NCBI GenBank assembly: GCA_025558095.1
Contig: JAIVFI010000025.1
Location: 434,001 to 498,000, forward strand
DNA from: Hyaloraphidium curvatum SAG 235-1
Taxonomy: Eukaryota; Fungi; Monoblepharomycota
DNA: 64,000 bases
Reading direction: 5' to 3'
Positions within the stretch are counted from its first letter, which is position 1. Each line of letters begins with the position of its first letter. Under the pieces are notes generated by a model. That model was not told the origin of the DNA. It did not search any database and saw nothing but the letters and a program-made list of their open reading frames with translations. A program made the translations under genes and the position numbers. Below are positions 1-64,000 of this stretch, in pieces.

Positions 1-272
1 GCGAACTCGAGGCCATCGCCGACCCCGCGGCCCGCGCGGCTCGCAAGGAGGTCATCGACCGCGAAATCCGCGCCTTCATGAGCCCGCTGCGCACTGCCGA
101 GGCGTTCGACCTCGAGGAGCTGGTTGACCCGCGGAGGACGAGGAGCCTGGCGGTGCCGTGGGTCAGGAGGATGTACGAGGTGCGGCTCCCGCAGCTGATG
201 CACTTGGAGATGGGGAGGGCGGACGGATGGGGACCCAATGCGGTGGGCGCCAAATCGACGTACTTGCCGTGA
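1..272 (+). CDS. 3' end of a probable acyl-CoA carboxylase carboxyltransferase-domain protein (partial)
   Basis: Open frame from window edge: ELEAIADPAARAARKEVIDREIRAFMSPLRTAEAFDLEELVDPRRTR, resembling the 'A..F.ide.IDP..TR' tail of carboxyltransferases; stop TGA at 270-272. Confidence 0.6.
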   Translation, partial: ELEAIADPAARAARKEVIDREIRAFMSPLRTAEAFDLEELVDPRRTRSLAVPWVRRMYEVRLPQLMHLEMGRADGWGPNAVGAKSTYLP

Positions 273-320
273 TCGGGAGGAAAGGAGAGTCTATAGAGGT
301 TTTACAATCGTCTTTCAAAC

Positions 321-2015
321 TCATGCCTTGATCGGCGTCAGCACTACGCGGACACCGTCCTTGGCTTTCAGTGTGCCAGTGAAGAGCACCTTGAAGGTCC
401 CAACGTCCGGTTTCCACTCGTACCGCCGAACGAGCTCGGCCGTCGCCATCCGTCCCTCGGCCAGAGCGAGACGCTCTCCAGCACACCGACGAGCGCCGTT
501 GCCGAACTGTTTGCGGGGCAATCAGTTTCGCTGACCAACCAGACCAAGGGCCAACTCACGGGAGCGTAGGCAAAGAAGTTCACGGCGCCGCCGTTGGGGT
601 CGTCGAGGAACCTCGAAGGATCCCACTTGTCCGGGTTCGATTTCCAGAAGCGCGGGTCGGTCTGCGCCCCGTACACGAACGGGAGCACCTGGTCGCCCTT
701 GCGGAACTCGATCGTGGCGGGCTTGCCCGTGGCCGTGTCGGTGTACTCGTACACGAGGTCGCGGTTCATGACGCGGCCACCACCGTACGGTGCGGATGGG
801 TACAGACGCAGCGTTTCTGCACGGATGGTGAGCCAAGAACGAGGCGAACAGCGCAAAGCAGCTCACCCTTCAAGCAAGCGTTGAGGATCGGCATGGCTTC
901 CAGCTTCTCGAGGTTGGTGATGAGCTCGCCGGCTCCCGTTGCGGGGCCGAAAGCGTCTAGGACCTCGGCGCGAAGCTTGGACTGCCAGTCAGTGTTCACC
1001 GAAAGCTCGTGCGCCATAAACGATAGAAGCGCGGCGGTGGTCTGCAGACAGCTCAGTCAACGGAGGTAGAACTGATTGCTGCGGAATGACCCACGTCGTG
1101 ACCCGCAAAGAGCAACGTCACAAGCTGCCTGACAATCTCGTCATCCTCCTTGAGCCAATCTGGTACCTTTGCGCTCCTGAAGAAATCGTCCAGGATCGAG
1201 ACCCTGTCCGGATCCTCGCCCCTCTTCCGCCTTGCGACGTTGCGGAGCACGAGCTGGTTGATCGCATCCATGTCCGATTCGTACTGCTTCACTATCTTCG
1301 GGAAGAGACTCCAGATTGGGCGAGCGAAAGTGGCTTGGAGCGCGCTAAGCAGCTGCGACAGGCCGAGCACGCCGTCCCAGGCCTTCAGGTAGCGTTTCCC
1401 TTCCTCGGTCGTCTGGGCGGCCACCGCCTCGCCAAACACGAGCCGGCACACGACGTCGAACGTGAGGTTATTGAACAAAGCCTGCAGCTCGACTTTGCCG
1501 CCGTTGGCCGCCCGTTCCTTTTCCACCCTATCCAGAAAGACCGCAAACTGCTCTCGCATCACAGGGAGATAGCTCCGGATAGCGGGTGCCGCAAAGGTCT
1601 TGGTTCCGAGGTGTTCCCGAGCCTCCCTCCACTTCTGCCCGTTCGGCATCAATATGAGACCACCTGCATGCCGCCGAAGGATCTCGGCGTAGGGATGGGA
1701 GCGGTCGAAGGCCTCCCAGAGCGGTCCGGCGAACACCTCGCGCAACACGGCGGGGTCTGCGACGAGCACAGAGCGGGACCACGGCTTGAAGATGTTGTAG
1801 ATCCTGAGAACGGGCGAACCGAGCTCGCGAATGGTTTCCTTGTGATAGTCGTGGCTATCTCCCAAGCGAGAAATCGGAACCTGCCGAATGAACGGGATCG
1901 AGACGAGCGTCGGAACGCCATCTCTGAAGCTGAGGTATCGCCGGCGGTAGAGCTCCGCGAGAAGAAACAGGACCGAAATGCCGAGCGTCAGACTCGTCCA
2001 AAATGACGCTTCCAT
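321..2015 (-). CDS. Cytochrome P450 (4 exons)
   Basis: N-terminal TM anchor, I-helix FAGHD|TT, ETLR (ExxR), DPSRF (PERF-like) and heme motif FGNGARRCAG reconstituted across a 53-nt GT-AG intron (507-559). Confidence 0.93.
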
Positions 2016-2231
2016 CGTTCTCGAAGAAAGCTTTACGCCGAAACCGATGGCTTCAAGGACGAATCGAAAGTTGTCACCCAGACATGCGCGGGTAAACAGC
2101 CGATCCTGATTCCGCGCCGTCAGTGCCGATCACGCTGGCGGTCTCTTCTAGCTAGCCCGCGAGCGCACGCGCCTTGCTTGCCCAGGACTGTAGTATCAAG
2201 TCTCAAACCTGGTTGACTTTCTTCCGTTGCG

Positions 2232-3370
2232 ATGGAAGCTGTCCGCGACGCCCTGGCCACGGTCGGCCTGACTCCCGTCTCGGCCGCCGCGATTGCCGGC
2301 GTGGCCTACTCGTTGCTCCGTATCCGACGATGGGCGGCCGGCGGCAAGGTTGCTGCAGGTGATCTCAAGAAGGACCTCACCGGCAAGACCTTCGTAGTTA
2401 CTGGAGGATGCGGAGGGATCGGGATCGAGACCGTCAAGCAGCTCGCTCTGCAGGGCGCGACGGTGGTTGCTGCGGCCAGGGACTACCAAAAGAGCCACGA
2501 CTATCTGAACGCGATGCTGGCGACGCTACCGCCTACTCTGGCCGCGAACGTTTCGTTCGAGGCGATCGACCTCGCCGACCTGGACTCGGTGCGGGCGTTT
2601 GCGAAGCGCTACATCGACAGCGGCCGGGACATCGACGTCCTCATCAACAACGCGGTTTGTTGAGGGAGGATACAGAGAGCTTTTCGGGGACTCATGTTGC
2701 TCTTTTGCAGGGCATCATGGCGCTGCCCGAGCGTGCGACGTCGGCACAGGGCTTCGAACTACAGATGGCGACCAACCATCTCGCGCACACGCTTCTCACC
2801 TACCTTTTGCTTGATGTCATCAAGAAGACGGCTGCGAAGAAGGGCGGAGCTCGGATCATCAACGTTTCCTCGGGGGCGCACCGTATGGGCGCTATCAACT
2901 GGGACGATTTCGAGAACGGGAAAAAGTACGTTCCCTGGAAAACATATGGGGACACGAAGCTGGCAAACATCATGGTGGCTGTCTCCATGGCTTGGAATGA
3001 GCTGAAAGGGACGGGCGTCGTCATCAATGCACTGCACCCCGGTGCCGTCAGGACGTGAGCCTTTCGCTTTGCTTGTCTCCAACGGGCGATTGACAGTCGT
3101 CTCGTCAGCGAGTTGGCGCGGCACTCGATGAAGGGCCGCGAATGGCTCGTTCCGTTTTTCCTGCCGCTCATCTACCTCCTGCTCAAGAGCCCGTGGGAGG
3201 GCGCCCAGACGACCCTGCACCTAGCCGTCTCGGACGAAGGCGGCATCGTGACGGGCGCATACTTCGCGGACTGCAAGCGCGCGGCGCTCATGGACAAGCT
3301 GGGGCAGAGCTCGCGACCCGAGGAGATCGAGAAGCTTATGGAGGTCACCAAGCAGAAGATTGGATTGTAA
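2232..3370 (+). CDS. Short-chain dehydrogenase/reductase, retinol dehydrogenase/WWOX-like (3 exons)
   Basis: TGGCGGIG Rossmann motif, INNA|GIM across an intron, YGDTK (YxxxK), LHPGAV, GAQTTL. Confidence 0.92.
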
Positions 3371-3425
3371 CACGGCTCTCTCCGCTCGCGCGCAATAAAT
3401 TGAGACTACTTTTGCGCACCTCTAT

Positions 3426-6016
3426 TCACTTGGCGGACAGGAACGACGCGATCCGCTCCCACATGCGCTGCATGATCGCCGGCTCGGGGACCATGTGCGT
3501 CAGGTTTGCCACCGGAAGCAGCTGCACCTTGTCCGACTCCATCGCGCCGGCCCGGAACAGGTGATCGACGAGCTGCAGCGAGTGGGAGAAGTAGACATTG
3601 TCGTCGGCCGTGCCTGCGAAGGACCAGCGGGCATGAGCAACGCCTCTACAGGCGCGCAGACGCCGAGCGAACCGTGAATGAGGAGCAGGCGCGCGTTCAC
3701 CTCGCTCCGGTTGAGCAAGGACGACTCGGCGTAAGCCTTCGTCGACGTATTCGCCGAATCAGCCAGATCCGGCACTCCCAGGTAACGCTCTGTGTAAGTA
3801 GTATCGTCTCCAGTGACGTTTCATTGGAGTTCCAGCAAGGTGATAGCGTCATGGACTCACAGAGCAACCATTCGGTGACCGGAGCACCCGCAACGGCGTT
3901 GGCAACCTTGAGCCTGCCGATCTTCTCGCCCTGAAAGAACGTTAACAGAGTCGAGCGCCGGAGGACGCGCAAGCCCACCAGCATGGCCATTGCCGCGCTC
4001 ATGTATCCGCCGTAGCTCCAGCCGTTGCAGCCCAAGATACCGTCCTTGGCCACGTCGACGACTCCCTGGCCTTTCAGGACGTGCTCGACGACTCCGCGCA
4101 CGCCGTCGCACTGGTCCATGACCGGAGCTGGGAATGCGAGAGCTTGAGTGCCGAGACAGCTCCATCCTTCGCACGGCACACACCTGTCAAGAGATCGTAC
4201 TTGATCGCGCGCTCCCACGCTCGTCCCCGTCCCGGCGTGCCCCTCCCGTCGAGCTTCACGACCACCGACCGCGTCCGATCCGCGAGCCACTGCAGCACCA
4301 GGTTCGGCAGGCACGCGTGCTGCACCTCGAGGTGGTGCGGCCCGCCGTAGACCTGGAGGATCACGGGCAGCCGCTCCTTGGCCGGATCGAACCCGTGCGG
4401 CCGGATGACGGCGGTCCAAAAGTCTTTCGGGGCCGGAAGCTGCTCCACGGTGACGTTTGGGGAGAATCCGGGAGACTCGGCGACGGAGGGGACCTCGAGC
4501 ACGGGCGAGGTGGAGGATGGGGAGCAGCGGAAGAGGAAGGTCCGCGGCATGGTCGCCAGGTCCGTACGAACGAGGGACAGGAACCGGCCGGTGCCCTCCG
4601 TCCCGACCAGCGCCGCGTCCTCCACGCCCTTCCCCTCGAACGAAGACACCCGGCGCGTCGCCAGCTTCCCGTCACCGCCGCGCGATACGGCAAACACGTA
4701 GTTCTCGGTCGGGTTCGGCCCGCCGCGGTAGTAGAGCGTCCCCGCATCCTCGTCGTAGCCCACGAGCTTGGTGTAGCCGGCCGTCGGCTCGACCCAGGTC
4801 TCGACCAGGGCGGCCGCCTTGCCGGAGCCCGGCGCCGGCAGCGAATACAGCCCAACCCTCCACCCGGGCTCCTCCTCCGTCGCGAAAAGGAACTTCCAGC
4901 CTGCCCAACCCTGAGGGAAGCCGGCGCCGGCTTGTTGGTCCCAAACGAAGCACGGGAATGCCTGATCGATGTTGATCCAGGCCTCGTCGCGCACGGCCAG
5001 GAGCTCCGTCATGGCGCCCGTGGCAAAGTCGGTGCAGACGAGCAGCTTCATGTCGGTCTGCTCGCGGTTCATGACCACCACGGCCAACGGCGAGGGAGCC
5101 CCGCTGTCCGCCGGCGCCCGCGGCCAGTTCACGTTGACGACGTACGGGTAGCGGTCCCAGTCGATCTGGAGCCAGACAACGTTGTCCTTTGAATCCAGCG
5201 AGACGACTCCGAGCTTGACGGCGGCGTTCTTCCGTCCGGGCCGAGGGTAGAAGAAGGGCTGCGGTGCCTTCTCGGGCATGATCGGATCCGAGATGTGGAA
5301 GACCTCGACTCCGTCGTTGTCGGTCTGCTGGAAGCACAGCATCGACGAGTCGGGCGAGGGCCAGTAGCCTGAAGAGCATCAGCTAGCGATCAACGCTTCG
5401 GCACCTTCGCCAACGCACCTGTAAACCTGTGCATCTCCTCTTGCGCGACGAATTCGGCGAGCCCGTTCGGTTTCGCTTCGGTGCCGCCAAACGTGAGCTG
5501 CTCCTCCACATTTCCGTCCAAGCTGACCCTCCACACGTCATTGTCCCGCACGAAAAACACGTAGTCGTCGGTGAATTTGGGGTCGATGGCCGGGCCCACT
5601 CCAGAGTCCGTACCCAACGGCCTGACCGACCCTGCACCGAGGTCGTAAAGGTACATCCTGCCGCTGAACACTGTCAGCACCGCGCTGCCCTCGCGGTTGG
5701 TCTGGTACGAGATGAATCCGCGCGCCGCGACGCGCATCCGCTCCAGCAGCGCCTTCTCCGCGGCGGACAGCTCGCCATCGGCGGGCTTGCCGATGAGCTT
5801 CTCTGGGCTGAGGATCTCCACGGCCTCTGCGGTGCCCGACGCGTCGGCCGGCAGCGCGACGCGGAACAGCGTCTGCCTGTTGGAGCGCGGGCCGCTGCGC
5901 AGGAACACCGCGTCGGCGCCGCCCGCGCCGGGGACGACGCGCACGCCGACGGGCCGCCCGGCGGCGAAGCGGCGCGTCTCGCTGAGGTCGCGCAGGAAAG
6001 TCGCGGGGACCGCCAT
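3426..6016 (-). CDS. Dipeptidyl peptidase IV / S9B family serine peptidase (multi-exon)
   Basis: AEFVAQEEMHRFT|GYW, YPRPGRKN, VYGGP, nucleophile GWSYGG, LIHG|TADDNVYF, C-terminal His (LTHMV); stop at 3426-3428. Confidence 0.92.
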
Positions 6017-6153
6017 GGCGCGTCTCTGCGACGCTGAGTGTTCACGGCCGTGCCTCTAAGTGATCGACGCACCCCGCGCACGCCAACGTCTCCCACGGCC
6101 GATCCCACCCGTAGCCGCGCCACCGAGGCTGCCGTCGCGCGCATTCAGTCGAG

Positions 6154-6663
6154 ATGCCTGCCACTATCTCGACCGGAAAAGGTGGGCGGGCCCTGAGGCG
6201 ACCGATGCGGCCATTGACGCGTCTCCCAGTTCCCCCGCCCTCCCAGCTCGTTCCTTCACCGCCCTCGTTCAGCAGCTCCATCCTGATGGAGGGCACGCCG
6301 CAGAGGCGACTCGTGGTATCTGGCCAGGTCGGCTCCATCCCCGGGGAAGGCGCCGGACCTTTCTCCGTGCCATCGGACTACTCGGGGCAGGTCCAGGCTG
6401 CATACCGCAACGTTGCGTCGATCCTTGAGGCCAACGGCATGGGCTGGGCGGATGCCGTGCGTACGGGTGTCTTCATCGTCGCTGGCGCCACCGCGGAGGA
6501 GACGACGGCGCGGATCGTGGAGTTTCGTCGCATCCGGGACGGCATCTTGGAGCCCGTCTTCAAGAACAGTACGCGGGGACCGCCTGCGAGCACCCTGCTC
6601 GTGGTTGCCGCGCTCGCAGCGCCCAACCTGCTCTTCGAGATCGAGGTTGAGGCTGTCGCTTAG
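6154..6663 (+). CDS. RidA/YjgF/UK114 family protein
   Basis: LVVSGQVG, Q...AYRNVASILEANG, PPASTLLVVAAL, LFEIEVEA; true start uncertain. Confidence 0.85.
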   Translation: MPATISTGKGGRALRRPMRPLTRLPVPPPSQLVPSPPSFSSSILMEGTPQRRLVVSGQVGSIPGEGAGPFSVPSDYSGQVQAAYRNVASILEANGMGWADAVRTGVFIVAGATAEETTARIVEFRRIRDGILEPVFKNSTRGPPASTLLVVAALAAPNLLFEIEVEAVA

Positions 6664-6935
6664 CTGGGTTGGGGTGTCCAATCTTCTCGAGATCGAAGTG
6701 GAGGCTGCCTGCTTGGCAGGAATACATTGAACTCTGTATCAGTAAGTCTTGAAGGGAATCTTTGGATTCACTAGAAGTGGTTCCTGTCGTGCGAAATCGG
6801 GGATCGAGGAAGGATGCAACTGGAAGCGCCAAGGAGTCGCCGCCGAGTGACCCCGCGCCGCGCCACCGCACGCAGGCACCTCACCCCCATCTTCGACGTG
6901 TCGCACCCCTTCGTCTGCCCGGATCTTGCCCAGCA

Positions 6936-8750
6936 ATGTCAAGGCGCGCGTCGCCCCGCAGCTCCGGGGCTGAATTAAATGCCGACGGCCTCCCGGGGTC
7001 TCCTTCGTCCGCCTTTTCCACGGCGGCCTTCAGCGAGCCGCCGTCGTCGCCGGACGCCGGGAAAACGGACAAGGGCCCCCGTGTGATGTCCGTCGACGAT
7101 CTCCGAGCCCTGGACAGCGAACTGCACGCGCTGGTGGACGCGGCGTGCGGTGCCGGCAAGAAGCGGACGGAGCGGCCTACGAATCTCGCCGTGACGGTCC
7201 TCGTCAACTGGGTCGCGGTGCGGCAGACCGTCACGAACTACAAGCAGCTCCAGCCCGGGATCTCCGTCGCGAACTTGCTCGGCAGGCAGAGCCATCTTTG
7301 GGGTGCGTTCCACATCCTACTTCATCGCGGCTTCAAAGTCGCTGATCAAGCGCATACTGCTTGTAGCATTCGGCTTCTGCAACGTCGACCGTCGTGACGA
7401 TTCTGGCTCTTTGCACCTAGATGGCATCCTCCGGCCGCACTGGCGATCTCTCTATTACCTTCTGCTGGCCATCGTGCACCGGAAGATCACCAGGCCGGAC
7501 TTCAACGACGAACTCGGCTTTCCTGTACCGGACGGGGCTTCGGAAGAAGATTGCCCCGCTGTGCTCCGAGCAATCAAGGGGAAGTACCGTTCCAGGCTTG
7601 ACCGGGGCCTACAGATCAACACTGGGTGAGCCCCGACAGGCACTTCGGCCCATGGCATTGCTAAAGCGCTCCTCCAGCGCGTTTATCTCGTCTGACAAGT
7701 GGTCCAAGATCCAGAGTGCGCTCGATGTCTGGGCCGACCACGCCCCGGACCATTGGCGGGAGATGCTGGCCCGCCACGCGGCCGGAAACCCCTGCACGGA
7801 TCGGGAGATGTTCGAGTGGCTCGCCACCATGCCCCTGGTTGGCAACTTTCTCGGCTGGCAGATCGCCCAGGACCTCGTGATGCACTCGGGAGGCGTCGTG
7901 GTGAAGGACCCCGACTTCGTGCAGCTCGGTCCGGGGGCGAGCAAGGGTCTGGCAATGTTTGGGATGCAGAACAGGTTCTGGGATCTCCTGAAGAAGTGCA
8001 ACCGCGACCTCGCAAAGCTGAAGATGGAGCGGTGGCAGCGAAAGGACGAGGACGGCACGCGGGAGGTCGTGCCGTTCGTGCTGTCGGCAACCGAGCTGGA
8101 GCACGTCCTGTAGGTCTGCCTTTGCTTCCTCTACCCATCATCCTGAAGGGTCCTTCCAGATGCGAGATCCAGAAGTACGTCAGGGTGGTCTCTCGTGGCC
8201 CCGTGCCGGATGGGACAAAGTTCAAGTCCGGCACAAAGGTGCCGGTCAAGCCGAAGCTCGCGCGCGAATTCAGGGAGCACTACGGCATCGATGATTCGGC
8301 TGCGCCTCCCAAGGGGAAGAAGAGGAAAGCTTCGGTGGTCGACAGCGACGCCGAAAGCGAGGACACCCTCGTCGCAACCCCAAGCAGAACGAAACGGCAG
8401 CGCAGGATGCTGAAGAAGGACCTGAAGAAGGAACTGCACGTCACGACAAAGGGCGATCGGACACGCCCCCCGGCATTCAAGCAATCTCCCTCCAAGATCG
8501 TGGCCAAGGAGGCCGCAAATGAGGACGGCATTTACGAGGTTCGCCTTTCGTTTCAACCGCGGCGTGTTGGCCATCAGCTGATCCCCTTCTCTAGGTTGAG
8601 ACCATCGTCAAGACTCGCGTGCGTCGGGGCGTCCGGGAGTTCTACATCAAGTGGCTTGGGTACAACGATGATACGTGGGAGCCGGAGGACCACCTCGGTG
8701 GATGCGGCAGGATGCTCAGGGCATTCAAGCAGGAGCATGGGCTTTGCTGA
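6936..8750 (+). CDS. aGPT-Pplase1-like (alpha-glutamyl/putrescinyl-thymine pyrophosphorylase clade 1) DNA-modification domain fused to a C-terminal chromodomain; 5 exons, ~530 aa
   Basis: Exons 6936-7302, 7367-7625, 7678-8109, 8160-8538, 8595-8750 join in frame (1593 nt) via four canonical GT-AG introns of 64, 52, 50 and 56 nt. Motifs FCNVDRRDD, TGAFI, VGNFLGWQIAQDL, DFVQLGPGASKGL, ELEHVLCEIQKY. Chromodomain IYE|VETIV...FYIKWLGYNDDTWEPEDHL. Confidence 0.85.
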
Positions 8751-8847
8751 GCAGTTGCTGTTTGATGTGCACGCGGCCGAATCTTGGGAATGCATCTCCG
8801 CCATTCCGACGTGCGACGCGATCGCAAAAAGCCGATCGCGCTACACA

Positions 8848-10392
8848 ATGAGCCCTCCGCCATTCGCCGCCGAAATTTTCAGCGGGCGTCCGGAATCGCT
8901 TGAAGAGCTGCGTCGTGGCGTCGATGACGCGCTTTCCGCGCTGTCTGGGGCGCCACCGCCGTCGGGACCACCGTTCGTCGGCTCGACCGCGGAGGAGCTG
9001 GCAGCGCGGTTCGAGCCGCTCTTTGAAAAGTCTTTGGATTCGCCGTCTTCTTCCACGGCCAATGCCATCCTCAAGGACGTTGTGGCGGCGTGTGTGCCGC
9101 CCTTCCATCCTTCTTCTGTGGCCCACCTTCATACGCCGGTCTTGAACTCTGCTGTCAAGGCCGAAGTGGTGATCGCGGCTCTGAACCAATCGATGGACTC
9201 CCTCGATCAAAGTGGCATCGCAACGGTGGCTGAGCTCCGGGTCCTGGATTGGTTGGCGAAGGACCTTGTCGGTCTCGAGGGACCCGCGGTCGGCGGAACA
9301 TTCACGTCGGGAGGTACCATGTCGAACTACTTTGCGACCCTTCTTGCACTCCATACCCACTTGACACGTGTTCATGGCTGGGATGTGCGGACGAATGGCC
9401 TGCCTCCCGAGCTGCTCCCAAAGCTCCGCGTCCTGACTAGCGGCATTTCCCACTTTTCTATCGAAAAGGCCGTATTGCAACTCGGTCTCGGAACTCGTGC
9501 CGTGGTGAAGGTTCCCGTGGATCCGAGCACCTTTCGGATCGACGTCGCAGAGGCCGAACGGATCGCTGCCGACCTGGTTGCCGACGGCTTAGTCCCGTTC
9601 CTCATCGTTGCGACAGCTTCCACTACCGACTTTGGATCCTTCGATCCCCTGGAGCCGTTGGCCGCCATAGCGCAAAAGCACAACTGCTGGTTCCATGTTG
9701 ATGCCGCGTATGGCAGCGCTTGCCTGCTGTCGCGCACTTTGCGCGGGAATCTTGCGGGAATCGGCAAGGCCTCGAGTGTAACACTGGACTTTCACAAGGC
9801 ATTCTTCCAGCCAGTCTCTTGTGGTGCTTTGCTCGTTGCGGACAGCTCCTGCTTCTCCCTCGTGACCGTCCTCAGCGATTATCTCAATAGTGAGGCTCGG
9901 TTGGACGCTGGTATCCCGGATCTCGTCAACTACAGCCTAATGACGACCCGAAGATTCGACGCATTGAAGCTGATTGTCTCCATAGCCGAGATTGGCCTGG
10001 ATGCGATGGCGAAAATGGTCTATCGCTTGTTCGAGCTTGCTCGCTGGGCCCACGACGAGATGTTGCGGAGGCAGCTTCATGGCAGCGATGCAGGGGACCT
10101 GCATCCTTTACACGAGCCCGAATTTGGCTGCCTTGTCTTTCGGTTCATCCCGCGCGACACGGAGGCGCCAATCGAGCTGGTTGATGCCGTGAACAAGAAG
10201 GTGCCCGAGACGCTCTTCGATCGTGGGACGGTGGTCCTCGGACACACGAAGGTGGAGGGGATCGGCAATGCCCTTAAGCTGACTTTGAACAATCCCGCGG
10301 TGCTCGAGGAGGAGCTATCCCGGGTCCTGGACGCGGTGCAAAGATGCGGGGGGGAGGAATGGGAGCGGATCATGGATCGAGCCAGATCTTGA
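8848..10392 (+). CDS. Group II PLP-dependent decarboxylase, L-2,4-diaminobutyrate/lysine decarboxylase (Ddc/DesA)-like, intronless
   Basis: AHLHTP, NQSMDSLDQS, FTSGGTMSN, HFSIEK, HVDAAYG, PLP-lysine motif SVTLDFHKAFFQP, TTRRFDALKL. Confidence 0.9.
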   Translation: MSPPPFAAEIFSGRPESLEELRRGVDDALSALSGAPPPSGPPFVGSTAEELAARFEPLFEKSLDSPSSSTANAILKDVVAACVPPFHPSSVAHLHTPVLNSAVKAEVVIAALNQSMDSLDQSGIATVAELRVLDWLAKDLVGLEGPAVGGTFTSGGTMSNYFATLLALHTHLTRVHGWDVRTNGLPPELLPKLRVLTSGISHFSIEKAVLQLGLGTRAVVKVPVDPSTFRIDVAEAERIAADLVADGLVPFLIVATASTTDFGSFDPLEPLAAIAQKHNCWFHVDAAYGSACLLSRTLRGNLAGIGKASSVTLDFHKAFFQPVSCGALLVADSSCFSLVTVLSDYLNSEARLDAGIPDLVNYSLMTTRRFDALKLIVSIAEIGLDAMAKMVYRLFELARWAHDEMLRRQLHGSDAGDLHPLHEPEFGCLVFRFIPRDTEAPIELVDAVNKKVPETLFDRGTVVLGHTKVEGIGNALKLTLNNPAVLEEELSRVLDAVQRCGGEEWERIMDRARS

Positions 10393-10575
10393 CTTCCTAA
10401 TGCTAGATCGTGACTTCTTATAGACCTCCCTACTTGAAGCTTGTCAATCCTTCGGCGGGTGATTCGACTCCTCAAGTTTTCTGTTTGTGGCTAAGGAGTT
10501 GGCGTCCCCACGACTAGTCTCCCGGCCCTGTCTCTGAAGCGAATCCTTGGCTGTGGACGGTCCATACCATCAGCG

Positions 10576-12922
10576 ATGGCGCTTCCGCCGCCGCCGACGC
10601 GGCCTCTGTCGATAGATGAAGCCCATGCAGCGCTGACCGCCGTCGGGATGATCCTCGAAACGACCGAAGCCGTAGTGGACGGCGTGACCTTCAAAGTCTG
10701 GAAGAACGCGTTCCCGACCGTGCGAGCACTTTGGGAGAACACCGCTCGGTTCAGGGACCTGGGCTGGGACTACCTTCTCCATGTGTCCCCCGACGGGACC
10801 GAGCAGCAGCGCGTCTCGTTCGCAGAGGCCTGGAACATCGTCTCAACGCTCGGGCACACCTTCTTGGGCTCTCATGCTGCTTTCGGATTGGGAAAGGGGT
10901 CGAGGGTGGCTATACTGAGCCGGAACAGGCCCGAATTCGTCACCGCATTCTACGGGATCGTCTCCAGCGGTAACGTTGGTCTCTCGCAGCCCCAGGCAGC
11001 TGCTTCGGCTTGACACCATCAACCAGATTGCCGTGCCCGTCAACGCTTGGCTCAAGGGGGAAGAATACCACTACTGCATCGACAATGCCGATTGCCGTGT
11101 TCTCATCGTTGACGAAGAACGCCTCGCCCGGCTGATCGGCGACCGGCACGAGGAAAACTACCTCATTCCCCTGCAGAGGAAGGGCCTGACGGTGATCGTG
11201 GTCCCGGATAGCAAGCCTTCGGAGGCGCAACGGAGGGATTGGCAGTCGAAAGGGATCCTCCTTGGGAGGACGTCATCTCGGGAAGCTTCATCGGCGGCCG
11301 GCGGAGCACCCTTCCGGACGTTGAGGTGCTGCCCGAAGACTACGCAACCATTATGTACACGTGAGTGCCCACGCACGCGCCTGCCTGGGAACTTATCGTG
11401 TTCTCCAGATCGGGCACCACCGGAAGGCCGAAGGGAGCTCTCGGTGCGAACCGCGCTCGGTGAAACATAATGGCGCTCACTGACGGATCTGTGGCCTGCA
11501 GGAAGCCACCGTAATTTCACCTCTTGTCCGTTTCACAACAACGTCGCGCCGCTGCGAAGCTACCTCCGCCGGGGGGAGCCGATCCCCACGCCGGATCCCA
11601 ACGCGCCGCAGCAGATCGGTTTGGTTACCCTTCCGAGTGAGCGGCTGCGTCTGAAGTGGATGGAGTTGGCTTCTCACAATGTCGTTCCGTTCCATCCGCA
11701 GTGTTCCACGTGGGCGGGCTTCACGGCGCGGTCCAGGCATATACCACGGCAGGGGCGTTAATGATAACCATCAACAAATTCGACGCAGGGCTCGTCGTCC
11801 GGTGCATAGAGCGGTATAGGATCACCGGAATCGGCACCGTTCCGACCATCGTCTGGTACGATCGCCTGCCTTGTTGGTCGCCGATAGCTTTTTGATATCC
11901 CTATTCCTTGCAGGGCCATAATCGAGCACCCCGAGTTCACTACTCGCGACATGTCGAGCTTGGCGAGTTTCGTCTACGGGGGGTCGCCCGCCTCGGAAGA
12001 CCTCCAAAAGCGTGTGCGGGACAAGGTCAAGGGCAGCCAAGCAGGCATGTCATTTGGGATCACGGAGACCGGTATGGCTCGAGGTTGCATCGGTGCTGTC
12101 TTTTGCTGACGGTCGGAGCAGGTTCCAACAATGTGACGTCTTTCGGGGACGATTTCGTCCTGAAGCCCATGAGCACCGGCGTCCCTACGCCCGTCAACAA
12201 GATCATGGTGATCGACCCCGAGGACGACAAGGAGTTCAAGCCGCTGCCGGTCAACACCGTCGGCGAAGTGTGCATCTTCGGCCCCAACGTCGTTCGCGGC
12301 GGCTACTGGCGGAATCCCGAGGCGACCAAGAAGGCGTTCTTCAAGCCGGGGTGGTATCGCACCGGGGACCTCGGGCGCATCGACGAGGAAGGCAGCCTCT
12401 TCATTGTTGATCGCGCGAAGGACATGTTGATCGTGAGTTGGCTCTGTGGTGATCTGTGGCCCTTTTTGACGTTTCTCGCCGTCCTGTTCCTTTCGGTCAC
12501 CTTCTCCGCTCCTCTACCGTCCCCGGCCATCCTCAAACCTCCCAAACAGCGCGGTGGCGAAAACGTGTACTGCGCAGTTGTAGAGAATGCGCTCTTCCAG
12601 CACCCGAGTGGAGCAGTGATCGAGGCTGCGGTGGTCGGGCTTCCGCACAAGCGCCTCGGGGAGGAGGTTCGCCCCCGATCACTCGCTTTCTTCGACTCCC
12701 TCGCCTGACACCTCGACGCCTTGCTCGCAGGTTGCCGCAGTCGTTCAGATCAAGCCGGAGTTCGAGGGCAAGATCACGGAGCGGGACCTTCGGCAGTGGG
12801 CGGCGTCGAAGCTGGCCTCGTTCCAGGTCCCCGTCATGATCGACATCCGGACGACGGAGCTTCCATACAACGCCGCCCGCAAGGTGCTCAAGCGTGAATT
12901 GAGGGATGAGGTGGGGTTTTAG
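10576..12922 (+). CDS. AMP-binding acyl-CoA synthetase (FadD-like), multi-exon
   Basis: YT|SGTTGRPKG P-loop, FGITET, YRTGDLG, DRAKDMLI|RGGENVY, C-terminal lysine (RKVLKR); several GT-AG introns. Confidence 0.9.
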
Positions 12923-13152
12923 CAGCAATGGAGCGGGGAGTTCAACTGAGCTGAATGTCCGCCGCAGGTGGTCAAGATCGCGCGAGAGCGAGGGTTGCTG
13001 GACGGCGGGGCTTCCAAACTCTAGCTGATCTACTGAGAGCTTTTGTAGCTGAAGTAGGATCAGATCGCTTCGGAAAAGGGGGCCGCCCAGCGCCGTGCCC
13101 GCGCGATCCGATCGACGGCACGCGTTTCGCGCACAAAGAGACTCGATCCGCC

Positions 13153-14232
13153 ATGCCCGCCAACTCCACGATGCGGAGCGGCCCGCTGCTCTGCCTGCTG
13201 CTTGTCGGCATCGGCCTTCTCGCGCGCGACGCCGCGGCAGCGGGCGACCTCGAGGACTGCCTTCGCGACCCGTCGGCGGCCGAGTGCCGCGACGCGAGGT
13301 ACCCGCCCGACCGCGCGGCAAAGGACCTCGACGCGCTGTGCGACGCGATGCCGTTCATGTCGGGCTGCTCCGTGCGGTCGCTCTGCCGCGGCGCGGGCGA
13401 CGGCATGCCCGCGCTGTGCGGCGACCCGTTCGTCGCCCTCGCCTCCGTGTGCCTCAAGGACATGCCCCGAATGCACGGCTGCTCGTCGTTTACCGCTCTG
13501 TGCGCGGCAAACTCGACGGTGCGGCAGTGCGCGGACGCGTCGCAGGTCGCATCGCTGGTCCCGACGACGGCGAAGGCGCGGGACGGAGTTTGGAGCATCT
13601 GCGGCGAGATGGACATGGAGGGGTGCCAGGCCTGCCCGAAAAAGGCCGGCCGATCCTTCCCGGACTGCGACATCCTCGCGACCTATTCGCAACTGTGCGT
13701 GGACATGCCCGGCATGGAGCAGTGCCGCGATTTCGGGTGGGATAGCATGTGCGCGGCGGAAGCGTTCCATTCCAGCGCCTTCTGCACCGCCGAGCCGCTC
13801 ACGGGTGTGCCTTTGGCTCCGGCAATGAAGATGTTTTTCCATTTTGGCCTTGCCGACTACGTTCTGATCCGGGCATGGGTACCGCGGACGGGCCTGCAGT
13901 ACGCGGCCACGCTTGCCGTTGTTTTCCTCGCTGCAGTGGGCTACCAGGTGCTGGACATTGCCCTGGGCAACGCGATACCCGCCATGTCGCGGCCTTCGGT
14001 AGCCTTGGTCGACAATGGCGAGCCGGCGACACAGCGTGGTGTCAGTCCCAACGCTGTTCGGGCGCTCGCTGTCGCCGGCATGAAGCTGTACGGATACTGT
14101 TTGATGCTCATCGCGATGACGTTCAACGTTGGACTTTTCGCCGCGCTAATTTCGGGTGTCGCTGTGGGCGAGTACTACTACGGATCAAAGCGATTGGCCG
14201 GAGGCTGGGACGGGGAAGGCAAGTGCTGCTGA
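13153..14232 (+). CDS. Ctr-family copper transporter with Cys/Met-rich extracellular N-terminus
   Basis: Signal peptide, repeated C-xx-MP-x-M-xx-C units, MKMFFHFG, MLIAMTFN (MxxxM), GVAVG (GxxxG), C-terminal CC. Confidence 0.9.
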   Translation: MPANSTMRSGPLLCLLLVGIGLLARDAAAAGDLEDCLRDPSAAECRDARYPPDRAAKDLDALCDAMPFMSGCSVRSLCRGAGDGMPALCGDPFVALASVCLKDMPRMHGCSSFTALCAANSTVRQCADASQVASLVPTTAKARDGVWSICGEMDMEGCQACPKKAGRSFPDCDILATYSQLCVDMPGMEQCRDFGWDSMCAAEAFHSSAFCTAEPLTGVPLAPAMKMFFHFGLADYVLIRAWVPRTGLQYAATLAVVFLAAVGYQVLDIALGNAIPAMSRPSVALVDNGEPATQRGVSPNAVRALAVAGMKLYGYCLMLIAMTFNVGLFAALISGVAVGEYYYGSKRLAGGWDGEGKCC

Positions 14233-14315
14233 TTCAGCAATATCACCATCGAATGGTCAATTCTTGGCCCAATTCTTGGCCACAATCAATGAATCGAATG
14301 ATCAATCTTCTGCTC

Positions 14316-15575
14316 TCAATCTAGCACGTCCCACACCGTCTTTACAGGCCTCTGCCAGCTGCCGTCCCCTTCCCCGAACCACGACCCGAGCCAAGTGTCA
14401 CTCCAGAACTTGGTCAGGTGCCTTTGACCCCCGTCGCAAAGCACAGTGACCACGATCCTGTCCGCCTCCCCGCACCACCCGCGCTCCTTGACCGCCTTCA
14501 CCACGCCGACCAGGTTGACACAGCTGCTCGAGCCCAGGAACAGCCCCTCCTTCTCGACCATGTACCTCGCCATCCTCACGCACTCGGCGTCCGACACCCT
14601 GACCGCATCGTCGATCCACCCGCGTTCCAGTCCCGTCGCCAGATTCCGCGTGAGCCGGTTGATCCCGACGCCCTCGACCAGCGTGTCCACCTGGTGCCGA
14701 CGGCGGGTCCCCTCGCGCTCGAAATCGCCGGCAAACATGATGCCGTGCTTGACCTTGTGGTACAGCCCCGAGCCGGGCGGGTCGGAGAGCACCGAAACCA
14801 TGTCGCGGCTGTGGCCGGTCTTGAGGTACCCCGAAACGCCGGTGAGCGTCCCGCCCGTGCCCGCGGCCATGACGAACATGGAGATCGGGCGGCCAGGCGC
14901 CGCAGAAGACACAAAGTCGGCGATCTCCGGTCCCGTCGACGAGTAGTGTATCCGCCAGTTGCAGGGGTTCTCGAACTGGTCGACGAAAACGGCCGATGGG
15001 CCGCCGCTCCCCTCGGCCTCGGCGGCTGTCTGTGCGGCCCGTCGCCTCGCAATGTTGACGAAGTGCCTCGGATCCGCGATCGGCGCCGGCCGCACCTTCT
15101 CCACCACGGCCGAGAGCGATCCGAGCAGCGCATACTTCTCCGCCGCCTGGTCGTCCGGCATGACGATGTGGCATTCGTACCCCATCGCCTTGCACACCAG
15201 CGCAAGGCTGATCCCCGTGCTCCCGACCGTGCCCTCGTAGACACGGTCGCCGCGGCCGCGGACCAGCCGGCCCTCGCGCTCCGCGGCCTCGACGGCGGCA
15301 AGGGCCACGCGGTCCTTGGAGGAGCCGCCGGGGTTCATGAACTCGGCCTTGGCGTACACGGTGACGCCGAGCTCCTTGCTCAGGGAGGAGAGGTGGAGTG
15401 TGGGCGTGTTGCCGATCGCCCCAGCGAAGCCGTGGCGGTCGTCCCGGTCCGGGCGGGGGGAGCTCGAAGTCCGCGGCAGGAGCCATCGCGCAGCGGAAAG
15501 CACCGTGCACGTGCCGGCGACCCCGAGGAGGAGGCCGACCAAGAGATCCGCGGTCGGTTTCGGGAGCTCGCGCAT
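14316..15575 (-). CDS. Cysteine synthase-like PLP enzyme (fungal type with N-terminal hydrophobic segment)
   Basis: IGNTP, KAEFMNPGGSSKDR, EGTVGSTG, DQFEN, GTGGT, EGVGINR, EGLFLGSSS; start taken at MRELPK. Confidence 0.93.
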   Translation of the reverse strand: MRELPKPTADLLVGLLLGVAGTCTVLSAARWLLPRTSSSPRPDRDDRHGFAGAIGNTPTLHLSSLSKELGVTVYAKAEFMNPGGSSKDRVALAAVEAAEREGRLVRGRGDRVYEGTVGSTGISLALVCKAMGYECHIVMPDDQAAEKYALLGSLSAVVEKVRPAPIADPRHFVNIARRRAAQTAAEAEGSGGPSAVFVDQFENPCNWRIHYSSTGPEIADFVSSAAPGRPISMFVMAAGTGGTLTGVSGYLKTGHSRDMVSVLSDPPGSGLYHKVKHGIMFAGDFEREGTRRRHQVDTLVEGVGINRLTRNLATGLERGWIDDAVRVSDAECVRMARYMVEKEGLFLGSSSCVNLVGVVKAVKERGWCGEADRIVVTVLCDGGQRHLTKFWSDTWLGSWFGEGDGSWQRPVKTVWDVLD

Positions 15576-15674
15576 TGTTGCCAATTGTTGACATGCCCCG
15601 CCGGCCATCACAGAGTCACAGACGTGAATGAAGGTCGGCAAACAGAAATTTGCGGCAAAGGCAACGAACTTCAG

Positions 15675-17018
15675 ATGCTCCAAAGCTGGAAATCTGTAGA
15701 CGAGATGCAGGTCCTCGAGTGGAAGTCGGAGCGCGTTTCCGCACTTTATCGCACGGCTGCAGACTGTGGGAATGAGCAACGCGTTGAGCTGCTGCGGCGG
15801 GCGCGCCTGGTGGAGACCCCACATTCAGCGGGCCCGCCGGAAAGCGGCGGCGGGGAGGACCGCGTCGTCGAGGGCGATTCCGGGCCCGTGCTCGTCACGA
15901 CGAAGCTCAGCAGCCGTCAGAGGATGAGGATGCGCGTGAAGGAGAGGAAGCGGCCGTCGGAAGAGGCTCAGGGGCCGGTTGAGCCGCCGAAACGGCAGAG
16001 GCACCTGAACCACGGCGAGGCAGCCGAGTGGAGCTTCCACGAGGAATTAAGGCCGATTCTCCACGAATGGCATGGGAAGCTGATGAGCGGACTGGAGGAT
16101 GGCACTTTGTCGCTGGTGGAGGCCGGTTTTGCTTCGTACGAGTTGGACGCCAAGGACATCTCGGAGCTGGACTGGCCCGCGATCGCTGGAGGGACCGTTC
16201 CCGTCGACGGAGTCGGGGATCTTCTCTCGGCCAATGGAGCGATTGAGGCCAAGGCCCTCGCGCGGCGAACGTGGGCGAACACGTCCGACCAATTCCTTGT
16301 CCTTGACGTGGCGGACGATGAGGCTTCTCGGCGGCTTGTCTTCCCTCCGCGCTGCCACTTTTGCGTTTCCGACCTCGCAGACTCCGCATTTTCAACCTTT
16401 CTTTCTTCGTCGGACAGGATGTTCCACGTCGTGCTCGTGGACCCGCCGTGGCCGAACCGCTCGGCGCAACGGAAGCAGACATACAGCCTTCTTCCTAGCA
16501 CGGAGGTCACAGCTGCCTCCCTGGCGGCGCATTTGGCCCAGCTTTCAACCGCAACTGCCGAGGACGCTGCAATTGGAATCTGGTGCACCAACCGTGCAGC
16601 GCATCGTGAGGCTGCGAAAGGAGTCCTCGAGCAGCTCGGATTTCCCCATCTGTCCGAATGGGTTTGGGGCAAGGTTGCCATTTCGGGAACCTGGGTCGTA
16701 CCGCTGGATGCAGGAGTTGGCAACGGACGGCGACCCTACGAGGTCATGCTCCTAGGACGAAGAAGCGCAGCCAATGAACCCCCGGCGGTACAGAGGAGGG
16801 TGGTGTTTGCCGTGCCGGAGCGGGAACACTCTAGAAAGCCGCGGGAATGGAACGATCTCGTGGCTCGCACCCTGTTTCCGGACCGGGACAGCGATGAACT
16901 TTGCTGCCTGGAACTCTTCGCCAGGGATTTAAAGCCGGGATCGTGGTCCTGGGGTAACCAGGCGCTCAGGTTCCAGGACGAGGTCTGGTGGTTGGAAGGG
17001 GAAGTGCAAAACGAATAA
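15675..17018 (+). CDS. MT-A70 family N6-adenine methyltransferase, METTL4-like
   Basis: VDPPWPNRSA, IWCTNR, EWVWGKV, RRPYEVMLLGR, HSRKP, LELFAR...WSWGNQALRFQ; intronless; start uncertain. Confidence 0.9.
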   Translation: MLQSWKSVDEMQVLEWKSERVSALYRTAADCGNEQRVELLRRARLVETPHSAGPPESGGGEDRVVEGDSGPVLVTTKLSSRQRMRMRVKERKRPSEEAQGPVEPPKRQRHLNHGEAAEWSFHEELRPILHEWHGKLMSGLEDGTLSLVEAGFASYELDAKDISELDWPAIAGGTVPVDGVGDLLSANGAIEAKALARRTWANTSDQFLVLDVADDEASRRLVFPPRCHFCVSDLADSAFSTFLSSSDRMFHVVLVDPPWPNRSAQRKQTYSLLPSTEVTAASLAAHLAQLSTATAEDAAIGIWCTNRAAHREAAKGVLEQLGFPHLSEWVWGKVAISGTWVVPLDAGVGNGRRPYEVMLLGRRSAANEPPAVQRRVVFAVPEREHSRKPREWNDLVARTLFPDRDSDELCCLELFARDLKPGSWSWGNQALRFQDEVWWLEGEVQNE

Positions 17019-17137
17019 AACTTCATGAATGCAGCAGGCTAGCGGCGATCGGCGCCCTTTACCGAGGGCAATGGCGTCGACCCAGATCGGAGATGAGCGG
17101 CTTGTGATCGCGACGCAGCACCACCTTTCTGCACGCG

Positions 17138-18808
17138 ATGTCGGACGAGCAGGACCGCAAAGGCGGCGATGCTCCGGCTGAGCCCTCAAGTCAAGGAGAA
17201 CACGAAGTCCCCGTGGAGTCTGTCGTCGAGGCGGTCCACGATGCGATCGCAGCGCACTCCGCCGAAGTGAAGGAGCTCGCGCAGTCTTTGGATTCGGACG
17301 CGAAGGACGTGGCTGCCGCGGCGGGCGAGATCGTCGGCGAACTGAACGAATCTGGCGCTGCATCGGCCGAGAGCGGGCAGGGCAAGTCCGTCGGCGACGA
17401 GGAGCCGACTCCGAACGCAGGCGACGCGTCGCACGCCCGGAAGCCATCTCTTGCCACCTCGCCGTCGCTCCTGCTGACGAGCGTTGCCGAAAATGTGGCT
17501 CGGGCGGCCGGAAGTGCTGCAAAGACGGTGGAATCCGCGGCCTCGGAGGTTGCCAAGAAGCTGAAGCTGGACTCGCTGGAACCCGTCGAATGGGCACCGC
17601 TCAGCATTCCCATGGAGCGGAGGAGGCAGACCCTTGCTGTTGCGCTGTGGTTAGTATTGCGAGGCGGGGTTCGTTGACGTGAGAAGAATGCTGACGTGAC
17701 TTCCACTGCAGGGCCCTCGTCGCGCCAATCAGCTGGTTCCTCTGCATTTACTGCGTGCTGCTCACATCCTACACGTCGATCCGCATCTTGTTTCTCCTCT
17801 ACTGCGTGTGGATCTACATCGACGAGGCACCGTTCCGGGGCGCTCGGCCGCTGCGCTGGGTTCGGCACTCCTCCCTCGCGAAATGGTTCGTGGACTACTA
17901 TCCGGTGCAGACGATCAAGACGGTCGATTTGGATCCGAACGAGAACTACCTCTTCGGCTACCATCCGCACGGGGTTCTCGGCTTTGGTGCCTGGGCGACG
18001 TTCGCGACGGCCATGACAGGCTTCGAAGAGTCCTTCCCCGGCATCACGCCCCACCTGTGCACCCTCAACGTCAACTTCCGGACGCCGTTCGGGCGTGAGT
18101 GGCTCCTTGCCCACGGCGTCATCTCGGCCGACAAGAAGAGCATCTTGAACACGTGGAAGAAGGGCAAGGGGCAAAGCGTGACCCTAGTAATCGGCGGCGC
18201 CGAAGAAGCCAGCGTTGCAGTAAGCACGACCTTTGACACCGCCACTGCGTTCTGTTCTCTTATTGGTCAATCGTCTAGAAACCTGGCACCTTCGACCTGG
18301 TTCTCAACAAGAGGCTCGGCTTCGTGAAGCTCGCGCTGTCGCAGGGCGTGTCGATCGTGCCGTGCTTTGCTTTCGGGGAGAACGAGCTGTTTGAAGTCAT
18401 CACGAATCCGACCGTGGACAAGGTAGAGCGTCTGAACTTGTTTCCGGGGCTTGGGTGTCCTCATGGCGCGTTGCCCTTGCCCCAGATTTCCAACTTCTTC
18501 AAGAAGACTTTTGGGTTCACGACTCCTCTCATTCACGGTCGAGGCATATTCACCTACAACTACGGCATTCTCCCAAGAAGGTGAACTTCGTCGGCGATTC
18601 GGAGTTGCAGCCCCTTGACATGTTCCGAAGGCGTCCGATCCACGTCGTTGTGGGCAAGCCGATCGCGACCCCCAAAACCGAGAATCCTAGCGATGAGCTC
18701 GTGCGGCAGTACCACAAGCAGTACCAGGACGGGCTTAAGGAGATCTTCGATGAGTGGAAGGAGCGGTTGTCGCCCAAGCGGCGGCAATCGTTGCGATTCA
18801 TCAAATGA
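17138..18808 (+). CDS. DGA1: Diacylglycerol O-acyltransferase 2 (DGAT2/Dga1), multi-exon
   Basis: WAPLSIPMERRRQTLAV, DYYP, FGYHPHG, IGGAEE, RLGFVKLAL, FAFGENE, VVGKPI. Confidence 0.93.
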
Positions 18809-18994
18809 CGGCGGTCGAGAGTTGGAGCTGACGGCGCGATGGTCGCGCACGGCATCGATGGTAATCTTGCTGTACCGAGCAGAGCATGTTATTCAGGAAC
18901 CTTGAACCTCCTTGGGCACTTGATGTGCCCGTGCCCGAGTGACCTGATCGACGGTCAGTAGTGGCCAACTGTCCTCGCGGCCTCGCCGCGTGCA

Positions 18995-21393
18995 ATGCGA
19001 ATATCGGCCCGGCTGTCGGCAGTAGTAGCCGTCGTTTTTGCATGCGTCTATCTTCTGCTTCCGCGCGGCCCGGCTGCCGCGCTGGACGACTGGAAGCCGG
19101 TGGACAACGGCGCTCTGGACGCGGCTCTCGCCGAGCTTCATCGGACACAGAAGGCGGCGGAACTGCCAGCACAAACCGTCGTTACTTCTACAGATCCAAA
19201 GCATGGCGCTGGATCGGATTCGAAGCCGGACTCGGGGGCGTCAGGTGTGGACGCGGGAGCGACGTCTGGGACAGAAACGCCCGCGCCTGAGCAGCCGAAG
19301 GGCGAGCCGAAACCCGTCAATGTGACCGGACTACCGGGTCAGGAGAACAAAACCGAAGCATTTGGCTCAGAAAGCGTGGCATCGGGACCGGTTCCAAAGC
19401 TCGTTGTAGACGCGACATGGAAGCCGCCGCCGAATGAGACACAGGAGGTCAAGCTGCCCAACGGAGAGACCAAGAAGGTCAAGTGGTAAGCAAAGGAAGC
19501 CGAGTTCCGTGTCCCTTCGTAACGATCCGACCTCCCGCAGTCGAGCTGACTTCGACGGACCTTGCCATGCCTATGCGCCACTTGTCGAGGCTAATGGGGC
19601 CGTTCCGAACCAATTTCCCGCGGGAACTCTTCAGCGCTTCGATATTGAGCACGGCGGTGTGCTCACTGCTTCCTTGGTTTCTTACGATCCGGCGCTCCTG
19701 CCGTCTTCGGATGGCATCTTCACCCCCAGCGCAATAGTGCCAATTCACCTCGTTCCGGACGAGGATGAGGCACGACGGACATACTTGGAGAGCGGCGCGT
19801 CGGAAATCCATCTTTGGCACGCGGCTTTTGTGGCGCCAAAGCCCGGAGAGTTTATCTTGGTGGTTCGCCTTCGTCAGCAGACCTCGGCCGTCACCGACCC
19901 GGCTCTGTGCACAACGCTGGCCTCTTATCCCGACTCGGACATGGAGGCAGTATCTGGGCCGGTCAACTATTCCGATCCCGTGCGCAGCGGGTCTGCGTAC
20001 GTGCGCGAGCTTCGGCAGCACTGCGGATGGAACAAAACCAGGGAAGATTGGTTCGACCTGATGAAGAACGATCCGGGTCGCCCGGCCAACGTGCCGTGGG
20101 CAAAGTCGATCGTCTTCCAGCGCAATGTGACCGTGACAGCGCCTCCCGGCGATTCCGGGGGCATCGCCGTTCCCCGAACATCCGGGCGGATGACAAAGGT
20201 CATCGAGGCGCTTTTCCGCTTCGTTTATCGCCCACCGCCGGGGATGACGGCTGCCGATATTGCCGCAGACCCTCGTCTTTTCTCCTTGGGCACGTACGAA
20301 TCAGCTGCGCCGGATCTGCCTCCGTCGAACGCTTCCAAAGCGACGCCTGGAAACATTTGGATGCGGCCGACGGTCGAGATGTGTCCCTGGGTCTTCGAGC
20401 GCCATGCCGTGGGCTCCAATTGCTCGTCTCGCCCGGGCCAGCTCTATTTCCGGCCCTTGTTTGCCCCCGAACGCAAAGATTGGCTCATTTCCAAGGAGCG
20501 TTTGGCGCGCTGTGTACGAGAGGAGCGAGTCAAGATCGTCGGCGATTCGCTCGCCGGCCTCTTCACACACGCGATGAACTGCGCTTGCATGCGTTATACG
20601 GGCAAGAATTGCTTCTGGGCTCCGATGGATAGCAGGGGCGCGAACGGGCAGGTGTTTCCTCTGCATTACTTTGCCTCTCTGCATCCGCCCGAGGGAACCG
20701 ACCCTCCGCGGGAGCTGTTGCGTTACCTCGTCTCTACGAAGCAGGGATCGGGAGTCGTGCTTTGGCAGCTAGGAGCCTGGCCTATAGCCTACACGAACTC
20801 GACGGTCTGGCAAAGGGCCTTCACTCGAATCCTCGAGGAAATGCAGACGGATCTCGGGACGGAAAGGGACTTGTGGCGGGATTGGGCTCAGCGCAGGGAT
20901 CGACACAGGACAGCGGAGGGCGAGCGGGAGGTAGCTGAATCAAGCGGCCAGGCAAACGGGTCGGTGAACGCTACCGGACCGAAAGCAAGGAACTTCAAGG
21001 AGGAACCTGTACCGCAGGTGCCGCGCCGGTACCTCTTCGCCACAGCCACGCCGTTCCAAACTTTCATCGAACCACTGACATGGCTGCGGATGCCTGCTTT
21101 TCAAACGCTGGGCCGCGCGCTCAAGTACAACCACCTCCTGCTCGAGGCGCACAATGCCCAATGGGCGTTGGTCAAGCAAGCGGACCAACGGGTCGAGATT
21201 GTCGACACTTTTCGCATCTTGGAGCAGAGGTTCGACGCCAGGACGGACAATGCCCACTACTGTCCTGGTGCAACGTTCGAGGTGGCAATGGTTGGTTTTC
21301 GTCGTGAACCCCCCCCCAGGCGGGCCCGGCTTACAATGCTATGATGTTCCTCTGCAGGTCCTCTGGCAAATCATCTGCAGAGATGTGGATTAG
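18995..21393 (+). CDS. Type II membrane protein with SGNH/PC-esterase-like domain (3 exons)
   Basis: N-terminal signal anchor, low-complexity stem, IVGDSL (GDS) and DNAHYC (DxxH) motifs; introns near 19486 and 21291. Confidence 0.6.
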
Positions 21394-21530
21394 CTAGAAA
21401 CTGCCTCGGGTCAACACAATTGTTTGGCCTGGCGCGACGGAGTGCTTGATGAGCGTGACGGTCGGATCTCGACGCCAAAGTTCTCGCGCATGTGGGTCGC
21501 ACAGTACGGATAGTGGGTCGGCCCCCCCAC

Positions 21531-23268
21531 ATGATAGAGATGGCCTCAAGGCCGACATCTCCACGTCCACCGGCGCGGGTTCTCGTGATAGGATGCGGGA
21601 ATCGCGGGACTGTCTACTCCTTCGCGACGCTCCAGTTCCCCGAGCTCGGAACCGTGCACGCGCTCGCAGATCCGAAACCTGCGCGTCTCGCCGCTCTGGC
21701 CAGGCGCTTTGCTGTGCCTCAAGAGAGACTGTTTGCCTCGCACGTGGATATGCTCGATGCTCTCGACTCCGGTCGCCTGCGAGGCGATGCAGCAGTCGTG
21801 GCTGTTCCCGACAGCCTCCACGCTACAGTTGTCGAACGGGTCAGCGGTCACGGCCTACATATCTTGTGCGAAAAGCCAATGGCTACATCTATTGAGGGTA
21901 CGAGTGCTCATTTTCGCTCTAGCTTGCGCGGTAATCCTGACCTTGGAACAGAGTGCGTCGCGATCTCGCGGAATTCCCTGCGGTCTGCAAAACTGTTCGG
22001 CATTGGGCACGTGCTGCGATACACGCAGGCGAACATGCAGCTGAAGGCCCTGCTTGATTCCGGAGTCATTGGCCCCCTCGTGGCTCTCACGCACATCGAG
22101 CCCGTCGGTTGGTTTCACTTTGCTCATTCCTGTACGTCCTGCTGCTGCTGCTGCTCCGCTTCTTTGCTGAACAAAGCCTGCGCGCTCGCCAGACGTCAGG
22201 GGCAACTGGAGGAGCGAGAAAGAGTCGAGCTTCACGCTCTTGACGAAGAGCTGTCATGATCTCGATGTCATCCACTGGTTCGTTGGCGACCACGACAACG
22301 CCGTCCTCCCGGACGGAAAGTCGCCATCCGTGACCTTGCGGAATCGCAAGGAGGGCAAACCAGCACAGCGGACCATAGCCAATCCCATGGAGCGGGTAGC
22401 TGCTTTCGGAGGCAGGAACCAGTTCCGGAAGGAACGTAAACCAAAGGATGCGGGTGATGCCCGCAGATGTTTGGATTGCGCCTACGAGCCGAATTGCCCT
22501 TACTCGGCGAAGCGTCTGTACCTGGATCCGCTGCTGGACTCGCTAGGCGTGCTCGACAGAGCGAGAGCCGACGTGCCTCGATATTCGCCGTTCACGACCC
22601 CGGTTCCGCGTTCTGCAGGTCACGTGGGGGACATAGAAGATACCCCAATCGCCGTCGGATGGCCCGTCGACATCGTGGTCGAGCCGCCTGTTACGGTGAG
22701 GAAGGTCAGACAGGCCCTTCGTGAAGGCCGATACGGGACCTGCATCTACGAATCGGACAATGACGTACCGGACAACTACGCGCTCTCGTTTTCATTCCGC
22801 TCTGGCCTTACGGGCACGTTCACACTCGTGTCCACTTCGATCTACGAGACGGGCCTGGACCGCCGCACTCGAATATGTGGTGCAAGAGGAGAGCTCGAGA
22901 CGGACGGCAAGACGGTCAAATGGACGGACTTCACCTCCAACTCAAGCCGCACTTTTGATCCCTACGCGGATGGCGTGGTGTCCGCAGAGCTGATACCTGA
23001 TACCCCACTTATTGCACCGCCGAAGGTTGACGCCGGTCCAGTCTTCTCAGGTGGTCATGGTGGCGGAGACCCCGCGCTAATGTATGGCTTCCTAAAGGCG
23101 ATCGCGCTGGACGATGCATCTATGCTGCGCAGCTCCGCCATCGAGGCCCTGGAGAGCCACATCTACGTCTTTGCAGCGGAAGAGAGCAGGAGGACCGGCA
23201 GGATTGTGGACGTGAACGAGTTTCGGCAGAGGGTCGGCGCGGCTCTAGAAGATGCTGCAAAGCTGTAA
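21531..23268 (+). CDS. Gfo/Idh/MocA family oxidoreductase (3 exons)
   Basis: VIGCGNRG, LCEKPMA, GHVLRY, HFAHS|YVRGNW, KSCHDLD, GHGGGD. Confidence 0.92.
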
Positions 23269-23296
23269 TCAAGATCCCAAAAGACAGACAATCACA

Positions 23297-25512
23297 TCAC
23301 TCCTGCACCGAGTCGTAAAGCCTTTTGAGAACAGGCAGGAAGCGCTCGCGGAGCTGCGGCCGCTTGTTCTTCATCGAAGGCGTTATGAGACCCTCTTCAG
23401 GGGTGAACGGATCGGGATGAAGGGCGATCGCCTGTCCCGGGATCAAGGTTTAGCTCAGCCGGCACCGTAAGCTCAAGCAAACCAACCTTTGGTATCTCGA
23501 ATCCAAGCAGCCCATTCTGCTTGCCAGTCTTGATCACCTCCTCCATCACCAGCTTCACGAGATCGGGGTCTGAGCACAACTCCTTCAGGCTGCCGCTCTT
23601 TTTCTTGTCCTTTGCCCAACCCGCAACACGTTCCGGATCCGGGACAAACACCGCGACCAGCCAGCGCTGGGCGAGCTCCCCGTACACGAAAGTTTGGGCG
23701 ATCCAAGGGGAGCGCAGGAGGACGGCCTCAATCTTTTCCGGCGCGACGTACTCTCCCTGCGACAGCTTGAAGACGTTCTGTGTCGCGGGTCAGCACATTT
23801 CCATTGATGGATGACGATGCTACCAACCTTGCTGCGATCAATGATCCTGAACGTTCCGTCCGGAAGCAGTTCGGCAACGTCCCCTGTCATCACGAATCCG
23901 TCGCCGTCGATGGTCTCGGCAGTCTTTCCCGGTTCTTTGTAGTAGCCCGCAAAGGCGTTCGGCCCGCGGCAGCAAATCTCCCCCCGCGGGTTGGGGCTGT
24001 CGCGCGATGTGTAGCCCAACTCCGGCACGTCCTTGAGGATCACGTCGACATAGTGAAGGGGAACGCCGACTGTGGACCCGAACGGGCCGTATGGGTTGTT
24101 GACGCCGGTCGATGTGATCACTGGGCAAGCACGTCAGCGACTCCAACCACGGAGAAGATCGTGAGATACCCACGACCGGTCGTTTCGGTCTGCCCGTAGA
24201 GCTCCGACACCTTGACGCCGAACACGACCCGTGCAAACTCAAGCACAGCTCCATCGATCGCCGCCGCCCCAATGAACCAGCACCGCACCCTGCCGCCGAT
24301 CAGCTGCTGGAATTTGTGGAAGGCGCCCCCAGGTCGATCGTGCTCCGAGTCGTTGGTCACGATTCCCTGCTCGAGCATCAATCGGCGCTTTGCCGTGTAG
24401 GCCGCGTCGAAGCGCGAACGGGCTTCGGGTCCCTCGGCGTCCACCATGGTCCGCACCTGCGCCACGAGCCGGTTGAGCACCCGCGGCACGAACCCGAAGA
24501 AGGTGGGCTTGCAGATCTGGACGTCGGAGAACATCTCGACCGCCCCATTGCTCCCAAACGCAATCGGTACGCCGCGGCTCATCCACGACCAGCTGCCCCA
24601 CCGGTCTCCAACGTGCGCAGAGGGCAGGTACGAGTAACTGATGTCCTTGGATGCTTCGGGGAAGAAGCCTAGGCTGGGTCCGTTGGCAGCGTTCACGATG
24701 TAGACGAAGTTGGCGTGGTTCAGAATCGACCCTTTGGGTTTTCCCGTCGTGCCCGAGGTGCTGATGATTGAGAACGGGGCCTTGGGATCCTTGGCCGGCT
24801 TGGGCGGGAGCACGTTGGCGGCGCCGGTTTGCAAGAACCTTTCGTACTCGTGGAACACGAGTCCCACGACCCGGCCCTCGGCGAGCTCGCTTTCGGGGGG
24901 CATCGGCCCGGCAATGACGAGGTGCTGCAGCGTGGGCACCTTGCCTTCCCGCTTGAGCCTGACCATCCGCCCCGTGTTGGCCGCGGAGCAGAAGACAACG
25001 CGGAGGTCGCAGAGGACGATGATGTGGCCGGCGAAATCATCGTCCGATGTCGTGTACAGAGGCGCCGAAACAAAGTCGTAGGCGACGCAGGCGACGTCCG
25101 TCGTGTACCAGGGACTTCCATTCGGGAGCATCAAACCAACCATCGAATCCAGGCTCCCAGACTTTAGGCCGCAGACGCGCTGAAGCGCAGTCCCCAGCGC
25201 GAGCGCCCTCCGGTGCACGTCGTCGTATGTCTCCCAGACGTAGGCCGAGCCGGAGCGCGTTCCAAAGCCGGCGCCCGTGGCCTTGCGAGCGAGCTCCACG
25301 CCTCCGAGCCAGATGTCCCACACGGTTTTGCTGGTGTCGACGTGCCATTCAGCGGCACCCTGAGGGGTGTCGAGATTGCGGATGAGCCCGGTCTGGCCGG
25401 GTTTCGTGGAAGGGGAGACGACGGATAGCTTCATCGCTGCACGCGCCCGGACGGCCGCCGTCTCGGCTGGCGAGTAGTCCGCGCCGTTTTCGATGCGCTC
25501 GAGCGATGCCAT
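23297..25512 (-). CDS. Long-chain fatty acyl-CoA synthetase (4 exons)
   Basis: STSGTTGKPKG, SYLPSAH, YGQTET, TGDVAE, IIDRSK|NVFKLSQGEYVAPEKIE, LITPSMKNKR. Confidence 0.93.
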
Positions 25513-26109
25513 GGCGGTGTGAAGCGACGCGATGCCGAGCTTTTGTGACCCCGGAGAGAGTTTGTCGCCCAAGCCGGCTCTCGAGTGGCGAAGTGGAAGT
25601 GGCAAAACACTGCGAAGGCCCGGACGACGTCCGCTGGACACTCAATTGAAATGCCAATTTGGAATTGTCGTTACTTTGCATGATGGCAGCGAGCAGGAGC
25701 GTCGATCTTCCCCCTAACAAGGAAACAAGGAGGCTGAGGCGCGTGATCTCGAAGGCACTCGGATGGAAGGAAGGGGAGCCGGGGGGCAACCAAACAGAAC
25801 CAGTGAGTGCCTTTGCTCGGTGACGGCTCTTGGCTGCTGCCCACGGCGACCGGGTCTGGCAAAGGACGTCGGGCGCGATCGGTTGGCCGACGAACATGGT
25901 CCCACCGAGATGCATCGGATTCCCACGAAAACCTGGCAACAAAGGCGTCCTGCTCCCAGCCTTTTGTATCGACCATCACATTCTGCGAAATGGAGACGGC
26001 TCGGTGTTTGCAAGGGAAACGTGAGTCCCCGAAATCCCGAGATTGGCTGAAGATAGAGACAATCGAACGTTCCCGAATGGCGCCAGGCAACAGGTGCAAA
26101 CCGGGGAAG

Positions 26110-26856
26110 ATGGCCACCGAAACGTCCTCTCTCGTACAAGGAGCAGTGGCCGCCATTGAGCCCGAGTGCCGGATCTGCCAGGAGGCCGAGCTAGACGGGG
26201 ACCCGCTCGTGACTCCCTGCCGCTGCCGCGGGTCGGCCGCGCACGTGCACCGCAGCTGCATCCTGCGATGGCGCACCGCCGGCTACGGCGTCCTGCAGCG
26301 CTGCGAGATATGCGCAGCCTCGTTCGACGACAGCGCGGCGGTGCCTCCTGGACACGAAGCGCGCCCCGCAGCCGCCAAAGGAGCATATGCGGGGGGCTGC
26401 CCGCCGGCGGGCTTCCGCTCGCCCGTCATTACGACGCTCACCACAACCGCCGTCGTCGGCTGCTGCTCGTACACCGCATTCCACTTCTTCCGCGCCGGTC
26501 TCGGACACTTTGTCGCGGCAGGCGCCTCCCGGGACTTCCTGGCCATTGCATTCGTGCTGCTCACCGCCCATGCCACCGGTTCTGCTGTTCTCGCGCAGCT
26601 GTTCTTTTTGTACGTTCGGGGGCCGGCCGATAGGCCCTCGGCCGGCAGCTTCCAGGTGCCGTTGCTCCCGCGGCTCTTTGCCACCGCAGCGCACCTGTTC
26701 AGGAACCCGAAGGAGCTCATGGGCCTGGGGTTATATTTCTTTGGAGCGCCGTACATCTACCTGCTGGCCGCCGTCGTCCACCCGGCAGCCGATTCGGCGC
26801 TCCGACGGGTCGAGGACGCGTGGGGGAACCTGCTCGCCGTCAGGCGTGTTGTTTGA
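26110..26856 (+). CDS. RING-CH (RINGv/MARCH-like) E3 ligase with TM helices, tandem copy 1
   Basis: CRIC...PCRCRGSAAHVHRSCILRW...CEIC (C4HC3) followed by hydrophobic helices. Confidence 0.88.
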   Translation: MATETSSLVQGAVAAIEPECRICQEAELDGDPLVTPCRCRGSAAHVHRSCILRWRTAGYGVLQRCEICAASFDDSAAVPPGHEARPAAAKGAYAGGCPPAGFRSPVITTLTTTAVVGCCSYTAFHFFRAGLGHFVAAGASRDFLAIAFVLLTAHATGSAVLAQLFFLYVRGPADRPSAGSFQVPLLPRLFATAAHLFRNPKELMGLGLYFFGAPYIYLLAAVVHPAADSALRRVEDAWGNLLAVRRVV

Positions 26857-27233
26857 AGCGGACCAAAGTCATGGATAGACTGAGTTGAGGGGGAATGTAT
26901 TTGGGGCTCCTGTGTCTGACGGTGCGCGTGGAGGAGGGATAACCACTGCTTCGAACATAACAACAGCGGATGGGGCGGGGAGGAGACGGAAGGCCAGGCA
27001 CTGAAAAGAGCTGTACTGCATCCTGTACACATCCGACTCAAATTTCCAGCTTGTTTCGTTCGCTGCGATTGTTTCCGTTCGGAACTGTCCGCGATTCCAT
27101 GCGGGGTTCGGCGAGATGGCTGAACATTCCATCGAAGGCCAGGAGGGAGACCCATAAAGGGCGCCCTTCCCCGCGCTCAGGCATACAATCGTCGACGAAT
27201 CGCCCCGAGTACTTCCGCTCTTGACCTAGAACC

Positions 27234-27971
27234 ATGCCGCTCGCCCGACCGGACGCCGAGTGCCGCATCTGCCGCGAGCCCGAGCTCGACGGCGACCCGC
27301 TCGTCACACCGTGCCTCTGTCGGGGTTCGGTCGCCCATGTGCACAAGAGCTGCATCGTCAGGTGGCGCACCACGGGCTACAGTATTCTGCGGCGCTGCGA
27401 GATGTGCGCCAAGACCTTCGGCCCCGCCGCCGCGGTGCCGGCCAAACCGGACCCGCGCCCGGAGGCCCAGAGCGCCCGCGCCGCGCGGCCCGCGCCCGAG
27501 CGCGAACTCTCCGCCCGCGAACGCTTTGCCGTCGGCATTCTCCTGCTCTCCTGCGGCGCGGCCGCCGCCTTCCACCTCTTCCGCGCCGCGCTCGCCTTAC
27601 TGCTCGGCGGGACGCCCTCCGACGGCCTGGCGGTCGCGTGCGTGCTCCTTGCCGCCCACGCAACAGGATCGGCTTTTTTCGGGGGACAATTCCTCAAGCT
27701 CGCCCGGTCTTCAGGCGGCAGCTCGACCCCGGCCGAACCACTGGCCAAGCAGCTGCGATCGGCCGCCGCGCACATTCGCGCCAACCCCGTGGACCTGTCG
27801 GCCATGGCGCTGTACGCTCTCGTAGGGCCGTACCTGTACCTTGTCCTCGGCGTGGCCAACCCGGCCGCGGAGATGATGCTGCGGCGTGCAGAGCGGGCGT
27901 GGGGCATGCTGCGGGATGCCAGAGCAGCCGCGTGGCCGGGCGAGAGGGTCGCGGGCCAAGATACACTGTAG
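27234..27971 (+). CDS. RING-CH E3 ligase with TM helices, tandem copy 2
   Basis: CRIC...PCLCRGSVAHVHKSCIVRW...CEMC plus TM helices sharing the AHATGS motif. Confidence 0.88.
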   Translation: MPLARPDAECRICREPELDGDPLVTPCLCRGSVAHVHKSCIVRWRTTGYSILRRCEMCAKTFGPAAAVPAKPDPRPEAQSARAARPAPERELSARERFAVGILLLSCGAAAAFHLFRAALALLLGGTPSDGLAVACVLLAAHATGSAFFGGQFLKLARSSGGSSTPAEPLAKQLRSAAAHIRANPVDLSAMALYALVGPYLYLVLGVANPAAEMMLRRAERAWGMLRDARAAAWPGERVAGQDTL

Positions 27972-28458
27972 AACAGTGATGCGAAGATGCAGTTTATCCT
28001 GTTCTAGCCGCAGCTGTGCCCGTTGCGCTTGATGAACTCTAGTGCCCGAGAGTTTTGCACACCCACTTGCCAAGTCGCCACTGATGGGATCGGGACGAGC
28101 ATCCTCAGCGGGACGTGACCGTAGGAAGTTATCAGCGGACGATGACCGTCGATGATGGCGGTTCGGCGTCAGCGCGTGCCCAATCCATTCCAGCCAATCC
28201 GAGCCCCGATTCAGCGCTACTGATTCCACGTCGATTCCCGCGGCCAACGCAAGAACGGAGGAGCGTCCACCTATTCGGAACCTGCTTTCTATTGCCTTTC
28301 CTCGAAAGCAACGTGGGTCGAACCGCCTGGCTGACCGTATTCCATCGAAGGGCTGGTGCCAAGAAGAGACTATCACGAGCTTTCCGAGTTTCCGCGGAGC
28401 TCAGGCATATAATCCTCGCCCACGACCCGCAGCGCCATTCCACAACAGTGCTACACCA

Positions 28459-29142
28459 ATGTCTTTCTCTTTCCGCGTACCCGAGTGCCGTATCTGCCGC
28501 GAGCCGGAGCTCGATGAGGACCCGCTCGTCACGCCGTGCCTGTGCCGCGGGTCTGTCGGACACGTACACAAGAGCTGCATCGTGCGGTGGCGCACCACCG
28601 GCTACAGCGTGCTGCGGCGCTGCGAGATGTGCGCCAAGACCTTCGGGCCCGCCGCGGCCGTGCCGCAGCCCGAGAAGGACGATGCTTGCCTGCGGGAGGG
28701 ACCCGAGCGCTCGGGCTCGCCGCTCGTCGCTGCCCTCCTCGCCGTTGGCCTTTTCGCCGGATGCGCTTTCGCCGGCCTCCGGTTCTTTCACGGCGCGCTG
28801 AGCTTTGTGCTCGCTGCCCCGCCGCCGAAGGGCATGGCCACGGCGCTCGTGCTTTTCGTCGCCCACGCCGCGGGCTCCGTCGTGCTCGCGAAGCAAGTCA
28901 AGTCGATGATGCGGTCTTCGGGCGGCAGCGTCGCCTCGGCCGGCGAGCCGCTGTCTTCACGGCTCCGGACGACCGCCGCGCATTTCCTCGGCCACCCGCG
29001 GGACCTCGCAGTCGCGACTGCGTACGTTTCCATCGCGCCGTACATGTATGCCCTCGTCGGCATTGCGTACCCGGCGGCGGATGCGCTTGTGCGGCGGGCG
29101 CAGATGGCTTGGTGGGAGCTCCGTCATCCTAAGTTCTTTTGA
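28459..29142 (+). CDS. RING-CH E3 ligase with TM helices, tandem copy 3
   Basis: RING nearly identical to copy 2; TM part contains AHAAGS. Confidence 0.86.
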   Translation: MSFSFRVPECRICREPELDEDPLVTPCLCRGSVGHVHKSCIVRWRTTGYSVLRRCEMCAKTFGPAAAVPQPEKDDACLREGPERSGSPLVAALLAVGLFAGCAFAGLRFFHGALSFVLAAPPPKGMATALVLFVAHAAGSVVLAKQVKSMMRSSGGSVASAGEPLSSRLRTTAAHFLGHPRDLAVATAYVSIAPYMYALVGIAYPAADALVRRAQMAWWELRHPKFF

Positions 29143-29246
29143 GGGGGAAAGCTGCGAACACGGATGCCTCTATAGATGGGAAATGGTGTAACTGACTCGG
29201 CGCAAACACAACTGCATTCATGCTTCTCTGAGCGAAAGCGACCATT

Positions 29247-29330
29247 TGCGCCTTGAGGACGGAAAGCGATGTTATCAGTTCACTACTGCGCCTTGAGGAC
29301 GGAAAGCGATGGTATCAGTTCACTACTGCG
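29247..29330. repeat. 40-bp tandem direct repeat, ~2.1 copies
   Basis: tgcgccttgaggacggaaagcgatg(t/g)tatcagttcactac twice with one mismatch, then tgcg. Confidence 0.95.
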
Positions 29331-29590
29331 CAAGAGGAACAACCCAAAAGTGCCACCGAAATCAGCAGAGAAGCGGATGGACATGTTTCTCTTTGTTCCG
29401 CCGTCGTTTCGGTGCTCGGACTCGGAGCTTGAAAGCCCGATTGCCACAGAGCTCAGTGAACGATTCGGCCGGGTCGTCCCTTGCCACCGTCTCCCGGTCC
29501 TCTCTCGGCTCCTCCGGCACGAATCGTTCACGAGCCGGCTCGTTCGGCACGCCGAGGAACTCAGCATTTAACAAGGTCGCAAGTCCCGCG

Positions 29591-30922
29591 ATGGACGCCG
29601 CCTCGCTCCGCGACCTCGCCCGCGATGCCTTCACCTTCTTCTACCCTCTCGTGCTCATGGACATTTCCCGCGCCCAAATGACCGAAACCGGCCCCGGCCC
29701 GGTCCGGGCGCCGGCCAACGCCTTCGCGCACAACCCCTCGTTCCCAAAGGGCGGGTTCAAGGGGGTTGTCAGGCCCAACTTTGACACCTACTACACCATC
29801 GCGTGGCTCGACCTCCGCGCCGGCCCCGTCGTGCTGTCGACGCCCGCCGCGCCCGACGGGCCTTACTACATCCTGCAGGCGCTGGACCTGTGGACCGACG
29901 TGTTCGCGTCCATCACGCCGCGCAACACGGGCCGCGAGGCCGGGCACTACGCGTTCGCGGGGCCCGGGTGGAAGGGCGCCCTCCCCGATGGAGTGGTCCG
30001 CGTGGACGCGCCGACGAACGTCTGCTGGATCCTGGGGCGCACCGCGGCCTCGGGCCCAGAAGACGCGCGGGCGAGGGCGATACAGAAGGGTTACCGCGCG
30101 GTGCCGCTGGCCCACTGGCCGGGTGAGGCGCCCCCCGTGCAGCACCTCAAGAACCCCAAGGTGGATTTCAGGACGCCGCCGCCCAAGCAGGTCGACCGGA
30201 TGCCCGCGCGGGCCTTCTTCGCGCTCGCGGCCAAGCTGCTGGTGGACAACCCGCCGCACCACGTGGACTGGCCGATCCTGCAGCGGCTCCGCCGCGCCGG
30301 GTGGCAGCAAGGGGCCGGATTCCCCTCCTTCCCGGACGCGCTCGAGTCCGCGCTCGAATCAGGAGTCGGCGACGCCCGCCGCTCCATTGCGGCGGCGATG
30401 GAGCGCGCCGGCACCCTGGCCAACGGTTGGCGCACCTCAATGGACCTTGGCACCTACGGGGCGGACTATCTCAAGCGCGCCGCGACGGCGCTGTTCGGGA
30501 TCGGCGCCAACGTGCCCGAAGATGCGCTCTACCCGGCGCTGTGGACTGACGCCGACGGGCTACCGCTCGAGGGGAAGGAGGCCTACGTGGTCCGGTTCGA
30601 AAGGGGCAAGCTGCCGCCGGCGGGGACGAGGGCGTTCTGGAGCCTCACGCTGTACGACGCCGAGGGGTACCCCGTGGCCAACAGGCTCAACAGGTACGCG
30701 CTGGGGGATCGGGATTCGCTGGTCCTCGGGGCGGACGGGTCGCTCGAGATAATCGCGGGAGGGCCCGAGCCGACCGACCCGCGCCGCCTGGCGAACTGGC
30801 TGCCGGCGGGGGAGGGCAGGTTTACGATGATGCTGCGGGTGTATGAGCCGCGGGCAGAGATGCGGGAGGGGACTTGGCTGCCGCCTCCCGTGAGGAAGGT
30901 GGGCAGTGCGAGCAAGCTTTGA
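29591..30922 (+). CDS. DUF1254/DUF1214 domain protein, intronless
   Basis: YPLVLM, VVRPNFDTYYTIAWLDL, DLWTDVF, GTYGADYLKRA, GANVPEDALYP, AFWSLTLYD, NWLPA, MLRVYEP; ends SKL (possible PTS1). Confidence 0.9.
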   Translation: MDAASLRDLARDAFTFFYPLVLMDISRAQMTETGPGPVRAPANAFAHNPSFPKGGFKGVVRPNFDTYYTIAWLDLRAGPVVLSTPAAPDGPYYILQALDLWTDVFASITPRNTGREAGHYAFAGPGWKGALPDGVVRVDAPTNVCWILGRTAASGPEDARARAIQKGYRAVPLAHWPGEAPPVQHLKNPKVDFRTPPPKQVDRMPARAFFALAAKLLVDNPPHHVDWPILQRLRRAGWQQGAGFPSFPDALESALESGVGDARRSIAAAMERAGTLANGWRTSMDLGTYGADYLKRAATALFGIGANVPEDALYPALWTDADGLPLEGKEAYVVRFERGKLPPAGTRAFWSLTLYDAEGYPVANRLNRYALGDRDSLVLGADGSLEIIAGGPEPTDPRRLANWLPAGEGRFTMMLRVYEPRAEMREGTWLPPPVRKVGSASKL

Positions 30923-30978
30923 GGTTGCGGGGGCCAAGAGTGGTGTGCACATGAATTGGTATCAGACAGATCGCTCGG

Positions 30979-31938
30979 CTACATGCCCGCGGCGTCCAAC
31001 GCCCGCACAACGACCTCCTCCATCTCGAAAAGCCCGCTCAGGTGCCCACCGTGGACGTGGACGACCTCGGCGTCCGGGTACTCCCTTACCAACCATTCGC
31101 CCATGCCGTTCGGGGCCCGGTCGTCCCCCTTGCCCATGACTACGAGCACCTTGCCCCTTCCCTTGAGCTCCCGCAGGACGAATCCCCAGTCGGCGTTGAT
31201 TTCCGTCGCGCACCCGAGGAAGCACTCCCATCCCCCCGCCACGGCCTCGGCGGCGCCACGGGCCATGCCGCGCTCCAGCTCGCCCTCGGCTACGCCGTAG
31301 CGAGCCCGCCACTCGGCAAAGCGCTCGCGCTCGGCGGCGTCCATGGTGTCGAAGAGGGTGTCCTTCATGAAGGCGAGCGCGCCCTCTTCAGTGCTCAGCT
31401 TCGAGCTGGTGATCCAGCTTGCGATGCGCAGCACGGGCAGATAGAGCGACGGCCGGCCGACGGCGAGGTAGGTGCCCCAGCCCATGTCCCGCGAATAGTC
31501 CGCGTGCAAGGCGAACGGGGAGAAGGGCGCCATGAGCAGTGCCCCAACGAGGCAGCCGGCAAACTCGAACGCGGAGGCCGGCGCGCCGTAGACCACCTGC
31601 GCGTGCACGGTGCCGTACGAGCCGCCGGCGACGAGCAGCCGCAGGGTTTCGGGCTTCTTGCCGAGCGCACGCAGCAGGTCGGCCACCGCGGCCGGGAGCC
31701 ACGTCGCGAGGGGCCCGGCGCCGGGCGGGAACTTGGAGCCGCCCTGGCCCGGCGGGGTAATCGCGATCCAGTGGATGCCGCGGGTCTTGAGCAGGGGTTC
31801 GAAGCGCGTCTCGGCCGACGCCACGCCGAAAAGGCCTGGCCAGAAGATTACGGTCTTTTCCGAGGCGGGCACGCCGGCGGACGAGTACTGGAGCGCGCCG
31901 CCCGCAGGCAGCGCGTGGACGAAAGTTGGCGTGGGCAT
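30979..31938 (-). CDS. Alpha/beta hydrolase
   Basis: PPGQGGS, nucleophile elbow GGSYG, GKGDD, HGGHL. Confidence 0.82.
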   Translation of the reverse strand: MPTPTFVHALPAGGALQYSSAGVPASEKTVIFWPGLFGVASAETRFEPLLKTRGIHWIAITPPGQGGSKFPPGAGPLATWLPAAVADLLRALGKKPETLRLLVAGGSYGTVHAQVVYGAPASAFEFAGCLVGALLMAPFSPFALHADYSRDMGWGTYLAVGRPSLYLPVLRIASWITSSKLSTEEGALAFMKDTLFDTMDAAERERFAEWRARYGVAEGELERGMARGAAEAVAGGWECFLGCATEINADWGFVLRELKGRGKVLVVMGKGDDRAPNGMGEWLVREYPDAEVVHVHGGHLSGLFEMEEVVVRALDAAGM

Positions 31939-32310
31939 CGGGGCAGTCGGTTCCGAGTGTTGAGTTCCGACTTGGCCTGTTTACGCGACGCTGTGCGCCG
32001 CAGAAGAGCATGCAAACTCGGGCCGAATCCGCAGAACAAGACTCCGCTACGGAGAGTTGCTCCTTCTAGGAAGTTTGCAGAAAGCTCACTCCCAAGTGGC
32101 CTCCGTCTCTACTCCCCGGATAGCTTCCGGTCGACCAGATCGCCGAGTGACGTCATGTGTGGACTGCGGATTTCGGTGACCTCCAGGGCTGCACCCGCGC
32201 CACCTATACATCCGGAACATGGCTCATTATGCTGCGGGAGAGCAGCAGAGCAGTGATATGCGCTGCCGGGACCGCAGGATGCTGTGGAGCTGTTGCATGA
32301 AGCGGCCGGC

Positions 32311-34663
32311 GATCGGAAGCCACTGGTGAGTGTCCAAATCACCCGCGTCCGCTCCACCCAGTCATCTCTCCCCGCTGTCGCTCCACCTGCGAAAGGCATC
32401 TCAAGGTCAGCAGCGGGTCTGGAGTTGTTCCTGACGGTTCCGCGCGGAAGACAGGGGCCGTCGCGCTCAAGCAGCGTCATCTTTCAGGCAACCCCCGCGA
32501 TGTCCAAGCCGCTCCCCGTGCCGCCCGGCGCGGACCTCTCCCGCTCCGGCACGATCGACCCGAACTACGGCTTCCCCGGCTTCAAGATCCCGTCGCCGAC
32601 GTCGCCGCAGGCCGACGAGGCGCGCGGCGAGCGGCACCTCGTCGTCTCGAACCCCGACTCGATGCGGCGGAGCAAGGCGCGCCGCGACTCGGCGACGGCG
32701 CATGCCGGGCAGGCCCACGACGAGGGGAACGGGGGAGCGACGGTCAGCTCGCCCGCGGAATCGCACCACTCGTCGGCAGCGGTGCCCGAGACCCCCGCGG
32801 ACCCCGACCTTCCCGCCGCCTCGGAGCCCACCACTCCCGCAGTCACGCCGGCGGCCAGCACCGCCGCCTTCGCCTCGTACCCCGTCCCCCGCGCCCTGCT
32901 CGGCGGCCCCGCGGCGTCGACCGTGCCCACGGGATCGACGGGGGCGTCGACGCTGCTGTCGGCGGTGAGCGAAAAGACCGTGGGCAAGGTGGCCAGGGAT
33001 GAGAGGGCGGTGGTGGGCGCGCTGGTGATGGGGATCTCGCAGACCGTCGGTGCGTGGGCTTTTCGCGATCAGGGGCACAGACCTTGCTGACCGCTTCGGA
33101 ACTCGCCCGTGCAGTCAACACGGCGTTCATGATCGCGCTCATGGTGGTCCACAGCCAGGTGATCAACTGGCTGCCCACGCTCGCTGGGAGGTTCGCCCCG
33201 AGCTCGGCCCAGGCCTGGTGGGTATTCGCGGCGCGAGATCGGTCCAAACTGAACTGATCGTCCGTCCGATGAACCTGTCCCACAGGTTCGACGTCCTCGT
33301 CGCCTTCCAGACCCTCATGGTCTACCACGGCCTCTTCCTCGCGGCGCAGTACGTGGGCCTGGCCCTGCTGTGGGACAGCGTGCGCTCCACGAACACGCTC
33401 GAGCTGCTCGGCTTCTTCGTCTTCCAGGCGTGCTCGTTCGCCTACACCGTCGTGCAGGTTCGGAGCTACGGGGGTGTCGCCCGCATGTTCTGCCTGCTGA
33501 CGAAAGTCACCCTGCAACGTTGTTCTCCGAACAGGTGGTCCAGGAGCAGTACCTCGACCGGCTCATCGTCGTCGCCTGGCCCGACGCCGACTACGGCGCA
33601 TCCGAGGGCGCACGGTTGTACCGGATCCACTTTATCCTCTCTTGCACCATCCTGGCCATCAACGGGGCGTTCCTGCTGGGGTGGGCGGTGCTGGGGAGGA
33701 GGATGTACGTGGATTGGTGGGTTGGATGGCGGGGCGGCGTCGGTTCTGCGCTCGGAGCTGACGTACGGGACTCTCCTGTGCTACTCACAGGGGTTGGAAG
33801 AAGTACCGCAGGGTCGGCGCGGACATGGCCGTGAGGCGTGGGTGCCCGTGCGGCCTGCGTCAGCGATCGCGGCCGCTGACATTCACAGCATCGTATCCGC
33901 ACCCACAGGCCGGGTCTTCTGGCACCAGCTCTACGTGCTCCTTCTGAAGGTGGACCTGTTTTTCTTCGTCGGCTTCGCGGTGGTGGGTTGACGCGGACGG
34001 TTGCCGATCGGGACCTCCAGGATTGATCTACCCCTCGTCTTGCTCACCCACAGCAATACATCAACATGGTCGCCGGCAACTTCTTCTACGACCCCTCTAC
34101 CGGCTTCGTTGCCGGCATGTCGATTGTCGCCGCCGCGGTGGTGCTGGTCGTCGTCGCCGTTGGGCTTTTTGCGGTGCGTCGGATCTAACACTACGATCGG
34201 GGTACATCGGCTGACTACGCGATGCCCGACTTCCTTACCCGACGATCACCGGGACGATCCTGTCGCACAGGCCCGCCTGCAATCGGTCCCCCTCCTCGCC
34301 CTCTTCCTCTGCGGCCTCCTCGCCGGCATCGGCTTCGACAGCTACCTCTTCTGGCTCGTCTTCGCCTCCCCCTCCTCGTTCGTGTTCGACGGCGCCCGCG
34401 GCGGGATGAGCGTGTTCAGTGGGTCCCCTTTCCCCGCTTCCGTGATCGCGCGCTGACCACCTCGATGTGCAGTGGCCATCGCCCTCGCCGCCGCCGTCGC
34501 CACCCTCGCCGTGTCCGCGATCAACCTGCGGTACTTCATCGCCGGGACAAAGCTGCGGTGGAAGGAGCTCAGGCTGGAGCACGGGGAAAGGGAGGCGAGG
34601 AGGAGCACGGAGGGGTTGAAGGAGGGCAAGGGGGAGGAGGCGGGGCGGTGGGGGATCGATTGA
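32311..34663 (+). repeat. Inverted segmental duplication, arm A (partner 46159-48526)
   Basis: Reverse complement of 46159-48526; near-identical from ~32419 to ~33720, more diverged in the later introns. Confidence 0.95.
32500..34663 (+). CDS. Multi-pass membrane protein, UPF0658-like, copy A (~9 exons)
   Basis: Disordered N-terminus, then TM exons with NTLELLGF, GWKKYRRVGAD, QLYVLLLKVDLFFFVGF. Confidence 0.75.
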
Positions 34664-35041
34664 GGCGTCGCATTGGAGGGGAGCGACGGCGAGATCTTTA
34701 GCGTTGGATGATGCGCGGAATAGGCGGAGCGTCTTTCGTTGTACTCGCTGCGATCACGGTGACGCCGTCCTTTCCCAATGTAAGCGACGATATCGTTGGA
34801 AAAGAAGAGCTAGCTGTGTCTGCGCTGGAACTTTGAGAAGGTGAGCAGGCTTCGAGGCCCAAAACGATTTGCACTAAATTGCACAGTGCGAAGGAAGGCG
34901 GCGATGGGGTTAAGGCATCGCACAGTTCCTTGTAGGGTCGGGGAGATTTGAGGAACCCTGCTGGTCTTGGCCGCATGACGCGGGTGGCGTAAACAGACGC
35001 AAACAAACGCTCCCTGCACCCCGGCGGCGGCCGATCCGGCG

Positions 35042-37279
35042 ATGCAGGGCTCCGCCGCCGCCGCGGACCCGTTCGAGCTGCTGTTCGGCCGCGGGCAATC
35101 CGGGTCCCCGACGCCCCCGCTGTCGAACTCGCCGACCCCCCCGGATGGCGACGAGCTGCGGTTCCGCTCGGGGGGCGAGGCGGCGCTCCTGGCTGCCTTT
35201 GTCGATCTGGTTGCTTCGCGGACAACGTGGCTCCAGCGGGCGGCGACGCGCGAGTGCCTGCTCGCCCTGGGCGGCGAAACGCGGTCCGAAGACTTGCGGT
35301 CGCGCGACCTCGGCTCGCCGTCGCCACGCTTGAATGACTTCTACACGAACCCGCTGTTCATTGCTGCCGCCGCTTGGTTTGGCGGCCGTGCGGCGCTCGA
35401 GGCCGGCGGCGCCCCTTCGGACCGTCGTTTCTCGGAGCTGCCCATGTCGGAGCTCCTGCCCGCCCTGGAGCGGCGCTTCGTGCGGCGGCTACGGACAGCC
35501 CTGGCGCGCTTCTGGACGGCCGCCAACGCTGACGGCGGCCGTGCGCGCCCAGAGACCCTCCAGACCGACGACACGCTCGTGCTCGCGTTCACGTTGACTA
35601 TGTCGGGCACGGTCTTTATGGCACTCATGTCGCGGCTTTCGGCGGCCAGGGCCATGGTCCGCCAGAACGTGGCCATCTTCCGGCGGACGCGCGTGCCCGG
35701 CGAGGTCGGTTTCGACCCAGGCATCGCTTCCCTGGACGAGCTGCTCCTGCACCAGCACTGGCTCGACTCATTTTGGATAACCGCCGCGGTCGACTGCCAG
35801 CTCGCCGCGGTCGTGCACACCGCTCCGCTGTGGGACCCGCCGAACGAGTTCCCCACCGTCCCGTTCCCGCTCCCGGCTGCGGCGCTGGCCGCGGTCCCGG
35901 CGCCCTCGCAGCGCCAATCGGGTGGACAAGTGCCCACACAATTCCTGGCTCTCCAGGCGCCCTTCCGGTGCCGCGAGTATTTCCACTGGCTGCGGCAGGA
36001 TGCCCCTGATGCCGTGGATGTGTTCGCACGGGATCGTGTGCTGGACTATTGCCTCGGCGACAACGCGGTGTATTCGACCTTCAACCTGGGGTCGATGCTG
36101 CTGTATGCCGTCATGCAGGTGGACCTGTACGTGGCATGGCTGGCGGACGAGTGCGGGCTGGGACTGGTGGAGGTACTGGTGGCCGAGGAAGCTCTGGAAG
36201 CGCGGCACCGTGGCGACTGGGCGGCCGACTATTTCGTCGAGGACCTGCTTGCCAATCTGCGGATGGGGGAAGCCATCCGGCGGCGGCGACACCTTTGGGA
36301 GGCCGTCCGCCTGATCGAGGAGCGGTTGCCGGCGGACCTGCGGGCGGCTGCCGACCGTAGCGACTACGCGGCGCTGTCGGCGATGCTCTCGGCGCTGCCT
36401 GGACGGTCAGGCCAGCAGGTCCTTGCGTTCCTTATCATGCTCCGCCTGCTCGCCGTCTCGCTCGTCAGCCCCGCCCCCGCGGATGGCGACGCCGCCCAGC
36501 CGTACCTCCCTTCGGACGACGGCGAAGCTGCGCGCGACGATCCGGCTCTTTCGCGGTGGTTCGCCTCCCCAAGCTTCAGCGAAGCATGCCGCCGCTCGGC
36601 CACCGCGGCGTCCAACATGCGCATGCTCTCGCTGCACCTCGCCTCGGAGCTCCGCGGGAACTTTATCCTCGCGACATTTGCGTGCACCGCCGCCGCGCGC
36701 GCGGCGCACTTCCACCTCCTCGCCCTCCTCCGGCTCCCCACGCTGCTCCCCTCGGCCTCGCCCGACCTCCGAGCGCAGGCACCTGCCCTCCGCGCCGCAC
36801 TCGTCGCGGACGTTGCAGCGTGCCTGGACCTGCTCGACGCCCCGGACCTGCCTCCGCACCCGCACCGCGCCGCCGCATCGGCGCTGCGATCGTTCCTCGC
36901 CGGCGCCGCGGCGGGGTTGGAGCCGGGAATGCTCCGCGCCGAATCCCAGAACGGCGGGTTCTGCCCCCATGCCGGCGGCGCGGGGAGGGACGGGGCATGC
37001 TACCTCTGCGCAGCTGAAGGATCGGGAGGCGGGGACGGAGAGGATCCGGTGGCGGGGTTGCCGGAGTTTGCCATGGCCGGGGGCAAGGGGCGCAGGGTGC
37101 GGTTCGCGGATGGGGTGGAGGTGGGAGAGACGTACGGCAAAGAGGAGTACGCGCGGGCCGGAGAGGCGGAGGAGGAGGTCGACACCGCCGGATGGCGGGA
37201 GGCGCGCACCGAGGCCATCAGGATGCTGCTTGAGGCGAGGGACATGGGGGTGCCGCCTGCGGGGAAGACGGGGGGCTGA
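35042..37279 (+). CDS. Hypothetical protein, helical fungal TF middle-region-like, with C-terminal PP1-docking-like motif
   Basis: 745-aa intronless ORF with coding-like composition; RRVRFADGVEVGETYGKEEYAR near the C-terminus. Confidence 0.6.
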   Translation: MQGSAAAADPFELLFGRGQSGSPTPPLSNSPTPPDGDELRFRSGGEAALLAAFVDLVASRTTWLQRAATRECLLALGGETRSEDLRSRDLGSPSPRLNDFYTNPLFIAAAAWFGGRAALEAGGAPSDRRFSELPMSELLPALERRFVRRLRTALARFWTAANADGGRARPETLQTDDTLVLAFTLTMSGTVFMALMSRLSAARAMVRQNVAIFRRTRVPGEVGFDPGIASLDELLLHQHWLDSFWITAAVDCQLAAVVHTAPLWDPPNEFPTVPFPLPAAALAAVPAPSQRQSGGQVPTQFLALQAPFRCREYFHWLRQDAPDAVDVFARDRVLDYCLGDNAVYSTFNLGSMLLYAVMQVDLYVAWLADECGLGLVEVLVAEEALEARHRGDWAADYFVEDLLANLRMGEAIRRRRHLWEAVRLIEERLPADLRAAADRSDYAALSAMLSALPGRSGQQVLAFLIMLRLLAVSLVSPAPADGDAAQPYLPSDDGEAARDDPALSRWFASPSFSEACRRSATAASNMRMLSLHLASELRGNFILATFACTAAARAAHFHLLALLRLPTLLPSASPDLRAQAPALRAALVADVAACLDLLDAPDLPPHPHRAAASALRSFLAGAAAGLEPGMLRAESQNGGFCPHAGGAGRDGACYLCAAEGSGGGDGEDPVAGLPEFAMAGGKGRRVRFADGVEVGETYGKEEYARAGEAEEEVDTAGWREARTEAIRMLLEARDMGVPPAGKTGG

Positions 37280-37961
37280 TGCGCGGCGCTGAGGGGCGTG
37301 GAGGGGCGCCGTGCGCATGCGGAAGTGCGCGGAAGGACCGCTGGCCGTATTGCGGATCAACTCGCTTTGGCCCTTCGGCCAAAGGTCGCGCAACCGCGGC
37401 ACTGTAACGTGGCCCATGGAAGGCACAATCGACGTCGTATGCTCATCTACCTTCTCTTGCTCCTCTGACAAGGCCAAACAGAGGCGGATGCCTTCGCGCG
37501 GACGGTCCGACCGGTCCGCACTGCTGCATCAGCCCTCAGATGATGGCCAAGCCGCCAACGGAGAGCGGCGACCACTCCGCGACCAGCCGCATCCTCCGAC
37601 GACACGCTTTGCGAGAATGATCTTTCCCTTCTGCATGTTGGAGAAAATGAGCGGACGTGCGTCGCAACGGCCGGTTGACTGCGTCGGCACGATTCTATCC
37701 CGAGCCTAGTCGGCGAGTCGGGACCTTCCGGCCAATGCCGCCGTCGCACTCCCCCGCACCCCAAATCGGCAACAGCTTCGAACGGTGCGGATAACAACAC
37801 GCGATGTCTTCGCCGGTTTTTCCACTGGCTCATTGGAGCGCCGGCCACCAGGAGCGGAGAAGCGGAGTGAGCGCTTAAATGGAGCCACCAGCCGGTCAGA
37901 AGACCCTGGCGGGGGCCGACTCCTCAGCATTCCGGCCAGCAGCAAAACCCAAAGCTGCGGC

Positions 37962-37967
37962 TATAAA
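37962..37967 (+). promoter_or_regulatory. Putative TATA box of the carboxylesterase gene
   Basis: TATAAA 60 nt upstream of ATG 38022 in a GC-rich context. Confidence 0.4.
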
Positions 37968-38021
37968 GGCAGAGACAGCTAGCCGCGCCCGTCAAACGCT
38001 CACCGCCAAGCTTCTGCGACA

Positions 38022-39933
38022 ATGCTCCGCCCCGCCGCCGTGCTCGCCGGCCTCGCCGCCCTCCTCTTCGCCGCGCCCGCCGCGCTCGCGCAGAACGTGG
38101 CGCTGGACTATATCACCCTCCAAGGCGCCACGGCTTCCGGCACCTCCAGCTGGAAAGGAATCCCGTACGCGGCCGCGCCCGTCGGGAACCTCCGCTTCCG
38201 CGCTCCGCAACCGCCGGTGGCCGTCTCTGGGGTCTACAACGCCACGGCATACAAGGACGGCTGCATTGCCTCCCAGATGACCGGCTCCCTGCCACGCCAG
38301 AAGCGCCAGAGGCCCCCGATTGGCGGCGGCTCGACCTCGGAGGACTGCCTCACGCTCAACGTCATCGTGCCTGAGGGGACCACTGAGGGGGCCAACCTGC
38401 CCGTGATGGTCTGGGTGCACGGCGGCGCCTTCATGTCCGGCAGTGCCTCGGGCAGTGAGTATCGAAGCGCCCGCTCGCGGTCGCCGGAACTGACATTGCT
38501 CCCTTGCAGCCGACGGCGCGAGCCTTGTGGTCGCAAGCAACGGTACCATTGTCTTCGTTTCGATCCAGTACCGCCTGAACGTGTTCGGCTTCATTGGAGG
38601 CGAGGAGGTCATCCGCGAGGGCGTCGGCAACCTGGGACTGCAGGACCAGGCCGCGGCGTTCCAGTGGATCCGCAAGTACATCTCGAAGTTCGGCGGGAAC
38701 CCCAACAACATCACCGCCTTCGGCCAGTCCGCCGGCAGCCGTGAGTGGCACACCTCCCTCCGCATGGTCGCATTCTGATCGCCATTCCCGTCGCCAGAGT
38801 CCGTCGCGCTTCAGACGATCGCCTACAACGGCACGCAGAACCTTTTCGACCGCGCCATCATGGAGTCGGGCACCTACGTTTCGTTCCACGACATCTACAA
38901 CGCCACCGAGCAGGCACTCGGCTTCGCCCAGGTCGCCGCGGGCGTCGGATGCGGCAGCAACGCCACGCTCGCCTGCCTCAGGACCGTTTCGGCTTCCAAC
39001 CTCTCGTCGGCGTCGGCAGGGCTGAATTGGAGACCCATCGTGGACAAGAAGCTGTTTTACGACGCTCCGATGAAGATGGTGGAAGCTGGCCGGTCGCAGA
39101 ACCTCCCGATCATACTCGGAACGACCACCAACGAGGGCACGATGTTCGCGTCGTCGGCAACGGACTTTGTCTCATTCCTCAACACCAACTTCCCCTCCCT
39201 CAACGCATCCTCGATCGCGGAGGTGGAACGGCTCTACCCGGCCTCGGCCTTCAACTCGACCACCCTGCGCGCGGCCGAGGTGTTTGGAGACGTAGTGTTT
39301 GTCTGCCCGTCGGAGAACTATGCCGCCATCTACGCCACCAGGGGCGTCAATTCCGTCTACGACTACCGGTGAGTCGCATGCCGGACTATAGTTCTCGCCG
39401 AAACCGGGTTGCTGATCCGATTCCCGCCCACCAGCTGGGACTACGCCACCTCGTCGACCAACGGGGCCGCACACGGCGCCGAGATCTCCTTCGTTTTCAA
39501 CGCCGCCAAGACCACCGAGTCCGAGGACCTCCTCGCCGACGTCTCCTCGGCCTACTGGCGCTCCTTCGGCCGCACCGCGGACCCCAACACCTATCGGTAC
39601 CCCAACTCGACCGCCTGGCCCCTGTACAAGAACGGCACCAGCACGCAATTGTTGATGACCACCCCGGCGCTGCAGATGACCACCGTGGTCGCAGGCGCGT
39701 ACATGCCGGGGCACGCGGAGCGCTGCGCTTTCTGGCGCCAGTACGAGCTGGGCCAGGCCGCGGGGTACTACAACGCCTCGGCCACGGTGCTGCCCACGGG
39801 CACGGCGTCGACGGTCGCGCCCACGGCGACGGTGTCGACGACCAGCAGGCCCGCCGGTGCCGGCAGGGGTGCGGGGCGCGCGGCGGTGGAGATCGCCGCG
39901 ATCGTGGCCGGCGCCGCCGTTCTTCTGCTTTGA
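38022..39933 (+). CDS. Secreted type-B carboxylesterase/lipase, probable GPI or C-terminal anchor (4 exons)
   Basis: Signal peptide, GIPYAAAPVGNLRF, SEDCLTLNV, WVHGGAF, GQSAG, NEG, HGAEI, Ser/Thr stalk and hydrophobic tail. Confidence 0.93.
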
Positions 39934-40088
39934 TCGATGCTCGTCGTTGGATTTAGAAGCTTGCTGTAATTCGAAGGGGAAGAGCGCAGGATAGAAGCCG
40001 GTTTCGCACTTGAACGTGCTCTATTGTCCACGGGATCTCCGATCCAAGACACGCAACTGCCCAGGCAAAGATGCGAGTAGCTCCAGCT

Positions 40089-41241
40089 TCAGGGGGCGAG
40101 AATGTTGTATCTGCCCGACGCAGCAACCAATCAGATCGGCTCGACATGTCCGGAGGAGGAAGAGACCCACCCGCCGTCGACAAAGTGCACCCCGCCCGTG
40201 ACCGACTTCCCCCCCTCGCTGAGCAGGAACAGCGCCATGTTGCCCACGTCGCCCTGGTCCGCGGGCTCGGGGAGGGGGAGCTTCTTCTTGTAGGCCTGTG
40301 GACAGCAAGTGCGAGCACTGTGTCAGCACGCCGAAACAGCGAAGGACGGCGATCCCGCAAGCCGCCCACCGCCTGCGTCTCGTCGAAACCCTCGATCCCG
40401 CTCGCCGCCCTCGTCGGGATCGCGCCGGCGCTGATGGCGTTGACCCTGATCCCCCTGGGTCCGAGCTCCGCGGCCGCGTAGCGCACCGAGGCCTCGAGCG
40501 CGGCCTTGCAGGGGCCCATGATGGAGTAATGCGGGGCGACGACGGTGGTGCCGTAGTACGCTGCGCACGGGGTCGATCAGTTGCGGCGATTCCATCCTGA
40601 GGAACGAATGGCACGAGATGTCCTGCGCGCGTGGCAGCCATCAGCGCCGATCGGCCCTCGACCTGCGTGCGGGGCGCCCACCATTGCCTTCTGGAACCCC
40701 GCCAGCGACGAATCCACCACCCGCCCGCGCAGGTCGTCCCGGGGGGCGAACGCGATCGAGTGCACGAGGAAGTCGATGCGGGGCCACTTGTCGGCGACGG
40801 CGCGGAAGAAGGCGTCGAGCTGCCTGGGGAGCGGAAAGGGGGGGCGGATGAGGTCAGAGAGGGAGACGGGCGGGGGGAGGGGAGGAGGTACCCTTCTTTC
40901 TCGACGTCGAGGGGGAGGATGATCGGGCTCGTGGGAGAAAAGGACGCGCATCAGAGCCCCGCGACACGGACGTCCGCGACCCCGTCCCACCTCTTGATCT
41001 TCTCGGCCAACGGGCGCACGTATTTTTCAGCCTTTTCGTTGAGGAACGACACGGCGCACTCTGCCCCCGCGCCGTGCAGCTTCTGCGCAATGCCCCAGGC
41101 TTTCCCCGGCGGGGCGTCAGGCCGCGTACGTGGCGGTCGGACGCGGCAGGGCCCACCGATGGACTGCTCGTTGGCGATGCCGATGACGACGCCGCGCTTG
41201 CCGGACATGTCGAACGGGGAGAGCGAGCCGGTGGAGAGCAT
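40089..41241 (-). CDS. fabI: Enoyl-ACP reductase FabI-like (intron-rich)
   Basis: GIANEQSI|[23 protein letters not shown], catalytic [45 protein letters not shown]|GYNI. Confidence 0.87.
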
Positions 41242-42053
41242 GGTGCGGCGGCGGCGGGGCTGTGCGCGGGGCAAGGGGTGATGGGTGTTCGAGGTGGTGG
41301 TGGATGACTCGAAGCCACGTCAGCGCTCCTTCTCCGCTCCACAAAACAAACAAAGGATGCCGCGCGCCGAATCTCGCGGCCGCCTACTGCGCTTTGGCCG
41401 TACGGGCCGCGGTTTCCGACAACCCGAAGTCACCAGCCGCGGACGGCGGCGATGCGCTGCCTCGGGTTCGGCGGCCGCTGCTCCTCGGACGACGCCGGGG
41501 CGCAACTCGCGATCCGCGCGACATCGCCGGAATCTCACCGCCACGGGCCAGCGGCGCATTTGGACCGTGATGACAAGGACCTCCCCGCCTCCCCAGCCGC
41601 CGAGCAGTCGCCGTTTTTCCGCCTGGGTGCCAACGCCTCGGATACCGCCGCTTCGCCTCCGACACAGTGCGCGAAAGAAGCGGGGAGCTCGGAGGAGCAT
41701 CTACCCCGTCGCCGGTCGTTTGCACGGGGTTGGAAAACCCCACGCGGGTTGACTCAATATGGCCGGACGACGCTGCGAGGACGGGCGCTTTCGGACGCAC
41801 GACCGGCGGCGGGAGCGGCGGCGGCGATCTGGCCGGAGTTTGTCGGGGCATCGTGCCTGCGCGCGCGGCCGCCGGGGCCTGCGACGCCACCTTGCCTCCG
41901 GATTCTGGCTTTCCGCTTGGGATGCACGGACCTGGAGACCCTGGTGGTGCAGGCCCAGACCGCCCCCTTTGCCGACCGGACCCCATCCCTCTTCCGCGGC
42001 GTGCAGAGCCAGGCGGCAGGCCGCCGGCGGCAGTTCCGTCCCGGGCGGCCGCG

Positions 42054-44208
42054 ATGAGCGAGCGCGCGCCGCCGCCCGGCCCGCTGGGCCCGTTCCCGCC
42101 GTACTCGTACTATGGCACGCCCGGCGCCGTGCCCTCGCCCGGCCTGGCCGACCCGTACGGCGGCTCGCCCGTCGGCACGCCCGGCACGCCCGACGAGGAC
42201 GGCAGCGAGAAGAAGAGGCGCCGCAAGGAGCGGATCAAGGTCGCCTGCGACTCGTGTGAGTGGCTCATCCGGGGCAGGCGGGCGTGCGGGGACGGCGGGG
42301 CGCCTCGGCCACCGGTTGCGGGCACGGAGCCGCTCGCCGGGGCCGCGGAGGGGCCGCCGGGCGGGATGGGGTTTTCCCCGGGGAGGCGGGGCCGTCCGGG
42401 GTGGCCGTATTGGGCGGACCAGGGACGCCCGCCGCCACTCGCGGAGCACTTGAAGAGCGCCCGTGGAGCACCGGCAGAGGCGGAGTCTTCCTTGTGGCCC
42501 GCTCGCCGCCGTTGCCGCCGCACCCCGAGAGCCGTCGCGCTGACGCCACCCCCCGGCACCAGGCAACAGGTCGAAGCACTCCTGCGATGGCCAGCGCCCC
42601 TGCGCCCGCTGCAAGCGCGCCGAAAAAACCTGCACCTACGAGCGGGCGCAGGTCACCAACGCCCTGCGCTCCAAGGCCGAGCCGAGCGGGTCGCCCGACC
42701 TCGGCTCGCCCTCGGGGAGCAGCGTGACCTTTTCCCCCGCCATCAACCCGCCCCCGCCCGCCCCCGCCGGCGACGCCTCCATCGTGCCGTATCTCAACAC
42801 CAAAATCGCGCACCTGGCGGGCTTCATCAACCCGCGCACCGTGCGCGTGACCCCCCCGCACGTGCCCCCGACCCCCGCGGAGCGCGCCGCCGTGCGCTCG
42901 CTTGCGGCGCAGCTGCTGCAGATCGCGCCCCCCGGCACGAAGCTCCTCAGCGAGCTCCGCACGGGCGAGATCATCTCGGGCGACCCGGCCGGCTTCCCCG
43001 CCGGCTTCCTGTCCTGGCCGCGCGACGGCAAGCCCGCGACCTTCAAGATCGACGGCGCGGACATCGACGGCTTCGTCGTCTGGCACCAGCCCGACGGCGC
43101 GGTGCCCGAGGAATACTACGCCGGCTGCGTCTGGGTGCTCCGCAGCCCCCCCGCGCAGCCCGTCCCCGCGCCCTCCTTCGCGGTGCCGCAGCACCCCCTG
43201 CACCACTCCCCCGACTTTTCCTCCCAGCCCTTCCCCTCCCCGCCCATCACCCACTCGTTTTCCGACAGCTCGATGCGCGCGCCCTCGCTGTACGACGGCA
43301 TCGGCCGGCAGGGCGTCTCCCCCGCCGCCGCCCCCCCCTCGCCGGACCACGCCCCCGAGCTCCGCAAGACCTTCCGCCTCCTCGTCCCCGTGATCGACGC
43401 CAACGACGCCGCCGCGCTGATCGAGGACGCCTTCGGGCGGTGCGTGAGCGCCAACGCGCGGTTCTGCTCCACCTTTGGCATCCTCGGCCCGCCCGAGAGC
43501 CTGGTGGGGCAGCAGGACTGCTCGGTGCGGTACGTGGCGCCCAAGACGGACGATCCGGCGGGGTTCGAGGCGGCGCAGAGGGAGGCGACGGCGGCGAAAA
43601 ACACGGCGAGCGGGGACGGGTACGAGTTCAGGCTGGCAGACGGGAGGATATTCCAGCGGGACTACGTGGCCGTGGTGTCGTCGACCGAGCCGCCCGAGTA
43701 CGCGGGGCACATTTGGCTGTACGTTTTGCACGGCCGCCCCGCTTTTGCTCCGCTGACATCCCCTGTTTGCAGGTTCCGCGACGTGACGCTCCAAAAAGCC
43801 TGGGAGGTCGCCCGCACCTCCTCGGGCCAGCACCGCCCGCGCTCCTGGTCCGAGCTGACCCCCGAGGAGCAGGAAGCCGCGCAGCAGACGGCCTCGCTGG
43901 TCGAGGACGACCAGCGCCGCGTTGTCCTGACCAACCGCGCCTTCACGGAGCTCTTTTCCGTGCCCGTGCCGCCCGATGCGCTGATCGGGACGGACTGCTC
44001 GCGCTCCGCGGACCAGGCGAAGCACCTGTTCATGGATCCCGAGACGTTCGTGGCGCGGATCGAGCAGATACTGAGGGAGCGCAAGGTGGTAAGGGGGGAG
44101 CTGCTGCAGATGCGCGACGGGAGGATGCTCGAGAGGGACTACATGCCGTGCTGGCTTGAGTCCGATTATTTAGGCCACGCGTGGACTTATCGCATCAAAT
44201 ACCTCTGA
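42054..44208 (+). CDS. Zn2Cys6 transcription factor with two C-terminal PAS domains (3 exons)
   Basis: ACDS|CNRSKHSCDGQRPCARCKRAEKTC across intron 42256-42562; in-frame 54-nt intron 43719-43772; two PAS/PAC repeats with DGRIFQRDY and DGRMLERDY. Confidence 0.87.
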
Positions 44209-44415
44209 GGGTGGTGTGGTATGGACTTGCCGTCGTGGTCGGTTATCTTGGCCACGCCTCAGACGTACAGGGTCAAGTGCGTGTGAAGCGGACGGCGGAT
44301 GGGGCAGGGGAGGATGGGCAAAAGGCGGGGATGGATGATTGGGGAGAGCGTTCTGTTTCTTCTAGCCGTGAAAAACGATGCCGAGATCTTCTACACGGCC
44401 TGCCGCTCCGTCCCG

Positions 44416-44756
44416 TCATCTCCGCCTCCGCCGCGTCTGCGGCCCGTCCTGCGGCGCCGGCTCCGCCGCCTGCTGCCCTGCCTGCTGCGCGAGTGCGCCC
44501 CCGTAACCCCCGCCCGCCTGCTGCTCGAGCTGGATCTGCGCCTGCTGCAGCTGCGCGGCCTGGTGGACCGCCTGGATCTGCTGCAGCTGCTGCAGCTGCT
44601 GCGCCGTGGCGGCCTGGCCCATCATCGGGCCGTAGGGCGAGTTCCACGGCGGCGCGCCCTGCCATCCGGCGGCGACGGTGGTGTACGGGTTCAGCATCAT
44701 CGCCGGCGGCGGGGGGTAGACGTTCGGGTAGGGGTCCGCGTATGGCAGGTGGCCGG

Positions 44757-44788
<32 letters not shown>

Positions 44789-45609
44789 GGCAGGGGCGGG
44801 GGTTCCGGGTCCGCAGAGGGGGCGGCGCGCTTCCGCGGGCCTCGTGCGGCCGGCGCGGGGGGCGGCGAGGCCTGGGACGCCGGCTTGCCGGTACTCGCGT
44901 CCTTGGCGGTCTGCCCGCGCTGCGGCACCTCGAACGGCGGCACGTCCTCGTCGCGGTACCCGGCGTCCCTGAACACCGCGAGCCGCACCGCGCGCAGCCT
45001 CGCCAGCACGGCGTCGCGGTCGTGGGCGCCGTCGGCCAGCGCGGAAAAGAGCGCCTCTGCGTCCAGCCGCGCGACGAGCAGCTCGGCCTCGAGCTCGTTG
45101 ATGCGGGTCTGCAGCACGGCAAAGTTCTGCTTGCGGCGCTCGCGGAAGGCGGCCTGCGCGAGGCGGTTCTGCTCGCGGCGCTTGGGCGCCACGGGCGGCT
45201 TCTTGCGCGGCTCGCCTGTCTGCAGGGGCAGGAAAGGGAAGTTAGATATGCTTAAATCGTCGGATTTAGGCCGGAAGTGGCAGGCAGGAGCACGGCAGGA
45301 GCACAGACGACATCAGGTCCCCTCTGGCAACCCCCCGCTCCCGGTCCGCATCCCACCCGCTCCGCGCGAATTCACCTTTGCGTCATAGTCCTCGCCCTCG
45401 CCGTCCGCGTCGGGGTCGGGCGCGCCCGCAGCGAACGTCTGCGGCACCGTGACAGGTGGTCCGTACGGTCCACCCGGATATGCCAACTGTTGGAGCGCCG
45501 TGGCGGCGAGGTGGCCCGCCGGCGCCGGCTCCCCCGGCTGCGGGAGCAGCGGCGTGCGAAGGCCCAGTGTCGCGGCGGCAGACTCCAGAGGGTTCAGCGG
45601 GTTGGCCAT
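44416..45609 (-). CDS. bZIP transcription factor (YAP-like basic region), Q-rich C-terminus (2 exons)
   Basis: KRREQNRLAQAAFRERRKQ...LQTRINELEAEL; intron 45220-45375. Confidence 0.85.
44758..44787 (-). repeat. (CAG)10 coding microsatellite (polyQ)
   Basis: Ten perfect ctg triplets on the + strand. Confidence 0.95.
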
Positions 45610-46158
45610 TGGAGGCGCGGGACGGGATCCTCCTCGGAGTTGGTCAGCAGGTGCTGGTTACGTAAAGTCATCGGACCTACTTGACCTCACACCGAAAACG
45701 GTCCTCCGAATATTGGGGGAGGATCCAAAGTCCCTGAGAATTATCGGATGAGGTTGGATTGTACTCGGTGACCGCTCCCCAGAGGCCGAGAACCGCGGGC
45801 CCGGGATCCACCCCGTTGCCGCCGCGCCCCGAGGTCTCTCTAGTACGTGCGCGGTGAAACCGGACTCCCGATGTCAGCGCCAGTCTCGACATCACTCTGC
45901 CGGCCCGACGGCACACAGGTCGCCAGGCTGGCGCCCGATGCCCGGCTACGGATCGTGGCCCTTGCCGCCCGCGCCTTGCCGCCCTGCCACTTCCGCAGTG
46001 TGCGTAGTTTACAGCGCGGACATGCATACGACACAGCTGTACACCCGAAGACGCTCCTCTTATCTCGAGCGGCATCCAACGCCTCAAGACCCAGATTTTT
46101 TCCCCTTTTCGCATGCCTGTCCTTCCCTCCTCCACGTCCTACCTGTTGACACTACCCT

Positions 46159-48339
46159 TCAGTCGATCCCCCACCGCCCCGCCTCCTCCCCCTTGCCCTC
46201 CTTCAACCCCTCCGTGCTCCTCCTCGCCTCCCTTTCCCCGTGCTCCAGCCTGAGCTCCTTCCACCGCAGCTTGGGGCCTGCGACGAAGTACCGCAGGTTG
46301 ATCGCGGACACGGCGAGGGTGGCGACGGCGGCGGCGAGGGCGATGGCCACTGCACATCGAGGTGGTCAGCGCGCGATCACGGAAGCGGGGAAAGGGGACC
46401 CACTGAACACGCTCATCCCGCCGCGGGCGCCGTCGAACACGAACGAGGAGGGGGAGGCGAAGACGAGCCAGAAGAGGTAGCTGTCGAAGCCGATGCCGGC
46501 GAGGAGGCCGCAGAGGAAGAGGGCGAGGAGGGGGACGGATTGCAGGCGGGCCTGTGCGACAAGATAGCCACCGCACGATCGCCGGGCGAAGGTTGCGGAT
46601 GGGCGACGCGTAGTCAGCCGATGTACCCCGATCGTGGTATAGACCCGACGCACCGCAAAGAGCCCCACGGCGACGACGACGAGCACCACGGCGGCGGCGA
46701 CGATCGACATGCCGGCGACGAAGCCGGTCGAGGGGTCGTAGAAGAAGTTGCCGGCGACCATGTTGATGTATTGCTGTGGGGCAATCGCCGCGCACAACGA
46801 ATCACGATCAGTCCAGGAAGGTTCCGATCGGCGAGGTCCGGTGCAGACCCACCACCGCGAAGCCGACGAAGAAGAACAGGTCCACCTTCAGGAGGAGCAC
46901 GTAGAGCTGGTGCCAGAAGACCCGGCCTGTGGGTGCGGATACGAGCGAACGCACCGCCCGTCAGCGGCCTGAGATCGCTGACGCAGGCCGCACGGGCACC
47001 CACGCCTCACGGCCATGTCCGCACCGACCCTGCGGTACTTCTTCCATCCCCTGCGGGTCGAAGATAGGAGTTCTCCAGGTCAGTTCCGAGCGCAGAACCG
47101 ACGCCGTCCGCTTCCGACCCACCAATCCACGTACATCCTCCTCCCCAGCACCGCCCACCCCAGCAGGAACGCCCCGTTGATGGCCAGGATGGTGCAAGAG
47201 AGGATAAAGTGGATCCGGTACAACCGTGCGCCCTCGGATGCGCCGTAGTCGGCGTCGGGCCAGGCGACGACGATGAGCCGGTCGAGGTACTGCTCCTGGA
47301 CCACCTGTTCGGAGAACAACGTTGCAGGGTGACTTTCGTCAGCAGGCAGAACATGCGGGCGACACCCCCGTAGCTCCGAACCTGCACGACGGTGTAGGCG
47401 AACGAGCACGCCTGGAAGACGAAGAAGCCGAGCAGCTCGAGCGTGTTCGTGGAGCGCACGCTGTCCCACAGCAGGGCCAGGCCGACGTACTGCGCCGCGA
47501 GGAAGAGGCCGTGGTAGACCATGAGGGTCTGGAAGGCGACGAGGACGTCGAACCTGTGGGACAGGTTCATCGGACGGACGATCAGTTCAGTTTGGACCGA
47601 TCTCGCGCCGCGAATACCCACCAGGCCTGGGCCGAGCTCGGGGGGAATCTCCCGGCGAGCGTGGGCAGCCAGTTGATCACCTGGCTGTGGACCACCATGA
47701 GCGCGATCATGAACGCCGTGTTGACTGCACGGGCGAGTTCCGAAGCGGTCAGCAAGGTCTGTGCCGCTGATCGCGAAAAGCCCACGCACCGACGGTCTGC
47801 GAGATCCCCATCACCAGCGCGCCCACCACCGCCCTCTCATCCCTGGCCACCTTGCCCACGGTCTTTTCGCTCACCGCCGACAGCAGCGTCGACGCCCCCG
47901 TCGATCCCGTGGGCACGGTCGACGCCGCGGGGCCGCCGAGCAGGGCGCGGGGGACGGGGTACGAGGCGAAGGCGGCGGTGCTGGCCGCCGGCGTGACTGC
48001 GGGAGTGGTGGGCTCCGAGGCGGCGGGAAGGTCGGGGTCCGCGGGGGTCTCGGGCACCGCTGCCGACGAGTGGTGCGATTCCGCGGGCGAGCTGACCGTC
48101 GCTCCCCCGTTCCCCTCGTCGTGGGCCTGCCCGGCATGCGCCGTCGCCGAGTCGCGGCGCGCCTTGCTCCGCCGCATCGAGTCGGGGTTCGAGACGACGA
48201 GGTGCCGCTCGCCGCGCGCCTCGTCGGCCTGCGGCGACGTCGGCGACGGGATCTTGAAGCCGGGGAAGCCGTAGTTCGGGTCGATCGTGCCGGAGCGGGA
48301 GAGGTCCGCGCCGGGCGGCACGGGGAGCGGCTTGGACAT
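46159..48339 (-). CDS. Multi-pass membrane protein, UPF0658-like, copy B
   Basis: Inverted near-identical paralog of 32500-34663 with the same exon structure and stop position. Confidence 0.75.
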
Positions 48340-48526
48340 CGCGGGGGTTGCCTGAAAGATGACGCTGCTTGAGCGCGACGGCCCCTGTCTTCCGCGCGGA
48401 ACCGTCAGGAACAACTCCAGGAGCCGCAAACGGTGGTCTGACCTGTGTCGTGTCGCTTGCGGTGGAGCGACAGAGGGGGTGGAGCGGGCGCGGGAGATTT
48501 GGACACTCACCAGGTGGCTTCCGATC
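46159..48526 (-). repeat. Inverted segmental duplication, arm B
   Basis: Reverse complement of 32311-34663. Confidence 0.95.
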
Positions 48527-48856
48527 AGGCGTTTCCATGCATCGATCCCGCACAGCGTTCCCCCGCATCAGCAGCGCATGGAATGGAAACTGCATCAATG
48601 TCACAACGAAAACATCAGTTTCCGGCTTTTGGGAGGTGGCTCTGTTGCAGCCCACAGACCGGAATCCGTCGAGTCGAAATGACGTCAGCAACGACGCACA
48701 GGCGCTCCGGATGGTAACTCGGCGAACCCGTTGAGGCCGTTGTAGGCGCACGACAGGACCGTAAGCATCCATTTTAGTGCTAAAACTAGGCAAGGATGGG
48801 GCGGGGACGGATCGCAGGATCTTCCACCGTGTTCCGACCTCCGGGGGTCCGAGCTG

Positions 48857-50548
48857 CTACATCGCGTTGAACTGCTGCACTTCCCCGTCCCCGTCGCCCT
48901 CCCCGTCCCCGTCCTCCTCTTCCTCATCATCCTCCTCGTCGTCCCCGTCCCCGTCCTCCCCCTCAGACCCCCCGCTCTCCGTCTCCCACCCCTCCTCCTC
49001 GCCCTCGTCGTCGTCGTACCCCTCCTCGTACTCGTACGGCTCGAGCGACCACCCGCGGGGGCCGCCCCACTGGAGGCCGACCTCGCCCTCCTCGAACCTG
49101 TACCGCGGGGAGAGGCGTCGGCCCGGGCGCGGTCGCAAGGAAGCACGGGGGCCCACCGGTCCAAGAACCGCGCTTCGAGCTGCTCCCTCCGCCTGCGCTT
49201 GCCCCGCAGCTCGAACCCCAGTTCCTCCCACCCGAAGTACTCGATGCCCGACCTGAGCAGCGCGCGGACGCACCGCTGCCCCTCCGTCAGCACGAGCCCG
49301 GCCGGGGAACGATGCGGGGACGTACGTTGTCGAGGACCAGGGTGGTCGAGCTCATGTCGAGGTGTTTGAGCTTGGGCAGGGCGAGGAGGCGTTCGAGGTC
49401 CGCGGCGTCGAGCTGCGCGGCGTCGAAGCCGCCGAGGAAGGTGAGATCCAGCTGCGGAAAGCGGGGCGCAAGTGAGCGGGACGGGAAGCGGGCAGCAGCC
49501 GAAGGGTAACCACGTCGACGAGGTCCGGGAACGATTCGCAGAGCGTCCGGATGCCCTGCCCCGACAGGTCCGCCCCCGCGACCCCCAGCGCGCGGAGCTT
49601 CCACGCCCCCGCGCCCGCCGCGAGCCGCGCCAGCACCTCGTCGTCCAGATGCGCGTGGTCCTGCAGGTTCAGGCACTCGAGCGGGAGCCGCGCGAACGGG
49701 AGCACGTAGTCGGCCGGCCCCTCGGGCACCTCCGCGTCCGGCGGCTCGGGCGCGACCCAGTCGAGCTTCTCTATCCGCGGGCAGGCGCGCGCGACGAAGG
49801 CGCAGAAGTCGGGGGAGGTGGTGCACGGCAGGCCCACGATGCCGAGGTCGCGCAGTTCGGGGGTTTCGGAGAGGAAGGCGCGGAGGTGGCCCTCGTGCGC
49901 GAAGCGGGAGGCGGCGACGCGGAGGGTGCGGAGGGCGCGCGGTCGGATGTAGGGGAGCAGGAGGGGGAGGATTTCGGTATCGAGGTCGATGACCTCGGTC
50001 AGATCCAGTATCTTGATTGTGTGCAGCGGCGGCGGCTGTTCCGGCGACGCCGGGGCGATGTCCATGTCCGCAGCGGCGCTGCCGGGTCGGTCGTCGTCGA
50101 ACAGCCCGCCCAGCAGCCCGTCCTCGAGCGCGTCCCTGTTCCACGGCGCGCGCACCCTGCCGCCCGAGAGGCTCTCGACCATGCGCCACGCCTGCTTGGC
50201 GCCGCCCTGCAGGTACAGGTCGCGCAGCAGGTGCTCCATGGCGGCGGCGTGCCACGCGCGGCAGACCAGCGCCATGCCGGGCAGCAGGTCCTCGGACGGC
50301 GAGTCGTGGTCGGGGTCGTACAAATAGGCCGCGATGAGGAGCAGGATGTGGTGCGGGAGCGCCGCCGCCGACACGTTCCACGGGCGGCGCGGCGAGAAGA
50401 CGCGCGCGAGGCCGGCCGACATGCCGGCCAGCTGCCGCGTCACGGCACTCAGCGCCGCACTCAACATGTCGCGCGAGACGGGCGGCGCTGCCGGCGCGCG
50501 GCTGCCCCGCCGCCGCCGCCCGTCGGACGGGCCGTCTCCGGAGGACAT
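48857..50548 (-). CDS. F-box/LRR protein with acidic tail (4 exons)
   Basis: LPHHILLLIAAYL...ALVCRAWH F-box, RNI-like repeats (CPRIEKLD, LECLNL, LKHLDMS), D/E-rich C-terminus. Confidence 0.8.
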
Positions 50549-51013
50549 TGCGGCGCGTCGTCCGGCCGCTGGCAGGGTTCTTCAGGGCAGCGCAGCGTCT
50601 GGATCTGCCGTCCCGGAAACCTGCGAGGTGCCAAGGGATTCCGTTCATGGACTCGCCGCCTTCCTTCAAAAACCCCGGAGGACGACTTCCGGACGAAGCG
50701 TAAGCGGCTGAAGAAGACGAACTCATGAATCAAGATAGTTTCTCATTGTCAATCGTATCATCTATAGTCGATCCGCGGCTCCCGCCTACTTCACGGCCTA
50801 ACGGGTCCCGAATCCTCCTTCTCCCAAGTTTAGGTGGGCTACCGCCCCCTAAACCCCGCCCGGAGGCTCCGCCCCCGGACCGCCCTCGGACCCCGGAATC
50901 AAAGTTTGCTCTATTTTATAGTGCCGGGTCACCAGCCCTTCCGGGGAAGCTTCTTCCCCGCTCGGCGCTCTCCTCGTTTCATTTCGGTCGGGCGGGCGCC
51001 GACACCGCGAGGA

Positions 51014-51930
51014 ATGGACGCCACGCGGGCCGAATTCGAGCGTTTCGCGGCCGAAGTCTACCTCCCGGCCGTTGCCCGTGCGCTTTGGGCATGGAGGCCG
51101 AGCGGGACCTCGGGAGACTCAGACTCCACGCAAACCCGTTCTACGCGACGCTCCCGGGAGCCCGTCCTGCCGTGCTCTCCCAGGAGAACCCGAAGGATCT
51201 ACACGACCACATCGCTGCTGTGCGGAGGACGCTGCCGTCGGGGACCGCGCGCTGCGATGTCGATTCCGCACAGGTCGAGTTTGCCTGCAACCCGTTCTTC
51301 GCCATCGTGCGGGCCTCCCTGCGGTTCAAAGTCCCAGCCGATGCGAATCTGGGCGAGGAGCAAACGACCCTCGTGCTGCACCGCGTCGACGGGCGGATCG
51401 TCGCGGGCGCCGTGCACCGCGCCCGCCCGCCGTTCCCGGATCAGGCCGACCTGGCGCCCGCCGCCGCCGACTTTTCGGCCCTCCTGCTGGAGCAGCACGT
51501 TTCGAACGGCGTGGGCATTTTCCTCGGGACCGTCGCGCCGGAATCCTTCCGCGACCAGGCGTTCCCCATCCTGCTCTCGGGGCCGAACGGGACCGACCGC
51601 CTCGAAACCGTGCACGGCTTCTTCTCCATGATCCGCCCCGTGGGCGCCTCCTTCCGCCGGGCCGGCCTGCACACCTTCCGCGCCGTCGGGCCCCTCGTGG
51701 TACCCTACGGCCCGCACATGGGCGTCGTCCACGCGACCGCGGAGTGGATGGGGGCCGGGGGCAGGGTGCTCCTGCGGGAGTGCGCGGCCTACGTGATTCA
51801 TCGGCTGGATGGCGGGGTCATCATCACGGGGTTGGGGAGGGTCTACCCGAGCAGGGGAGGGATGACCTTGGAGGAGGCTTGGCAGGAGCAGGGCGTGCTC
51901 GGCGGCGCGAAGGCCAAGGGGAAGATGTGA
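51014..51930 (+). CDS. Hypothetical protein with two NTF2/SnoaL-like repeats; 5' structure uncertain
   Basis: Two segments ending TLVLHRVDGRIV and AYVIHRLDGGVI; ATG 51014 is in another frame and needs an intron or frameshift. Confidence 0.5.
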
Positions 51931-52570
51931 GGAGCACAAAAGGGACCCCTAGTTAGTTCTATCAACAAAGTGTGAAAAGTGTGCCACGGATCCCCCCCGA
52001 GATGCGGAACCCGAACATCTTGGCCCTGCGTTTTGCGTTCTTCATCTCGCCAATGAATCACTCGAGAAAACTCTGTAGACCGAAGCGGCCGCGAGCGAAA
52101 TGGGGCACCTTCCCCAACTGCAAGGATCGGCGCCCCGACTCACTCAGGCCCCCTTCCCCGCCGGCTCCGCTCTTCAGCACTGCTTCATCATGCCGCCCGT
52201 GTGAGTCTGTAGAGTCAAACGACTCTCCCATGAACCCTCCGGCTTTCCGCCTGCTCGGAGCGGAGCGATTTGGGCGGGCGGCTTCCGGCGAATAAGGCTT
52301 CACGCCACGGCCATGGCAGTTCGAGCGCACCCTGCCGAGACGTGGATACAACTCCATCTCATTCAGATCGATGTCCCATTCCTATTCGACTTGCAATGGG
52401 TTCGTTGGCGGCCATGCACTCCTCTTGCTATGGTGCGGGATGGGTAGGGACTGGCCGTCGGCGCAATTCGGAAATCAGATCGGTCCGGAGCTCCGCGTCG
52501 GCGCAATTGCCTGCCTTGCGCATTGGCCAAACCAGGACTCTCATCTCACCCCCTTCTATCGACACCCACG

Positions 52571-53302
52571 ATGATGGCCAAGCTGCTCGCCTTGCTCACC
52601 GGTCTCGCGGTGCTCGTCGCCGGCGCCGCGGGTGCCCCCGCCGCCGCGGGCACGACGAAGGTCCTCTTTGCCCGCTCCTGCGGCGAGTGTTTGGAGTCCA
52701 GCTTCTGGTCGGTTGACGTGCCGCGTTGGGACTGCCACGATGCCTGACTGGTCCCGCCCTTCCGCAGCGAGTACGGCTACCCAGGCGCCCCGGACGGCAG
52801 CGTCGCCTGCATCGTCGAGCAGGGCGCCCACGCCCTGTACCGCCGCTACGCACCGCCGGGGCTTACCTTCACCTTTGGCGCCGGCGACGACGGCCAGGCC
52901 ACCATCACCAAGTCGTCGGGCGGTGTCACACTGGATCTGATCTCGCCGGGCGGCCCCTCCTTGCCCGGCGGCGTCTTCCGCGCCGACGCGGACGGGCTGA
53001 TCCTCGAGCGGCAGTGCGGCGCGACCGACGGCAACCCGAGCTACATGATGTACCTCACGGGCACGGGGCCGTTCCGGCTCACGAGCTTCTCGATCGGCCA
53101 GAGCACCGCCCAGGCCGGCCAGTCCATCAGCATCACCAACTGCTCGCCCAACCCCGCGCTGCCCACTTCGGCCGGGGACGTGTCGCCGACTTGCAGCCAG
53201 ACGGGGCCGGGGGCCTACATGCTTGTGAGCCCCAACTTCTCGGCCTGCGGACAGGGGGTCCGCATCAAGAGCTTCACCATCGAGGTCGTTTCGCCCCCTT
53301 AG
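52571..53302 (+). CDS. Small secreted Cys-containing hypothetical protein (2 exons)
   Basis: Signal peptide MMAKLLALLTGLAVLVAGAAG; probable intron 52687-52767 restores the frame to the stop at 53302. Confidence 0.65.
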
Positions 53303-53613
53303 GTCGCCGAGTGAAGGCAAAAGGAACCGGAGCGATCGGTGAGTCGATCTACCCCGTCGTCGCGTGCGGCGATCGACGGCGCGACCAACCAGGTTCCTCA
53401 TTCTTTTAGGGATCGATGAGGAGAGTTCACGTCGGCTACATCTATAGGAGGGGACTAAAGGGAGGCATAATACGGACCAGTGTACACAATCAATCCATTG
53501 AAACGAGAACCGCGTGCTCGTCGACGATTGCCGAAAAGGGGTCGGTGCTTTGTTGACGCGACGCGATCGGCGGAAACCGGCTTCCGCAGCTATCGCGGAC
53601 GCACGGGCGCCCA

Positions 53614-54573
53614 ATGATCTCGCTGGCGGCGGCCCTCTCCCGGGCCGGATTCCCGGCGTCGACCCCGGCGACGCGATTGGGCGGGCTCACGAACCACAAC
53701 TACCTCGTGGAGCACGGCGGCTCCCGCTTCGTGCTGCGGATCCCCGGGCCGGGCACGGCCGAGTACATCGACCGCATCTCCGAGGCCGATGCTGCCCGCT
53801 CCGCCGCCGAGGCCGGGGTCAACGCCGAGGTGGTCTTTTTCGACCGCGACGGGCTCATGGTGACCAAGTACGTCGAGGGCGCGCGGACCATGTCCGCCGA
53901 CGCCTTCCGCGACCTCGACGCCGTCGCCCGCGCCGGCTGCGCCCTGCGGCGGCTGCACACCGCCGCCTCGCCGTTCGCCAAGGACTTTGACCTGTTCGGG
54001 ATGATTGACGGGTACAAGGCCGTGCTCGCGACGAAGAAGGCCGCGCTGCCGGAGGGCTACGACGAGCTGCAGACGCTCGCGGCCGACGCCCGCGCGGCCT
54101 TGCTGGCCGACAACGCCCCCAAAGCGCCGTGCCACTGTGATCCTCTCTGCGAGAACTTCCTGGACGCTCCGAACGGAATGCGCCTCGTGGACTACGAATA
54201 CGCAGGCAACAACGACCCCATGTGGGACCTCGCGGACCTCTCCGTCGAGGGCGGCTTCTCCCGCGAGCAGGAATCCGCGCTCCTCCGCGCCTACTTCGGG
54301 GGGCCCCCTCCCGCACGCGAGGCGGCTCGGGTGGTGGTCCACAAGGCCATGTGCGACCTGCTGTGGACGCTGTGGGGGGCGATCCAACACGCGGACGGGA
54401 ACCCCGCCGAGGACTTTTGGGCCTACGCAGTGACTAGGTTCGGGCGGTGCAGGGAGCTGATGGCGACGGAGGAGTTTGCCGAGGCCGTGGCGCTGCTTTC
54501 GGGCGCGAGGAAAGGCGGGGAGCGAGAGAGGGAGGGGGCGTACCTGGCGGTGCCGCAGAGCGGGTCTCTGTGA
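53614..54573 (+). CDS. Choline/ethanolamine kinase (APH-like phosphotransferase), bacterial type, intronless
   Basis: RLGGLTN, LRIPGPGTAEYIDR, Brenner-like CHCDPLCENF, VDYEYAGNNDPMWDLADL. Confidence 0.88.
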   Translation: MISLAAALSRAGFPASTPATRLGGLTNHNYLVEHGGSRFVLRIPGPGTAEYIDRISEADAARSAAEAGVNAEVVFFDRDGLMVTKYVEGARTMSADAFRDLDAVARAGCALRRLHTAASPFAKDFDLFGMIDGYKAVLATKKAALPEGYDELQTLAADARAALLADNAPKAPCHCDPLCENFLDAPNGMRLVDYEYAGNNDPMWDLADLSVEGGFSREQESALLRAYFGGPPPAREAARVVVHKAMCDLLWTLWGAIQHADGNPAEDFWAYAVTRFGRCRELMATEEFAEAVALLSGARKGGEREREGAYLAVPQSGSL

Positions 54574-54766
54574 GGTTCCCCGGGCAAACGGACTCGACTT
54601 CTGGGGCACGCTCAAATCATGCCAAGACAACTATCTCGGAACAAGAACCAGAGAAGCAAGAGAGATGTAGATGTAATGGAGAGGGGCCGTGTAGAGGGCT
54701 CCCGAGCATGTAAGCCGAATCTATTCATGTAATCGCTCCCTCGTATCGAGCCATGCCTGATACTAC

Positions 54767-55752
54767 TCAGTGGGAGTAGATGTTCCGCAGCGTAGTAACA
54801 CCACCGTCGCAGGCGTGGATCTGCCCCGTGACTGGCGGGAAAGGGTCAGCGTCAACGAGGTCGGTCGGCAGATTCGCCGTCCCAGCACCCACCGTAAGCC
54901 GAATCATCGGACAGGAGAAAGAGCGCATAGTACGCCTGCTCCCACGGCGTCCCCAGCCTGTTCTGCAGCGGTATGCTCACCCCCATCCTCGCAGGCGCCA
55001 CTCTATTCGCCGCCCTGCCCATCGGCGTGTCCGCGATCCCGATCCGCAAAACGTTGACCCTGGTGCCCTGGGCGGCAAGCTGAGACCCCGCGCTCCGCAG
55101 CAAACCGTCCAGCGCGGTCTTGCTGCTGTCGTACTGGATCGCGCCGGTGGGCTGCGCCGCGCCGACGGAGGAGACGAGCACCACCGAGGCGCCGGGGCGG
55201 AGGTGCGGCGCCGCGTGCTTAAGAAAGGAGAACTGCGAGATGAAGTTGAGCCTCATGGTGGCTTCGAGGTCCTCCACGCTCAGCGAGAGGCCCGCAGCTC
55301 CGATGCTGGCGCCAACATTTGCCACGAGGCCGTCCAACGGGCCGCCGAGCTTTTCCACGGCCTCGGCGACCACCCTCTTCACGTCCTCCTCGACTGACAC
55401 GTGCATCCTTATCAGATCCATTGTTTCCGAGCGCGGCAGCCCGCAACCCACCCGTCACGTCCCCGCCCAGCGCGACCGCCAGCGGACACGCGTCCTCCAT
55501 TCTCACAAGCTCCGCCGTCGCCTCGGCCCCCTCCACCGTCCGATTATGCACCGCCACCGCCGCGCCCTCCCGGCCAAATACGATGCACATGGCCCTCCCG
55601 TTGCCCGGGGGCGCCGACGCGTCCTCCCCTTCGAGCTTCCGCTGGCCCCCGGCGACGACGAGGACGCGCTTGCCGGCGAGCCGGCCAAGGCCGGGCGCGC
55701 GGCCGGCGGAGACGGGGTTCAGGGAGGAGTAGTTGGGCGCGGTGGAGGGCAT
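54767..55752 (-). CDS. Classical short-chain dehydrogenase/reductase (3 exons)
   Basis: GNGRA, NVG, YDSSK (YxxxK), RLGTPWE, FLLSDDSAY|VTGQIHACDGG. Confidence 0.88.
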
Positions 55753-55758
55753 CGCCGG

Positions 55759-56949
55759 ATGTTCGAAAGGGGATGGGAGACAGTTGTTGCGGCAGGGTGG
55801 AGCGCCGTTGGCGCAAGTTTGGCGGATCGTGTGACGCCCGGACTCGAGCGACACCGCACGACGGCACGCGCCGCGGAGCACCCGCGCATCCTGCTCGCAG
55901 CCGTGCTCATCGTCGCGTCGGCGTTCGTGGCGCCGCTGCCGGCCGGCGTGCCGGGTCTGGCGGATGGCCCTGTCGCCATTACTTCTCGTCCCGCACCCGC
56001 ATTCCCAGATCCCAACGCCCACCTCCCCGTCGATCCTTCCGCCGCCGCTGTGGGCATCGTCGGCGGTGCTCGGAGCTTCAACGACACGCACCCCTCGACC
56101 GTGTCGAACTTCCTCGGCGGCCTCGTGGCACCTTGGCCCGCCGATCGCGCACCCTGGCACGTCGAGGTGTTCGCCTACCTCGTGGTCGCCGGCTCCAAAT
56201 ACAGGAAGCAGGTCGCCTCCCTCGCCGCCGGCCTCCCTGGTCTGGCGTGGCTCCGAATCGACGCCTCGGGCCGGGACCCCGAGGCTCTCCGCGCGAACTT
56301 GGCGGGTGGAGACGCGGTGCTCCGCAGGCTGGCAGGCAACACCACCGATTCGATGCTGGGGAACTGGGCCAACTACTTCGAGTGCTGGCGGGCGATCCTG
56401 GACCGCGAGAGGAGCCGGGGTTGGCGGTACGCCGCGGTGATCCGGGCCCGGCCGGACTTCATGTGGGCTGCAAAGCACCCTCCCCTGGGCCTGCTCGCCG
56501 AGGTCGATCCCGGCGTGGTATTTGTTCCGGATCCAGAGCACTGGGGGGGCAGCAACGACCGGCTCGTCGTTATGCCCCGCGCGCTGGCGCCGGCGTTGCT
56601 CGGCGCCTCGGAATCCTTTGCCGATCCCGATACCAGTCCGACGCTGAGCATCCTGGATGGGTGCCCTGCGCAGGGATGCAACCCCGAGACGCTGCAGCTG
56701 CTCCTCCTGCGCCATCTGAACGCCACGGTGCGCGGCTTTCCGCCCTGTGCTTACCTCCTCGAATCGGGGGGGAGAGACGGGCTGGGGATCGGTTTCGCGG
56801 AGCATTTGCGGCCGGTGGCTGGGGGCGCAAGGTACCCGGACGAGAAGGCAGCGGTGGAGAGGGCGATGGGGTTGCTCGAGGACGGGTGGGAGGAGGCGTG
56901 GGGGAGGCGGGGGAGGAGGATGTTCGGGGAGATCGGGATTGCGGAGTGA
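55759..56949 (+). CDS. Hypothetical membrane-anchored protein, putative glycosyltransferase-like
   Basis: Hydrophobic anchor, then YAAVIRARPD, WGGSNDR and NPETL motifs reminiscent of uncharacterised GT-like proteins; start uncertain. Confidence 0.55.
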   Translation: MFERGWETVVAAGWSAVGASLADRVTPGLERHRTTARAAEHPRILLAAVLIVASAFVAPLPAGVPGLADGPVAITSRPAPAFPDPNAHLPVDPSAAAVGIVGGARSFNDTHPSTVSNFLGGLVAPWPADRAPWHVEVFAYLVVAGSKYRKQVASLAAGLPGLAWLRIDASGRDPEALRANLAGGDAVLRRLAGNTTDSMLGNWANYFECWRAILDRERSRGWRYAAVIRARPDFMWAAKHPPLGLLAEVDPGVVFVPDPEHWGGSNDRLVVMPRALAPALLGASESFADPDTSPTLSILDGCPAQGCNPETLQLLLLRHLNATVRGFPPCAYLLESGGRDGLGIGFAEHLRPVAGGARYPDEKAAVERAMGLLEDGWEEAWGRRGRRMFGEIGIAE

Positions 56950-57757
56950 GGAGGGAACCCGCGGTGCGATCCAAGGTACGATGGCGGCTTACGGGAAGGA
57001 AATGACGGCTCGCAAAGTGCTATGCGCCGAGTGCCATCCCTCTTCCCAAGTGATGTATGGGGCGACTGGACGACGGATATACCAGGTGACAGGACCCGGA
57101 AACAGACCCCCCGTGCGCAACGCCGCGGAGCCGGCCCGCGACGATGGACGACGGCCACGATCCGCTGGCGCGTGAACTGCGCGAGCTCCAGCGGCGGGTG
57201 ACATGGCGCGGGGCGTGGCGCAGCTGGAACCGGGAGAAGTGGCGGATAATGCGCATCCTGAGTTCCCGACGCGGTCCACACGATCGTCGGGCCGCCCGGG
57301 ATCGGATCCGGAGCGGATCGGGGCCCAGTCGGAAAGGCGGGCGGCGTTGCGGGCGGCGGCGCGATCCGGGCGGCGGCGCGATCCAGGCGCCGACGCCGGG
57401 CGGCCGCGCGATCCGCGCCGGTGCGCGTCGGGAATCGGCCGCCGAATACGAAAGGGGATTGGGGGTCTCGTATGGACCTGCCCTGTGCGGTCCCGGGGTC
57501 AGGACGGTTAGGTTCGCCGATGTCGTGTCGGGGTCGAATGGGCGTTTCGGCGCCCCCTTGGTCGACGGCGGCCGACGGGCGGATCGGGGCCTCGGATGTG
57601 TCGTCCGAAAACGCGCCGAGATACTTGGACCAGCGCGGCCGCGATCGATGCGGGACGCGGCCGGCCGACGACGACCCGCCGTTGGAGCTCCGCCCGCCGC
57701 CCGATCACCCATCCAGGGCCTCGATCGCCGCCTTCGTCCGGCGGCGCGTTCCGCACC

Positions 57758-59890
57758 ATGGACGCCAGCGTGCGGCTCCGGACGTCGTGCGAGGGCTGCT
57801 CGCAGTCGCGCCGGCTGTGCGAGGCGACGCCCGACGGCGGCTGCGTGCGGTGCGCGGCGCGGGGGATGGAGTGCGTGCGGGCGCCGTCGCGCAAGCGGGG
57901 CCCCAAGGGGCCGTGGGGGCCGCGGCGCGCGCAGGGCAGAAAGGCTGCCGCGGACCGTGCGGAAACGGGAGGGGCGAAGGGGGCGGGCGGCGGCGGCGCG
58001 GGGGGCCGTGGCGGGGGCGCCGACCCGGGGCAGCCGGCGCGGGGCCCGTCGGCCGCCTCGTCCGCCTCGCTCGCCAGCCTGGACGGCACTCTCTCGTCGT
58101 CGTCGTCGCTGGCCGACCACGCCGACGCCAACTCGCTGGCGCTGCTGCCGCTGAGGGCGCCCCACCGGCAGCCGCCGCCCGACCTCACGCTGCCCGACAT
58201 GGACACCTTCTGGCTGTGCTGCACGCAGTTCTTCCTGCCGCGCACAATGCCGCACACGACCATCGTCGACCACCGCGAGCTGCTGCGCCCAGACTCGACG
58301 CCCATGCTGGTGCTCTGCTCGGTGCTGCTGGCAACCATCGCCGTGGCCCGCCAGGAGGTGCCCGACACCGTCGTCGCGCTCGAGGCCGCGCTGTTCGAGC
58401 GCGCAAAGGGCGAGATCATGTCGCTGCTCGACGGCGGCCAGCGCCCGCGCGTCGAGGCCTTTGCCGCCCTGGCAAACCTCAACCTGTGGACCTTCCACAA
58501 GGGCCTGCACGGGCTCGGCAGGAAAATCAACGACCTCGCCGACTTTTTGCTCGTGCGCGGGGGATACGTGCGCGAGGACATGCGCTCCGCGGACCCGCCC
58601 TCCTGGGCCGAGCACCTCGCCGCCACGCGCGGCCCGGGCATCTGGGACGCCGCCCTGTCCCCGGGCGAGCTCGCCGCCCTGCGCTCCGACTGGCGCGCCT
58701 ACTACACGCGGCAGCGGCTGGTGCACTTCCGCCTGTTCTGGAAGTGGATCCGCAAGGAGTGGGCGCGCGAGCGCGACGGCCTGGGCATGGACCTCGAGGT
58801 GCTCCGGCTGCCGGCGATCCCCCCTCCGGCGGTGTGGGAGGCCGCGGAGCAGCCGGGGTTCGACCCGCGCTGGGGCAGCCCCCCCATGCCCGTGGTCGCC
58901 GAGTCGCTGGGCTTCCTCGTGCTGGACCCCGCCGACCCAGCCCGCCCGGCCATGCTCGCCGCGCTCACCCCGCAGCTGACCGCCGGCCGCGAGGTCCTGG
59001 TGTGGCTGCGTCTCGTGCTCCGCCGCGAGGTGGACCGCTTCCTCGTCTCGTGCCGCGAAGCCGGGCTCGCCTCCCCCGCCGAGCTCCCCTCCGACCCGTC
59101 CTCCCCGGCCGCCCTGGCCTTGCCGCCCCCTTTGGCGCAGCTCCTCCGGCACCGCGCCGCGCTGGACGCCACCATCCTGCAGATCCGCGACGCGTACCCC
59201 CCCGCCGCCCGCCGCCTCGCGGAGGACGGCGACCCCACCGACTTTTTCGCGCTCCACACGGCGTCCATGGGGTCGCCCGCCATGGCGCACACCGAGGTGC
59301 CCAGGTTCCTGATGATCCTCCTTTTGCGCCTGGAACTGTACACGTCGCTCGGCGCCATCCTGGGGGAGGACCCCGAGCGCACCGCCGAGGCCCTGAGCAC
59401 CGGCCGCCGCGCTCTCCTTGCCGAGTTTGCCGCGGGGGGCGTCTACTCCGACTTGCTGGCCCACGCTTTGGCGTACACCAAGCTGTTCGAGCACCTCCTC
59501 CGCCTCTCCCCCATCGTCAACCAGTTCTCGGCCTACACCTCCCTGTTTTCCGTGTGCTGCCTGCACGCGACCTTTGCCTCGGCCATCCGCTCCACCCTCC
59601 CGCCGCACCCCTCCCCCTCCCACGCCGCGCTCGCCGAGGTCGAGCGCGGCGCGGAGGTCTGCATCCGCGCGTTCGAGCTGCTGGGCCGCGTGGGCCCCGT
59701 CGGCCCCGCGATGGCCGCGCTGGCGCGCAAGATGCTCCGCGGGGAGCGGATCGGCGGCGGCGAGGTCGGCGGGCCGATGCACCTCGCGGACGCGGCGGCG
59801 GCGGAGCAGGGGGGCGAGGACGTGGGCGTCAGGGGCGCGAGGGAGCTTGAAGGGCTGCTGGCGGTGTACCAGCGGTTCGCGGACCTTTGA
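57758..59890 (+). CDS. Zn2Cys6 transcription factor, intronless
   Basis: SCEGCSQSRRLCEATPDGGCVRCAARGMEC...RKRGPK followed by a long helical regulatory region. Confidence 0.87.
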   Translation: MDASVRLRTSCEGCSQSRRLCEATPDGGCVRCAARGMECVRAPSRKRGPKGPWGPRRAQGRKAAADRAETGGAKGAGGGGAGGRGGGADPGQPARGPSAASSASLASLDGTLSSSSSLADHADANSLALLPLRAPHRQPPPDLTLPDMDTFWLCCTQFFLPRTMPHTTIVDHRELLRPDSTPMLVLCSVLLATIAVARQEVPDTVVALEAALFERAKGEIMSLLDGGQRPRVEAFAALANLNLWTFHKGLHGLGRKINDLADFLLVRGGYVREDMRSADPPSWAEHLAATRGPGIWDAALSPGELAALRSDWRAYYTRQRLVHFRLFWKWIRKEWARERDGLGMDLEVLRLPAIPPPAVWEAAEQPGFDPRWGSPPMPVVAESLGFLVLDPADPARPAMLAALTPQLTAGREVLVWLRLVLRREVDRFLVSCREAGLASPAELPSDPSSPAALALPPPLAQLLRHRAALDATILQIRDAYPPAARRLAEDGDPTDFFALHTASMGSPAMAHTEVPRFLMILLLRLELYTSLGAILGEDPERTAEALSTGRRALLAEFAAGGVYSDLLAHALAYTKLFEHLLRLSPIVNQFSAYTSLFSVCCLHATFASAIRSTLPPHPSPSHAALAEVERGAEVCIRAFELLGRVGPVGPAMAALARKMLRGERIGGGEVGGPMHLADAAAAEQGGEDVGVRGARELEGLLAVYQRFADL

Positions 59891-60216
59891 GGATGGGGAT
59901 GGGATCGGTGGGGGGTTGGATGGCTGGGGGGCAAGGGGCCGCGGGTGATGTACAGCTGGCGGGAGCGCGGTGTATGTCGCGATCGTCCATTGCTGCCGTG
60001 AATTGATGGCCTGGATGTTCCGAGGGGCGAGTGAGCGTCCCTGAAATTGAGTCACGCGAGACCCTGTGAGGACGCATGCGCCACGCTGACTCGCCTGCAT
60101 CCCCCAGTGCCTCCGTTCTCGAAATCTCGGCCCAGAAAGATATAAGCCCGGCCTCCGACGTGCTCGGCAGGCCCTTTCGACAGCAAAGAAACTCAGATTG
60201 AACACAGCTGACCGCG

Positions 60217-61434
60217 ATGCGCCGCCCCGTGCTGCGCGGACTCCCCTCCTGCTCGACGCTCCCCGCCCGCAGGGCGCTACCCGGCCTCCTCCCCACCCTG
60301 CTCGCCCTCGCGGCGCTTTCTCTCATCCTCTCCCTGGCGGCCCCCGCCGCCGCCGCCCCCGTCAGCGCCTCGTGGCTCGCCGACCCCGAGCCCGGGGACC
60401 CCGCCTCGGTGCCCTACATAGACGTCGGGTACAACCTCACCAACGCCAAGGTCTTCTGCCCGCGCCCGGGAGCGCAGCCCCTCGTGGACGCCTCGGACCG
60501 CGCGATGCTCGACGCCCTGTACTGGAGCTACCGCCTGACGGACCTGACCGACTGCCTGCGGTACAACCAGAGCGAGGAAACCACGACCGCCTGCGTGGTC
60601 ACCCGCAACGTTGTGCCGTTCCGGGAGTTCCGCCCCGTGTACGGCCTGCAGACATCGACCTACGACGTCGCGGCCTACCTGGGCGTGGTCGCGGAGGACA
60701 ACACCGGCACGCCGCTGCACCGGCCCATGATCGTGCTCGGAGTCAGGGGTACGAGCAACTTCGAAGAGATCCTGCTCGACGTGCAGGGGTGGCAGGCCAA
60801 CTGCTCCGCCGTGGGGATCCGGCACCCGGACTGCATGGTGCACGAGGGGTTCAGCAAGGGGTTCAATGCGCTGCACGGACCCGTGGCCGAGATCCTCGAG
60901 GGGATGGTGGAGCGCTACCCGACCGCGGCCATACGGATCGCGGGGCACTCGCTCGGCGGCGCCCTGACGACGCTGTTTGCCCCGCACGTGGCGGCGAACT
61001 ACTCGGCCAACCACACCGTCACGCTCTTCACCTCGGGTAGCCCCCGCGTGTTTTCCCCCGGGTACGCAAAAGCGTTCAGGGAGCTGGTGCCGCGGGCGTA
61101 CAGGCTCGTGCAGTTCCTGGACCCCGTGCCGCACGTCCCCCCGAACGCGAGCGAGCTGCTCGGCAGCTACGCGCACGTCGGCGAGCCCTACTTCACCTTC
61201 TCCTCGTCGATCGGATCCTGCGGGCGGACGTACCTCGCCACCGCGCGCTGCACCCGGGTGGGCGACACGGGCGAGGACAGCGACTGCCAGAACACGCTGT
61301 GGAACTTCAAGGCTTCCTTCAAGACGGGGATCGAGGCCTTCCTCACCGGGGCCGCGTTCCTGAGCTCCTGGCCGTGGCACCCCAAGTACTTTGTCGAGCA
61401 CGTGCCGGTGAACCCGTTCCCGGGCAAGTGGTGA
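60217..61434 (+). CDS. Secreted class 3 lipase
   Basis: Hydrophobic signal, VRGT, VHEGF, GHSLGG, GSPRV, DPVPHVP, HVG, C-terminal His (HPKY). Confidence 0.92.
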   Translation: MRRPVLRGLPSCSTLPARRALPGLLPTLLALAALSLILSLAAPAAAAPVSASWLADPEPGDPASVPYIDVGYNLTNAKVFCPRPGAQPLVDASDRAMLDALYWSYRLTDLTDCLRYNQSEETTTACVVTRNVVPFREFRPVYGLQTSTYDVAAYLGVVAEDNTGTPLHRPMIVLGVRGTSNFEEILLDVQGWQANCSAVGIRHPDCMVHEGFSKGFNALHGPVAEILEGMVERYPTAAIRIAGHSLGGALTTLFAPHVAANYSANHTVTLFTSGSPRVFSPGYAKAFRELVPRAYRLVQFLDPVPHVPPNASELLGSYAHVGEPYFTFSSSIGSCGRTYLATARCTRVGDTGEDSDCQNTLWNFKASFKTGIEAFLTGAAFLSSWPWHPKYFVEHVPVNPFPGKW

Positions 61435-61624
61435 GGCGTCGAGGTGGGGCGGGGGAAGCCCCATTGGACCATCCGGGGCTCGGTCCCCTCCCTGTACATT
61501 TGCATGTATACTTGTTATTATCAAGACTTTGTCGTCGAACGCGAATGGACCCGAATGGGCCGTCTTGTCTTTTCTTGTGTCGGCGAAACGGACCCCGATC
61601 CGGCTTCCGACCCCGCTCGCTCCG

Positions 61625-64000
61625 ATGTCTGTCCCCCGCGCGGCGCGGCCGCTCCACCGGCCTTCCGCCGAAGCGGATCGCTTCCTGCCCGAATCGCCGC
61701 GCGCGCTGGTCCTCCCGTCGGGCGCGGCGCTCGCGTGGACAAACATCCAAACAGCGCGCGACGCGACGGCCGGCGGGGTGCACGTCCTGCGCGGCGGGGC
61801 GGCGGCTGCGGTGCGCGTGCCCGGACGCCCCGGATTCATTGTTCCCACGGAGCGGCCGGGCGTGGTGCTGGTCGGCGCGACGGACCGGGTCGGGCTGTTG
61901 GACCTGGCCGGCGCCGCGTGGACGCCCCTGGCCGCCGTGCCCGGCGCCGGCGAGCGCGTGCCGATCAACGACGGCGAGGCGACGCCCGACGGAAGCGCAG
62001 TGGTGTTCGGGACAAAGGACGCGAACGTGCTCGACGGGCAGAAGAAGTTCTCGCTCGACCTGGGCGGCGACCGCGTGGCGTTCGGGCAGCCCCGGCCAAA
62101 AGGGAAGCTGTACCTCTACACCCCGGGGGACAACCGCGTCTCGGTGCTGGCAGAGGGCATGTCGTGCTCCAACGGCAAGGTGTTTTCGCGGGCCGCAGAC
62201 GGATCGCTGACCCTGTACGACATCGACTCGCTCCGGCGCAACGTGACCGCCTACCCGTTGGACATTTCCGCGCGCACCCTCGGCCCGGGCCGCGTGTCTG
62301 CCGACCTGTCGCGCTACCGGGGCGTGCCCGACGGCATGTGCGCCGCGGGGGACGGCACCGCCGTCGTCGCCCTCTTCGACCCCTCGGCCTCGCCAACGGG
62401 GCTGGCGGTGCGGATCGAGCTCGAGGGCGGGCGGGAGGTGGAGCGGTGGGAGGTGCCGGGGTCGCCGAGGGTCACATGCCCGCTTCTGGTGCCCGGGGAG
62501 GGGGGAAACGGGGCGAAGCTGGTCCTGACGACGGCCGTCGAGGGGATGCCCGACAGAATGAGGGCGGTTTGCCCCGAGGCCGGCACGCTGTTCGAGGCCG
62601 ACACGGACCTCCGCGGCGTCCCCGAACCCGCACACGTCGTCATGGGGTCCTTGCTCGACTCCCCGCCCGCGAACGGTGAGGCCGACCTTTCCAAGGATGA
62701 GTTGGAGGACGACCCGCGCAAGCTCCGCGCGCTCCTGGACCTGGGCTCCCTCCTGGACGGCCTGGTCGAGGAGTCCCAGATGGAGCGCCGCTCCCTCGGC
62801 GAGACGCTGGCCCGCGTGCTGCCCGAGCTGTGCGGGTTCCTCGGCGCCAGGGGCGCGTTCGTCCGCAGCTTCGGGGAGGACCTCGCGCTCGGCACGTTCA
62901 AGCACCCGGCGGACCTGGAGATCCCGGACGAGCAGGGGGTGCTGCACGCCGCGGGGCCGGAGGAGAGGGGGGAGGTTGCCAGGATGGTGGGCACGGATCT
63001 GGTGCTGGCCAGGTCGATGGACGTCGCGGGGGAGTGGTTCGGCACCGCCGGGCTGGTGGTCCCGGCGGAGGCGATGCGCTGGGACGAGACGTTCATGGGG
63101 CGGTGCCTGCAGGTCGCGTGCGAGGAGCTCGACAACTTCCTCTTTGCGGTGGGTGGCGCTTCCGACGGAGCGCGCTGCGGACTGGTGACCGATATCCTTG
63201 TCGCAGATCCGCGCCGCCCGCGAGAAGCACCGCGTGATGATGGAGCTCGCCGACGCCCTGCGGCACCGCGTCCTCGGCGAGGGCCTCGTGCAGGCCGTCC
63301 GCGCGCTCTCGCGCGCCGTCCCGCTGGACCGCGTCCTGCTGGTCTGCGTGGCGGAGGAGGAAACCGCGCGCACGCTGCACGTCCAGCTCTTTGAGCAGGG
63401 CGAGCTCCGCGTGGACACGATGGGCTCGCTGCCGCCGCCCGACGACGAGAGTGAGATCAAGATGGAGGCCGGGGGGTACCTCCGCGGTGGGGACCGGGCG
63501 CTGCTGAGGCGGTTCGCGTTTGAGCACGCGCAAGAGGAGGTGCTGATCAACGGGGTGACGCATTCGACGGTCGTGGGCAAGGTGCTCGTCACGTCGCGGT
63601 TTGGGAGCTTCAACACGGTGGGCTTCGCGGAGAGCCCCATTGGTCTCGCATTGACACCCCCCCCCGCCCCCTCGTCCACGCAGTACGACCGCGAGCTCCT
63701 CGCCGGCTTCGCGGGCTTCGTCCGGCAGCGCGTGGTCGACTTCAACAAGGAGTGGCGCAACCTCGCCCGCAGCTTCCGCGCCGAGGACGTCGCCCGCCTC
63801 CTCCAATCGGACGATTACCGCCAGCGGTACCTCGGCCCCCGCGAGGAGGTCGTCGCGATGCTGTACGTCGACATCGCCGGGTTCACGCGGATCAGCGAGC
63901 AGGTCCTGGGCACGCCGAGCGCGGTGGCGGCGCTCGTGGAGACGTGGTCGGAGCAGGCGGTGCAGCTCGTGTGGGAGCACGGCGGGGTGTTTGACAAGAT
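61625..64000 (+). CDS. SMP-30/gluconolactonase beta-propeller fused to a class III adenylate/guanylate cyclase (partial, runs off window)
   Basis: FLPESP, INDG, CSNG, PDGM, VTCP (SMP-30); frame stays open to 63148; introns 63149-63206 and 63618-63683; then MLYVDIAGFTRISE...HGGVFDK. Confidence 0.85.

Follow-up and report, generated by a model that had tools for sequence, protein, structure and literature searches.

A clade 1 aGPT-Pplase domain of phage type fused to a chromodomain in the early-diverging fungus Hyaloraphidium curvatum

The window analysed here, a 64,000-nucleotide stretch of Hyaloraphidium curvatum DNA, contains a five-exon gene whose product joins a helical domain of the aGPT-Pplase clade 1 family to a C-terminal chromodomain. 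The protein is conserved and is probably an active, chromatin-targeted enzyme of a known kind, to judge from the residues that it retains. Clade 1 is a partner in phage thymidine hypermodification to which the literature searched assigns no job, and a compact fungal version with its catalytic motif intact and a histone reader attached makes it possible to ask directly whether unusual bases are processed or written in fungal heterochromatin.

Gene structure and surroundings

The five exons lie on the plus strand and splice into a frame of 530 aa with no internal stop and a GC3 of 0.81. The public protein record P0001, titled hypothetical protein DFJ74DRAFT_645181 [Hyaloraphidium curvatum] and annotated with PF18723 and PF00385 (NCBI), is also 530 aa long and identical in sequence to this spliced model. 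The original prediction of a five-exon frame of about 530 aa was therefore correct, with exact coordinates, and every motif quoted in it is present in the order given there. It had also called the gene hidden; this is true of the bacterial ORF track alone and not of the public databases, since an identical annotated protein exists. By the searches made, the gene is single-copy in the genome.

Exon 1 (6936..7302) starts with ATG and encodes a low-complexity N-terminus and the first clade 1 domain helices (aa 1-122). Exon 2 (7367..7625) carries the F-C-N-x-x-R-x-x-D motif, with the invariant R131 and D134, and the invariant R161. Exon 3 (7678..8109) includes an HhH-like core (G264/F266/Q270/D274), a GPG loop at 293-295 and E350-H351, and is separated by intron 3 from the remainder of the E-H-x-L / C-E motif. 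Exon 4 (8160..8538) contributes the putative catalytic C354 (codon 8161-8163), E355, K358-Y359, an NLS-like stretch (8308-8328) within a basic and acidic linker, and the first chromodomain cage residue, Y478. The chromodomain body, with cage residues W499 and Y502, and the stop codon are found in exon 5 (8595..8750). The four introns (7303..7366, 7626..7677, 8110..8159 and 8539..8594, of 64, 52, 50 and 56 nt, respectively) are all GT-AG, none has a length divisible by 3 and each includes a CTRAY-like branch motif 17-25 nt from the acceptor.

Upstream is a RidA/YjgF family gene (6280..6663, plus strand). It forms, with a DPP-IV-like peptidase gene (3435-6031, minus strand), a divergent pair which is conserved in three genomes. 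Downstream, a group II PLP decarboxylase gene (8848..10392, plus strand) starts after 98 bp. It is apparently intronless and most like diaminobutyrate decarboxylase, although its score against the bacterial enzyme (310 bits) is below the cut-off of 900; it was possibly acquired horizontally. As a pathway partner it was rejected since it is not beside either orthologue of the gene studied here.

Membership of clade 1

Pfam searches were run exon by exon, with gathering cut-offs of 25 bits for PF18723 and 25.1 bits for Chromo. Exon 3 alone scores 37.6 bits against PF18723 (aGPT-Pplase clade 1, now HMUDK_hel), and exon 2 covers positions 65-136 of the same profile at 17.9 bits. No exon of the gene matched PF18724 (clade 2) or the P-loop kinase domain PF18748. 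Nine positions do not vary across a set of 37 non-redundant clade 1 proteins, and the window protein keeps the expected residue at each of them (R131, D134, R161, F266, D274, G293, G295, C354 and E355). The original assignment to the aGPT-Pplase family is thus upheld, by the score of exon 3 and by these residues.

The N-terminal part is more divergent. Only the Arg of the family ER motif remains (exon 1), and the PWTxD motif, N80 and T84 (gp50 numbering) are replaced in the window protein and in both of its orthologues. Conservation of these features in clade 1 is 81-95%, with PWTxD, N80 and T84 at 86-95%; they are not invariant, and the window protein is therefore still a clade 1 protein, albeit a divergent member. 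The part bearing PWTxD is the best conserved region across distant phages. Loss of this motif together with two further well-conserved residues means that contact with a co-substrate or partner has probably been altered in the fungal proteins.

Orthologues in two related genomes

The best matches to the gene are two syntenic orthologues on sequencing-run contigs L003 and L004. Their products, of about 520 aa and about 506 aa respectively, have the same layout and keep the nine invariant residues in spite of only 36-40% identity in the helical domain, against 54-63% identity for the neighbouring genes across the three genomes. RidA and dipeptidyl-peptidase genes adjoin all three loci, with a local inversion between the window and the orthologues. 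Another gene, which lies head-to-head with the orthologues and has a hydrophobic N-terminus and a faint O-fucosyltransferase match, was rejected as a partner.

In L004 the DNA is uninterrupted across the positions of introns 1, 3 and 4, and a single ORF of 336 aa carries both PF18723 (the second half of the helical domain) and Chromo. This confirms the fusion independently of the window gene. L003 lacks only intron 1 of the four, and its introns coincide with introns 2, 3 and 4 of the window gene, so that intron 2 is common to all three genes. Both orthologues have an intron just past the R-E-D-D motif (L003:5926-6010 and L004:5585-5673) which is not in the window gene. Since this intron is confined to the orthologues and intron 1 to the window gene, intron turnover appears to be rapid.

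A tree built from the exon 3 region unites the three fungal proteins on one branch (support 96/97). Stand-alone proteins, P0008 and P0004 among them, lie nearest to this branch, and the tree singles out no donor. P0004 comes from a phage-like replication cluster that includes a thymidylate-synthase-like gene and a kinase. P0019, a clade 1 protein from a marine metagenome (L010:202-1179), shares the FCNxDRRDD motif with the window protein and sits on a long branch. The metagenome scans yielded no further eukaryotic loci.

Fold and active site

Sequence searches matched clade 1 to no solved structure. P0004, a close stand-alone phage homologue, gave a confident model (pLDDT 92.5) which was compared with 48,161 chains. 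The best match was gp46, a clade 2 transferase (Z 10.9, rmsd 3.8, 209 aligned residues), and the next structural neighbours were AGOG/OGG, AlkA, EndoIII and a queuine salvage hydrolase. For an orthologue model gp46 also ranked first in Foldseek, weakly, and the C-terminal half only of the orthologue P0003 gave Z 5-6.6 to gp46, glycosylases and DUF2419. The model of the phage homologue thus supports the HhH-glycosylase-like fold proposed originally, as a predicted property of the family.

A local hhalign alignment (probability 81%, E 1.3e-5) places E350, H351 and C354 on E243, T244 and C247 of gp46, with His replacing Thr at a metal-ligand position. In gp46, E243 and T244 bind metal and C247 attacks C6 of the flipped base (PMC11472151; PMC13458397). 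A weaker global alignment places F266 on the base-clamping W146.

The chromodomain

Exon 5 alone scores 46.1 bits against Chromo (cut-off 25.1), and the aromatic cage (Y478, W499 and Y502) is intact, as had been anticipated. The cages of the orthologues read F-W-Y (L003) and Y-W-H (L004, with His at the third position). The best solved matches are Chp1 (E 2e-9), CDYL and HP1, whose chromodomains read methylated H3K9 or K27. To judge from the cage and these nearest structures, the mark bound is most likely that of H3K9me heterochromatin. The nuclear, chromatin-associated role suggested at the outset is supported, as a prediction from the domains.

The genome has many chromodomain retroelements, among them numerous near-identical Ty3-type polyprotein ORFs (1498 aa) with a C-terminal chromodomain, which form a young family (L020-L031). 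Exon 5 resembles the orthologues more than it does retroelement chromodomains. Among nine loci compared, its closest paralogue is the chromodomain of L037 (L037:1456-2205, minus strand; G000 contig 13, about 118690-119440), where it is joined to a PhyH-like 2-oxoglutarate/Fe(II) dioxygenase (HxD...H...R). Its nearest Atlas clusters are viral, and at the third cage position it departs from the canonical Tyr. A paralogue of the dioxygenase with 51% identity (L041:1453-2517, minus strand; G000 contig 6, about 718085-718579) has no chromodomain in the same ORF. Joint action of the L037 dioxygenase and the window protein is only a lead.

Clade 1 in phages

The original prediction linked clade 1 to the attachment of amines or amino acids to DNA. 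The phage data do not bear this out: amine and amino-acid transfer belongs to clade 2 (AADT), and M6 gp55 could be left out of the reconstitution (Lee et al., PMC8989533). We confirmed that M6 gp55 belongs to clade 1. No report of the activity of any clade 1 protein was found in the literature searched. SP10 gp186 fuses a kinase domain (PF18748, aa 35-193) to a C-terminal clade 1 domain, and the Pfam name "kinase helical domain" probably derives from this fusion. The name was rejected as an indication of kinase activity, since the kinase domain of gp186 works alone.

Clade 1 is present in all four hypermodifying phages, and is beside or fused to a kinase in PaMx11, Sonora, SP10 and BouleyBill. 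Hypermodifying phages turn all leftover 5-hmdU into thymine, a step for which no enzyme is named in the literature searched, and the clade 2 intermediate together with a hydride donor gives thymidine. We infer that clade 1 may provide the thymine-forming step. SP10, on the other hand, makes glutamyl-thymine and clade 2 was not detected there (PMC5889632), which favours transfer by clade 1. Two phage clusters, from Microbacterium phage BouleyBill (L043:1357-2830) and at L007:3917-9310, combine a kinase, clade 1 and a divergent thymidylate synthase; clade 2 was not seen in the stretch examined, and they are good test cases for clade 1 chemistry.

Partner genes in the genome

Genome searches were six-frame and exon-wise, an approach which is insensitive to divergent, intron-split genes, and several had no positive control. 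The original prediction had pointed to TET/JBP dioxygenases and a 5hmdU kinase as enzymes to look for; at this low sensitivity neither was matched. The queries were PF12851 and PF20515 for TET/JBP (both among the searches with no positive control) and, for the kinase, PF18748 and the kinase adjoining P0004. Equally insensitive searches gave no match to clade 2 (PF18724) or clade 3, and identified one thymidylate synthase and no dUMP hydroxymethylase.

The genome includes at least six C5 methyltransferase loci. Two related single-ORF C5 methyltransferase-like genes (~460 aa; L013 and L016, G000 contig 12, 523184-524251 and 548189-549250) are 25 kb apart, and their catalytic motif seems to be WPSxPC compared to the usual GxPC. 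Another C5 methyltransferase-like match (L017, G000 contig 1, 1431206-1431832, minus strand) has two in-frame TGA codons and represents either a gene with introns or a pseudogene.

Possible functions

Our preferred reading, a tentative one to which we give somewhat less than an even chance, is that the protein erases or repairs oxidised thymine in silent chromatin. The gene, single-copy by the searches made, would have come from a phage or a bacterium and has persisted in at least three related fungal genomes; its product would act in the nucleus, where the chromodomain would bind methyl-lysine histone tails. To judge from the conserved and aligned residues, a 5-substituted pyrimidine would be flipped out of the DNA by the clade 1 domain and held at a metal site (E350, H351), and C354 would attack C6, as in clade 2. 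Because no kinase or donor pathway is evident, the likeliest substrate would be 5-hydroxymethyluracil or oxidised 5mC, produced by TET/JBP-type enzymes or by oxidative damage. The likeliest outcome would be removal or reduction of the hydroxymethyl group to give an ordinary base. Apart from the retained residues, the match to gp46, the phage gene contexts and the affinities of the chromodomain, the several C5 methyltransferase loci and the chromodomain retroelements of the genome speak for this reading. The same lack of a detected kinase also counts against such an eraser, since there would then be no phosphate leaving group. So do the loss of PWTxD, N80 and T84, the low-sensitivity searches that gave no TET/JBP match, the His in the cage of L004 and the glutamyl-thymine of SP10. 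Catalysis, substrate, product and histone mark are all what we infer for the window protein. The original proposal was of an enzyme that writes or processes an unusual base: processing is still plausible, while the writing of hypermodified thymine is less likely given that the low-sensitivity searches found no kinase and that clade 1 is dispensable in M6. Between the two, erasing is more likely than writing.

Alternatively, the protein may be a non-catalytic dual reader whose helical domain binds or flips a modified pyrimidine and so couples the base to histone methylation. The replacement of PWTxD, N80 and T84 in all three proteins, their faster evolution relative to the neighbouring genes and the failure to detect partner enzymes in low-sensitivity genome searches are consistent with this. 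However, C354, E350, E355, D134, D274, R131 and R161 are kept in three divergent genomes, and the cysteine is a residue that one would expect a pure binder to lose. We consider a reader of this type rather unlikely.

Writing, in which cysteine chemistry would join an amine, amino acid or thiol to the C5-methylene of hydroxymethyluracil in chromatin with methylated histones, would yield a fungal analogue of base J. The catalytic motif and, probably, the fold are shared with the clade 2 transferases, and SP10 has glutamyl-thymine with clade 1 alone detected. A diaminobutyrate-decarboxylase-like gene lies downstream, and phage 15599 uses diaminopropane as its donor (PMC13458397). Nevertheless, that gene is not beside the orthologues, transfer in M6 does not require clade 1, and the low-sensitivity genome searches revealed no 5-hmdU kinase and only one thymidylate synthase. 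We consider writing unlikely, and its more specific form, in which an amine- or amino-acid-modified thymine is written into methylated-histone chromatin downstream of TET/JBP or of a chromodomain-fused dioxygenase, is distinctly improbable. The latter, if true, would mean that a fungal genome contains a hypermodified base of the kind made by phages.

A glycosylase-like or lesion-trapping role in repair (base excision or a protective covalent DNA-protein link), or an RNA or nucleotide substrate, is suggested by the glycosylases and queuine salvage hydrolase that follow gp46 among the structural neighbours. We consider it improbable: gp46 is more than 2 Z units above the glycosylases, and the family signature is the E-x-x-x-C site and not the Lys/Asp pair that characterises HhH-GPD glycosylases. 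Finally, a mis-joined model or decaying relic, with a separate chromodomain exon or a silent gene, might be imagined from the many transposon-borne chromodomains in the genome, but is highly improbable in view of the uninterrupted L004 ORF, the open frames and synteny in three genomes and the affinity of exon 5 with the orthologues.

Comparison with known systems

The window protein shares with the phage clade 1 proteins (M6 gp55, PaMx11 gp50, PhiW-14 gp72, ViI gp160 and the C-terminus of SP10 gp186) the Pfam match, the nine invariant residues and the order of motifs along the whole profile. It differs from them in lacking PWTxD and in having an NLS-like linker, a chromodomain and introns, and its locus has no adjacent kinase or dUMP hydroxymethylase. 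With the clade 2 transferase gp46 it has in common the E-x-x-x-C metal/nucleophile motif and, to judge from the model of the clade 1 homologue, probably the fold. It is not, however, a PF18724 protein, and clade 2 requires a 5-hmdU kinase, which was not found here in the low-sensitivity search.

The chromodomain cage is shared with Chp1, HP1 and CDYL but here belongs to a single C-terminal domain on an enzyme fold, and is degenerate in one orthologue. In concept, base chemistry tied to chromatin recalls the base J system of kinetoplastids (JBP and a glucosyltransferase) and the plant chromomethylases, although their catalytic folds are unrelated to that of the window protein.

The architecture of PF18723 plus Chromo is already common in Basidiomycota, a different fungal lineage. 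A structure search with the orthologue model identified an ESM Atlas cluster with 139 members, all eukaryotic and most of them from Basidiomycota; 100% carry PF18723 and 81% Chromo. The basidiomycete proteins are absent from the 12 sequence matches of exon 3. Basidiomycete homologues of ViI gp160 and gp247 were noted in 2018, and no paper on the function of the combined architecture was found in the literature searched. Since this cluster carries it, the architecture is already known to databases, and the value of the present gene therefore lies in its testable chemistry and in the extension to an early-diverging lineage. New are the occurrence in this lineage, the support that the orthologues give, and the finding that the catalytic motif is kept and the N-terminal one lost.
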